Shown: one piece after another, positions 1-64,000 of the stretch
How positions within the stretch are numbered: position 1 is the stretch's first letter
Layout: each line of letters opens with the position of its first letter
Assembly (NCBI GenBank): GCA_951406725.2
Contig: OX597814.1
Span: 90,334,001 to 90,398,000 of the forward strand
Length of the DNA stretch: 64,000 nt
Direction of reading: 5' to 3'
From: Octopus vulgaris
Taxonomy: Eukaryota
The notes under the pieces: model-generated
What the model was told of the DNA's origin: nothing
The model's database searches: none
Seen by the model: only the letters and a program-made list of their open reading frames with translations
Position numbers and translations under genes: made by a program

Positions 1-39
1 ATTCGACTGAATGTTGCATGAAAGCCTTCAACCTATACT

Positions 40-1350
40 ATTCAACAATGAGCGCCATAAAGTTTAGAATTCTTTGTTTGGAATTCTCTAAAGGCACCAT
101 TATATTGCTTAGGATGAATGTATCTTCGCCACACATTTTATTTGATGTAATCATGGTTCGTATATGATTTCTATAGTCACCTTTTACTACATTAACAAAC
201 TAATTCTTTTAAGTTCTCACAATAAATAAACAGAGGTCACTAGAAGCAGGATCTCTAACATTATATTATGACGACTACATATATGTGGGTAAAATGTATA
301 CTTTAGTTTAGTTCACTTGATGCATCCCCTGTTCAGAATTAGAATATGCATATAATACCCACATAGGAGTACTTCATGTATTCAGAACAGAGCTGCTATT
401 GCCGGCAGAAATCGTCTAGTCAACTTGGAAGTGAATGCGACGATACTATCCTTTTGCAGGCTTGTCATCGTATAATTTGGATTATATTATCTATTAGGTC
501 CCTAAATTTTTAATAGAGTCACAGGGATTTGACAGAATGTAGATAATCAATGTTTTGGCGTTTATACTGATGTCTTAGAGAATTCCTCATTCGATCGAGT
601 GGTTTGTAAGATCAGTTAGCTTCTGGTTAATTCTGGCATATAATAGATCTCTGACGGATGATTTATAGCTGTAACTAAAACGTTTGTATTAGGGATATTG
701 AAATTGTCAGACAGAACACCATAAAATGGTTTGTGACTCGCGACGATTCCCTAAATAATGGGAATAGCAGTGGGTCACGATATTTCACCATCAATGAATG
801 CTTCCACGACATTCTGCCTTTATCTAAGTTCAAATTATAAATTCACTGTTTGCTAGTTAGAGGATAAAAACCAGTACTTTTTAAGAGGGGTTCCCTACCA
901 GATCCAATAGCTTTAAGGACACTAACAATTCGTCTCTCAAGGGTTACTTGGGTTATTTTTTAAATATTTATAGAAAGAGCTTTAGATTTTCTTTTTATCA
1001 TAAGGTGGTAGATTTTTGATCCATTATTTTTGTCCAGGATGTGACAGCGTTTGGGATTTTGAGATTACGGTGTTTCTGGAGCGATAATATTCCCTACTGG
1101 TTATAAGATCAATAGTGCATGTTTAATAGCGCAGTATATAATCCGCATTGTTGCATTCAGTAGGATGTTGATTTGGCCACAATAAGGTACAGTATTAATC
1201 TTCAATCCCATCGTGGTAGTCCTATTGTTTCACCGAGAGAGAAACCATGTGAAGCTGCGTGCCACTACTTTTTGACAAAACCTAGTTTTCGTAGTTTTCA
1301 TACCTTGAGTGTTTCTTTTACGTGTAATCTGCTTGATGAGATGAGACGAG
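40..1350 (-). pseudogene. Highly degraded possible Gypsy-type pol (RT/RNase H) remnant
   Basis: Minus-strand fragments in the expected order resemble Gypsy pol: 'LRKLGFVKK' (~1270-1300), 'PNAVTSWTKIMDQK' (~1012-1055), 'TGDAS' (RNase H TDAS-like, ~320) and 'KNSKLM' (~55-75). Many stops; the match is weak. Confidence 0.3.
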
Positions 1351-2367
1351 AATTATGAAGATAATTGCCATGTAGAACCGACTTGCAGCGGTAGGTCATC
1401 AATGCTTGGTAATTATTTCACGTAAAATAATTACCCATTAGTTGTTGAGAATTTCAAGCCAAATGAAGCAAATGGTGAAAATGTATATCATTAGTGGATA
1501 ATGGTCTGGCGGGTAATAAATAGAGAACTTTGGTGTGTAAGATAAATTTTAAGCCTTGTATTTAATGTCGAACATTAAATAGAAAACGGAATAGTGAAAT
1601 AAGCAATGGTGTAGGCTGTTACATGAGTTATATATATAAAATACTTTGAGAAAGACAAGAGAAAGTGAAATGAATATGCTAAGGGCGTTGATTTTTAAGC
1701 TGGGATGAGATTAGTTATTTCAAACTAGGAATTAAATTTGATTGGTTGAATGAAAGTTACAAGCTTTTACTCCTATTTGTTTTCTAAATAATTAACTCTA
1801 ATACAGAGCCCATAACCCTTAATTTCACAAACACATCATTCATTCGTAATGCTCAACATATGTAGGGTCCACCAGAATTTCAAAACTAAAAGCGTACCCT
1901 TAAAATAACTTCCTGTACTCTGTAACATATAGGGAAAAATTAAAGCGAATAAACTGAAAACAATTACCAATTAGCGAAATGGAACGTGCAACAATCCAAC
2001 AATTCGTATAATTTTTTTCTCCTTTTTCCGCAACTTATTTCGGGATGACTGAGAAAGGAGTTTACATATGAAGTTGCTATAGCAACTTTCTAAATACAAT
2101 TTTCATTTCAATATCTTATGATTAACTCATTAATTCTATTGATGTATTCCAATTTAATCTGGAAAGAAAATTAAGCATCAAAGGTCAATAAGAGCTTATA
2201 GAACAATTCTCTTTTCATTTGATTGGATTCATACAAACGTTCTACGATTAATAACATTCGTATATGTGTGTGAGTGTGTTTATATTTATATGTATGTGTG
2301 TGTGTGGTGTGTGTATGCGTGTGTATCGTCAATGCACACACAAACGCGCACGCAAATGCACTAACGG

Positions 2368-2401
<34 letters not shown>

Positions 2402-2605
2402 ATACATATATTTATAGGTACAAATAATTACACATGTTACATGTTCACAGGAACATAGTTACATAAATTAGAATAAAAAGAATTGAAATCATTTGGTTTG
2501 ATTTTCAAGACCCTTAATTGAAAAAGTAGATCGGACAAAACATATTTTGTGGGATTCGTTGTCTTAATAACTCATGCACACACATACTTACACGTACATA
2601 CATAA

Positions 2606-2698
<93 letters not shown>

Positions 2699-2699
<1 letters not shown>

Positions 2700-3136
2700 G
2701 GTTAAGTAATTGAGATTCTAGTGAATTCTAAAGAATTCACATGAATATGGTCCTTAACTAGGATGCACCGGAAATCTATATGATGTTAACCATACGACAA
2801 GTGGGGTGATTACAAATAGGAAAAAAGCAACAAGAATGGATTAAAATCTCGGTACGATCGTTTCGTACGAGGACATCTTTAATAAGCTACAAAAAATGCA
2901 GTGAATACAGATGGCTCGTACTCGTCAGCCGAAAAAACATCAGAGAATTCCCAAACATCAAAAGGGGTAGATACAAAAGAGGTTGTAAGATTAGCTGCAT
3001 TGAAGAAAGTTCGATTCATGGAGATCCGATGAAAGGTTTTAAACCTATAGAATTTATGCATTTTTTGTAGCTTATTAAAGATGTCCTCGTACGAAACGAT
3101 CGTACCGAGATTTTAATCCATTCTTGTTGCTTTTTT

Positions 3137-3141
<5 letters not shown>
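2699..3141 (-). mobile_element. 5'-truncated PLE-like 3' end with inverted terminal copy, inserted in (TA)n
   Basis: Perfect ~85 bp inverted repeat (2816-2900 vs 3057-3141), a complete hammerhead, and (TA)n on both sides. Confidence 0.7.
2847..2934 (-). ncRNA. Type I hammerhead ribozyme with canonical core and long stem II
   Basis: Minus strand reads UUUCGG-CUGACGA-GUACGAG...CUCGUAC-GAAA-CGAUCG-UA-CCGAGA. Stem I is 6 bp, stem II is 7 bp plus a CAUCU/AGAUG extension, and the stem III segment is palindromic. Confidence 0.85.
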
Positions 3142-3173
<32 letters not shown>

Positions 3174-3399
3174 GTAAAGAGTGAAAAAACTACAGAAGGC
3201 TTGTTTTATAAGGTTAAAGAATATATTTGAATCATTATATTACAAGAATGTTATAAATTTTTTTCATACAATAACATAGTTTTTGAAGAAATTACCGGTT
3301 TTGTGTTAACTTTTCAAAGTCAACCTCTTTGGTTGTTAGTTCCTTTTCATGGGTTTTAATTAGTGAAGACAGAGTTTTCATTATTTTTTGCGAGATGTA

Positions 3400-3698
3400 G
3401 TTGGTGCTCGGGCTGCCACCAAAACTACGTGGGGTCCACGGGACTATCACTTAGACGTAGATGCACTCTGCATCGACAACAGATTGCATTCCCAGAATAC
3501 AGAATGATACCCTATAGTGAGCATATTGAGAAATGCGCAAAGCAACTACTATCACAATTTTTAATCTTTCCATTCTATCAATGTGCTATTGGAACACCAA
3601 CACAAATTAGATCAAACAAGGAAACATTCTTCATTGAAAAATATAAGCCCAAACTTAACCACTCTAACATTCTTATACAGATAAACTCACCCCATTAA
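3400..3698 (+). pseudogene. PLE GIY-YIG endonuclease C-terminal fragment
   Basis: CSGCHQNYVGSTGLSLRRRCTLH...FPFYQC...KETFFIEKYKPKLN is clearly homologous to the 51229-52182 ORF. Confidence 0.8.
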
Positions 3699-3829
3699 AT
3701 AAAATGAAAAGAAATATAAAGCGATTATCTCCCTTATACCGGAAGAAATCGCTTATTACCTCCCCCTATCTGGAACTCTTCTATGTACTTCATAACGAAG
3801 ACATAACACGATGTAAATAAAGACATTTG

Positions 3830-3866
3830 AGAAATTTGAAAAGTTAACACGAAACAGCTAATTTCT
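3830..3866 (+). ncRNA. Minimal hammerhead ribozyme with U3-A8 variant core
   Basis: AGAAAU-UUGAAAA-GUUAACAC-GAAA-CAGC-UA-AUUUCU has a perfect 6 bp stem I. The inverted partner near 3290-3318 has the palindromic CCGG loop. Confidence 0.6.
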
Positions 3867-4028
3867 TCAAAAACTATGTTATTGTATGAAAAAAATTTAT
3901 AACATTCTTCTAACATGATGACTCAAATATATTCTTTAACCTTATAAAACAAGCCTTCTGTAGTTTTTTCACTCTTTACTATTTTCTATATATATTGAAC
4001 CACGTGCTTTCACACACCAACTTTCTCA

Positions 4029-4143
<115 letters not shown>

Positions 4144-4299
4144 CTAGCACAACGTGTTTCACTTTGCAGGTAATATGTAGGTTTATTGCACACCCCACGA
4201 AATTCCTTGATATCTGTAATTGTCAAAGAGGTAAGATACACATATGATAAATTCAATAGATTCACTTATCTTTTCGACAACCTTAATATTAAGGTTAGT

Positions 4300-5030
4300 T
4301 ATTCAAGTAATTTTTCTAAATTTACTATCAGATACTCGCTTCGTTAGCGGCTCTATACTTATAACACTTCCAAACTTAATATTATACGACGTATTTCTCG
4401 TTAATATGTCATTAATATCTTCACGTAGCCTGTTCCAGTAGAATACCCATCAATCTGGTTCAATCATTTTGTGAAATGCCAGACAACATCTTTCGGAACA
4501 TGAGGTGTTGAGTGTGTCTTTGCCGTTTTTGGTGTCGGAATAGTGCCGACACATTCCTCACCACTCTCACTATAGGTCTGTGATAAGGATATTACTTTCG
4601 GCAATTTCATATATAGTGGAGTATTTCCCAATCCCAAGTGGATTCACCGAAGGTTTACAATAGTGTGAATGAAATATGTATGGATTTGTATGTTTTGTTG
4701 ATCATGGCAATCTCTACATTTCAGGATTTAGAACAGGTTAACTTTACAAGGATGTCTAGAAATGTAATCTGTATTTACATTCATATTCTTATTAATAGTA
4801 TTGATTATTTCTTGAATTACAGTTATCGAATACTATTGAATCATTAGAACATCGTCAGCGTAGGGCAAATTTTCCCGATGAGATTATCATCTACAAAGCG
4901 AGAGTACAAGGCTAGATCAGCGTCATCATCTACTAGGTTTTGTTAGAGATACTTGTTCAGAATTACCATGAGAAGTCTACCGACTCTCCAAAACTTACGT
5001 CCCCAATCACACCACCTACAGACTGTTTGT
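4300..5030 (-). pseudogene. Degraded non-LTR reverse transcriptase fragment
   Basis: Minus strand at ~4840-4875 reads ENLPYADDVLMI (YADD motif). Surrounding frames are broken. Confidence 0.4.
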
Positions 5031-5104
5031 GAAGTTAATTATTATATTTGAAAATGTGAGTATTTCCTATGTGCTTAGTCTGCTAATGATTAAATCCTTA
5101 TGAA

Positions 5105-5276
5105 ACATACATACATACATACATACATGCATACATACATACATACATACATACATACATACATACATACATACATACAATACATACATACATACATACA
5201 TACGTACGTACATACGTACATACGTACATACATACATACATACATACATACATACATACATACATACATACACACA

Positions 5277-5306
<30 letters not shown>
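5105..5306. repeat. (CATA)n microsatellite
   Basis: Direct tetranucleotide array; source of the spurious MYVC/HTYI ORFs. Confidence 0.95.
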
Positions 5307-5309
<3 letters not shown>

Positions 5310-5339
5310 GATGGTTGCCAACTTGATTTCGATTAGAGC

Positions 5340-5893
5340 CATTGCCTGATTTCTTTATGCCTCAGAATATCATTGCTGAACTGCACGAATATGGCTTTTG
5401 AGATCTGGCAAAGACCTACATGCTTTTTGATAATTAGTGCAAGAAAGTTTGGTGATTGTACAGCTTACAACTCCCCGAGCATTACTCTGCCTTTTCAAGC
5501 CATTTTTTGATCTGCATACTTTATGAAAGAGTATGCATTCGAAATCATCTGTCCATCTATAATCAATGTGCGGTTGTACAATGTTTGATTTCATATAGCT
5601 CTTTAGCCCAGCCATACTAAGACAAATTTTTCCACATTTATCACATGTAAGATCATCACGTTCATTAATGTTTGTTAGAACATCATTCCTGTCACTTTTT
5701 CTCATCTTCCTTTTGACCTTTGCATACTCCATTATTTTCCTTTTTGCTTTCATACACAAATTTTTCCATTTTTCTCGGCAATGCGCTAAATCCTTCCGAT
5801 TGTCAATTGGAACATTTATTTTATTTAATCCCGACTTGAGACAATCTTTGTACCTCAACTTTGGTTTGTAGGTCGGACGTTTACCTGTCACCA
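5340..5893 (-). mobile_element. RTE-clade LINE 3' remnant with C2H2-like zinc fingers
   Basis: GKRPTYKPKLRYKDCLK...DLAHCREKW, followed by CDKCGKICLSMAGLKSY and further degenerate fingers, typical of RTE C-termini. Confidence 0.7.
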
Positions 5894-6019
5894 GTATGAC
5901 GACCGAGTCCAGGCTGCGATGCCCTGGGGCACCTGCCGGGTCAGACTTGTTCATCACTAGATCCCAAGCCATTTTTGCCATTCACATTTTTATTGTTTAT
6001 GGATCTCATAATTATATTT

Positions 6020-6160
6020 AAGACTTTTTGAGGTGCTACGACCATCCCTATTCATTGAGCTCGCGTAACTCAAATTCTTATTAATAGTCGTGGATGAATA
6101 TTCTCGGATTTCTGTTCGGTTTTGCCTACAATGATACTTCTTCCTCTACTGTTATTTCCT
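6020..6160 (+). pseudogene. LTR-retrotransposon (Gypsy-like) integrase fragment
   Basis: Reads FLLIVVDEYSR, then after a frameshift FAYNDTSSSTVIS, resembling the integrase core segment 'IVDEYSRFPFA'. Confidence 0.5.
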
Positions 6161-6700
6161 GAATTTGAACTCAGAACGTAAAGACAGACGAAATACCTAT
6201 TTCTATTTCTTTACTATCCACAAGGGACTAAACACAGAGGGGACAAACAAGGACAGACAAATAGTGCGTAACTAGTACGTAATTTATCGACCTCGAAAGA
6301 ATGAAAGGCAAAGTCGACCTCGGCGGAATTTGAACTCACTACGCAGTGGCGGACGAAATACATATTTCTTTACTACCCTAAAGACAGAGAGGACAAGCAA
6401 GGACAGACAAACGGATTAAGCCGATTATATCGACGCCAGTGCGTAACTGGTACTTATTTAATCGACGCGAAAGAATGAAAGGCAAAGTCGACCTCGGCGG
6501 AATTTGAAGTCAGAACGTAACTACAGACGAAATACCGCTAAGCATTTCGCCCGGCGTGCCAACGAATCTGTCAGCTTGCTGCCTTTGAAAGGCAAAGTCG
6601 ACCTCGGCGGAATTTGAAGTCAGAACGTAACTACAGACGAAATACCGCTATGCATTTCGCCCGGCGTGCCAACGAATCTGTCAGCTTGCTGCCTTTGAAA
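6161..6700 (-). mobile_element. Tandem cluster of tRNA-related SINE units (aggcggcgagctggcaga family)
   Basis: Repeated 'gaaaggcaaagtcgacctcggcggaatttgaactcagaacgta' modules with a ~110 bp internal tandem duplication; same family as 56739 and 59640. Confidence 0.85.
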
Positions 6701-7274
6701 CGTGTAATATTGAAAATATTCAATATTCAATATTCAATATATTGAAAATATATTGAAGTATTGTAGTATTGAAAATATACAATGCTATGGATTCTCACTC
6801 AGTAGAAATCGGAGAACTTGTACCTTATACAAAGGGATTTATTATGTTGTTCAAGAATGACGTGGGTAAGAATATTGATTATCTCCTTGATTCTTTTGCA
6901 ATGACAGTGCTGAAATTAAAGTGAATTGTTCCTGTATGAAGAAGGTTAAAGAAAAGTGCAAAGCTGCATAAACACGAATGTTTATGTATAGGTAACAGAG
7001 AGGAAGTTGCTAATGAACACGGCCAATCCTTGTTAAAAACCAGGGTTCATTGAATGCACTTACATTTTGTATGCTTAAGTTGACGAGAGATCAGATCCCG
7101 CCTTTACGACATGCGGAGATGATGGTACCTGGCCTGTACAATTCGACCTAAGGAGAAACTAAAAAGTGTTGTCAAGAGCTATTCGGGCACACAAAATTAT
7201 AAAAAATGAATTATATAGGAATTTATTTCATATGTTCACTCACTCATAAGAAAGAGGCCTCGCATAACAATCTA

Positions 7275-7470
7275 CTGAAGGCATAAGGCCTGAAATTCTG
7301 TTTGGCAGCGGACTAGTCGATTATATCGACCCCAGTGAGTTTCACTTAATTTACCGATCACGAAAGGATGAAAAATAAAATCGACGGGAGTGGAATTTGA
7401 ACACAGAACGTAGCAACGGACGAAATATCGCTAACCATTTCGCCCAGTCTGCTAACAATTCTGCCATAAA
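7275..7470 (-). mobile_element. SINE, same family, diverged
   Basis: gtcgattatatcgaccccagt...ggaatttgaacacagaacgtagc...tttcgccc. Confidence 0.75.
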
Positions 7471-7600
7471 ACCCTCGGATAATGATGATAAATTTTAAAA
7501 AAAGTACAAAATACACACTGATCGGTTCTCTCCCCTTAAAGGAAAGCTTCACCACCGCCCCTGCTATTTCTTAGTAAAATCTCCCTATCTCTCTCTCTCT

Positions 7601-7656
7601 CTTCTTCTTCTTCTTCTTCTTCTTCTTCTTCTTCTTCTTCTTCTTCTTCTTCTTCT
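7601..7656. repeat. (CTT)n microsatellite
   Basis: Direct trinucleotide array. Confidence 0.95.
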
Positions 7657-8217
7657 ATTACTCCGAAAGTAATCGTAGGCCATCACACCAACAGTTGCTA
7701 GACAATTTTCCCACATGTGAGTAAAGAATGTTACTTTGTTTTCATATGATTAGCCAAAAGTGTAAACATAATACGACATAGTCAATAGCCATAAAAGTTT
7801 AAACAAATATTTTCTAAACGACACGCGTTGAAAAGTTCTTTTGATTTGTATTACGATACGGGTTTTAATGTATTTATGTAAAGAGGGTAAAATTACACAG
7901 ATCTATATACTTGGCGCCGTAAAATTTGTGTCTGTCTTACTCTTGATAAACTGATCATTTTGATATCGATAGCAAAATTGATTGTTGAGGAAAAGCCAGC
8001 CATTCCCGCCGAACGTAGTAGAATTCGCGGGAAGAATTCAAGCAGAATATATTCATTCATTCATGCATTCACGCGTATACGCATTCGCAATAACGTGCCG
8101 CCTCTAATACAGTAGAATACATACGCAAATACAAACGTCCAGTCCAACTATCTACCTCCGCAAAAGCTTCTTTCAATCTGTGTGTCTGTGCATGTACAGA
8201 AGTATAGGTACTATGCC

Positions 8218-8248
<31 letters not shown>

Positions 8249-8491
8249 GTATATATGTTTGCTTTTCAACGTAGACGATAATAGAATTATCAATATTATG
8301 CTTGGCAATCGTCACTGAGCATTTACTGAAATTCATTACCCATAAAAATAGATATCATTTGGAATTGGCTATTGAATTTCCGTATCAGAAAATGGTTGCA
8401 GCACTTATAGACATAGCGTACTTCAAAGGCTTTGCCAATACATACATACATACATACATACATACATACCTACATACATACATACATACAT

Positions 8492-8554
<63 letters not shown>

Positions 8555-8689
8555 CATATACATACACATATATGCATATATATGTATATGTATGAATATG
8601 TATATACGTATATATATATATATATACCCATCTATATTATATATATATATATATATATACATACATACACATATATATATACATACACA

Positions 8690-8741
<52 letters not shown>

Positions 8742-8790
8742 TATGGATAGGGAGATGAATGGATAGATATACATATATATATATATATAT

Positions 8791-8890
8791 GCTTCACGGC
8801 ACTTCGTCCGTCCTTACATTCTGAGATCAAATTCAGCCTAGGTCGCCCTTTCCGTGAATCCTTTCGGGGTTGATAAAATTGGTACCAGCT
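8791..8890 (+). mobile_element. SINE fragment
   Basis: ttctgagatcaaattc...cctttcggggttgataaaattggtaccag matches the SINE family core. Confidence 0.6.
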
Positions 8891-8907
8891 GCGCATATAT
8901 ATATACA

Positions 8908-9029
<122 letters not shown>

Positions 9030-9342
9030 GGAAGTAAGAGGAAAGGAGTAGTAGTTTAACGCTCGGGAAGGTGAGAAAGTATTTTACGCTGCCAGCCTAC
9101 GCTATTCAGCAGAAAGAAAGACGAGGAAACAAATAGAGTGAGAATAAAAGAAAACTCTTGCAGCTAGCGGTCATACACGCTTGCATTTAATTTTGTCAGC
9201 AGTGTGTTACGACTAAGGAAATTTATAATTGTCAACGAAATATGACTAGGGTGTTAGAAACACATACATTTCTAGTAATGTAGGTATGTCTTACACCCTG
9301 GTCACATGTGTATATGTGTATATGTGTATATGTGTATATGTA

Positions 9343-9407
<65 letters not shown>

Positions 9408-9410
<3 letters not shown>

Positions 9411-11136
9411 GCGGCGACGATAGATTACATCGATATAAAGGAAGACGATGTAACCAAGGCTATAGATGAAATGAAAACAGACTCAGCTACTGGCCCCGAT
9501 GGATTCCCGGCAATCCTCCTAAAAGCATGTAAGAGAGTCCTAGCAAGACCATTGCAGTTCCTCTTTCAGAGCTTCCTTGCAGCTGGCAAACTTCCAGGAA
9601 AACTGAAGGAAGGTAAAATATGCCCCATTCATAAAGGAGGTAGCAGAGCGGAAGCCAAGAACTATAGACCTATCTCTCTGACCTCACACATCAGCAAGGT
9701 CATGGAACGAATAGTCAGAAGGAAGCTGATCACCTTCCTTGAAGAGAATGACTTGCTGCCCGACACCCAACATGGTTTCCGACCAGGGAGAAGCTGTTTA
9801 ACTCAGCTCCTACAACACTATGACTGGGTGCTGAAACGGCTGCTCAACCACTCAAATGTGGAAGTGATATATCTCGACTTTGCAAAGGCCTTTGATAAAG
9901 TCGATCATGGAATGATATATCACAAACTGCGTGATCTCAACATAGTTGGAAAACTGGGAGAATGGCTTCATGACTTTCTGAAGGATAGAAGTCAGGTGGT
10001 AGTAGCCAATGGGGCCACCTCCATTAACACACAAATAGTGAGCGGTGTTCCGCAGGGCACTGTTCTGGGACCACTACTGTTCATAATGGCCCTCTCAGAC
10101 ATGCCCTCAGCCACGCAGAGAGCCACGATCACAAGTTATGCAGATGATACAAAAGTTTCACAGGCAATACAGAACCCTGAGGACACTAAACACCTGCAAT
10201 GTGAGCTGGACGAAATATACAAGTGGGCTGAAAAGAATAGAATGCAGTTCAATGATGGAAAGTTTCAAGCTTTATACTATCAGCATGCAAAACGGAATGC
10301 AATACCCAATGAATACACTGGACCCGGAGGGATTGCAATCCCAGAGGCACAATCAGTGCGTGACCTGGGTATTCACATGAGTGATGACGCGAACTTTCAT
10401 GTACATGTTGCTAAACTGACAATGAAATGTAGACGGCTGGCTGGATGGATTCTTAGAACCTTTAGAACAAGAGAACAAGAAACCCTGATGGTCCTCTGGA
10501 AGACACTTGTCCTAAGCCACTTTGACTATTGCTCTCAGCTATGGTCACCATCCAGTGTCAAGTTGATCACAGAACTTGAGGCGATCCAACGAAGCTACAC
10601 AAAGAAGATAGCCTCTATGCAGAATGTAAGCTACTGGGAAAGACTCAAGAGATTAAAATTATATTCCCTGGAGCGTAGGCGGGAAAGATATGCCATAATA
10701 TACATCTGGAAGATCCTGGAGGGAAGTGTCCTGAACTTTGGCATCGAGAGTTACGCAAATGCCAGAACTGGGCGCCACTGCGTGGTGCCTAGGACTCCAA
10801 ACCTGCCATCAAGATGTAGGACAAGATTCTGTGATAGCCTGGGCTTCCGAGGCCCACAGCTCTTCAATATCCTCCCGAAGAACCTGAGAGACCTGCATGG
10901 GGTGGATACAGATGTCTTTAAAATGAAGCTGGATCTCTTCCTGTCAGGTGTCCCAGATGAACCAACTTCACGGCAGGAGGGGCAGAAGAGGGCAGCTGCA
11001 TCGAACTCTCTCATGCACCAAATAGCAGTTGCTAGAAAGCCTCCATGAAGTGAAACCAAGTAGCAACACCAAATGGCGGTGCCCCAGCATGGCCACAGCT
11101 CATAAGCTGAAACTAGAATCAATCAATCAATCAATC
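9408..11136 (+). mobile_element. 5'-truncated CR1-group LINE (RT domain and C-terminus open) with (AATC)n tail
   Basis: Uninterrupted frame to 11048 with NYRPISLTS, QHGFR, YLDFAKAFDKV, GVPQG, YADDTK and SLERRR. The 3'UTR ends ggcggtgccccagcatggccacagc...(aatc)5. The element sits in (TA)n; the ORF-track N-terminus (9306-9407) is microsatellite. Confidence 0.92.
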
Positions 11137-11192
<56 letters not shown>

Positions 11193-11196
11193 GCAT

Positions 11197-11261
<65 letters not shown>

Positions 11262-11265
<4 letters not shown>

Positions 11266-14200
11266 CCTTAAATCCTTAAAAATGTTTTAGCCTGAAGGCC
11301 GCGGCCATGCTGGGGCACCACCGCTGAATGAGCTACACTAGTTTGTGAATCCACCTCTGATACGTGGCACTTGATCAACAAGGGAGTTCGATGCTGCTGC
11401 CCGCATCCGTGTCTCCTGTCGTGAGGTAGGTTCATCTGGGACTCCCAACAAGAAGAGATCCAGTTTAGTTTTAAAGAAACCCACATCCACACCATGTAAG
11501 TCTCTCAGGCATTTAGGGAGGATGTTAAAGAGCTGTGGTCCTCTGAAACCCAAGCTGTTGCAGTATCTGGACCTGTATTTTGATGGTGATGTTGGAATCC
11601 TTGGCACCACGCAGCGGCGCCCGTTCTGCGGTTGGAGTAACTTTGAATGCCAAAGTTTGGGACAAGACCCTCCAGGATTTTCCAGATGTATATCACTGCA
11701 TATCTCTCCCGCCTCCGCTCCAGGGAGAAGAGGTTTAATACCTTCAGTCTTTCCCAGTAGCTGACATTTTGCATTGAGACGATTTTCTTTGTGTAGCTTC
11801 TCTGAGTTGCTTCGAGTTCTGCTGTTTGTTTTATATTGTGTGGTGACCAAAGTTGGGAGCAGTAGTCCAAGCGGCTGAGGACAAATGTTTTCCATAGGAC
11901 CATCAGTGTCTCCTTCTCTCTTGTTCTGAAAGTTCGGAGAATCCATCCAGCTAGCCGTCTGCATTTTATCACCAGATTAGCAATATGCATTTGGAAAGAT
12001 GCATCATTGCTCATGTCAATGCCCAGGTCACGCACTGATTTTGACTCAGGGATTGCAATTCTTCCTGGACCAGTGTATCCAGTCTTCACGTCATTTACCT
12101 TTGTGTGCCAGTAGCGCAGGGCCTGGAACTTACCTGCATTAAACTGCATGTTGTTGTTCTCAGCCCACCTGTATATTGTGTCCAGCTCATGTTGCAGATG
12201 CGCAATATTTTCAGGGTTTTGTATTGCGTGGGAGACTTTTGTGTCATCTGCATAGCTAACAAGGGTGGTCATCGTAGCAACTGAAGGCATGTCTGAAAGG
12301 GCCACTATGAACATCAGTGGCCCCAAGACAGTGCCCTGTGGGACACCGCTTGTTATTTGCGTTTCCCTGGAGGTGGCTCCATTGCTCACAACTGCCTGCT
12401 TTCTGTCTTTTAGGAAGTTGTGCAGCCACTCTCCAAGTTTCTCGCCTATGCCGAGACCACGCAGTTTGTGACAGATCATACCATGGTCGACTTTATCAAA
12501 GGCTTTTGCAAAGTCAAGATATATTACATCCACATTTGAGCCATTTAGTAGCTGTTTCAACACCCAGTCATAGTGTTGCAGGAGCTGTGTTAGGCAGCCT
12601 CTAACTGGTCGAAATCCATGCTGGGTGTCAGACAGTAAGTCATTTTCTTCAAGGAACATGATTAGTTTCTTACGGACTATTCGTTCCATGACTTTGCTGA
12701 TGTGTGAGGTCAGAGAGATAGGCCTATAATTTTTAGCATCTGCTCTGCTGCCTCCCTTATGGATAGGGCATATTACCCCCTCTTTCAGTTTGACTGGGAG
12801 CTTACCACTTGCAAGTAAGCTCTGAAAAAGAAGCTGTAGCGGTTTTCAAGGGCTCGTTTGCACGATTTGAGAAGGATCGCTGGGAATCCATCAGGTCCAG
12901 CAGCTGAGTTTGTGTCAATCTCATCAATGGCTAGTGTGATATCATCTTCTTCGATGTTGATGCACTCAATTATTGTCTCTTTGGCCGCTGGTAAAGTGGC
13001 AAAGAATTCTTCTGGGTTGTTTACTTGCCTGTGTCCTAGAGGTGTAGTGAACACACTTTGGAACTGTTCGTTCAGTATTTCACTTATCCTCGTGGGATTT
13101 CCTGTGAGAGAGCCATCTTTTTGGAAGAGAGGTCCTATTCTCTGGTGCACTGTGGCTGTCTCTTTGGCAAACTTAAAGAAAGCTTTAAGGTTTGATTTTA
13201 TATTTTCTATTACCCAAGCTTCTTTATCTGCTCTCTCCTTTTCATGGGACTGATGTAGACTTTTCTCAGTTTCCATTAGCATTCTTTCGAGCCGAGACTT
13301 CTCACCACTTTTGGTGTGCTTGCTCAGGCGGTTTGCAATCCTTGTCCGTCGTCTCATAAGAATCCTCCTTTCTCTAGGGATCCTGTTTTTGTTCTTGTGT
13401 GTGCTGGCCCTGCACATTGGGACATATTTGTCACATATGGCTTGTATTATGGACATGAAGTGTTTGTGTTTCATGTTTATGTCCGGTGTGGAGAGACATT
13501 CAGGCCAATCCTGTTTGAGGATCTCTTTCTCAATCGACTTTCAGTTGGCTTTATGAAAGTTTAAGTTGGAGAGATGGTGGGTGCTTCGTATAGGCTGTGT
13601 GTCTGCGGGGGCTTTTGTTCCATACATAGACAGCTCTATTATGTTGTGATCCGAGATCATTGTCGGCATCACATTAACATTATGGATAATATCCATATTG
13701 TTTGTGAAGCAGAGATCCAGTATATTATCTGCCCTTGTTGGTTGCAGAACTATTTGCTCCATGAAAGAGGCATTTGTGAGATGGAGCAGGGACTCCACCT
13801 GTGCCTGCTGATGGTGTGTCATCCCTGGGAGCATCTGCCCCCCCAGGCCATTCCACATTGGGGAGGTTAAAGTCACCCATGAAGAATACACTGTTGTGCT
13901 GTTCAAGGTTGGTGAGGACTTCTCCTATTTTTGTTAGGCAGTCTTCAAACATGCCTGAGTGTTTTGGGGCATCTGGTGGGCGATATGTAGTGCATATGAC
14001 GATATTCAGTTGTCTTATGTGTACAATTTGAGTTTCACATACTGAGTTTGAATATGACAGCAGGACCTGGGGCGTGAGGTCATCTCGGATGTACATTGCA
14101 ACTCCACCATGGCTCCTCCCTTTTCTATCTGTGCGTATGATTGCATATTGCGGCATGTGTATTTCTGCATCACCTATATCGGGTTCAAGATGCGTTTCTG

Positions 14201-14560
14201 TGAGTGCCATGCATATAGCTTGATTGCAAGTCAAAAGGTCTCTCAGGAATGAAATTTTCTTTTTACAGTTTCCGCGCAGCAGCCCTCCTACATTCAGTAG
14301 AAATATTTTTGTGGTGTGTGTGTTGGTGTCTGTGGTGGCCATCCTGCATCTGTTGAAGGTGGCCTTATGTGGTGGTAGTTCCAGCTTTGTGCTTGTAGCC
14401 ATGTCAGCTGCTGAACAATTTTTTGTGCCATGCACAAAAAAGACTGCTGTTCAGCTGCCGCCCTTCTCACATCTGGGTGAAGCTGGCCACCTGTTGGGTT
14501 TCCGCGCACCACATCTGCATACCGTCTTTCATTAGTGGTCAGTGCGCTTTTTTCCCTTCT
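11262..14560 (-). mobile_element. Near full-length CR1-group LINE ORF2 (APE endonuclease + RT), frameshifted
   Basis: APE motifs (LNVGGL, LTETHL, GGVAMY, YRPP, GDFN, NILDL, SDHN) lie in ORFs 13725-14435 and 13541-13906. RT motifs lie in 12785-13474 and 11505-12689, and the C-terminus in 11338-11964. Several frameshifts; the 3'UTR motif is shared with the 9408 element. Confidence 0.92.
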
Positions 14561-14654
14561 TTTAACTTTTTGTTTTTGTTTTTGTTCTCCCTGAGGAGAA
14601 TATATATATATATATACATATATATATGTATATATATATTGTATATGTATATTC

Positions 14655-15066
14655 TTTTTCTTTTTTTATTCTTTTACCTGTTTCAGTCATTTGACTGCGG
14701 CCATGCTGGAGCACCGCCTTTAGTCGAGCAACTCGACCCCGAGACTTATTCTTTTGTAAGCCCAGTACTTATTCTATCGGTCTCTTATGCCGAACCGCTA
14801 AGTAACGGGGACATAAACGCACCAGCATCGGTTGTCAAGCAATGCTAGGGGGCAAACACAGACACACAAATACACACTCGTATACATATATATACATATA
14901 TACGACGGGCTTCTTTCAGTTTCCGTCTACCAAATCCACTCACAAGGCTTTGGTCGGCCCGAGGCTATACTAGAAGACACTTGCCGAAGGTGCCACGCAG
15001 TGGGACTGGACTCGCAACCATGTGGTTGGTAGACAAGCTACTTACCACACAGCAACTCCTGCGCCT
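14655..15066 (-). mobile_element. tRNA-derived SINE with a CR1-group LINE-like 3' end
   Basis: tRNA-like head aggcgcaggagttgctgtgtggtaag...; the 3' end ggcggtgctccagcatggccgcagtcaaatgactgaaac matches the LINE 3'UTRs. Confidence 0.85.
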
Positions 15067-15067
15067 A

Positions 15068-15114
<47 letters not shown>

Positions 15115-15127
15115 CTATATGCACATA

Positions 15128-15258
<131 letters not shown>

Positions 15259-15403
15259 AAAAAATGAAGTTCGAAAATGCTGCTGTATTATACAATTTTT
15301 AATTTTTATATATACATTATAACATGTTTCAGTTCCTGAAATGAACCTTATCAAAAAAAGTTATATATAAAAAGAGACAGCTCATGCCGTCAAACACAAG
15401 AAA

Positions 15404-15460
<57 letters not shown>

Positions 15461-16636
15461 TGGTATATTTACATATAAAATTTACACTTGATCGTTCGTG
15501 GCTGGTTCTAATCAATTACATCGACCCCAATGTGCAACTGGTATCTATTTTATCAACCCGAAAAGAATGCACGACAAACTCAACCTCGGCTGGAGACGAG
15601 GAACGGAGCAAACTACGGAGAAGTAAGTCGTGTATGTTATGGGAATGCGTAAAAGAGTGGGGCTGCAGTGGGGAAATGGGAATGTGTGATAGGGTTCGAT
15701 TGGAACAGGTGAAAAATATATAGGATCTTAGGATAAAGATGTATTGTGAAGGAATAGAAAAGAAGAAAACTTCTTATGCGGATGAGAGGGTAATGGGTGT
15801 ATGGCGAGAGGGCTGCGTGGCAATAGACTTCTGAGGCACATGATTTTGGACTAGACTGAAGGTTTTCTGCTTTGAATGAAGAAAAGAACAATGTCTTTTT
15901 ACCGGGTCCCATAATTGCTATCACGGCTGCTTAGGCAGCTGAAGCGTAGGAACCGAAAGCCAAATATAACTGGTTTGGCTTGGGTTGGGTGGGACGAGAA
16001 AAATAAGGATAGGACAGGTAATTGTTGCGTCTGCAGAAGGCGTAATGTTGAGGACATAATAGAGTGCATGAAAGAAACAGATACATAAAAAGTGCTAATG
16101 CGAGAACTAATAATACGTACATACATGCACACATATATATATTTAAAATATATATGTGTGTATATATCGTTGAGAATTTTGAAATAGTAATTTTTGATTT
16201 GATTTTATCTTATATATATGTACCCACATTTACGGTGAGATGGGATTAAGGGAAATATATGGGAAAAAGTGTTATGAGTAAATACTCTCTCAATTCAATG
16301 CTATAGTCGTCATGAAACATAGGACGAATAAGAACGGATAAATCGTATCTATGCATTAGGTATAAATCATATAAGAGATAAACATTTATTTGGTACAGAA
16401 AATTGTAATCGTAAAAATGATGGATAATGAGAATAAATAAAGCCTTCTATCGTTTACTTCTAAGTGTGTTCCTTGCATCATAATCTTTATTTTATGTTTC
16501 AATTGTATTTGGTTCATTCAAGAGAGTGTATGAGTGAATGTACTTCTCTGTGTTGTGAATGTGTTTATGCGTGATGTGTGTGAATGTGTAAGGTTAGTGA
16601 GACACATTGAGAAATAACTTTATGCATGTATGCATA

Positions 16637-17517
16637 CGAGAAAGTACCCAAAAGTAAACAGGAACGTTCTTTGTGGGACAATCCCCTTGTATTTCAGGCT
16701 TCTGCCGATAGAAGCCACTTCATCCAACGCTCAGGCATCACTCTGCTAACTGGTGTCGTTACGTGAAGTCGTTCTGCTACGCTACGTGGTGCATCTTTGC
16801 TTTGCAGTGTTTCACCCTTGTTCGTCGATTTTTGTGATGCCTGAAACGAAGGAACAGGGTGCTTCCGTGAAAATCTGTTTTCTGCAGGGGGAAAAGTTGT
16901 ATGAAACAGTTCTCATGCTTCGAACAACTTAGAAGGACGCTGTCATGAGCAAAACACAAGTTTACGAGTAGTTCCTCCGCTTTAGGAATGATCAGTTGCC
17001 GCTATGAGACCCATCTCGTTAGGGCGACCCCCAACCTGCGAACGAATGAAAGCATCACGAAACTTCATGAAATGATCATGGAGGACCATCACCGAACAAT
17101 TGACGAAATTGTTGATTTGACTGGTGTGTCATGGAACTGCAGCCAATTTTGAACGAGGAATTGCGAATGAGAAGAGATGCAGCAAAATTTTTACCTCGTT
17201 TGTTAACAGAAGATCAAAAGCACTTCCGACTTAATGTGTGTCGTGGACTGAATGAACAGTTGGAGGTTGATCCAGACCTTTTTTCGAAGGTGATTACTGC
17301 TGACGAAAGTTGGCGCTACGGAATTTGCAGATGTGGAAGATGTAAATGGAGTTCGTAAGAGTTCCAGCATTGCTTCGAAAAGTGGAAAACGCATCCGGAT
17401 CGATGTTTTGCTTCAGATGGAATACATCGATCTTGGGAGGTGATAAAGTGTAAATATGTAAAACTAAGTAAATAAAACAATAACGCAAAATTCCGGTTTC
17501 TAATTGGTACCCCCTTG
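16637..17517 (+). mobile_element. Internally deleted mariner transposon
   Basis: Degenerate TIRs (cgagaaagtacccaaaagtaaacaggaa / ttccggtttctaattggtacccccttg) flanked by TA. Transposase remnants include MSKTQVYE, AAKFLPRLLTEDQK and VITADESW. Confidence 0.85.
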
Positions 17518-17594
17518 TATACGTGTGCGCATGAGTGTATCCACACACGCGCACACAGTCATGAAATACACATATATGTATATAGATGTATATA

Positions 17595-17625
<31 letters not shown>

Positions 17626-17654
17626 GTACATCTAATACTACTTTCAGATACAAA

Positions 17655-18050
17655 CACACACACACAGGCTCTCTCTCACTTTCTCCCCATTCATCACCCT
17701 CTTTTTATATATTACATCCTTCCACACCACTACACACTCAATAACACTATAAAATGGTCAAATTTTTTCCCAAGATCTTAGTTCCCCGTTGGAGTAAACA
17801 TCCTGACCAACTACAAAAGAAACCAGCATAACAATTTTTTCTTCTTCCCTCTCTCCCTTTTCTTCCTTCCCTTCTTTCTCTCTAACACTATTTTCAGATA
17901 TAAAAGAACACACACACACACATGCTCTCACTTTCACTTTCTCCCCATTCTTCACCCTCTTGTACTATCTTTTATCCCTCCCCACCACTACACACTCAAT
18001 AACACTATAAAATGGTCAAAATTTTCCCGCAGGAACTTAGTTCCATTTGA
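17655..18050 (+). repeat. Local direct duplication (~130 bp units)
   Basis: cacacaca..ctctcacttt..ctccccattc..caccactacacactcaataacactataaaatggtcaaa occurs at ~17655-17790 and ~17908-18045. Confidence 0.8.
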
Positions 18051-18218
18051 AAAATCCACCAGAATGGACGAAAACGCTAATATATGATATATGATATAAG
18101 TTATATGATGTATAAAAACATGTAATATACAAATAAATATCTGTAAATATAAAACCATCCGAATTTCTGAGTACCTAATTTCTTCTAATATAAAATACCT
18201 GTACATCATCTCCAAACC

Positions 18219-18260
<42 letters not shown>

Positions 18261-18318
18261 TATGTACACATGCACACAGACATGGGTGCATGCAGACACA
18301 CACACACACATACACACA

Positions 18319-18368
<50 letters not shown>

Positions 18369-19464
18369 GGTAAATCAAATAATCGTATGTGCTTAATGGT
18401 TTTACAACACACATAGATAATAGTAAAAATGAAAACCAGTTAATATTGTACCTTTATTGAGAAATTGTTACAATCGAGCTCTTTTAAAATGTTACCAAAT
18501 CAGACGATAAATTATAACCAGTCGAGAATAATTTGCATATTTGAATATATTGCTTTTGTAATACACTTAAACTTATTTTACAGTTCTCATAGACTTTGAA
18601 GACAAATATAATTACATACTGAATAGTAAATTTATACGATTTGTATTCTAAACTTCTTTGATATTCGTAGAGAATAATTTAACAAGTAAGAAAGCTATAT
18701 CTTCGATTCTGATGCTTATTATGAAACTTTGATATTCCTAAGATATTTATATTTCCTATGAAGTAATATCAATATTACTTCGACTGTATTCTAATAAATA
18801 AAGCTTAAATACGCACGTGACACTGCATTAGATTAAGATAACGATGTGTATGACATTTATGATATATATACAGCGAACATTGGTACTAGATGTAATCTTT
18901 TCCCCCAAGGTTATTTCTCAAAAAATTTGTATCACCCCACAGTCAGATATTGTGACTGGTGTATTACCAGGAGCGTTTGTCGACTGCACCAGTTCTTAAC
19001 ATAGATGAAAATTCAGACATTCTGAGCTAAACCAATAAATATTTGTTGTCCTATGGAAATCTGTAAAGTAAACATTCGCCGATTTGTGCAAAAGCTGATC
19101 AAGCTAGAATGAAGTTATTATACGTGATTTAAACAACTGGAGTAAATACGACACGGGCTACATATATTTCATAGCGACCGGAACCTCAGAACTGGTAAAT
19201 ATCCAGCCGAGGTGTATACCACAGGCTACTCTTCTGGCTAAGGATATCGTAGTTAAATAAAAGTATATATATACATATATATATATATATAATGGCAGGT
19301 AAGACTATTAAGTGCTACGGGAGAACTGTACTTAGACTCTCTGTTCGATAATAATACGAGTGATGAGTCTAATAGGTGTCTTGTGTGAGCATGTTTATGT
19401 TAAATAAAATGAAACAAAACCAAGGTTGTGTGGAATTTATAGGATATTTATAAAGAGAATGATA

Positions 19465-19512
19465 GTTTTAGAACTGTTTCTGGGACATTAGGGATATCCC
19501 TTCAACAGATAC
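19465..19512 (-). ncRNA. Decayed hammerhead ribozyme
   Basis: CUGUUGA-agggauaucccuaaugucccA-GAAA-CAGUUC-UA; core mutated and stem I lost. Confidence 0.4.
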
Positions 19513-20358
19513 GATACGAGAATGTTAACTAGAGAGAAATAACAGAGTTCAATATAAGGAGCTATTTTGGAAAAGGATGGATAATACAAGTATAAAGGGA
19601 AATAAGACAATAAAAATAAAAGTAAAAATATATGTAGGATGTTACAGTTGCAGTTCCATTACCCAAGGAAAGTGCTGTGTAAAATGGGTAGAAAGATATT
19701 TTGTCCATGGTATGAAGATTCTGATAGGAGTTCATATTTTGTTATTACAAGTAGATAATGTGGAAGCATAAAATCCATGTTCTGTTAAATCAAGGCATTT
19801 TGTGTAAATGAAATTTTGAGAATTTATTGGTAGGGGTAAGTAGAGAGAAGAGAACAGATATGTATGTTAGCAGGAGAATGGTATTAGTCAAAAGGAATAG
19901 GAGAAGAAAGGAAGAAAGAAAGAGGAACAAAAACTGAAAAAGGAGTGCTAGATGGCGGTCAAGATATTGTGATGAGGATGGGCGTGGAGAGTTCAGGATA
20001 AAAGGAATAGGGGAAGGAAAGAAAGAAGATATAAGAGTGTAAGGAAGGAATATGTGTGGGAAGTGGGAGTTGGGGTAATATGTTTGAAATGCACTAAGGT
20101 GGGGAGTTAGGAAAATAAAATGGTACGGTGGTGTGTACTAAAGTGAGTAGTAATCCTCAAAAAGGAAGAAAAGAATAATATAATGGTCAAATTTCTAAAA
20201 ATAGACGTATTTATTGTACTAGGTTAAATGATACTGGTGGAGATGAACTGTAACTACTTTTATGCCCTTATTTCCCTTTATACTCCCATTATCCATCCTT
20301 TTCCAAAATAACTCCTTTTACTGAACTCTACTATTTCCCTCTATTCAACTCTTATATT

Positions 20359-20406
20359 GCCTCTGATGAAGGAATATCCCTAATATCCGAGAAACAGTTG
20401 TAAGAC
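20359..20406 (+). ncRNA. Hammerhead ribozyme with weakened stems
   Basis: GCCU-CUGAUGA-aggaauaucccuaauauccga-GAAA-CAGUUG-UA-AGAC; stem I pairs 3 of 4. Confidence 0.55.
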
Positions 20407-20464
20407 TATCTTTCTCTTTATAAATGTCCGATAAATTCCTCAAAGCCTTAGGTTTGTTGTCCCA

Positions 20465-20506
<42 letters not shown>

Positions 20507-20830
20507 GTTTTTTCCTTCTTTCTTCAAATTTTGTTCTGTTTCTCGCCGAGCGTTTTCCATACACCTAGGGCAGAGAAGGGCATTGTATGCATTCCCAGAT
20601 TACACGCGCAAATTCACAGATAAAATATGTATTTAAAAATTAGTATATAAATGAATTCATGGATGGATGTTATTTTCACAACGATAGTGCTCTTCTCAGT
20701 ACATGAGTCGTTCTAGTTAATACGATTTTTTGCACTTCCTGTAGGGATGGTAAGCCTGGAATCATTTTCAAATAGGTTTCAGTACCTTTTTTTATCATTC
20801 CTAGATATCCTACAATCACTGGTACTGTAA
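20507..20830 (-). mobile_element. R4/Dong-like non-LTR element 3' end inserted in (TAA)n
   Basis: C-terminal TVPVIVGYLGMIKK...SLQEVQKIVLTRTTHVLRRALSL* resembles the end of RLE-type elements. (TAT)n arrays lie on both sides (20468-20506, 20831-21003). Confidence 0.75.
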
Positions 20831-20896
<66 letters not shown>

Positions 20897-20931
20897 CATC
20901 ATCATCATCATCATCATTGTTATTATTATTA

Positions 20932-21010
<79 letters not shown>

Positions 21011-21029
21011 GTATTTGTACGTAGCAAAT

Positions 21030-21750
21030 TGCCGACCTCACAAACGATGTACGAGCGGTCCAAAGAAGGGGAGAGGTTTGGACTGTATGCAGGGTACCCC
21101 AGTAATTCAGAACCGGAATTTTCAATAGTTTCAAATGCTTAGGCAGCCGTATGTGTGAATGCATTGTCGTGCAACAATGGCGCTTACTTTGACAATAGAC
21201 CTCGATTTTTGGCGCGAATTGTTAGTTTCAGTTTGTTGGTCAGTATTTCATGGTACCCTGCAGAAGCGTCTGTAGACATATTTTCGAGGTAATGTTCCAG
21301 TAGAGGATCTGTTTTCATCCCCAAAATGGTTAGCGTAATTTTTTTCTTTGCAAAGTTGATATTTGGATTCCTTTTTCGCTTGCGGATCGAGGTTTTCTCA
21401 CTCCATACTATGTCTTTTAGATTCGAGCTCAGTGATGGACCTAAAATGTGACTCCTGCTCTCTCTTCGTCCTTCATGCTTATCCGGCTATTTTTAAACTT
21501 CTCGGTCAACTCATGTAGGCTTCTGCGCAGTAGGGCGCTGTTAGAGTATACTGCTGAAAGCCTGCGATGAATTTCAGACCTTGACACATCTTGAGAACAG
21601 AAAAATCGGATCGGTGATCTTTGTTGTTCCTTAGTGCACATTGCCATCGCAGCATTCATGTTTATTCTATAACACAAGAAAGAAAAGTGGAGCAATGAAG
21701 CTGAAACCTCGATTACGTAACCACAAGTCTACATTATTTTTTACTTCCAC
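21030..21750 (-). mobile_element. Degraded mariner transposase relic
   Basis: EQQRSPIRFF...SEIHRRLSAVY...KFKNSRISMKDEERAG is the mariner N-terminal HTH region. Element ends are approximate. Confidence 0.75.
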
Positions 21751-21762
21751 TTTTGTGCATGC

Positions 21763-22075
21763 GTGTGCGCAGTAAGAAGTTTGCTTCCCAACCACATGGC
21801 TTCAGGTCAGTTCCCCCGCAGGGTACCTGCCTTCTACTATTGCCTCCTGCCAATCAAGGCCTTGCGTGTGGATTGGTTGATGGAAACTGAAAGAAGTCTG
21901 TCGTATGTATTTATATCTATGTGTGCATATGTCTTTCTGTCAGTGTTTGACCCCCTCCACTGCTTGACGACCGGTGTATGTCTCCGTAATTTGGAGGTTC
22001 GGCCAAAGACTTCCATAGAACAAGTACTAGGCTTAAAAACAGAGTACTGGGTTGATTTATTCGACTAAGAATACG
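21763..22075 (+). mobile_element. Diverged SINE (14655 family)
   Basis: taagaagtttgcttcccaaccacatgg...ggaaactgaaagaag...gatttattcgacta. Confidence 0.7.
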
Positions 22076-22139
22076 TAAATGATAAATGTTATAACACATA
22101 CGCAGAACGGCACTAGCTGTAATGTTTTGTCTTATTAAA

Positions 22140-22487
22140 ATTTCTCAAAGAATGGTGGTGACCCCCTTCGGTCAGACACTGACCATGGGTTTGCAACTAG
22201 AGAGTTACCCTCTGAGGCACAAGTCTGGGCAAGGTTGTTTTTTATGGAAGACCAGCAGTCGCTCATGCATACCGGCCTCCCCTCTCCACGCCACCTATGT
22301 TATCCAAGGGAAAGGCAAGGGCCGATACAGCTTGGCACCTGTGACGTCGCAACTCATTTCTACAGCTGAGTGAACTGGAGCAACGTGAAATAAAGTGTCT
22401 TGCCCAAGAACACAACACGCACCCCGGTCCGGGATTCGAGCTCACAACCTCACGATCGTAAGCTCGACGCTCTAACCACTGAGCCAC
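22140..22487 (-). mobile_element. tRNA-derived SINE (second family)
   Basis: A-box-like tggctcagtggttagagcg and B-box-like gagctcgaatccc, followed by gtgttcttgggcaagacact. Confidence 0.8.
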
Positions 22488-23799
22488 TACTCACAGAATA
22501 TTGCGTGTTAAAACGCACAGAGCTCGTTTTGAAGGTTGTCGATAGATTGCCAAACAAGGTTTCGTCCCCGTTTGGTCTACCTGTTGACATATAACTCCCG
22601 GACATTCAGAACTAACCCAAAAATATTCGTATGGGTATTAATATCGGTAAAGAAAACATTCATTGATTGTACGAAAGCTGGCCAAGAAAAGATAAAAATG
22701 TACGCACACATGCACATTTTTAATACTAATCTTTATGAGAAGTTTGTCTACGACCAAATATTACAATCATTTCCGTTATACTTTTCTAAATACATTGTAA
22801 ATGTTATTCACATCGCTATTTGAATACAGTTCTGGCTTAGGTGTGTCAGAGTTTTAGTTCTCTGCGGCTATGCAATCAAAGCCTAAAATGTTATGATTAA
22901 TGACATAGACACAATAGAAAATCCTACTTTGTGCTTAATGGTATGTACATTAGTGAATTCCACTAATTAATCTATAATGGATTCTATATTCCTAACCTAC
23001 CATCTTGATACTGCTTAGCAGGTATCATTATCAAGACGAAAGTTCTATTTTCATTACATCGAGTGGGCATAGAATTATTTGAATGTGCCATATTGAATAC
23101 ATATAAAGTTATTGATTTCCGTCAACAGACTGCAGCCATGCTGAGAACTTACCTTCAAGGGATATATTCGAGTATATTAAATTATGAAAAAGTATTTAAG
23201 AATATCGGACGAAGAAGCTACGTAAAATGGAACGGGAGTAAATAACTGTTAATGAAAGTAGAGCAAGATCTTCCCAGCGACCCGGAAAATTGCTTTAGCA
23301 TTCCAATCTGATATGTCTACGTACACATACGTTAACAGAAATACGGTTTCTATGATGCACAATGAAATTGACCACAGATTTCTACAAATACATATATAGC
23401 ATACAAACAAATACACTTTGTTTGAAATGAAGCCAGTTTGGAATGAAGCCAGTTACCTAACTTGACTTATACAGAGTTCTCCACTGGAATTCTGTAGTTT
23501 AAAAACGTATGTTTTATAGTTTTTATTGCTAAATTAGGTAGGGTTTTTGGGGGTTACGTTGACAGTATTGACTCACTTAGGAAGGAGGTGACATGGGTGT
23601 TTCACAGGACCTGTAATTAGGCGGCCGATCTTTCACCTATTAGAAGCAGCGATTATAAATTCCAAATTGAAGCTGTGGGATATGAAATGTGTTAAAAAGG
23701 GAATAATATTTATTGCGGGGTGGGAAATTAAAGACTCGTATTTTGACTTGACTTGAAGAAAAGAAATAGCAATAATGGCGGTAACACTGACGGCCCTGG

Positions 23800-24390
23800 A
23801 ATTAGCGATAAATTAAAAGCAACAACCGTAGGAAAGCAACTTTGACACGTCTTTCCTTTGACTCTTATACGACAAGAGATTATTTAAACGCACGCTTAAA
23901 TTCAACTCCTCAGACTACTTCTACATTATCTAGCAGGAAAGTCAACATCGTACGTGAAGAATTCCACCCACTTCACAGAATTGATCAAGGATATCCCCAT
24001 TGAATCCAGCCAGATGGTGAGTCTAGATTAGATAAGTTTGTTCACCAAAGTCACAACTGGTGAAGCACTATCTGTGATTCAAGAAAAAACTAGTGACAGA
24101 CACCCATCTAAAAGAATGCACTAGTATACCAATAAGAAACTTGAGAGAAATGTTCCACTTCTGTGTAGAAACTATCTATTTCAGTATGGGCACTAATATT
24201 TATCGATAAGAAGAGGGTTTACCTATAGGGTCGCCATTATCACCGATAATACCCAATATATACATGGAATACTTTGAGAATTTGGCTTTAGAATCAACAC
24301 CACTAAAACCTACCCTATGGCTGCGATATGTTGAAGACATCTTTATTCTTTGGCCCCTCCAGGGAGATGTCCAAGTGCTGTTAGATCAAC
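23800..24390 (+). pseudogene. Penelope-type reverse transcriptase fragment
   Basis: VSLD*ISLFTKV, EGLPIGSPLSPIIPNIYMEYFE and WLRYVEDIF (YVDD-like); contains stops and frameshifts. Confidence 0.8.
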
Positions 24391-24799
24391 AAACAAGATG
24401 AGGACAAATATCCATCAAAGGTAACTAATGTGAATAATGTATAGGGATAAGATGTCCAATATTGTTTTAAGTTAATATAGGAAGATGGAGAAGAAATATA
24501 GTGAATATGTATTTAATTTTATTTGTATCACGATGAAAACATATCACATAATGTAATAGAAATAAGATTTAAAGGAACACAATCAACATAAGAAATAAGA
24601 AATAGGTGAACATTGCTTCGGATCATCACGATTCGAACAATGTTAGGTGTAAACAAACCCCACAGTATCATCGGATTTCATCAAGGCGAATGCTTACATA
24701 TTAGTGGTAAATAACGAACTAAATAAGAAGGATGAGGACCGTATTTTCAAATATTCAAATAACAAACAATAATTTGTATATATATTTGTATATATATAT

Positions 24800-25421
24800 G
24801 CTAGATGGTAACATGTTTTTATATTTTCATTTCTTTCCTGTCGAATTTTATCCCTCATTTTGTGGTTATAGAACCTAACTGTTCTTTCTAGCGTGTTGAA
24901 TCCCATGAGTAGATTCCTCTTATGCGTTTAAATGTACACTGTATTTTATGAGTAATACATACTCTTTGGACTAAATTTTTACATGCTAGGCCACTGGAAG
25001 TGAAAATTTCTATTAATTTCCATTTCCCTTTGATATGATTAAGTATTGTAAGTTTTTGGATAATTTTTGATTTTTAAAAGTTGGCATTTTTTATTGCCGG
25101 CGAAGGGCTGCGTCTACGCAGAAAATTTTGAAAAAATTAGGATGTATAAACAAGAGGCGCATAGTTGATCGCCTCGTGTTTATATATTTAATCTAAGGTG
25201 TACCCGTTGAGAACGATTTCACCTAACGGGTAAATGTCATTTACTTGCAAAACTAAAATCAGAAACCAATTGGTCCAGGAAGCTAGATGGTAAAATGTTT
25301 TTATATTTTTATTTCGTTCCTGTTGAATTTTATCCCTAATTTTGGGGTTATAGAACCTAACTGTTCTTTCTAGCGTGTTGAATCCCACGAGTGGATTCCT
25401 TATGTGTTTAAATGTACACTG
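24800..25421 (+). repeat. ~140 bp direct repeat pair
   Basis: gctagatggtaa...gtttaaatgtacactg occurs at ~24800-24941 and ~25281-25421. Confidence 0.85.
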
Positions 25422-25422
25422 C

Positions 25423-25470
<48 letters not shown>

Positions 25471-25479
25471 TATAGAAGG

Positions 25480-25530
25480 AGCTTCTACAGGACTAGAACT
25501 GTTTCATTCAAGAGAAATCTTCAGGAAGCT
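25480..25530 (-). ncRNA. Type I hammerhead ribozyme (inverted copy)
   Basis: Exact reverse complement of 31156-31206. Confidence 0.8.
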
Positions 25531-26121
25531 AGTTAACAAGAATTGTATTGGCATTTATACATTTAGGCAGGTTTAAAGGGGTGTTGGTGGGGGACTTTTT
25601 GGGGGTAGGCATAGCGCAAAATATCATACTTGGGGGAGTGGTCAAGGAATCAGTGTTAAATTAGATTAAATTAGATAGAAGAATAAATAAAAAGATAAAA
25701 AATATATATAAAAAAAGGGAATAGGGTTTTAGGTAAATAAAGAGATTCTCACTTATACCTATGCACATATGTATACATATATACACACACATATACAAAC
25801 ATATATACATATACATACACACATACACACACACACATATATATACATATATATATACACTTACACATACATATACATATCTACACATTCACATATATAT
25901 GTATACATACACACACTCACATGCATACACGTATACACGCATGTATATATACACACACGACCACACATACATATACACACAGAAAAATATATATACACAT
26001 ACACACACATACACACATACACGCATACACACACATATCCACACACACACATGCACACACAGCACACTAGTCCCTATATACACATATATACACAAACACA
26101 CATATATACACACACATACAT

Positions 26122-26175
<54 letters not shown>

Positions 26176-27339
26176 GTGTACCTATGCATACCTACACATA
26201 CACACATATATATATACACATACAAATACAGACCCATTCCCTAATTTTGATTTTATTATCTTCATTTATTACTTTTGTTATCTTTGACGACTGGTCACAA
26301 ACATCTTGGCTATGACAGCCAGTCCATTTGTCTGTCTACTTGAAAACAAGCACTCATTCACTCACGCACACTCTTTAGCACGTACACTCACTCATTCGTA
26401 CACTCATACACATACACGCACGCACGCGTTATATTCATACATACATACATCTACATACATTCACGTATATACACATACGTACGCGTACCTACAGATTCAT
26501 GTCTACACTCTTAGAAGGCTAGTCTATATATATGCAACAATAAATATAAATACACACACATACACAAACACCTACATACAAATACATACATGTATATATA
26601 TATATATATATACACACACATATATTCACATATATATACATATACATATATATATATACATATATATATATATACATATACACATAACACATACATACAT
26701 ATATATACACACATACACATACATACATATACACACATACACATACATACGTATACATACATACATACATCCATACATCCATACATACATACATTTATAC
26801 ACATACACACACCCACACGTATACATATATATACATATATATATACGCGCCTGCATACACATACAAATACATACACATACGCATATACATATACATACAT
26901 ACACCTACACACATACATATATATATATACATATATATACATATACATATATATATATATATACATATATATACATATATATATATATACACATATATAC
27001 ATACACACACATACACATACATACATACATATACAAATATACGCACACACATACATACAAACTCATATACACATACACGCATATACACATGTACATGCGT
27101 ACCCATACACACACACACACACACGCGCATCCATATATACACATAAGTACACACATGCGTAAAAGTATACATATATCTATGCTTACACATACACACACAC
27201 ACACGCGCCTCCTTATATTCATACTTACATGCTTACTCAGAAAATAAGTAAATAGTAAAATATATATACACGCAGTTATTCATACATGCATACTCAAAAA
27301 ATAAATAATAAATAATAAATAATAAATATTAAGTATATC

Positions 27340-27474
27340 TGCATATCGGAGAGCCTAGAGATCTTGTTCGCCAAAGGCCCTCTCCTTAACAAATTTTCAG
27401 AACACTCCCCAAATTGCATGCATAAGAAGTATGCGAACTACAAGAACTATAGACCTACCCGGCAACCAGATTGA
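27340..27474 (+). pseudogene. C-terminal tip of a Neptune-like PLE ORF
   Basis: Translates CISESLEILFAKGPLLNKFSEHSPNCMHKKY...*, resembling the post-GIY-YIG motif LCLxEKxxI...LLNKRSE...KCRH. Begins right at the inversion junction; too short for the ORF track. Confidence 0.6.
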
Positions 27475-27635
27475 TGACACCCCACCCTCAAAACCCCCCA
27501 ATCCCACCGTTCCCCTAGCACCCCCGATTACCTTTTCTCCTAAGACCTTTCACATATTGTATGTGCACGCTTGTATATGCGTATCGTATATATGTATAGA
27601 AATGTATGGGTATAGTAGGAATATACGCATGTATT

Positions 27636-27668
<33 letters not shown>

Positions 27669-28096
27669 AAAAAAAAAAAATATATATATATATATATATA
27701 TGTATGTGCGTGTGTGTGTGTGTGTGTGTATATATGTATATATGTATATATGTATATATGTGTGTATGCATATGTATGTGTATATGTATGTGTGTATGTA
27801 TGTGTATGTATGTATAAAATATTATATAATTAGGGCTTAGTAAAATAAATTACTTTGCCACATACTGAACTTTCTAGAAAAATCAGCCAAAAAAGTTTTT
27901 TAGCCTCTTTCACTACTTAGAGAATATTTTCTCTTAGACATTGTTAACTCAAAAAAATAATGGTCCTTTTACATACTGAATACTTGGTGAAATTGATTAA
28001 TAACTAATTAACTTTACCCTCAATTGTTGATATATGTATGTGTGTATATATGTATGTGTATGTGTATATGTACATGTATGTATATGTGTATGTGTG

Positions 28097-28189
<93 letters not shown>

Positions 28190-28418
28190 ATGTGTATTAT
28201 GTATATATTTATGTATATATGTATATGTATATGTATGTGTGTGTGTATATGTATGTGTGTGTATATATATGTATGTGTGTGTATATATACGCGAGTATGT
28301 CGATGTATATGCAGGTATGTAGAGTTATGTGTATGTGCATGTATGTGAGTGTAGATACAAATTGTAGATGTGTATATATGTATGTGTGTGTATATATACA
28401 TGTATATAGGTATATGTA

Positions 28419-28473
<55 letters not shown>

Positions 28474-28966
28474 GCGGGTATGTAGAGATATAAGTATGTG
28501 CATGTGTATATATATGTATAGGTATGTGTATGTGTATGTATGTATATATATATGTGTGTGTATGTGTATGTGGGTATATGTATGTATATATGTATATATG
28601 TGTATATGTGTACGTGTGGGTATATATGTGTATGTATATGCATATATGTGTGTGTATGTGTATGTGTGTATATGTGTATATATATATGTATGTATATATA
28701 TGATTGTATGTGTAAATGTATATGTATGTGTATATATGTATATATGTGTATGAGTGAATATGTGTATGTATGCATATATGTATGTATGTATGTATGTATG
28801 TATATGTGTATGTATACATGTGTGTAAATGTGTGTATTTATGTATATGTAAGTGTGTGTGCGTGTATGAGTATGTATGTATGTTTGCACACATGTATATG
28901 TGTGTGTATGTGTATATATATATATGTATATATATGCATATATATATATATATGTTTATGTATATG

Positions 28967-28997
<31 letters not shown>

Positions 28998-29224
28998 GTG
29001 TGTATGCGTATGTATGTATGTGTATATATATGTGTGTGTATGTGTATGTGTATTTGTACATATACGTGTACGCTCGTGTGTTTATGTATATGTAGGTACG
29101 TAGAGTATTCTATGTGTGTATGTATTTGTACATGTGTGTAAGTATGTATATATGTATATATATATATGTGTGTATGTGTGTGTGTGTATATATATGTATG
29201 TGTGTATGTGTATATATATGTGTA

Positions 29225-29292
<68 letters not shown>

Positions 29293-30000
29293 GTTTATAT
29301 GTATGTATCCGTCTATATAATAGGTAACTGCACGTACATATACTTAATATTTATTATTTATTATTTATTATTTATTTTTTGAGTATGCATGTATGAATAA
29401 CTGCGTGTATATATATTTTACTATTTACTTATTTTCTGAGTAAGCATGTAAGTATGAATATAAGGAGGCGCGTGTGTGTGTGTGTATGTGTAAGCATAGA
29501 TATATGTATACTTTTACGCATGTGTGTACTTATGTGTATATATGGATGCGCGTGTGTGTGTGTGTGTATGGGTACGCATGTACATGTGTATATGCGTGTA
29601 TGTGTATATGAGTTTGTATGTATGTGTGTGCGTATATTTGTATAAGTATGTATGTATGTGTATGTGTGTGTATGTATATATGTGTATATATATATATATG
29701 TATATATATGTATATATATATATATATATATGTATATGTATATATATGTATATATATATATGTATGTGTGTATGTGTATGTATGTATATGTATATGCGTA
29801 TGTGTATGTATTTGTATGTGTATGCAGGCGCGTATATATATATATGTATGTATATGTATACGTGTGGGTGTGTGTATGTGTATAAATGTATGTATGTATG
29901 GATGTATGGATGTATGTATGTATGTATACGTATGTATGTGTATGTGTGTATATGTATGTATGTGTATGTGTGTATATATATGTATGTATGTGTATATGTT

Positions 30001-30041
<41 letters not shown>

Positions 30042-30509
30042 GTATATGTATATATATGTGAATATATGTGTGTGTATATATATATATATATACATGTATG
30101 TATTTGTATGTAGGTGTTTGTGTATGTGTGTGTATTTATATTTATTGGTGCATATGTATAGACTAGCCTTCTAAGAGTGTAGACATGAATCTGTAGGTAC
30201 GCGTACGTATGTGTATATACGTGAATGTATGTAGATGTATGTATGTATGAATATAACGCGTGCGTGCGTGTATGTGTATGAGTGTACGAATGAGTGAGTG
30301 TACGTGCTAAAGAGTGTGCGTGAGTGAATGAGCGCTTATTTTCAAGTAGACAGACAAATGGACTGGCTGTCATAGCCAAGATGTTTGTGACCAGTCGTCA
30401 AAGATAACAAAAGTAATAAATGAAGATAATAAAATCAAAATTAGGGAATGGGTCTGTATTTGTATGTGTATATATATATGTGTGTATGTGTAGGTATGCA
30501 TAGGTACAC

Positions 30510-30565
<56 letters not shown>

Positions 30566-31155
30566 ATGTATGTGTGTGTATATATGTGTGTTTGTGTATA
30601 TATGTGTATATAGGGACTAGTGTGCTGTGTGTGCATGTGTGTGTGTGGATATGTGTGTGTATGCGTGTATGTGTGTATGTGTGTGTATGTGTATATATAT
30701 TTTTCTGTGTGTATATGTATGTGTGGTCGTGTGTGTATATATACATGCGTGTATACGTGTATGCATGTGAGTGTGTGTATGTATACATATATATGTGAAT
30801 GTGTAGATATGTATATGTATGTGTAAGTGTATATATATATGTATATATATGTGTGTGTGTGTATGTGTGTATGTATATGTATATATGTTTGTATATGTGT
30901 GTGTATATATGTATACATATGTGCATAGGTATAAGTGAGAATCTCCTTATTTACCTAAAACCCTATTCCCTTTTTTTATATATATTTTTTATCTTTTTAT
31001 TTATTCTTCTATCTAATTTAATCTAATTTAACACTGATTCCTTGACCACTCCCCAAGTATGATATTTTGCGCTATGCCTACCCCCAAAAAGTCCCCCACC
31101 AACACCCCTTTAAACCTGCCTAAATGTATAAATGCCAATACAATTCTTGTTAACT

Positions 31156-31206
31156 AGCTTCCTGAAGATTTCTCTTGAATGAAACAGTTCTAGTCCTGTA
31201 GAAGCT
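31156..31206 (+). ncRNA. Type I hammerhead ribozyme
   Basis: AGCUUC-CUGAAGA-uUUCucuuGAAu-GAAA-CAGuucuagucCUG-UA-GAAGCU. Stem I is 6 bp; stem II is 3 bp after a U.U pair; stem III is 3 bp plus A-U. Confidence 0.8.
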
Positions 31207-31289
31207 CCTTCTATATAATAAATTATTTTTACTCTGCTATGTATTGAGTACCTTATTTACTGTGGTTAACTCCGAATCAACCCGGGACC

Positions 31290-31331
<42 letters not shown>

Positions 31332-32102
31332 GCGAAATAGTTTTTATGTAGTTTTAAAATGTGCCATTATTAAACAATCAAAATAAGACAGACATTAATT
31401 GTCACTTATTCGTTTAAATAAATTGAACACAATTCACAATTGGTAGAGCATATTTTGAGAAGTTTCAAAATATCTCATTTTTACAGATGAACGCTATGTT
31501 AATCTTAGAGTGCAAATGACACCGAACGTCTTGCATTGAAAGCGTCCATGTAATAATAGTAAGATCCATTTATATAACAGTCATCATTTGCCGAATATTT
31601 TATTACTGTATTAGAAATTAAATGAATGTTTATCAGTGCTTTGTGGATTGAATTAAAAATATTTTTTTTGTTTAAATCTTCTATATAACGTGCTGTCAGC
31701 GGCTCTTGAAGGCGTTAGATTTATAGATCTTAACGGGTCTCAAATGAACAGCTCGAACTGCTTGTACATTTTCATGTACACTCAAACTTTTAAATCATAT
31801 TTCGTTTGTTGCTTTTGACCAGTACTATGTATCAGTGTGCTGCTTTTGTTTACGTTACATCTGGTATAATGACATGCAAGAACATTTTATCGTACTCAAA
31901 TTTCTATATTCTAACACGTGCTTGTCACACGCGTCCACATTTTCTATTTTGTCGACACCCAACACAAAAACACTCATGCATATATATATGTGTGCACGCA
32001 CACACTCACACATACATATACATACCTACACACATACATACATACACATGCATACATATATACATACATACATAAATACATTCATACATACATATATACT
32101 TG

Positions 32103-32920
32103 TACAAGATGTTCAGGATAAACTTGACGATTATTTATGTATCTTGCTTGCAGTAACAGCTCGATGCATTGGTATGCAGTCAACGGCGTAGTAAAACATA
32201 CCGATAAAGGTAGTTGCTGTGAAAATTTGGCTGACATAAAGACAAGAATCTACCTAAAATCTGGGAAGGGTTATATATGTAATTGTGATTCGCGCCGGGT
32301 ATCAAAATTCCGGCATCATGACTGCAGCTTAATGCTCTGTGTGTGCTGAAAATGCTGTAAGGCATGATGTGGGCATCTGCAACGAAGACTTCGAAGCGGT
32401 GGCCAGCTGGAGGGACATGGCCTGACTTAGGATTCATCCACCAAATGATGATCAGGGCCCTAAGCTGAATTGAGGCAGCTATCTGAAGCTACCGGACACT
32501 GGTATCATTCCCTGGCTGGAGAGCTTTGCTGCTGGAAGGCCATATATGTAGCTGCAAGATGTGGCTCATTGCCATTCCACCGTAAACAGTCAGAGGTGAT
32601 TGCTAGACAATTTCAACGAATTCATCAGACCCAAATTGCGGCCTCTTAGCTCCCCCAATTGTACTCCTATCATGCGTGGGTCGAGAAAGACATTAACTGT
32701 TCAGCGGCGAGTGGTACCTAAGTTCAAGAAGATGTTCGAAGATCTTCCCAAGGACGCAGTGAGGAACGCATGTGCAAGATTTCGGAGCAGTCTTGAGGCT
32801 GTGGTGGTCGGCTACTATGAGTGAACTGTTATCTTCCAGGCATGACTATAATTTAGAATTTTTGATTTTGAAAATTACTTTCATTTTTGGATGGGTTATT
32901 TTATTCTATTTTCCTTTGCA
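32103..32920 (+). mobile_element. Degraded Tc1/mariner-superfamily transposon
   Basis: LQDVAHCH (QDxAxxH) and RPLSSPNCTP (WPxxSPDLNP-like) remnants; related to 45700-46519. Confidence 0.65.
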
Positions 32921-33829
32921 TCGGCCTCACTGCTCAACTGGTACTTATTTTAACGACCCCCAAACGATAACAAGTAAAGTAGACCTCATCTGCATTTGAA
33001 TTTTACTTATATATTGTCACTCTTCTCTAGTGGTAAAAATGAAAAAAATTTGCGTCGTGAAAAATCGGAAATACGATTCCAATATTCAGAGTTTCTCATA
33101 AAATACACTCTCCAAATATTCAGTTTTTTTTTCGGCTTTATAGATATACGCAAGCATGCATAAGTGTATGTCTGTATGTACGTAGTCGTGAATGTATCAT
33201 TATATGAAGTTACTATGTCTACATTGCAAGATAATATTGACTGCGAATCAACATAAACAAATCAAACAAAAAATAATAGAATCTAATTGTCACCTGTGGC
33301 GTAGAATATTGACAAACACATTGTTGATATCTAATAATGTAGAATTCTGAATAATGCATGTGATTGTAATCTAAAGGGAAACTGAAAAATATTTACACAC
33401 TAACACTCAAACACTTAAATTCTATTAGAGAGAACAAAACTAAACCGAATAAAATGGACGTCGATGGAGAAGATGTAGGGTCAGAAAGAAATGTTGCCTC
33501 CAGAATAAAAAAATGTTTAAGAGTGTTTATATTCATCTTATAAAATTCCTACTGGAATCGATAAAATAAATACCAGTCTTATAGTAAATTCAATTTAGTA
33601 CAATTTAACCTAAAAGCAATAACACACAGAAAAGAGGTATTATGCTTTGTGAAAAGAACCCGTAGCAAACTATCATTGGTGAGCGTGCTTGAGTAGATAT
33701 AACCAACTAAATATCATTTGCAGAAATGTATCGATTCAAAGTTTCAGCTATTTCTGTATATTTCGTCTCGAAGAGATGAGTTGAAAAGTAACACAGGGCG
33801 GGGTATCTGTTTCAAAGCAGCTGAAGTAA

Positions 33830-34611
33830 GTTTAAACTGTATTATAACACTGGAATTTGCATCTAGCAGTCACAGTTGCATCTCTTTGTACCAAATCTGT
33901 ATCCAAAACCTCAGCCTATATCAAAGAACTCAGCGGGATTTTTTATCTGCATGTGTCCAAGGGGGGAAGTGAAGACACTTTGAAATTGTTCACTGAATAT
34001 CTCACTTATACTTCCTGGGTCCGCCGTCAGTGAGTCATTCCTTTGGAACAATGGTCCTCTATTGTGGCTGTTTCCTTAGCAAATTTATAGAAAGTTTAGG
34101 GATATGTTTTTATGTTTTCCACAGACCTTTTCCCTCTCTCTCTTTCTCTTTCTCTCTCTCTTTCTCTTTCTCTCTCTCTCTCTTTCTCCGTGCTCTTTCC
34201 TTTTTGTGAGAGAGTTTGATCTTGATTTCAATTTCTAGGAGCGTCTGTGTTAAGATAGATTTCTCTCTATCCTTCAGTTGCATGTTCAGCTGCTTTGAGA
34301 TCTTTGACTTGCGTCTCACGAGGATTTTTCTATGCCTGGGAATCTTGTTTGATAGAGTGCGGGGATTTCTGGGATATATTTATGCTTATAGCTTGCGCTG
34401 TTGACATAAACTGACTGAGTTTCAGAACAATGTCTTTCATACACAGAATGTTGGATCAGTTTCGTTTGTGGATCTCTTTGCGGATTGATTCCCATTTTGC
34501 CTTTTGTAAATTCAGGTTGGATTAGGCATCAGTCTTTCTGATAGGGTAGATACCAACAGTTCGCTTAGGACCATACATAGTTAGCTCAACAATGTTGTGA
34601 TCCGAGAGTGC

Positions 34612-34612
<1 letters not shown>
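33830..34612 (-). mobile_element. Degraded CR1-group LINE fragment (APE end to linker)
   Basis: [14 protein letters not shown] aligns with ISDHNIIELSMYG of the 11262-14560 element. Confidence 0.8.
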
Positions 34613-34654
<42 letters not shown>

Positions 34655-34677
34655 GTTTTTGTGTATATATATACATA

Positions 34678-34719
<42 letters not shown>

Positions 34720-34730
34720 AGTATATATAC

Positions 34731-34772
<42 letters not shown>

Positions 34773-34779
34773 TACATAC

Positions 34780-34824
<45 letters not shown>

Positions 34825-35506
34825 TATATATGTTGGGTACTCTGGTGCAAGATTTGGAAAGAGCACGTGCATGCGAAGCAGAAAATGGCTGCCATTTAAA
34901 CGATATCATTTTACATATGTGATGTAACGGTGTTGCAAACTTTGACATGTGCAATGTCCTTTATACTGTATCAAAATGTCATGAGTTTATTTTTTATAGT
35001 TACGAGGTTAGTCAAAATTATGTATATATTAAGAAAGATAAAAAGATTATTAAATACTTCCTTCAGATTAACAGTATAGAACGAGAAAACATTGTATACT
35101 TGACTCAAATAAGAGAATGCTACAAGATGAAGTAACGAGTTTTTTTTTTCTGGTATACAATACTCTAATTTCAAAGCATTGTTCATTTCCCTTTTTTCAA
35201 CACTATTTTCTCATGTCACTTTCGGATTGACCATTTGGATTACGCTTTGGGTTGACTCTGAGGTGCAAACTCTAAAAACAATTGACGCAATGAAGTATTC
35301 AGCGTACTGATGAAATGAGGAAAAATATCGACATCTTTACCCTCTGTAATGCTAGACTATTATCTGAATAAGAAACAAGTGATCTGGAAAGGTGATTAAA
35401 AAACTGCCGTGCACAGAGTGAACCCTCAATAACGGTGAAATACTGTTGGACAATAGAAAATCACTAGAGTTGGTGATAAATAAATTACATTCTCATGCAG
35501 TTAACC

Positions 35507-35571
35507 AACCAGAACAAGGATAAAACGGAAGGATAAAAACCAGAACAAGGATAAAACGGAAGGATAAAAAC
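35507..35571 (+). repeat. 31 bp tandem duplication
   Basis: aaccagaacaaggataaaacggaaggataaa x2. Confidence 0.9.
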
Positions 35572-36199
35572 AAAAGAAGAATTTAATGATCCATGTTTAA
35601 AAACCTACATATATATGGTAATATCAGCTTGAAATATATTTGAAGTACCAAATTTATACGAGTAAGGCAAACGATGAATAATTTTGCCTCACTTAATGCA
35701 ACAGAACGTGCAAAAAAAAGGGAGAGAGAAATCTTAGATACTATATTTTTCTCATGCTTAATTGCTTATACAATTATTGCTGTGGAACTTAGTGAATTTT
35801 CAAGTTATTTATGATTTATTATTAAAATGGAATTTATGGAAAATTTGAAGTTTCATCATTTCTTATTGATGTGAAGTGTATGAAACACTCGAATTTTAAC
35901 CGTGTAATTTTTCTATGAATCATCTTTAACATTTGATTTTTGAGCCTGTTTTATAGCTATGAAGCTCCACTTGTTTATATCGACTTTCTTACAAATGTTC
36001 ATTTTATATTTTATGTTCATTTTTCATTTAAAGACAAATCAAAACAAAAAACAAAAGAATATTTGCAATCGACATCATATTTTGATAGATTAAAATAAAT
36101 CACACAAATCCGTTTTATGACCCAGTAGCTTTTTCAAGCGGTTGTTCTTAGTTTCGTTCCTCTTTGTGTGGAGGTAAGCCTCTTTTGTCACATACATAC

Positions 36200-36230
<31 letters not shown>

Positions 36231-37280
36231 CATACATACATACGTACATACATACAAGGGAAACATCCACATTGTAACTGTGGTGGTAGTGGTGGAAGCA
36301 AGTATATTCAATTACCATGATTTACTTACACATAATATTTAGTATTTCAAATAGGCAGTTAGCTTGAGGATTTGCCAAATTGTATTTATAAATATCATAA
36401 TCGAATATAATCATAACAAATAGCTGTTCACAGCCTACAAACGAAATCTGCTTTACACAATTTAATTTTATATTCCACGCTAAATAATTTTCTATTGCTT
36501 GTAAGTTCATTACAGATTATTCCACTGAATTTAATTCATAATATAAGAACATAGTAAAATAATTCTTGAACGAAACCGTCCGTAAATATTGGAAAACTAA
36601 AGGGGCTTTGTTGCCTGTTAAGCTTTAGGGTAATACACTCTATGGCTAACTCACTGACAATTGAAATTTTATTTTCTGAAATAGAAAACGTTATATGTAA
36701 AGTTCAAATATTTATTTGTAAAAAATAACAAAATTGTTTCAATGAGTTTACACACAGAATGTTATGATTTAACTTTATTATAGTGCAACACATTTTTACA
36801 CAAAAATGTTTCCATATTCAACTATATACAGTGAGAGGGAGAAAAAGGGAGAGAGAGCGAGAAAAAGAGATGAGGGTATAAAGAAATAGAAATAGATAAA
36901 CAATAACGGTGCAAGATATATACACATATATATTTGAGTGAAGTTGCATTTATTTACATGAATGTATGATTGTGTCCGATATATTCTCAGTGCGTTGCAT
37001 GCAATTCCTACATATATTTAAATTTTACAGGATCAATAGATCCTACGTATAAAAATTAGATGTCATACCCACTCACACGCGCGCGCACATACACACATAT
37101 ATAAAGAAACATTTACGTAAGTATGGTTGTGTATAAGTATGTAAGTTTGTAGATAATACAGGCATACATGCATACATATATACATACCTACATGCGCACC
37201 TACATGAATGTGTCCATACATACATGCATTCATACATGCATACATACATACTTATATACATACATACATACATACATACA

Positions 37281-37314
<34 letters not shown>

Positions 37315-37704
37315 CATACCTGCATACATATACAAGGCTTTTTGCTGTTTGTATGACGTGATTGATAAAGCTGAAAGTAATCATAGTGCATTAGATGAAA
37401 GTCTTAAGATAAGAAAGAAGTGGTAATTGTTATCATCAGTACTAGATTACACTTCACCATTTCTTTAAATATCTACTTTAATAATTAAATTTCTCACTCA
37501 ATTAACAGGGAAATTTAGGGATTGCTGTAATTTAATATGGCACTTCCTAAAGCAGAATTCAATAATTATGTATTGTGTGGGACTGTAGAATGAAAAAGGA
37601 AAGCTAATCTTTTGCATAAAATGCGTGGGATATATATCCACGTGTATTTACATGTAAGTGTGTGAGAGTGTATACATATAATATATATATATATATATAT
37701 ATGC

Positions 37705-37752
<48 letters not shown>

Positions 37753-37859
37753 TAAATACATACATACGTGCGTTTGTGTGTAAAAGAATTTTAAGAACGT
37801 CAGACTAGTAACGACACAGAATATATTATATAAGCGTATCTCTATGTAATCCATTCTCT

Positions 37860-38425
37860 ATAGGCACAAGGCCTGACATTTTGGGGAAGGGGATAGTCGA
37901 TTACATCGACCCCAATGCTCAACTGGTACTTAACTAATCGCCCCGAAAGGATGAAAGGTAAAGACGACCTCAGCGGAATTCGAACTCAGAACGTAGCGAC
38001 GGGCGAAGTACCTATTTCTTTACTACCCACAAGGGGCTAAACACAGAGAGGACAAACAAAGACAGACAAACAGATTAAGTCGATTATGTCAACCACAGTG
38101 CGTAACTGGTACTTAATTTATCGACCCCGAAAGGATGAAAGGCAAAGTCGACCCCGGCGGAATTTGAACTCAGAACGTAACGGCAGACGAAATACAGCTA
38201 CGCATTTTGCCTGGCGTGCTAGCATTTCTGCCAGCTCGCCGCCTTTATTTATTTCTTTACTACCCACAAGGGGCTAAACACAGAGAGGACAAACAAAGAC
38301 AGACAAACGGATTAAGTCGATTATATCGACCCCAGTGCGTAACTGGTACTTATTTAATCGACCCCAAAAGGATAAAAGGCAAAGTCGACCTCAGCGGAAT
38401 TTGAACTCAGAACGTAAAGACAGAC
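37860..38425 (-). mobile_element. SINE cluster (composite copy plus adjacent partial copy)
   Basis: Three gaatttgaactcagaacgta modules; the 5' head gccagctcgccgcctt lies at ~38231-38246. Confidence 0.85.
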
Positions 38426-40421
38426 TGGGGAACCTGCTACTCACTGCGTTTCTTTTAAGGGAATACATTTAAAGTGACATGGCAGTACTCCGCAATATGG
38501 AACTAAGTAAATCTTCAACTATATTTATCGTTAATAATTTAAAACAACGTAATTCCAGCTCCACTTCAACTCATTCTATCAAGTTTATTGTTTGTTAGTA
38601 AGAAGAAAGAAAGTCTAAAATAAAAAAAAATACACATGGAAGATAGAATCATCTGGCGTATGGCAGGTATTTTGCAAATATGTACTAGAGTAGCAAATCT
38701 TGGAAAAATTACTATCAGGATGTAGGCATGGCTGTATTTGTATAACTTTAGTTCAGTCATGATCCAGCAGGTAAAATATCAAATGCGCTACCAGGAGACC
38801 TTTCCATAGTTTTCCTTATAATGTATGGAGTAATACATGTTTTATTATTAAAAGGATATTATGTGAGTAGAATAAAATTGTGAAATCTATTTCAAGCCGG
38901 TTGTATGCTGAATGGAGCAGATTGTGTTCCGATTATATATATAGTTGTTAATTTGAAATACGGTGTCTTTAATAACTTCATCCTTCCTTGTAATTCATTC
39001 TGTACTTGTTATTTTACATACTGCACTACCTTATCCTCTATAAATGTGAAATAGTTGTAAATCAACTAACATCTGAGATATTGTAGAAAGCTATAAACCA
39101 AATTAATATAGAAGGCACATATTTCAAATTTAGCTAAGTTGAATTGGATGATGAAATTACGAATGCTGCGAGGAAAATATAGAAAATGTTTAAATGTTCT
39201 TACTTATCTAACTTAATGTCTAAATCAAATAACCTGTTATCTGTCTGAAAAATACGACAAATATCAGCTTGAATAAATATGATTTTCCATACACATTAAC
39301 AAGCAACACCCATAAACATCTACTCTAGATGTAATAAAACTCGTACATAAGTTTATACATCTGCAACTTGTTATTGTTTACAGCGAACATGAAGCATTCT
39401 GGCTGAGACAACAGTCTTTCAATTAATTAATAATAGTTACGACTTCACTTTTATTATAACTCCATTTACAACATTTGGCCAACTACATAATTGGTTCTCT
39501 GCTAGAAATAGTAGCAAAATCGCCATCAGATTATTCCATACTGTTGCACAAGAGAAGGGAAACACCGAATAATATATTCTCACTTACGTTGAAATGGATG
39601 GTAATGGCTTAAACATTTTATGAGAGCTGACCAGCAATTCCATAAAGCCACAGTAGTTCCATTATGAACAGTATTGCAACTTATAAATAATACCGTCAAC
39701 TGCGAATACATACTGGGAATAATGAAGGAACGTTGATGATAGCGACGCAAAGAAGTATGACACAATTATAAACGTAAGTTTACAAAGTAAGTTATACGTT
39801 ATACAAGCAAAGTAAAGTCAGAGGGGCCCTGAGACAAGACGAAACTTATAAATAAGTAACACAGTAAAAAAAAATTACCTCTAGGACTGGAAGCGGAAAG
39901 TGGAAAGATGAATAGGCAGAACGAAAAGGTGGAAGAACAAATCCGGTGTTGGAAGTGAAGAACATGAGAGTTTGGGAGAAGCGAGACTGAACGAGTGCTC
40001 AAAAGGATATAAGGAAATTGGAAAGAGAAATGGGAATGGTCACAGGTCACATAATAGTGGGTGTGGGTCGACGATAGAAAGTGGTGGCGTAGAGAGAGAT
40101 AGAAAAAGACAGAGAGGGAAGGTGGTGAGAGAAGGAAGGAGAGTATGGAAGAACAAAGAGAGAAGAAAGAGATGTCGCTCAAAACATTTCTGCTGTATAG
40201 CGTGACGAAGGGAATAGGTGCTTGGTGTTACATTAAATAACAAGTTTCAAACATTAAACAGAAGCACGACAAAGAAACGAACGAAAAACTGGGTTTAGGA
40301 GATACGGGTTCGAGTCAAACCGGCAGCTTTCGACATTTCTTATCCAAAACGATTTCTAAACCCAATATTTGCCTACTATCATTTATATGTCTATGAGCAG
40401 TGCTTGAAAAACCGATGTTCC

Positions 40422-40453
<32 letters not shown>

Positions 40454-40799
40454 GTCTGGGGAGAGTCATTCTTTTCAGTGCCTTATTATTTAACACACAC
40501 ACCGGTTCGATTTTCACTCATTTATTTATTTATTTGTTCTAAAATTTTCGTTGCAAACTTTTCAACAGTCATTGACACTGTCCGTTATCAGAGCTACGTT
40601 GTTTTTGTTTGTTTGTTTTGTGCGAATCTGTGTCCATCAGTGCACATACGTATATACATATCTATGTATGTCTATGTATGTTTCGAACCAAGCGAAACCT
40701 AGTTTATTAAAGAAATACCTTTTGAGAAGTCACCTAACGAGACAACATTTGCACTGGATGATGTTCCACAACCAGTTGCATAGTATCTAATCTGAAAGG

Positions 40800-41210
40800 G
40801 ATCGATGCAAAAGGGATCGAAACAGTGATCGATGTATATAAATCGATGGTTGTGACATCTATGCTTTATGTTGCTGAATCTTGGACTTTGTATCGAAAGC
40901 ACATCAACCATTTTGATGCATTTCATATGCAATACTTGCGTTCTATCTCCATCATAAAACCGAGTGCCCATATTCGTAAAAGGGAGGTGCTAACAAAGTG
41001 CAACATATCAGGTATTGAAGCCATCCTCATTAAAATGCAGCTTAGATAGTCTGGTCATCTTTCACATTTGAGTAGTATCAGAATTCCGAAGCAACTTCTC
41101 TGTGGCCAATTCCCAATTCAGTTGGAAGGTTACTCTTGTGCTTGAAAGACAGTCTGAAGCGATACAACAATACCTTCCCTTCTTGAGAAAATAGAGTATC
41201 AGAACTAGTT
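40800..41210 (+). mobile_element. RTE-clade LINE fragment
   Basis: VYKSMVVTSMLYVAESWTLY...FHMQYLRSI...IEAILIKMQLR*SGHL is typical of the RTE post-RT region. Confidence 0.8.
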
Positions 41211-41532
41211 CTGCTTCTCCTATGTTCAAAGAATTGAGCAAAGTCGACTCCAAAATCGGGACCAACTTCGTGCAAGCATGAAGGCACGGAAACAATACCT
41301 GTCATTGTGATTTTGTGGCACGAAACAAAGCAGGGCTTGACATCCACTCAAGGAAACAAAAAACACATAACAAACTATCCACAAGCATTTGAGCAAACTG
41401 AGTTCGCAACTTGTTCCCTTTTCCAAATGTTTGTTTGGCACCAGCAGGCCTCAAGTGACACATGCGTGTCCATATAACATGATTACAGCTTTATTGTTGA
41501 ATCCTCATTTCTCGGTCACGGTGAGAGAATTT

Positions 41533-41570
<38 letters not shown>

Positions 41571-41577
<7 letters not shown>

Positions 41578-41690
41578 ATCACGTGACCAACTAGGCTATC
41601 ATATGTTGCACCACATCGCTGGTCACAATGCGCTTCGCATTGTTTTAGCCTCCAAATGATGCCACCCCGCTGGCTAAGCGATCAGGCCAT
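41571..41690 (-). mobile_element. SINE 3' fragment (44348 family)
   Basis: tcacgtgatcacgtgacc...acatcgctggtcacaatgcg is shared with 44348-44460. Confidence 0.75.
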
Positions 41691-41888
41691 TTCTGACTGA
41701 ATTGATATCATTCCAGCCTTATCATTTAAGGTCTGAGGAGTATAGCACATTTACATTTTGACATTTTATTTTCGTTTTCCGTTTTTCGTTTTACATAGTT
41801 TACTGTCTGTGTCTTCTATATGCTGCTTTCTCAGCTTCATCGCGTTTCTATTTATTCAATTGCTTTAGTTCGTTATCATATATGGCTT

Positions 41889-41941
41889 GCGCCTGAAGAA
41901 TATGTTCGAGTACTCTCAAAATATGAAACTTTTAGTAGCGC
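41889..41941 (+). ncRNA. Type I hammerhead ribozyme with canonical core
   Basis: GCGC-CUGAAGA-AUAU...AUAU-GAAA-CUuuuAG-UA-GCGC; all three stems pair. It lies ~90 bp upstream of a (TA)n. Confidence 0.8.
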
Positions 41942-42216
41942 TTTAATATATGTATTGTGACCTTTAAATAATAATATTTATGTCACCAGATGGAGTACTT
42001 TTTTGTTGAATATTGTATCACGGACCAGTACATTATATATATATATAATATGTTTGTCGAATTCCTATCACGTCTGTATGCGATTTCAAATACGCCATTA
42101 CTCTTTCGCTTAAAATAATCATGGCGGTACTATACCTTGAAGACTCACAGGGCTATTCAACAGTATAATGAAAGAGAGCAAGCGACTCCAAAAACGGAAG
42201 ACTACATACTCATGCA

Positions 42217-42257
<41 letters not shown>

Positions 42258-42724
42258 GCATAAGCTAACACATACATAGAAATAATATAACCTACATGTT
42301 AGCGTGTAATTTTCTGATATAATTTTCATACTATAAAAGGTCATGCATACGCTGCTTTCAAGTAACAATACAATACGCACTTACGCACACACACACACAC
42401 ACACACACAAGCGCATGTGCACACACAGACACAGATACAGACATAGACAAAAACATAGGTATAAATATATATATGCAACAACATTTTGTAAACAAGGTTT
42501 GGAAGCGTTGACTGTTTCGTATATTACGGAGAGCAATGTAATATTTCCAACGAAGTATAGCCGTGAAAACAGCAGGACGATTGGGTATTTTACCCTTATA
42601 AGACGAACAAATTTTCTCAGACTTAGTATACAGACACACACACACACGCACGTACACACACACACACACACATATGTATATACATGTGTATATTTTCTTC
42701 TCTCATGCCTTCGCTCCAGGGACT

Positions 42725-44040
42725 AAAGCTGTAGTTTTCTCAGTCTATCTCTGTAGTTCATCGGCTCCACTGTTTCAATCTTTTTAGTGTAGTGGCGTTG
42801 GACTGCTTCAAGCTCCGTAGTTAGTTTGGCACTATGTGATAACCATAACTGAGAGCAGTAGTCCAGGCGGTTGAGAACAAAAGTTCTCCACACGGTAAAC
42901 ATCATTTCGTGGTTTCTTGTCTTGAAGGACCTCAGTATCCATCCTGCCAGTTGTCTGCACTTTGCTGCCATCTTGCTTATGTGTATCTGAAATGCTGCGT
43001 CATTGCACATACTCATCCCCAAGTCTTTCACTGCCTGTGACGCTGGGATTGTAGTGCCTTCCGGTCGTGTAAATATAGATTGTACCATATTTGTGAGTTG
43101 ATAGTGTTGTGCTTGAAATTTTCCAGCATTAAACTGCATGTTGTTTATTTCATCCCACATGTATATTGAGTTCAGGTCCCGCTGTAAGCTTGTGACATCA
43201 TCTTGGATTTTTATTTTCTGTGCTAATTTCGTATCATCGGCATAGCTAGTGACAGTGGCATCGGACTAATCGTGGGCATTTCTAAGAGGGCTGTTATGAA
43301 CAGTAATGGCCTCAGAACAGTTCCCTGGGGAACACCACTTAGGATTTGAGTTTTCTCAGAAAGGGTGTGATTGGCTGCAATTACCTTTTTTTAAGGAAGT
43401 CATACATCCAGTCTCGCAGTTCACCAGCAATGTCAAGTCTCATAGCTTATGATTTATCATACTATGATCTACCATATCTAATACCTTTGCGAAGTCAAGG
43501 CGTATCACACTGGCATCCGAATGGTCAAGCAGCTGTTTCAAAACCCAGTCATAGTGCTGTATGAGCTGTGTGAGGCAGCTTTTTCCTGGATGGAAGTCAT
43601 GTTCAGTAGGAAATTTTCTACTGGGAACATTATCGACTTCTTTCTGCAGATTCGCTCCATGACTTTAGTGATATGCGAAGTCAGAGAGATTGCACTGTAG
43701 TTTTTAACCTCTGCACTGCTTCCACTTTTGTGGATAGGGCATATAATACCTTCTTTCAGCTTTTTATGAAGTATACCACTTGCAAGGAGAAACTGGAAAA
43801 CTATCTGAAGATATTTCGCTGAAGCCTGCTTATATGACTTTAGCAGAAGAGCTAGGGAGCCATCAGTACCAGTGGCGGAGCATGAGCTCGTTCTATGTAT
43901 GGCCACCGTTACATCTGTTTCTTCAATGTTTTCTAGAGTTGCAATTTCTAAGAATTCAGGCTGATTCTTTATCTGCTTGTGTCCAAGGGGAGAAGTCAGG
44001 ACATTTTAAATTGTTCACTGAGTATCTCAATTATTCTTCC
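42725..44040 (-). mobile_element. Degraded CR1-group LINE RT fragment
   Basis: NNMQFNAGKFQ, LAGWILRSF, RLDYCSQLW and KNYSAISLTSHI; same family as the 9.4-14.6 kb elements. Confidence 0.88.
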
Positions 44041-44082
44041 TATATATAGATATAGATATGTATATATAAGTATATATTCATA

Positions 44083-44261
<179 letters not shown>

Positions 44262-44347
44262 GAATATATGTATGTTTACATGCATATCTATCTATCTATC
44301 TATCTATCTCTCTCTCTCTCTCTCCATATATATATATATATATATAA

Positions 44348-44717
<370 letters not shown>

Positions 44718-45022
44718 TGGAACTGAATTACTATCACAAACGTTGAAGACGAATATTTTCTTAGATTACAATGCGAAGGTTAAGTTACCTTAATATGTGT
44801 TTCGGAACTCTCTTAATGGCAATCAGCATGACGGGATCTACATAAACTTATATTACTTCAAGCCATTCACACCTGCTGACTTACCATTGCTCCTGAAATA
44901 TATAGAGATTACTTAATCTTCCGCTTTTGTATTATAAGAAGTATTCTGCTTACAATATTTGTCCGTGCACAGACACGCACACACATATGTAGGTATGCTC
45001 CGTAACACTAATTATCTCTCAG

Positions 45023-45073
<51 letters not shown>

Positions 45074-45699
45074 CTATGTGTGTGTGTGTATATGTATATA
45101 TACATAAATACTTATATGTACATACATACATACATACATACATACATACATACATACATACAAACATGTATGTATTCATTTATTCATTTACTCTTCTATA
45201 TATTTCATCCTTGAGGCTGCGGTCATGCTAGGACACAAGCAGATGCGATGGACTTTCAATTTAGTTTTTTCACAATTCTCTCTACGAATTTTCACTCATA
45301 ACTCATTCATCAATTAGAACATAGACTTTAAAGTACATTTCTCATATCTCTGTTTTTGGAAGTGATGCTAGTAACTGTTTCCATAAGTGTTATAAACAAA
45401 TGATTTTCGTCGTCCTCCATCACATACAGAAATATGTAAGTGCTTTTATGTCGAGATTGCTCGGAATATAGTAAAGGGAAATTATATCGAACCATTTCCA
45501 TTTCAGAAAATTGTACCCACTTGACAGCTGATTCTGAGAAATGATGAATGAATCAGGCGGTCATGTGCAGGTTTACGAGATTTGATTGCTACTTGCGTTC
45601 GTATAAATGGGAATGTTCCATATATATATATATATATATATATAAATATATATGGTTATATTGTCGTCAAAAATTACGCAAAAATAAAATTAAATCTGA

Positions 45700-46519
45700 C
45701 ATCTCACTGTTGCAGATATATTTGCCAAAATTACCTAAAAATATCTTGAAAAACTAAAGAGTAAATTTATTCAATAAAATCGCCCTTGGCCTCAACCAAA
45801 TGACTTCGGAATTTCCTACAACTCTTATGGGTGGTCTACTTGTTGATGTATGCTGCTATAATCCTTGCCTTCAGTTCATATTTGCTGTTACAAGGAGTTT
45901 TGTTGGTCTCTCGTTCAACTGCGCCTCACACTTCATAATCTATTGGGTTGCGGTCTGGGGAGTTATTTGGCCAGAGATTTGGGTTGATGTGGTCGCAGAA
46001 ATTATCTGAAAGCTATGACTGGGTTCTCCTGGTTGTGTGGCATAGTGCAGAGTCCTGTTGCGAGAGAGGTTCTTCCAGCAGCCATTCTCTTAACTTAGGG
46101 CAGTACTACCGCCTGCAGGCACTTGATGTAGGCCTCAGTGTTGAGTCTGAATCTCTGTGGGAAGATAAATGAAGGCATAACGTCGCTATCACTAGTGATC
46201 ATTCCAAACATCATGATGTTGACTGAATGTTTGATTTTCATCACTCCCAGTACATGTTTTGGGGACACAGCAAGGCAACAGTTATTCTGTTTCTGTTCAC
46301 CATCTATTCGTATTGTATCGTCCGGGGCAAATGCCAGGCAGTACAGGATATCTTTTCCCAATTTCTGTCAGAGTGAATTGCGTCATGGTACTGTTTTTCT
46401 CACAGACTGTACCCAACTGAACTTACAATACTGTGTAGTCGACAAAATCAGAAACATACAATGCGCATGGGTGACATTAAAAATATAAAACGGTGACAAT
46501 TTACCCATCAAACCCTGTA
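45700..46519 (-). mobile_element. Degraded Tc1/mariner-superfamily transposon
   Basis: MMFGMITSDSDVMPSFIFPQRFRLNTEAYIKCL, QQDSALCHT and WPNNSPDRNPIDY. The terminus tacagggtttgatgggtaaattgtc is at 46519. Confidence 0.75.
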
Positions 46520-46884
46520 TTTATATATATAATATAAATAATATATGTAATAATAATATAAATAAAATATGTATATGCGTGTATATATATCCATATATAG
46601 GTACAGGACGTCACCAACAGTAAACAACATGAAATACGAAAAGAAATGAGTTAAATACGCAAATAACGAGAGAATAAAAAGGACAAGTAAAACAAAGAAT
46701 GACTCTCCATCAGTTGTCGGCTGTCTGTCTACTCCCGGTTTCAGGCAATCAACGACAATATGAGGCTTCGAGGACAGTTGCTCCCATAAATACCAAAATA
46801 AAATTTTGGATTTATGGAGGGTCAAAGTTAGGAACAAAAGCAGGGCGGTGGAGATATACATACATACATACATATATGTGTATG

Positions 46885-46954
<70 letters not shown>

Positions 46955-46959
46955 TGTAC

Positions 46960-47080
<121 letters not shown>

Positions 47081-47111
47081 TATATATAAACAAATATATC
47101 TATATACATTG

Positions 47112-47142
<31 letters not shown>

Positions 47143-47731
47143 TCATGTATAAATATATATATATATATATATGTATATATATTTATATCAGACTATTTAT
47201 ATTTTGTATTTTTTTTTATTTCCATTAATTTTTATTTGAGACTTTATTGTTTGTATGTACTTATATATTTGCATGTTGTGACATGAGGATGGAATGCTTA
47301 AAATATGTGTATAAGACAATGAGAAACCAAAGGTGATTCGTCAGTAACTTTGAACCCACTCACCTGAACAAGTGTAGGTACACAGCTATATTTGGATCAT
47401 GTTGATTCAGGTATATGTAGGATATATGTAACACTCATTAATTATCAGTTGATAATAGTACCCAGAAACAATTGAACAGAATTGAATTAAAGCCTGTTCA
47501 TTCCATCTTCTTGTGGTAGAGTTTTTGTGTATGCATTCTGCAGATATTAGCGGATTTCTGCATACATATCCCGTAAAAGGAGGATTCCTGCTGCATGATA
47601 GCATATTGTAGCTGTTACGCGTGTAGGAGCTTTCTATATCGTACAGTAAAGATATTATCCCGTTGAGCTTAAATATACATACATACATGCATACATGTAT
47701 ACATATATATATGTGTGTGTGTGTGTTTATA

Positions 47732-47784
<53 letters not shown>

Positions 47785-47786
<2 letters not shown>

Positions 47787-48446
47787 TAAAGTCAAAATGA
47801 GGGTGAAAAAATTGGATATTAATTTAATAACATCAATTTAAACACCAGTGGCCTAGCGTATAAAAGACTGAGATTCAGTAAATATTATTAATACACAACT
47901 ATGAGAGAGAATCCACTATGTGGACGCTCTTACGCTAGATATAGATCCGCAAAGGGACTCAACCACTAAGAATTGTTCTCAAGAAATAATTTAGCACACG
48001 AAGAACGTAAGCGAGCAGGACAGATGAAAAATAACGAAAATATAGTTTAACCCCATAAAACTGTTTCACCGTTAATAAATTATGTAATTTTACTTACATA
48101 AATATCCTCGGATCATCGGTGGAGTACGTCATGAAATATAATTTGTCGAACTACACGCTATATATTAACACGAGAAATTTAAAATGAGGGTGAGAAATTT
48201 GATATTAATTTAATTAACATCAATTTCACACCAGTGGTGTAGCATATAAAAAACTGAAGGTTCTGTAAAATTGTACTATATACATATGAGAGGGAGACCA
48301 CTATATGGATACACTTATGCTAGAAGTAGATCCGCTAGGGTTTTACCACTAAGAAATGTTCTTGAGTACATCTCTTAGTGGTAAGACCATAGCGGATCTA
48401 CTTCTAGCATAAGGGTATCCACATATTGGTTTCCCTCTCATATGTA
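47785..48446 (-). mobile_element. PLE-like pLTR cluster: tandem ~190 bp repeat, hammerhead and terminal fold-back
   Basis: Direct repeat 47794-47985 / 48181-48365; inverted arms 48281-48354 / 48373-48446; (TA)n flanks. Confidence 0.65.
48051..48124 (-). ncRNA. Hammerhead-like motif with CCGAUGA core
   Basis: CUCCA-CCGAUGA-uCCG...(UAUGUAA/UUACAUA hairpin)...CGGu-GAAA-cagUUU-UA-UGGGG. Confidence 0.6.
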
Positions 48447-49847
48447 TGTATGTATATATATATATATATACCTAATGATAATAAAGTATGCTGCTTTTTT
48501 ATCCAAGGCAGTTTTAAGTGGTAAGTTATATGCATGCAAAGACAAAGGGTAATAGATTCATAAAATATATTATTTCTCTCTGTAGCATTTCAGAAAGCGA
48601 CAATGACCAATCGTTTATGTGACAACTATCGAAAAATGAAACCGTTTATAATTAAAAGAATTGTTTCCACAACGGTCTTCGAAGTAATAATTACTATAAA
48701 TTTATCCCTTGAATGTAAATAATTGAATCATGTATTTGCCTGTATATGTTATTTATTACCAGCGTAAGAAATGTCATTCCTGTGAATTAGTTATTAGATA
48801 TTCCGTAATTTGGAGAAGTTAACACATGATTAGTTAATAGAAATATATAAACTCTCCCTGTATGTCTCTGAATTTTACGAAATATGAGTTTCGAAAAACT
48901 GTTGTAGCATAAATATTAACTTGTATCTTTTTCTTCCTCTCATCAATAAGATAGAATTCTAAAATCTGTAAACGTCGTAAAGCATGTATTTTATGTCATT
49001 CAAATCGATATTAGAAAAGCGAAATGCACTTGAAGTAGAAAAGGCTAGACGGAAGATTATAATCAATACCCTACAAAGCCTATTCAAACAACAGGAAACT
49101 GAATAACAAAGATACTGTTTTTCACAGTAATTAGTGTGTCTGCTTCTTCTGTCAGAGCTGATAACTGATAAAACCTAGAGAATTTACACGAGGCATAGAT
49201 TAACTAGATTTAAAATATATTTCTTTAAAAATCCGAAAAAAGTGCTATTATTTTTCCAACTCAGGTTTTCTACTGATACTTTACAGCTGCGAAATATCTT
49301 TACAAGATCATCAATCTTTCCTCGAAGCTCTTTAGCATTTTGTTGAATGCTAGACAAACTGAAATTAAATGCAGTCGTGACTTTTCATCAGATAGGCCTG
49401 GCCTATTGATGTTTTTCATTGCGTTTAGTCTCTGTGTTATATCATATGCAAAAATCTGAAAGCGAAGAAGTGTCTAATAGGCTACTACTTTCATAGCTGT
49501 GATAGAAATGTAAAAATATATTAAATTATGGTTCGCAATAACAAGAACATTCTCAGAAAAATACAGCTGGAACAACGATTTATATTCAGTATTAAATTAG
49601 TTAGATAATAACAAGATATCTAGAGATATATATTTCCACACGTCTTCATAAAAGAAACCATCCATCTCAAAACGATTCTAAGTTAATTATTTCTTTACCC
49701 ATTTTATTTTCTTGTAACATTTTAATTTTATCTCAAATATATATCAACTAGTTCTCTCGTTTAGGGAGGTTACTTAAGTTGTCAACGTAACAATGAATAA
49801 TAATGTATCTGCAATTAAGTATATATATATATATATATATATATGTC

Positions 49848-49897
<50 letters not shown>

Positions 49898-49919
49898 TAC
49901 ATATATTTATATGCATATA

Positions 49920-49980
<61 letters not shown>

Positions 49981-50196
49981 CTATACCTGAATATATGTAT
50001 GCAAATATGTATGTAGGAAGGTGTATTTGTCTGAGTGTACATATTTGTGTACGTGTGTATGTGTGCGCGCGCGCGTGCGCCTGTGTGTGCCCCTGTGTTC
50101 GCGTGTCTGCGCCTGTGCATCGTTGTATACGTGTAAAAAAATGATCATTCATTATACCTAATGACAGTTTCATTTTTGCTCAGTGGAGTCTAATCC

Positions 50197-50434
50197 TTAT
50201 TTATTTCTTTACTACCTACAAAGGGCTAATAACAGAGGGCACAAACAATGACAGACAAACGGATTAAGTCGATTATATCGACCCCAGTACGTTACTGGTA
50301 CTTATTTAATCGACCCCGAAAGGATAAAAGGCAAAGTCGACCTCGGCTGAATTTGAACTCAGAACGTAACGGCAGATGAAATACAGCTACGCATTTCGTC
50401 CGGAGTGCTAACGTTTCTGCCAGCTCGCCGCCTT
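50197..50434 (-). mobile_element. Full-length SINE (aggcggcgagctggcaga family)
   Basis: Complete head to ttctttact tail. The sequence aatccttatt occurs on both sides (~50192-50201 and ~50437-50446), consistent with a TSD. Confidence 0.9.
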
Positions 50435-50806
50435 CCAATCCTTATTGCCACAGGAATTGCTCTCATGAGCATTCTTTCTTACTTCCAGATCTCTTTGCCC
50501 CATCTCGCCTTACTCGAAAATTCAGAGCCTTTTTTCATTAACATACTGTAGTGCTTCCACGAATAAGGGATTGTTTCTGTGGTCGTAGCACTTTTCATCG
50601 TACAGTCAGAACTTCAGAACGCTCTTCCATCCCATTAGGTTATCCCCCTTTTTATGACTTGAACTCTTTCAAGTCTAAAAAATAATTTATCCCATTTTTG
50701 TTTTAATCTCTCCTTCGCCTTCTTTCAAATCTCATTTTTTCTTCCTTCATTATCTAAGTACATATAGACATGTGTGCATATTTATATACATACATACATA
50801 CATACA

Positions 50807-50842
<36 letters not shown>

Positions 50843-50874
50843 TATGTGTGTGTGCGTGTGTGTATGCGCGCGCA

Positions 50875-51165
50875 AGTGTTAGGGCAGCGGACTCGTGGTC
50901 GGAGGATCGGGGTTTCGATTCCCAGACCGGGCGTTGTGCGTGTTTATTGAGTGAAAACACTTAAAGCTCCACCAGTCTCCGGCAGGGGGTGTTTGCGACA
51001 CTTGTTGTACTCTTTCACCCCAATTTTCCCTCACTTTCTCTTCTTCTTTCTTAAGTAACACTGCGATGGACGGGCGTCCCATCCAGTTGTTGGGGAACAT
51101 GTACGCCACAGAAACCGGACCGGGACACCGGGCCTAAGAGCCTGGCTAGGCTTGAAAAGGACGTA
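50875..51165 (+). mobile_element. tRNA-derived SINE (third family)
   Basis: B-box-like ggtttcgattccc, followed by tttattgagtgaaaacacttaaagctccac and gggcgtcccatcc. Confidence 0.75.
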
Positions 51166-51315
51166 TAAATAAATATATATATAAACAATATTCATACACA
51201 GAATATACACAGAAATATTCATACATAGATGCATACATACAACGTTCGTACATACATACATACGTACATACATACATACACACACACTCACATATATATA
51301 TATATATATATATAT

Positions 51316-52983
51316 CAATACCTCCTCTTTAGTTCATGCCACCCAAAACACACCAAGACAAATATCCCTTTCAATTTAGCTAAAAGGGTATGCACCATTG
51401 TCTCGGATCCAAAAACACGAGAAATACGCCTTCAAGACCTCAAAAAAACACTATTACAACGTCAATATCCCTCCACCCTTATAGAGTATGGAATAAAACG
51501 CGCCAAAGAACTAGACAACACTACACTGAAAACCACCCAACCTAACACCACACACAACCTCAAAATACTTCCATACATTTCCACCCACAACCCCAAAAAT
51601 ATCGAAGCATACACCACAATCATACAAAACCTCAGTCTACTGTCAACAGACCCAAAAATGAAAAACATTATAAATACACACAAAATCCTCAAATGCAAAA
51701 GGCAACACAAATCTTTAAAAAAACTCTTGACAAATGCCAAACTTCACACACCACATCCACCCCCAACAGTAAAAAAATGTGCACGCTCAAACTGTGGTAC
51801 CTGCCCCTTTCTACTTGAAGGCTCTGAATTTACCTTCAAACAAGGTACGAAGTTTAAAATCAAGACTAACTTCTCCTGTTCCTCCGAGAACCTTATCTAC
51901 GTTCTCACATGCGCTGGTTGCCAACATAATTATGTTGGACAAACGAGTCTCCCGTTACGTAAACGAGTAACGGTGCATAAAGAACAAATAAATCTCCCGG
52001 AATACCGACAAATTCCACTGAGTGACCACTTAGACTCATGTGCTAAAGACTTAAACCCCAAATTCTATATATTCCCCTTCTACCAATGTAAAGACGGGAT
52101 CACCACACAGGAGAGAATTAACAAGGAGAATCTCTTTATTGAAAAATTCCAAACACAACTTAATATGCAAACTCCTCGTTGATCAAACTTCCTTTCTCTA
52201 CCTCACTCTTCATGGATGGACTAACACAAATATATAAAGATACCATGCATTCATCACTTCAAGCTAAAACTTATATTCTTTAAATATCATTTTTACTATT
52301 GTTGTTATTACTATCATTTTTATTATAAATGATATGACAATTTGAAATGCAATTGTCTATGCAGATTTATATTATTAGAAAATAATATAAATAAAGTGTT
52401 AAAATCTGAAAGTTAAGTTAACAAGCAATTATATAAAAAAGATAATGCAAATGAAGCTAAAATGATAGTTTTATAATTTGGGTTTTATTGAAGAACTCAA
52501 AAGAGTTGTCTCCCCTTACTCACAACACAAGAACTGAAGAACCAGGACCACAATTACTACTACTTCCTGTCCTGCAAACATGCTGAATTTAACAACACAA
52601 CACAACACATGCTCTTAATCCCTTTGGATCTTAACACCTCAAGGTAATTTTTTCGTAAACAACCATAAAACTCAAGATACACAACGAACTCACAATGTAT
52701 CGGAGAACTTATTTTTTAATTTTTGCACATTTTTATCATTATTCTTTTACAAAAAACAATGCAATTTTCTTTTTTTCCCCTTTCTAATTTAAAAAAAAAC
52801 TTCTTAAAACATAAATATTCTTGACAAGTCATACAATGACGAAAACCGGTTGAATAAATATATATTTATATATTTTATCAATTTCTAATTTTCTTTCATT
52901 TGAGCATTCTGCATTTTTAAAAAAAATTTTTCCTTACTTATCATTTCTCCACGTGCGGTCAACACAACCCCACCATTTATTGA

Positions 52984-52986
<3 letters not shown>
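51316..52986 (+). mobile_element. 5'-truncated Penelope-like element (RT thumb, linker, GIY-YIG, 3'UTR) in (TA)n
   Basis: Open frame to 52182: SSCHPKH...CARSNCGTC...NLIYVLTCAGCQHNYVGQT...RVTVHKEQI...KENLFIEKFQTQLN. The ~800 bp 3'UTR carries a hammerhead, and the tail ccacgtgc..caca resembles that at ~4000. Confidence 0.88.
52816..52856 (+). ncRNA. Hammerhead ribozyme with U3-A8 variant core
   Basis: UAUUC-UUGACAA-GUCAUacaAUGAC-GAAA-ACCGG-UU-GAAUA. Stems I and II are each 5 bp, with palindromic AACCGGUU. Confidence 0.7.
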
Positions 52987-53031
<45 letters not shown>

Positions 53032-53182
53032 AATATATATATATGTCAGCTGTGGGGACACGACTGTCACTACATAAACCTGATGACTGTGTATTCTTCG
53101 TATAGGTAGCTAATCAGTGGTCTCATAGGGTTTTGCTATCCCTGAATGAGGTATTTAAACTTTACATATTTTTATATATATA

Positions 53183-53566
53183 CTAGCAGTATCGCCCGGC
53201 GTTGCTCGGATTTGTTTCGACCCTTTAGAATTGGAATTTTTGAAAAGTAAAACTTTTGCATTATGTAACTTGTTATTCTCTTTAAGACAACATTTTTTTG
53301 GTTGAAATACACCGAAAAATGGCGACACAGCAGTCAAAAAATCGTACAAAATAGGGATTTTCATAGACAAAAAGCACATTTTTTATGTAAATAATTTTTG
53401 GTGTTAACACGGTCCGATTTGAATTATTTCTTCTACGGAAGAAGATCAAGCTTTCTTCTATCATACTCTCAATTTTGGTCAACATGCGCCGCAAGGTCTC
53501 GGAGGAGATAATGTTAGTTGAAGGCTACCAAACCTGCCATACACAGACAACTTCAGCTTTATATAT
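53183..53566 (-). mobile_element. Short non-autonomous Helitron
   Basis: Minus-strand 3' end ccgagcaacgccggg-cgatactg-CTAG (subterminal hairpin plus CTAG); inserted in a TA run. Confidence 0.7.
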
Positions 53567-53569
53567 ATA

Positions 53570-54906
53570 CTAGCAACATAGCCCGGCGTTGCCCGGATAT
53601 GTCAGAGCCCCTAGTAGGCAACGACTAATCCCAATCTAGTCCTTTCCCTCTAGGGAACGAAGGCGCATGTGTAGGTTGCAATGTCTTCTCTTCACTCGAA
53701 TACTTCTGTGTATACGATGTTCCTAGCTGTCCCTTTGGGCGAAAACATGAAAAATCATTGCGTGAACAGCCCACGTAGAGTTGACCGTGGGCGAAGCACT
53801 GTTCGCCCAAATGTAACCCAGCGACTTGTAGCATTTGGCCTTGGGATTTATTGGGTGGCATCTTGGTGGATAGCAATGTGTTTGGCAAAGGTTTAATGAA
53901 AAGGAACACGTGGGGTAAGTATCCCAAAATGTATAAAAATGTATAAAAACGGCAAAAAAGAGGGCAGCAATGTGAGTGACAACAACGAAAAAGTCAAAAG
54001 TGACCAAACTGAACAAACGAATGGAACACGACAAAAGCGGCTTATAATAAACCAAGTGTTTGCAAATAGCGTCCGAGGACCCTTAGGGTACGTCAAAAAT
54101 TTAAGGTAAAAGGTTTGGGGTGGTAATTATAGAGAAACTTTAAACAAAAAAAGTATTCGAATAACTTGCGGCTGCAGCAGCTATTAGCAGAAGTGGCGGT
54201 GTTGGGGGTAAAGTCTCGAATGTAATTTCTTCCTGGTATGAATTGATTGGGTTGAATTATCGATAGCTGTTTGATCGTGTAAGATTTGGGAGTGTAAGAG
54301 AGTTAAAAAGGTCGAGTTGCGTCCCCTAGACAGTATGTGGTTTGTGTTTAATACACAAATCGGTTTGCTATGTGTGCCACATATGATTTAATTAACCGAT
54401 TTTTTCCTGTAATAAAGTATCCTATTGGAATAAAAAGGGCCATATAGCTCCTTGGAGCAGACATGATGCTCGCAGTGAATTTAAAAAGAAATTCCTGCCA
54501 ATTTGTGAAAGATATTGTCGAAAATATGTCATCTTGAATTTGAACGCGATTTCCCAAAATGGCATGATTTTATCGATTTGTTCTGATGGTAAGGTATTGC
54601 ATGGAAAACTAAAGTCAGAATTAAGTTTCTTAGGGCAACATTAAGCTTCACCATGAGTTTGGTGAAAATCGATTGCAAGTTTCGAAAACTATAACAGAAA
54701 ATGTGTTGCATATAAAAAGCTTAGATTCTCGACCCCATGTCGAATTTATCAATTTTTTTCAGAACTGGGGGAACTTTTCAAAATTTTCGCTATGTGTGTG
54801 TTAAGTTTCATCAGAATCGGTTGAAAGCCGTGGTCAGGGTGAGGGTACAACCTGACAGAGACGCACATAGACACACACACAGTCAAACTGCCGTTTACAT
54901 AGAGAA

Positions 54907-54908
<2 letters not shown>
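53570..54908 (-). mobile_element. Non-autonomous Helitron with Pif1-like helicase C-terminal remnant
   Basis: NKSQGQMLQVAGLHLGEQCFAHGQLYVGCSR (RepHel helicase motifs), 3' hairpin plus CTAG, and a 5' TC-start end near 54905. Confidence 0.85.
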
Positions 54909-54978
<70 letters not shown>

Positions 54979-55020
54979 GTATACATAGATATATATAAAT
55001 ATATTTATACATGTATATAA

Positions 55021-55062
<42 letters not shown>

Positions 55063-55093
55063 TTACATATATACATATATAAATATATATACT

Positions 55094-55171
<78 letters not shown>

Positions 55172-55194
55172 AATATACTTGCATATATATATAT

Positions 55195-55657
55195 CTCTCT
55201 CTATATAAATGGCAGTTTGTCTGTCTGTGTGTCTGTGTGTGTGTCAGGTTGTACCCTCACCCTGACCACGGCTTTCAACCGATTCTGATGAAACTTGAAA
55301 CACACATAGCCCAATGTCATAATTCAAAACTAATGCAGCGAAAATTTTGAAAAGTTACCCCAGTTCTGAAATAATCGATAAATTCGACATGGGGTCGAGA
55401 ATCTAAGCTTTTTATATGCAACACATTTTCTGGGCTGTACGTGGGCTGTTCACGCGTTGGGAGGCGCAATGATGTTTTCATGTTTTCACCCAAAGGGACA
55501 GCTAGGAACATCGTATACACAGAAGTATTCGAGTGAAGAGAAGACATTGCAACCTACACATGCGCCTTCGTCCCTGGAGGGAAAGGACTAGATTGGGATT
55601 AGTCGTTGCCTACTAGGGGCTCTTACATACCCGGGCAACGCCGGGCTATGCTGCTAG
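55195..55657 (+). mobile_element. Internally deleted Helitron of the same family, opposite orientation
   Basis: 55197-55432 mirrors 54706-54905 and 55437-55657 mirrors 53570-53778; ends cccgggcaacgccggg-ctatgctg-CTAG. Confidence 0.85.
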
Positions 55658-55683
55658 TATATATATATATACATATATATATA

Positions 55684-55790
55684 TAGTTTCAGCTCAAAGC
55701 TGTGGCCATGCTGGGGCTCCGCCGTTTTGCTACACTGATATTTTTGAGAGCCTCCCCTAACATGTGGCATTTGGTGAGTAAGTGAGTAAG
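55684..55790 (-). mobile_element. CR1-group LINE 3' tip
   Basis: tagtttcagctcaaagctgtggccatgctggggctccgcc is the reverse complement of the LINE 3'UTR motif. Confidence 0.7.
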
Positions 55791-56738
55791 TGTTTTTGAT
55801 GTCGCTACTCACATTTGCACCACTTGTGACTATATGTAATTGTAGACATAGTCTTTTATCTAATTTTAATACGCGCCGATATTTTTTCATATTATTAAAT
55901 TCGTTGTATCAACATTTAGCTTCAATTACTCTATTTGTTTCTTTAGATATTATACCTTCTGATACATTGAATTGCTTAACATTTAAGCTTCTTTGTAAGT
56001 CTAAACAAAAATGGAAAATACATTTTTTTTTTCAAAAATCTAGCAATGAATGATCAGCAAAAATGCGAATATACATTTTAAAATGAAGTATTGACGCAGG
56101 TGGTTAGATTTTCAAAACTTTGCTTCCTTGGTTTTTCTATGCTGCGAGTATGGAAGAAATAGTTTGCAAAATGTAATGACGCAGAATATATAATAGAATC
56201 TCCCTTATTTGCTCTATAAATAAATTATTACCAGTGAACATGATATTTTCCCTCAAGATAAAATGGAAAATTTAATTACTTTGGCATGTTTGCACTATTT
56301 CCGGTTTCGTCAACTTGTTAAGGAAATTGTTTGTTGTTATAATATCTAGGAGGGAGAATGAAGTGTAAAAAGAGTTCAAACTCATGGTCTAAGACACAAG
56401 TGGTATGTGTTCAATTCATATAGACGCAGTTAGAATTATACTGCAAATGTATTTGAAGTGCTAATAAATATCTCAACCAAAAAATCCCTGTCCAAATGAC
56501 GTTGTCACTTCTGATGAAAGCGAGTATCTATGAAACCTCGAATAATAAGTTCCCTGTAATTTGTGTGCCAGCACGACATGGTAAAAATAACTGTTGAATT
56601 CTTAATAAATCAAATCTTACCTCTGAGGGTCGAAAGCGCTAGATATTGCCTGTCTGAAACTATTAATAACCACGACAGGAGTGTTTTTAATAGTATCATA
56701 TAATAATTATGATATGTTATAATTATATTATATTTGAT

Positions 56739-57140
56739 AAGGCGGCGAGCTGGCAGAAACGTTAGCACGCCGGGCGAAATGCTTAGCAGTATTACTTCTG
56801 CCGCTACGATCTGAGTTCAAATTCCGCCGGGTCGACTTTGCCTTTCATCCCTTCGGGGTCGATAAATTAAGTACCAGATACGCACTGGGGTCGATATAAT
56901 CGACTTAATCCGTCTGTCTGTCATTGTTTGTCCTCTTTGTATTTAGCCCCTTGTGGGTAGTAAAGAAATAGGTATTTCTTGTGTCTCCACGTTCTGAGTT
57001 CAAACGCCGCCGGGGTCGACTTTGCTTTTCGTCCTTTCAGGATCGATAAATTAAGTACCAGCTATGCACTGAGTTCTATGTAATCGACTGGTACCCACCA
57101 CTCCTGCAAAATTTCTGGCCTTGTGCCTATAGTCGAAAGG
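56739..57140 (+). mobile_element. Composite SINE (aggcggcgagctggcaga family)
   Basis: Full head, two gagttcaaa modules, and a ggccttgtgccta 3' part. Confidence 0.88.
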
Positions 57141-57631
57141 ATAATTATATTAAGGCCTTCTTGGAGATGAACAAAAACGTACCGCAACCAACCCACATTT
57201 GCGCGAGTATAAATGTATCATTAACCTACTATTTTCTAATTCTCCTCTTTATTCCTCTACTATATTTCTTAAGAAAATATGGATTTTACTATTAAGCAAG
57301 AAATCAATAATAATATACATAGCTACATCAGAGCAGAATATAGTTACCTACTTATTATCTCCTTCAAACAATTACAAGTTTTTGAATTGTAGCTGACTTA
57401 AATATGTCTCCACGGCCGGCTATTGATGAAAGAATTAACCACACATGCTCTTGGTGACCATCTGTAAATGTGTAGCCTATTTTCTGCAGAAACAGTAACA
57501 TTATCATATTTAATTGCCACATAAAAAAGTATGAAGACAAGTATATGTTCAATAGAATCAACATTACCTAGCTCGTCATAAATTTTCCGAAATTAAGAAG
57601 ACGAACAGTAACATCAATAGAATTGTGTGAA

Positions 57632-57679
<48 letters not shown>

Positions 57680-58440
57680 ACTGGACCGACTTGCCCTCCA
57701 GACACACTGGACCGACTTGCCCGAGATGCGGTCAGAGCGACGAAACCGTTCTGCACGCACTCGTGCAATGTCCAACCATTTCCGACCTGTGGGCTTATGC
57801 CGAACGGCTGCTGTCACGTGTGGGACGAATCCGCCTATCGGCCGAGTCTATCGTGAGAATTGCTCCGCCCCCTTCCCTCAACCGGGAAGGCAAGGCAGTT
57901 TTCATCGTACTGGTGGCCATGGTGAAAGAATGTGTGTGGTGGACTCGAGCGAAAGGATTAGAGACAAACACTTACCTCTCTGGCCATTCGCTCATCAACT
58001 TTTTCAAGTACCACTTGAAAAGGAAGGTGAGAATGGAGAGGGAAGTTTTGTCTCGCGAAAGATTCAATAAAAGATGGGTGAATGTTGCAAAGATGGTGCG
58101 TGCTAGTAACGAAACCATTTTGAGCATGATCCTGTAGATCGTAAAAAAGAAAGAAAGAGAGCATTTTTGACCTCATGTGTTTATTTCCTCCCTGACTGGG
58201 GTTCCCGTGGTCTTTTCTGTAGGCTTTTCTTCCCACGGATGAACCCAATCTTGTTATATCAATGTTTACACCATTATTTCTGTGATACACGATTTTCTTT
58301 TTTTCCTTTTTTTTTCCTCCTCTCGATCCCTTTTGATCGCAATCTTACATTTTTATTTTTTTCCACCCTCGAAAAGAAAAGCTCTGCATTTGTATTTGTC
58401 CCCTCTGTATTCAGCCCTGTGTGGCTAATAAAAGAAAGTT
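57680..58440 (+). mobile_element. Tx1/L1-clade element 3' end inserted in (CTAT)n
   Basis: CPRCGQSDETVLHALVQC...LW (zf-RVT CCHC motif), stop at 58137, T-rich 3'UTR with aataaa, and (TATC)n on both sides. Confidence 0.8.
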
Positions 58441-58496
58441 ATCTATCTATCTATCTATCTATCTATCATCTATCTATCTATCTATCTATCTATCTC

Positions 58497-58573
<77 letters not shown>

Positions 58574-58829
58574 TTATCTATCTTTCTGCCTGACTGTCTG
58601 TCTGTTTGTGAGTCTGTCTGCCAATCTGTCATCATGTCTGTCTGTCTACCTATCTGTCTGTCAGTCTGTCTGTTCCTCTACTTTTGTATCTAATTTTCGA
58701 GTGGCTGTCTCTAACTATTTATCTAATTATATACGTACACTCACACGTACACACACACGCGTGCATATTAGAACACAATTATAGTATTTGCAGTACTGTT
58801 GTTGCCTAGCAGGAGATAGTACAAATACG

Positions 58830-58870
<41 letters not shown>

Positions 58871-59000
58871 ATATTTATTTATATATATATATATATATAT
58901 TTATTTATTTATATATAAAATTGTTAAAGAGGACAAGAAACGCTAAGGCATGGCAAACATCTCAAGTCACAATACATTATTATTATTGGAAAAAATTCAA

Positions 59001-59058
59001 TGTCTTGCAGCTGTTTCTGGGGGGTCCCAGAGTATGGGTTATTCTGTCATCGGAGACA
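59001..59058 (-). ncRNA. Decayed hammerhead motif with CCGAUGA core
   Basis: UGUCU-CCGAUGA-...-GAAA-CAGCUG-CA-AGACA. Stem I is 5 bp with palindromic CAGCUG, but U16.1 is C. Confidence 0.5.
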
Positions 59059-59096
59059 AATACGCAAAATGAGAGGGGTATAGATTAATGAAATGG

Positions 59097-60363
59097 CGAC
59101 ATAGATGACAGAAGTAAAGGAATGAGATGACGAAAGAGAGAAAAAAAGAAGCATAAAAGTTTACAGTTCAACTTTCTGATGTTGTAGAAATAAGTCCATA
59201 AGCCCTTATGTGCAATCCTGCGTAAATCCATATTGGTTAAAGTTCTGATATTATAAACATCGAGAAAAAAGACGCGAACATATCAACGTTTCATAACAGA
59301 ATGTCAGCGGAGGTGGCTATTAAGTGGTACAAAGAAAGAAAAGTAAATAAATAGAAAGAGAGGTGAATTAAGTTAGAGGGAAGTTTAGGATTGGCTTCAA
59401 GGATAGAGTAAGGTATTTATACATATATTGTTTAATAATATAGTGTAAAAAGATAGCCAAGGGGATAAGAGTTGAGAAGGGGGTGGTAGAGGAAGATAAC
59501 GTATAAAATAAACAAATCAGAGCAAAATGAAAGGAATTCAAAAAGTGTAGTAGGTGCCAACGGTATCCTTCTAGTCTATAGTGGTTGTGGAGGAAATCTC
59601 GTACAAAATGCTTGGGTCCGTTCTGGCTAAGGTCAGTTAGGGCGGCGAGCTGGCAGAAACGTTAGCACGCCGGCCGAAATGCGTAGCCGTATTTTGTCTG
59701 TCGTTACGTTCCGAGTTCAAATTCCGCCGAGGTCGACTTTGCCTTTCATCCTTTCGGGGTCGATTAAAGAAGTACCAGTTACGCACTGGGGTCGATGTAA
59801 TCGACTTAATCCGTTTGTCTGTCCTTGTTTGTGCTCTTTGTGTTTAGCCCCTTGTGGGTAGTAAAGAAATATAAGGTCAGTGGCTGTAGAGTTATTTTTA
59901 GCAATGTGGTTATAGGTTTGTAGGTAGTCGTAAAGGGAATAACTAATTGAATGTTAAATTACTTCGGAATAGTTAGAATTAAATATTAGAGCATTTATTG
60001 GGTTAAGGTTTAAAAATAAGTTTTAAAAAAAATATTTATTTCATAAATTGATGAGGTAAGGTTGAATAGCACCCACATACAAACCTCCATGATCATTAAC
60101 ACATACCCCCTATATCTCTTCTATAAACCTCTTCTTTCTTTTTACCACTTAATAGCCACCTCCGCTGCCATCCTGTTATTAAACGTTGATATGTTCGCGT
60201 CTTTTTTTCTGGGTGTTTACAATATCAGGACTTTAACCCACATGGATTTATGCAGGATTGCACATTTCAACAACATCGGAAAGTTGAACTGTGGACTTTT
60301 ATGCTTCTTTTTTCTTCGCTTTCTTCATCTCCTTATTTCTCTACACCTGTCCTCTATGTTGTC
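59097..60363. repeat. Diverged ~240 bp inverted repeat (PLE-like fold-back)
   Basis: ~59097-59345 is the reverse complement of ~60128-60363, with one ~20 bp indel. Confidence 0.75.
59638..59871 (+). mobile_element. Full-length SINE with 10 bp TSD
   Basis: taaggtcagt occurs at 59628-59637 and 59872-59881. Confidence 0.92.
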
Positions 60364-60671
60364 ATATGTACATCACTTAAAAAGTTTTAAGTATTTCTTA
60401 AGTTTCATGTTCAAAAACAAATATTATATATATACACGCTGCAATAGTTCATATATTACATACACAGACACGCACATGCACGCACACATACATATCAAAT
60501 AACGAAGGAGGCTAAACGCTACATACAAAGAAAAATTAAATTGCCACTAACTGTGACTTAGGGTGCCGGGTAGCGCCTATATTGCGAGAAATAAGTGTTA
60601 AAAACACTTGGAGCCGCAAGAAAACCTTTTCATATACTGACAGAGGAGATAACCCACCCACAACGAGCGAG

Positions 60672-60724
60672 GTCATTATACTAGTCTTGTTTCATTTGAA
60701 GATTACAAGCTCATCGGTAGTGAC
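60672..60724 (-). ncRNA. Hammerhead-like motif with CCGAUGA core
   Basis: GUCACUA-CCGAUGA-gcuuguaaucuucaaau-GAAA-caagacuag-UA-UAAUGAC; stem I pairs 6 of 7. Confidence 0.5.
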
Positions 60725-61140
60725 TACTCCATAGCTGGATGGTTTGACTAAATATGAATTTATGTCTGATTCAGCAAAATGTTAATGAAAGAATTATAAA
60801 ATAACGAAGGAAGCAATATTAGAACAAAAATACGCAATATTAGAACAAAAACGAAAAATTCAGTTGTCACTAACTGTGATTGAAGGTGTCACACACACAC
60901 ACACACAACACACACACACACACACACACACAGACACACACACACACACACATGAATATATCTACACATATGTATACATATATGTGTGTACGTGAATAGA
61001 TTTCATGAAGCATTGTCGCATATGTATAAACGATTACCATTATATTTTTTAAACTCAAAACTATGCAATTTATAAAATAAAGCAGGTTGGTAGTATTACT
61101 TGGTATTTCAACATTTTGTGTGAGATCTCTTTTTTTGGAT

Positions 61141-61207
61141 ATCGTTGGTGAAGAGTTATTCCCTGATTTATGTGTCCTAAATCAGGGAATAACTTTTCTC
61201 CAACGAT
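61141..61207. other. 30 bp near-perfect hairpin
   Basis: Arms 61141-61170 and 61178-61207 with a 7 nt loop; one mismatch and one G-U pair. Confidence 0.85.
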
Positions 61208-62763
61208 TTCTTTAGGGAGAGGTCCTAAACCCAAACTATGGAGATACCTGTTAATACTATCAGCATATTTTATTTCATATATGTTATTTCTTTGACATTA
61301 AAGATAAAATTAAAAACGTGTGTATATACATACATATATGTTTATGTGAGAGCATGTGTGTATGTGTGTGTGTATGTGTGAGAGAGAGAGAGAGTTTGTT
61401 TCCATGTTCAGTTATAATAAAAACAATTTTACATTAACCTCATGAATTATTATATATTTTTGTAGAATAGAAGTAAACAAAATCAAAGTACAAGATAAAC
61501 AATTTTCTATACAAACAACACCATGACATGCTCGTGTAATAAGCCCCACCTCCCAAATAAAAACAGAAAAGGCAATGAATAACAATAACAACTAGTAAAA
61601 ATAACCTGTCAGCTAAATTACGCCATTTACTTATATACGTTTGTGAACTGAAAAATTCCATCGCAAAGTTGTTGACACACCCAGTTACTAAATTTTTAAA
61701 TACTGGACTAAACGTTGGACCTTTGGCATTTACATTGTCATAGCAAATCCTAATTCCAATGAAACCAAAAATAATGAAAACTGCTGACATAATTACTGGC
61801 CAAAGACCTCAACTAAATATCGACACCTGGTTACAATTTTTTACAACCACGAATAAATTCTAAACAATTACATGACACAAAATTAATTAAATTTTTCCCC
61901 AAATCTCTCCATAACAACTCACTCGCAAATCTAATTAACAGTCCACTCAAACCTGCATATCCAAGAAAGATGTGAACTCAGCCGAGACTATACAAAAATC
62001 AAGATTAATTTCGATGCATCCCATACCGACGATGGCTTCATTGGCTGAAACTTTGAAGGCAATATCTACAATATACTTTACTTGTTTATATATATATATA
62101 TATATAAGACTAATAAACATAGTATGACTTATTAATTTAATCAACAGGCTCCAATTTCTCAATTTGTGTTTTATTTTATTTTTCCAAAATATACAAGTAG
62201 ATAGAATATATATTTTTTCTTCGCACAAGTCTAACATAAGATAATCTAAATGGTCGAAATTGGTATTATTTCTCGAAAGCACACTATTGATCCTTGTTAG
62301 AATAAAGGCGTGAAGTCACATAGAAAATATGTGTGTATATAATGATTATTTCAAGAGATACCTAAATCCAAATTTAGCTCGGGATGAACAGTAGTAAATT
62401 ATTCTAAGAAGTATGTACATTGTTTTGTTTCCAACCCACTACATATATGATTCGGGGAATTTAAAAGAAAACAATTCAGTCTATTTTTTTCCGATTGTGT
62501 AGACGTTCCTTTTTGGTTTTATTGATCTCTGCTAATGGAAGGTTCTCATAGAGTTATTTTCAGTCGTGACTGCCGAACGGAAAATCGTAAGAAGAAAAGC
62601 AAAAAATTCTGAAACCACTTTTCAGATTAACATATGTGATAAAGTGCTAAGTTTAAACCAAAGATTTGCTCAAAACATTTTCTTATTAAAATGATGCTTT
62701 GGTAAGTTTCGCTCTTAAAGTGACTACAAATCCATTATCACATCAAGCTTCTGCAATATATTG

Positions 62764-63316
62764 TATTTTTGAGATAAAATAGGCAACATTTTGGTTGGAT
62801 AAAATTTAAAATTAGAATACGAACACGAAAATAGATTTGATAGAAGACTATACTGTGAATAAGAGTGCTTTTCTTTATATCGACACCTTACAATATTAAG
62901 TAAAGTATATTACGGATATTTGATATTTTAAAACAGTTTGATTTTATGTTAACTATTCACAGAGATGTTCAAATAATAAAATACAAAATCCCCAATATCG
63001 CACAATGTAAACAAAGTAAGAACATAATAAAGTTAATTTATTTTTGAGATAAAATAGGCAACATTTTGGTTGGATAAAATTTAAAATTAGAATACGAACA
63101 CGAAAATAGATTTGATAGAAGACTATACTGTGAATAAGAGTTCTTTTCTTTATATCGACACCTTACACTATTCAGTAAAGTATATTACGGATATTTGATA
63201 TTTTAAAACAGTTTGATTTTATGTTAACTATTCACAGAGATGTTCAAATAATGAAATACAAAATCCCCAATATCGCACAATGTAAACAAGGTAAGAACGT
63301 AATAAAGTTAATTTAT
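62764..63316 (+). repeat. 275 bp tandem duplication (2 copies)
   Basis: The unit starting tatttttgagataaaataggcaac occurs at 62764 and 63039, with only a handful of substitutions. Confidence 0.93.
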
Positions 63317-64000
63317 GTTTTAAGATGATAATTAGGATTACATGCCATAGTTGTACCAAGTATTAACTTCACATATTGCTTAATATTGGAACAGAAAATA
63401 TTGCCGACAACTTGTTTTAGACAAACAATTATAATAGATCTGGAAACACTCAAGTCGATATTATTAGCATAATATTGTGAAATGATTTCAACGCTATAAA
63501 CTCAGATGTACTTTCATGGTATTTGTTAAATACCATTTAACGTTATATTAAAATGATATAATTTCACGTTGGAAACATCTTCACTTCCATAACAATATAA
63601 CAAAAATACAATTTTTATGATCCTCAGATACAAATGCCTGCTATTTCTGAGAGATTAGAAGCCATAATAATAACTAGTCAGTAACTAAACGATAGTTTAT
63701 CATATTTCTGTCTATGGAATATATGATATTACTTTCAACACATTTATTTTACAATATTCACAAATCCTTGATTTCCTACTGATATAGATTGGCTGCATAG
63801 ACTGACATATTAGTGAAATTATAGATTAAAGTGGAGATATATAATGCATTACCAATTATCAATCGTTTATAGTCTTCCGCATTTCAAAAACGCAAGTGTA
63901 CTGCAGTAAGGTTACAGTGTGCGACATACATATAGCTCACATGCGTCCGTGTGCGCACGTAGACTTATAAATACATATGTAAACTTATACATGTAAGTGT

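What the first reader, a model, noticed from the sequence alone, without database searches (positions are those of the whole stretch)
25460..31291. Giant ribozyme-capped fold-back: a Penelope-like element whose ~3.8 kb 3' region is microsatellite mosaic, copied as ~1.9 kb inverted arms
Seen in the sequence: what looks like low-complexity DNA is one ordered structure. It runs (TA)n, arm A (25460-27338), a 44-codon PLE-like ORF tip ending 27474, ~1.9 kb more simple-repeat mosaic, arm B (29338-31226, reverse complement of A), a 65 bp unpaired tail, then (TA)n. The irregular TA/CA/CATA mosaic is mirrored almost base for base; compare ORFs 26306..27247+ and 29429..30379-. Differences are mostly repeat-length slips and a few SNPs, implying a recent event. 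Each arm carries the same hammerhead near its outer end. Established: PLEs carry hammerheads in their pLTRs and often have an inverted 5' pLTR lacking the 3' tail. Inference: this family retrotransposes kilobases of microsatellite as cargo in its UTR, which would spread complex microsatellites and create kb-scale dsRNA or cruciform substrates.
Basis: partly seen in the sequence, partly recalled or inferred. Interest (0 to 1): 0.78.

Follow-up and report, generated by a model that had tools for sequence, protein, structure and literature searches.

The report
Retrotransposon carrying microsatellites, inserting as fold-backs
This stretch is one of a few thousand copies of a Penelope-like retrotransposon that carries about 3.5 kb of microsatellite-like DNA behind its gene and mostly sits in the genome as two head-to-head arms, only one of which has a 65-base tail, a pattern that likely comes from two separate reverse-transcription starts on the element's RNA.

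Summary
In detail: arms 25460-27338 and 29338-31226 are 98.4% inverted copies, with a hammerhead motif in each, a 44-codon ORF tip and one 65-nt tail. The window is a 5'-truncated copy of a Penelope-like element with Hydra-clade motifs (713-aa telomerase-like RT plus C-terminal GIY-YIG), about 2,400 tail ends genome-wide. The 3.3-4 kb mosaic is inherited between chromosomes, not expanded locally. The fold-back is the family's normal product: 46 of 46 head-to-head pairs in a position-ordered sample carry exactly one tail, on the shorter arm as often as on the longer (12 vs 12). This favours two primings on sense RNA. At least 575 insertions are 200-bp palindromes ending at a TATA-preceded site, likely the RNA 5' end. 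The family supplies only about 1% of the genome's mosaic DNA. Inverted pLTRs, tails and SSR carriage by Penelope are published; the size, the strict one-tail rule and the run-off minis were not found in print. Cleavage, dsRNA and long-read spanning are untested.

The parts
25425..25459 (.). (TA)n target tract, left
   Evidence: sequence; all resolved family ends abut (TA)n
25460..27338 (-). Arm A: inverted, 5'-truncated copy of the 3' region, ending at the short (tail-less) end
   Evidence: 98.4% reverse complement of 29338-31226
25480..25530 (-). Type I hammerhead motif in arm A
   Evidence: core at 25524 on the minus strand; same sequence as in arm B
25554..25559 (-). TATAAA box in arm A, pointing out of the element to the left (promoter role inferred)
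   Evidence: sequence; spacing conserved in 124 of 127 arms
27340..27474 (+). Last 44 codons and stop of the 713-aa RT/GIY-YIG ORF; joined to arm A with 1 shared base at 27338
   Evidence: 97.8% to the end of the intact ORF in L066
27475..30929 (+). Inherited spacer: TA/TG microsatellite mosaic with unique islands at 27475-27560, 27805-28030, 29305-29475, 30140-30450, 30590-30660
   Evidence: island order and mosaic shared between chromosomes; G-rich on the sense strand
29338..31226 (+). Arm B: the part of the forward copy mirrored by arm A
30930..31226 (+). Unique pLTR core holding promoter motifs and hammerhead
   Evidence: 1202 first-look candidates in the genome, top 40 at 93-100%
31127..31132 (+). 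TATAAA box 29 bases upstream of the inferred transcription start
   Evidence: sequence; 124 of 127 arms with the same spacing, including a diverged subfamily
31156..31206 (+). Type I hammerhead motif; first base = sharp 5' boundary of short copies (inferred RNA 5' end); predicted cleavage after 31200
   Evidence: layout as in Hydra elements; cleavage untested
31227..31291 (+). 65-nt tail, present at one end only; in tandem copies it runs on into the ORF start
31292..31327 (.). (TA)n target tract, right
   Evidence: sequence

Best explanation
The locus is a 5'-truncated insertion of a Penelope-like retrotransposon with Hydra-clade motifs whose 3' region is an inherited 3.3-4 kb microsatellite mosaic, and its two head-to-head arms likely arose when the element's protein nicked both strands of a (TA)n tract and primed two cDNAs on sense RNA, one at the tail end and one 65 nt further in. 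Shown: family, ORF, inheritance of the mosaic, (TA)n at both ends, one tail per insertion, both arms from the same subfamily. Inferred: transcription starts at the first base of the hammerhead (31156) behind a TATA box; because priming happens downstream of the hammerhead, everything between the stop codon and the pLTR core must be copied, so the mosaic rides along; the two cDNAs grow towards each other, stop at unrelated points (here 1.9 kb and 3.95 kb) and are joined with little or no homology. When priming uses the 5' copy of the two sites, both cDNAs would run off the RNA's 5' end and give the 200-bp palindromes.
For: 46 of 46 head-to-head pairs in 59 stretches taken in genome order have exactly one tail, none two or none; 16 more such pairs among 40 tip-selected stretches, one shared with the first set. 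Tail on the longer arm 12, on the shorter arm 12, arms alike 8, of 32 scored (L085 corrected, L089 unscored): in the tail-on-short cases neither arm is contained in the other, so neither can be a copy of the other. Arms of one insertion differ by a median of 1 base in a 311-bp island against 12.5 between loci, 20 pairs, none above 4. Of 56 arms that stop near the hammerhead, 54 stop at or inside 31156 and 26 match exactly up to it; 49 others run on upstream. TATAAA with the same 23-nt spacing in 124 of 127 arms. 575 palindromes centred there against 2 at the predicted cleavage site. Mosaic segments share a median 54-79% of run-compressed 10-mers between loci, 0-19% between non-homologous segments, at most 11% with 11 unrelated mosaic windows. 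In vitro, a Poseidon PLE nicks and extends both strands, starts at two adjacent internal sites that define the tail, and uses uncleaved RNA (PMC11167929).
Against: No RNA 5' end, cDNA intermediate or empty target site was observed; only assembled contigs were available. In this window alone arm A is contained in the long arm, so a fold-back copy would explain it equally well. The in vitro precedent is from another clade. Many of the exact stops at 31156 lie in palindromic joins where a self-complementary 4-mer could also serve as microhomology. 13 of 59 stretches showed only one end, so not every insertion is shown to be a pair. Samples were selected by exact match to a 24-mer or by similarity to the window, which favours young copies.
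Confidence: 0.78

Rival explanations
1. Same element and same inherited mosaic, but the inverted arm comes from self-priming or fold-back: one strand (an antisense transcript or the first cDNA) snaps back and is copied, and the endonuclease then resolves the intermediate so that the tail stays on one end.
For: Self-priming on an antisense template was proposed for head-to-head pLTRs (PMC3846280), and endonuclease-mediated resolution for the tail (PMC8557442). Arms of one insertion are nearly identical. In the window arm A is a sub-sequence of the long arm. Several junctions carry short reiterated sequence.
Against: In 12 of 24 asymmetric pairs the short arm has the tail and the long arm has ORF or spacer that the short arm lacks, which simple copying of one arm cannot give. 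The sharp boundary behind a sense-strand TATA box points to a sense template.
Confidence: 0.16
2. An ordinary short-UTR element inserted, its UTR expanded locally into microsatellite, and a later inverted duplication made the arms.
For: The host is rich in such mosaics (12% background); segment lengths vary between copies.
Against: The irregular mosaic aligns along the whole 3.95 kb with copies on other chromosomes (84% over 1-3953 with L070; 91-97% in pieces with L061/L100 and L062) and shares its interruptions. None of the 29 copies in which both the ORF tip and the pLTR core were found had a span under 2.2 kb. The fold-back with one tail recurs at dozens of loci.
Confidence: 0.02
3. The inversion is an assembly or read-chimera artefact.
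For: No read or contig could be shown to span the junction at 27338: the tool skipped the repeat side and only short contigs exist.
Against: The arms are separated by 2 kb of non-mirrored sequence, differ at 10 sites and 8 indels, and are asymmetric by a biologically defined 65-nt tail. Junction positions differ at each locus. A contig of an independent public run shows a fold-back loose end at the same hammerhead boundary, and both (TA)n-joined ends.
Confidence: 0.03

Closest known systems
Hydra clade of Penelope-like elements (Craig et al. 2021, PMC8557442), including Hydra-1_Obim and Penelope-13_HM
   Same: Single ORF, RT then C-terminal GIY-YIG; RW[KR], DKT, CxCX5C, CxxC and CxH motifs; hammerhead about 100 nt from the 3' end; (TA)n insertion; Penelope-13_HM has a 5'-truncated inverted copy attached.
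   Different: Listed Hydra consensus lengths are 1.1-3.0 kb; this unit is about 5.5-6 kb because of the mosaic. The hammerhead differs from that of Hydra-1_Obim, so it is another family. No tree against named Hydra sequences was built.
Pen1_Av and Pen2_Av of Adineta vaga (Arkhipova et al. 2013, PMC3846280)
   Same: Inverted 5' pLTR, tail on one of the inverted pLTRs, TATA and initiator-like motifs in the pLTR, and in Pen1_Av a 0.9-1.5 kb spacer of captured host DNA before the 3' pLTR that differs between 90%-identical copies, as subfamilies A/B and C differ here.
   Different: Spacer here is 2.7-3.5 kb, mostly microsatellite, strand-polarised and amplified to many hundreds of loci; the rotifer families have a few copies.
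PAc, Poseidon element of Anolis (Frangieh et al. 2024, PMC11167929)
   Same: Two adjacent internal RT start sites defining the tail, both DNA strands nicked and extended, AT-rich target, uncleaved RNA as template.
   Different: Other clade; start sites lie 111-118 nt into the ORF, here about 50 and 115 nt upstream of the ATG; the passages read do not tie the two sites to the two arms of one insertion.
SSR carriage by Penelope in penaeid shrimp (Yuan et al. 2021, PMC7878876) and microsatellite seeding by CR1-L3 in snakes (Pasquesi et al. 2018, PMC6050309)
   Same: Microsatellites move with retrotransposons; in shrimp two Penelope copies over 98% identical share their SSRs in order.
   Different: Here one compound mosaic of about 3 kb makes up most of the non-coding part and is doubled by the fold-back; its genome share from this family is small.
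Non-LTR retrozymes (bioRxiv 10.64898/2026.07.22.740005)
   Same: Non-coding, hammerhead-bearing derivatives of PLE pLTRs; a 271-bp tandem array of this family on contig C8 fits.
   Different: The window's locus and the 200-bp minis are inverted pairs, not tandem arrays.

Membership tests
Penelope-like elements (EN+) | Single ORF with telomerase-related RT | tested here: met
   713-aa ORF in L066 and L177; model pLDDT 93.8, seven best PDB fold matches are telomerase RT. Pfam and PDB sequence searches were blank.
Penelope-like elements (EN+) | GIY-YIG endonuclease C-terminal to RT | tested here: met
   VY...YIG motif at residue 587; two relatives carry precomputed PF01541. No separate fold search of this domain.
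Penelope-like elements (EN+) | pLTR from partial tandem, inverted 5' copy, tail at one end | tested here: met
   L066, L071 partial tandems; inverted arms and one tail
Penelope-like elements (EN+) | Hammerhead motif in the pLTR | tested here: met
   Core and three stems present; the common variants change only N7 and loops II and III. Rfam negative.
Penelope-like elements (EN+) | Hammerhead self-cleavage | not testable with these tools
   Only 2 fold-backs end near the cleavage site; one tandem unit (L160) starts there
Hydra clade | RWK motif and DKT in place of DKG | tested here: met
   RWR at 38, DKT at 116, no DKG; 116 and 119 of 120 relatives match
Hydra clade | CxCX5C linker; CxxC and CxH around the conserved E and N; no CCHH | tested here: met
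   Motifs at 567, 667, 695; one cysteine only inside the GIY-YIG core
Hydra clade | Insertion into (TA)n | tested here: met
   2388 tail ends and 1515 short ends directly joined to TA repeats
Hydra clade | Generally short (<3 kb) | tested here: not met
   ORF 2.1 kb plus 3' region, median 3.8 kb from ORF tip to tail end in 17 copies. The paper gives length as a tendency, not a criterion.
Hydra clade | Grouping with named Hydra elements in an RT tree | not tested
   Named reference sequences were not among the stored sequences
Neptune/Nematis clades | CX2-5CxxC linker and CCHH in the EN | tested here: not met
   No CX2-5CxxC match in the ORF
Naiad/Chlamys | N-terminal EN, no canonical hammerhead | tested here: not met
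   EN is C-terminal and a hammerhead motif is present
Non-LTR retrozyme | Tandem hammerhead-bearing units without ORF | tested here: not met
   Window locus is an inverted pair with an ORF tip; only the C8 array (L158) fits

The most novel reading that the evidence does not exclude
The mosaic is written by the element's RNA phase: self-complementary (UA)n runs in the transcript are A-to-I edited, the RT fixes them as G, and each round turns (TA)n into sense-polarised TA/TG mosaic, so that RNA editing plus retrotransposition manufactures compound microsatellites. For: all 8 mosaic blocks are G-rich on the sense strand in the window and all 8 in the different mosaic of subfamily C, against 13 G-rich and 19 C-rich background blocks; derived interruptions in anchored TA runs are 28 TG to 0 CA; flanking target tracts show no such bias (14 TG, 27 CA); minor A>G variants absent from over 100 genomic copies appear in contigs of two putative RNA runs. 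Against: no A>G excess in ORF or islands, arm-private changes go the other way (A>G 2, T>C 9), and slippage in an already polarised tract predicts the same bias.
Probability: 0.12. Interest if true: 0.85.

Novelty: new variant of a known kind. Interest (0 to 1): 0.6.

Why it matters
How Penelope-like elements make inverted pLTRs and a one-sided tail is named as open in the papers read (PMC8557442; PMC11167929). This family offers thousands of young insertions with a strict rule (one tail per pair, either arm), a defined 5' boundary and intact ORFs, so the two-primer model can be tested directly in the genome and in vitro. It also doubles the known size range of Hydra-type elements and shows that an RT can copy 3 kb of dinucleotide mosaic, which repeat-masking pipelines would split and hide. 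As a source of the host's microsatellites the family is minor (about 1%), but it has left on the order of a thousand kilobase-scale and a thousand short inverted repeats (extrapolated), possible dsRNA or cruciform substrates, untested.

Tried and rejected
Rfam at gathering threshold and by E-value: no hammerhead hit. Free folding of the hammerhead with flanks: alternative fold, not better than shuffles. Pfam and PDB sequence searches of the ORF and alignments: only chance hits. Idea that the mosaic is a retained intron ending just before the hammerhead (as in D. virilis, PMC4209133): no splice joints in four putative RNA runs, contigs only, so unsupported rather than excluded. Idea that templates are hammerhead-cleaved: 2 fold-backs at the cleavage site against 575 at the 5' boundary. 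Spanning of the arm A/ORF junction in four public DNA runs: no cover on the repeat side, uninformative. Depth in the putative RNA runs is not used as evidence of expression. Cap-derived extra G at the 5' boundary: suggestive in a few junctions, confounded by palindromic joins, not counted. Empty-site reconstruction from the left flank's short duplication: right flank does not continue it. Sigma-70 promoter scan irrelevant to a eukaryote and blank. Earlier-findings look-ups empty. A>G test in ORF, islands and arm-private sites negative.
Full report
Observation. An unmasked self-comparison of the window finds one strong inverted pair, 25460-27338 against 31226-29338, 98.4% over 1894 columns; everything else of similar length is about 70% repeat noise. 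The arms differ by 10 substitutions and 8 indels, nearly all indels in dinucleotide runs. Between them lie the last 44 codons of an ORF (27340-27474) and 1.86 kb of unmirrored spacer; a 65-nt tail follows arm B only, and (TA)n flanks both ends. 77% of the 3,817 bases after the stop codon are purine/pyrimidine-alternating mosaic against 12% elsewhere in the window. Each arm holds the same type I hammerhead motif; alone it folds with stems I and III (-8.5 kcal/mol; the canonical layout scores -7.3), but with flanks another fold wins and Rfam misses it.

The family. In the window's own 2.8-Gb genome the 3' island has 1202 first-look candidates and the ORF tip 508. Exact patterns give 4097 hammerhead cores, 2388 tail ends joined to (TA)n and 1515 short ends joined to (TA)n, the last with a strict pattern that misses variants, including the window's own arm A; reversed-pattern controls are 0. 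Forty 10-kb stretches show one island order: ORF tip, four islands, pLTR core, tail. L066 is a partial tandem: 3' region, tail, intact ORF, 3' region. The 713-aa protein has 1118 relatives at about 40% identity, almost all unnamed. Sequence libraries do not name it, but its model (pLDDT 93.8) matches telomerase RT best, and it has the motifs that define the Hydra clade in PMC8557442 section 11: RWR, DKT, CxCX5C, CxxC, CxH, C-terminal GIY-YIG without CCHH, (TA)n target. The host is probably a coleoid cephalopod; this is a recalled impression from genome size and repeat style, not tested, and matters only for the editing idea.

The mosaic is cargo. After collapsing repeat runs, homologous segments at different loci share a median 54-79% of 10-mers (five segments, 26-38 loci each), non-homologous segments 0-19%, and 11 unrelated mosaic windows at most 11%. 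The window's whole 3' region aligns colinearly with copies on other chromosomes. Tip-to-tail length has a median of 3.8 kb in 17 copies; of 29 copies with both tip and pLTR core none was under 2.2 kb. A diverged subfamily C (ORF 87-91% amino-acid identity, 101 exact matches to its pattern) carries a different 2.7-kb mosaic in the 2 of 20 stretches that reached the ORF end, 0-5% shared with the window and about 50% shared between its own long copies. Local expansion is therefore rejected. The scale is modest: in the first 46.3 Mb of contig C1 the paired copies cover about 90 kb and hold about 49 kb of mosaic (0.1%, a lower bound that omits unpaired loci and includes nested insertions), against 12% background in 52 kb of flank.

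The fold-back is the normal product. I took the first 100 hammerhead matches in genome order, fetched 57 stretches and added two already held. 46 of 59 contain a head-to-head pair, 28 of 260 bp or less and 18 of 0.5-9.8 kb; all 46 have exactly one tail (two short ends carry a substitution and were classed by eye); 13 show one end only. Among 32 longer pairs scored, the tail is on the longer arm in 12, on the shorter in 12 and the arms are alike in 8 (with L085 corrected; L089 unscored). Where the short arm has the tail, neither arm contains the other. The arms of one insertion are nearly identical (median 1 difference in 311 bp, 20 pairs) while loci differ by a median of 12.5, so both come from one source. 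If a published octopus rate (0.0036 per million years, PMC13282606) applied, the window's 0.5% would mean under a million years; assembly error could inflate it.

A sharp 5' boundary. Of 105 hammerhead-bearing arms in that sample, 49 continue upstream and 56 stop; 54 stop at or inside the first base of stem I (31156), 26 exactly there. The same stop appears in non-palindromic joins and at the start of a full-length copy (L176). A TATAAA box lies 29 bases upstream, with the same spacing in 124 of 127 arms although the intervening bases differ in subfamily C. Genome-wide there are 575 palindromes centred on this point and 2 near the predicted cleavage site. I infer that 31156 is the transcription start and that the minis are run-off products of priming at the 5' copy of the two sites.

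Mechanism. Established: a Poseidon PLE protein nicks and extends both target strands, initiates at two adjacent internal sites whose distance is the tail, and uses uncleaved RNA (PMC11167929). Inferred here: both nicks in a (TA)n tract prime cDNA, one at each site; the cDNAs run through the pLTR core and mosaic, stop independently and are joined. In the window one ran 3.95 kb into the ORF tip and the other 1.9 kb. The main rival is self-priming with endonuclease resolution (PMC3846280; PMC8557442), which the window alone cannot exclude but which the tail-on-short-arm cases fit poorly. An artefact is unlikely: the spacer is unmirrored, junctions are locus-specific, and an independent run shows a fold-back loose end at the same boundary; the window's own junction could not be tested.

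Unexplained. The mosaic is TG-rich on the sense strand throughout, in both subfamily mosaics. New interruptions in TA runs are TG-biased inside the element (28 to 0; 54 to 4 by a looser count) but not in flanking target tracts (14 to 27). RNA editing fixed by reverse transcription would do this, and editing of repeats is widespread in coleoids (PMC9068888), but ORF, islands and arm-private changes show no A>G excess, low-complexity anchors can group non-homologous runs, and slippage in an already polarised, inherited tract is the simpler reading.

What is known. Inverted 5' copies, a one-sided tail, hammerheads and (TA)n targeting are published PLE features; a captured spacer before the 3' pLTR is described for Pen1_Av; SSRs moving with Penelope are shown in shrimp. 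Listed Hydra elements are 1.1-3.0 kb. Nine full-text searches found no report of a 3-kb mosaic 3' region, of the one-tail rule as a count, of run-off mini palindromes, or of editing as a source of compound microsatellites; the library lacks most subscription papers and Repbase or Dfam entries, and an octopus annotation lists recently active Penelope insertions averaging about 5.5 kb, so a curated library may already hold such a family. Seen: PMC8557442 passages, sections 11 and 15, one part of its supplement; PMC11167929 passages and half of the main text; PMC3846280 passages, sections 6 and 11; PMC13282606 two of three parts, not its deposited library; PMC4209133, PMC7878876, PMC6050309, PMC2377424, PMC9068888 passages; bioRxiv 10.64898/2026.07.22.740005 first of five parts.

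Verdict. A real, recent insertion of a known class, in an unusually large and regular form: new variant of a known kind, interest 0.6, mainly because it makes the origin of PLE inverted repeats and tails testable.

Noticed in passing
L158:609-8895 (G000:C8:91.475-91.483 Mb): About 30 tandem 271-bp units of this family (TATA box, hammerhead, tail, first 92 bases after the tail), five inverted and the rest forward, with one tail end and one short end on (TA)n: a retrozyme-like array with the same head-to-head layout.
   Followed up: partly
L101-L120, L139-L147, L151: About 200-bp palindromic mini insertions, 28 of 46 pairs in the ordered sample and at least 575 genome-wide; they lack the TATA box.
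   Followed up: yes
L074, L086, L090, L063, L135 junctions: Short reiterated sequence at the point where arms join (A-rich runs, a repeated 5-mer, a duplicated ORF piece), suggesting RT stutter at U-rich template stretches.
   Followed up: no
L061/L100, L062, L083, L084, L096: Other retroelements nested inside the mosaic of individual copies.
   Followed up: no
L066:3513-3585 in runs X9 and X17: Minor A>G variants, mostly after T, in putative RNA contigs; three of the sites show no G in over 100 genomic copies. No matched DNA, and the runs are of another organism code.
   Followed up: partly
window 41889-41950 (+): A second hammerhead-like motif with three plausible stems, unrelated in sequence to this family.
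   Followed up: no
window 51229-52182 (+): ORF fragment with a cysteine-rich linker and GIY-YIG-like end, resembling a canonical Penelope-like element of another clade (resemblance recalled, not tested).
   Followed up: no
window 9279-14450 and 42723-44005: Several LINE-like reverse transcriptase and endonuclease frames.
   Followed up: no
window 24800-24949 and 25282-25429: A 150-bp direct duplication at 91% in the left flank; the second copy breaks off at the (TA)n next to arm A.
   Followed up: partly
window 27960-28030: The end of one spacer island also occurs outside the element next to (TA)n (L012, L083, L137), so it may be a captured piece of another repeat.
   Followed up: no
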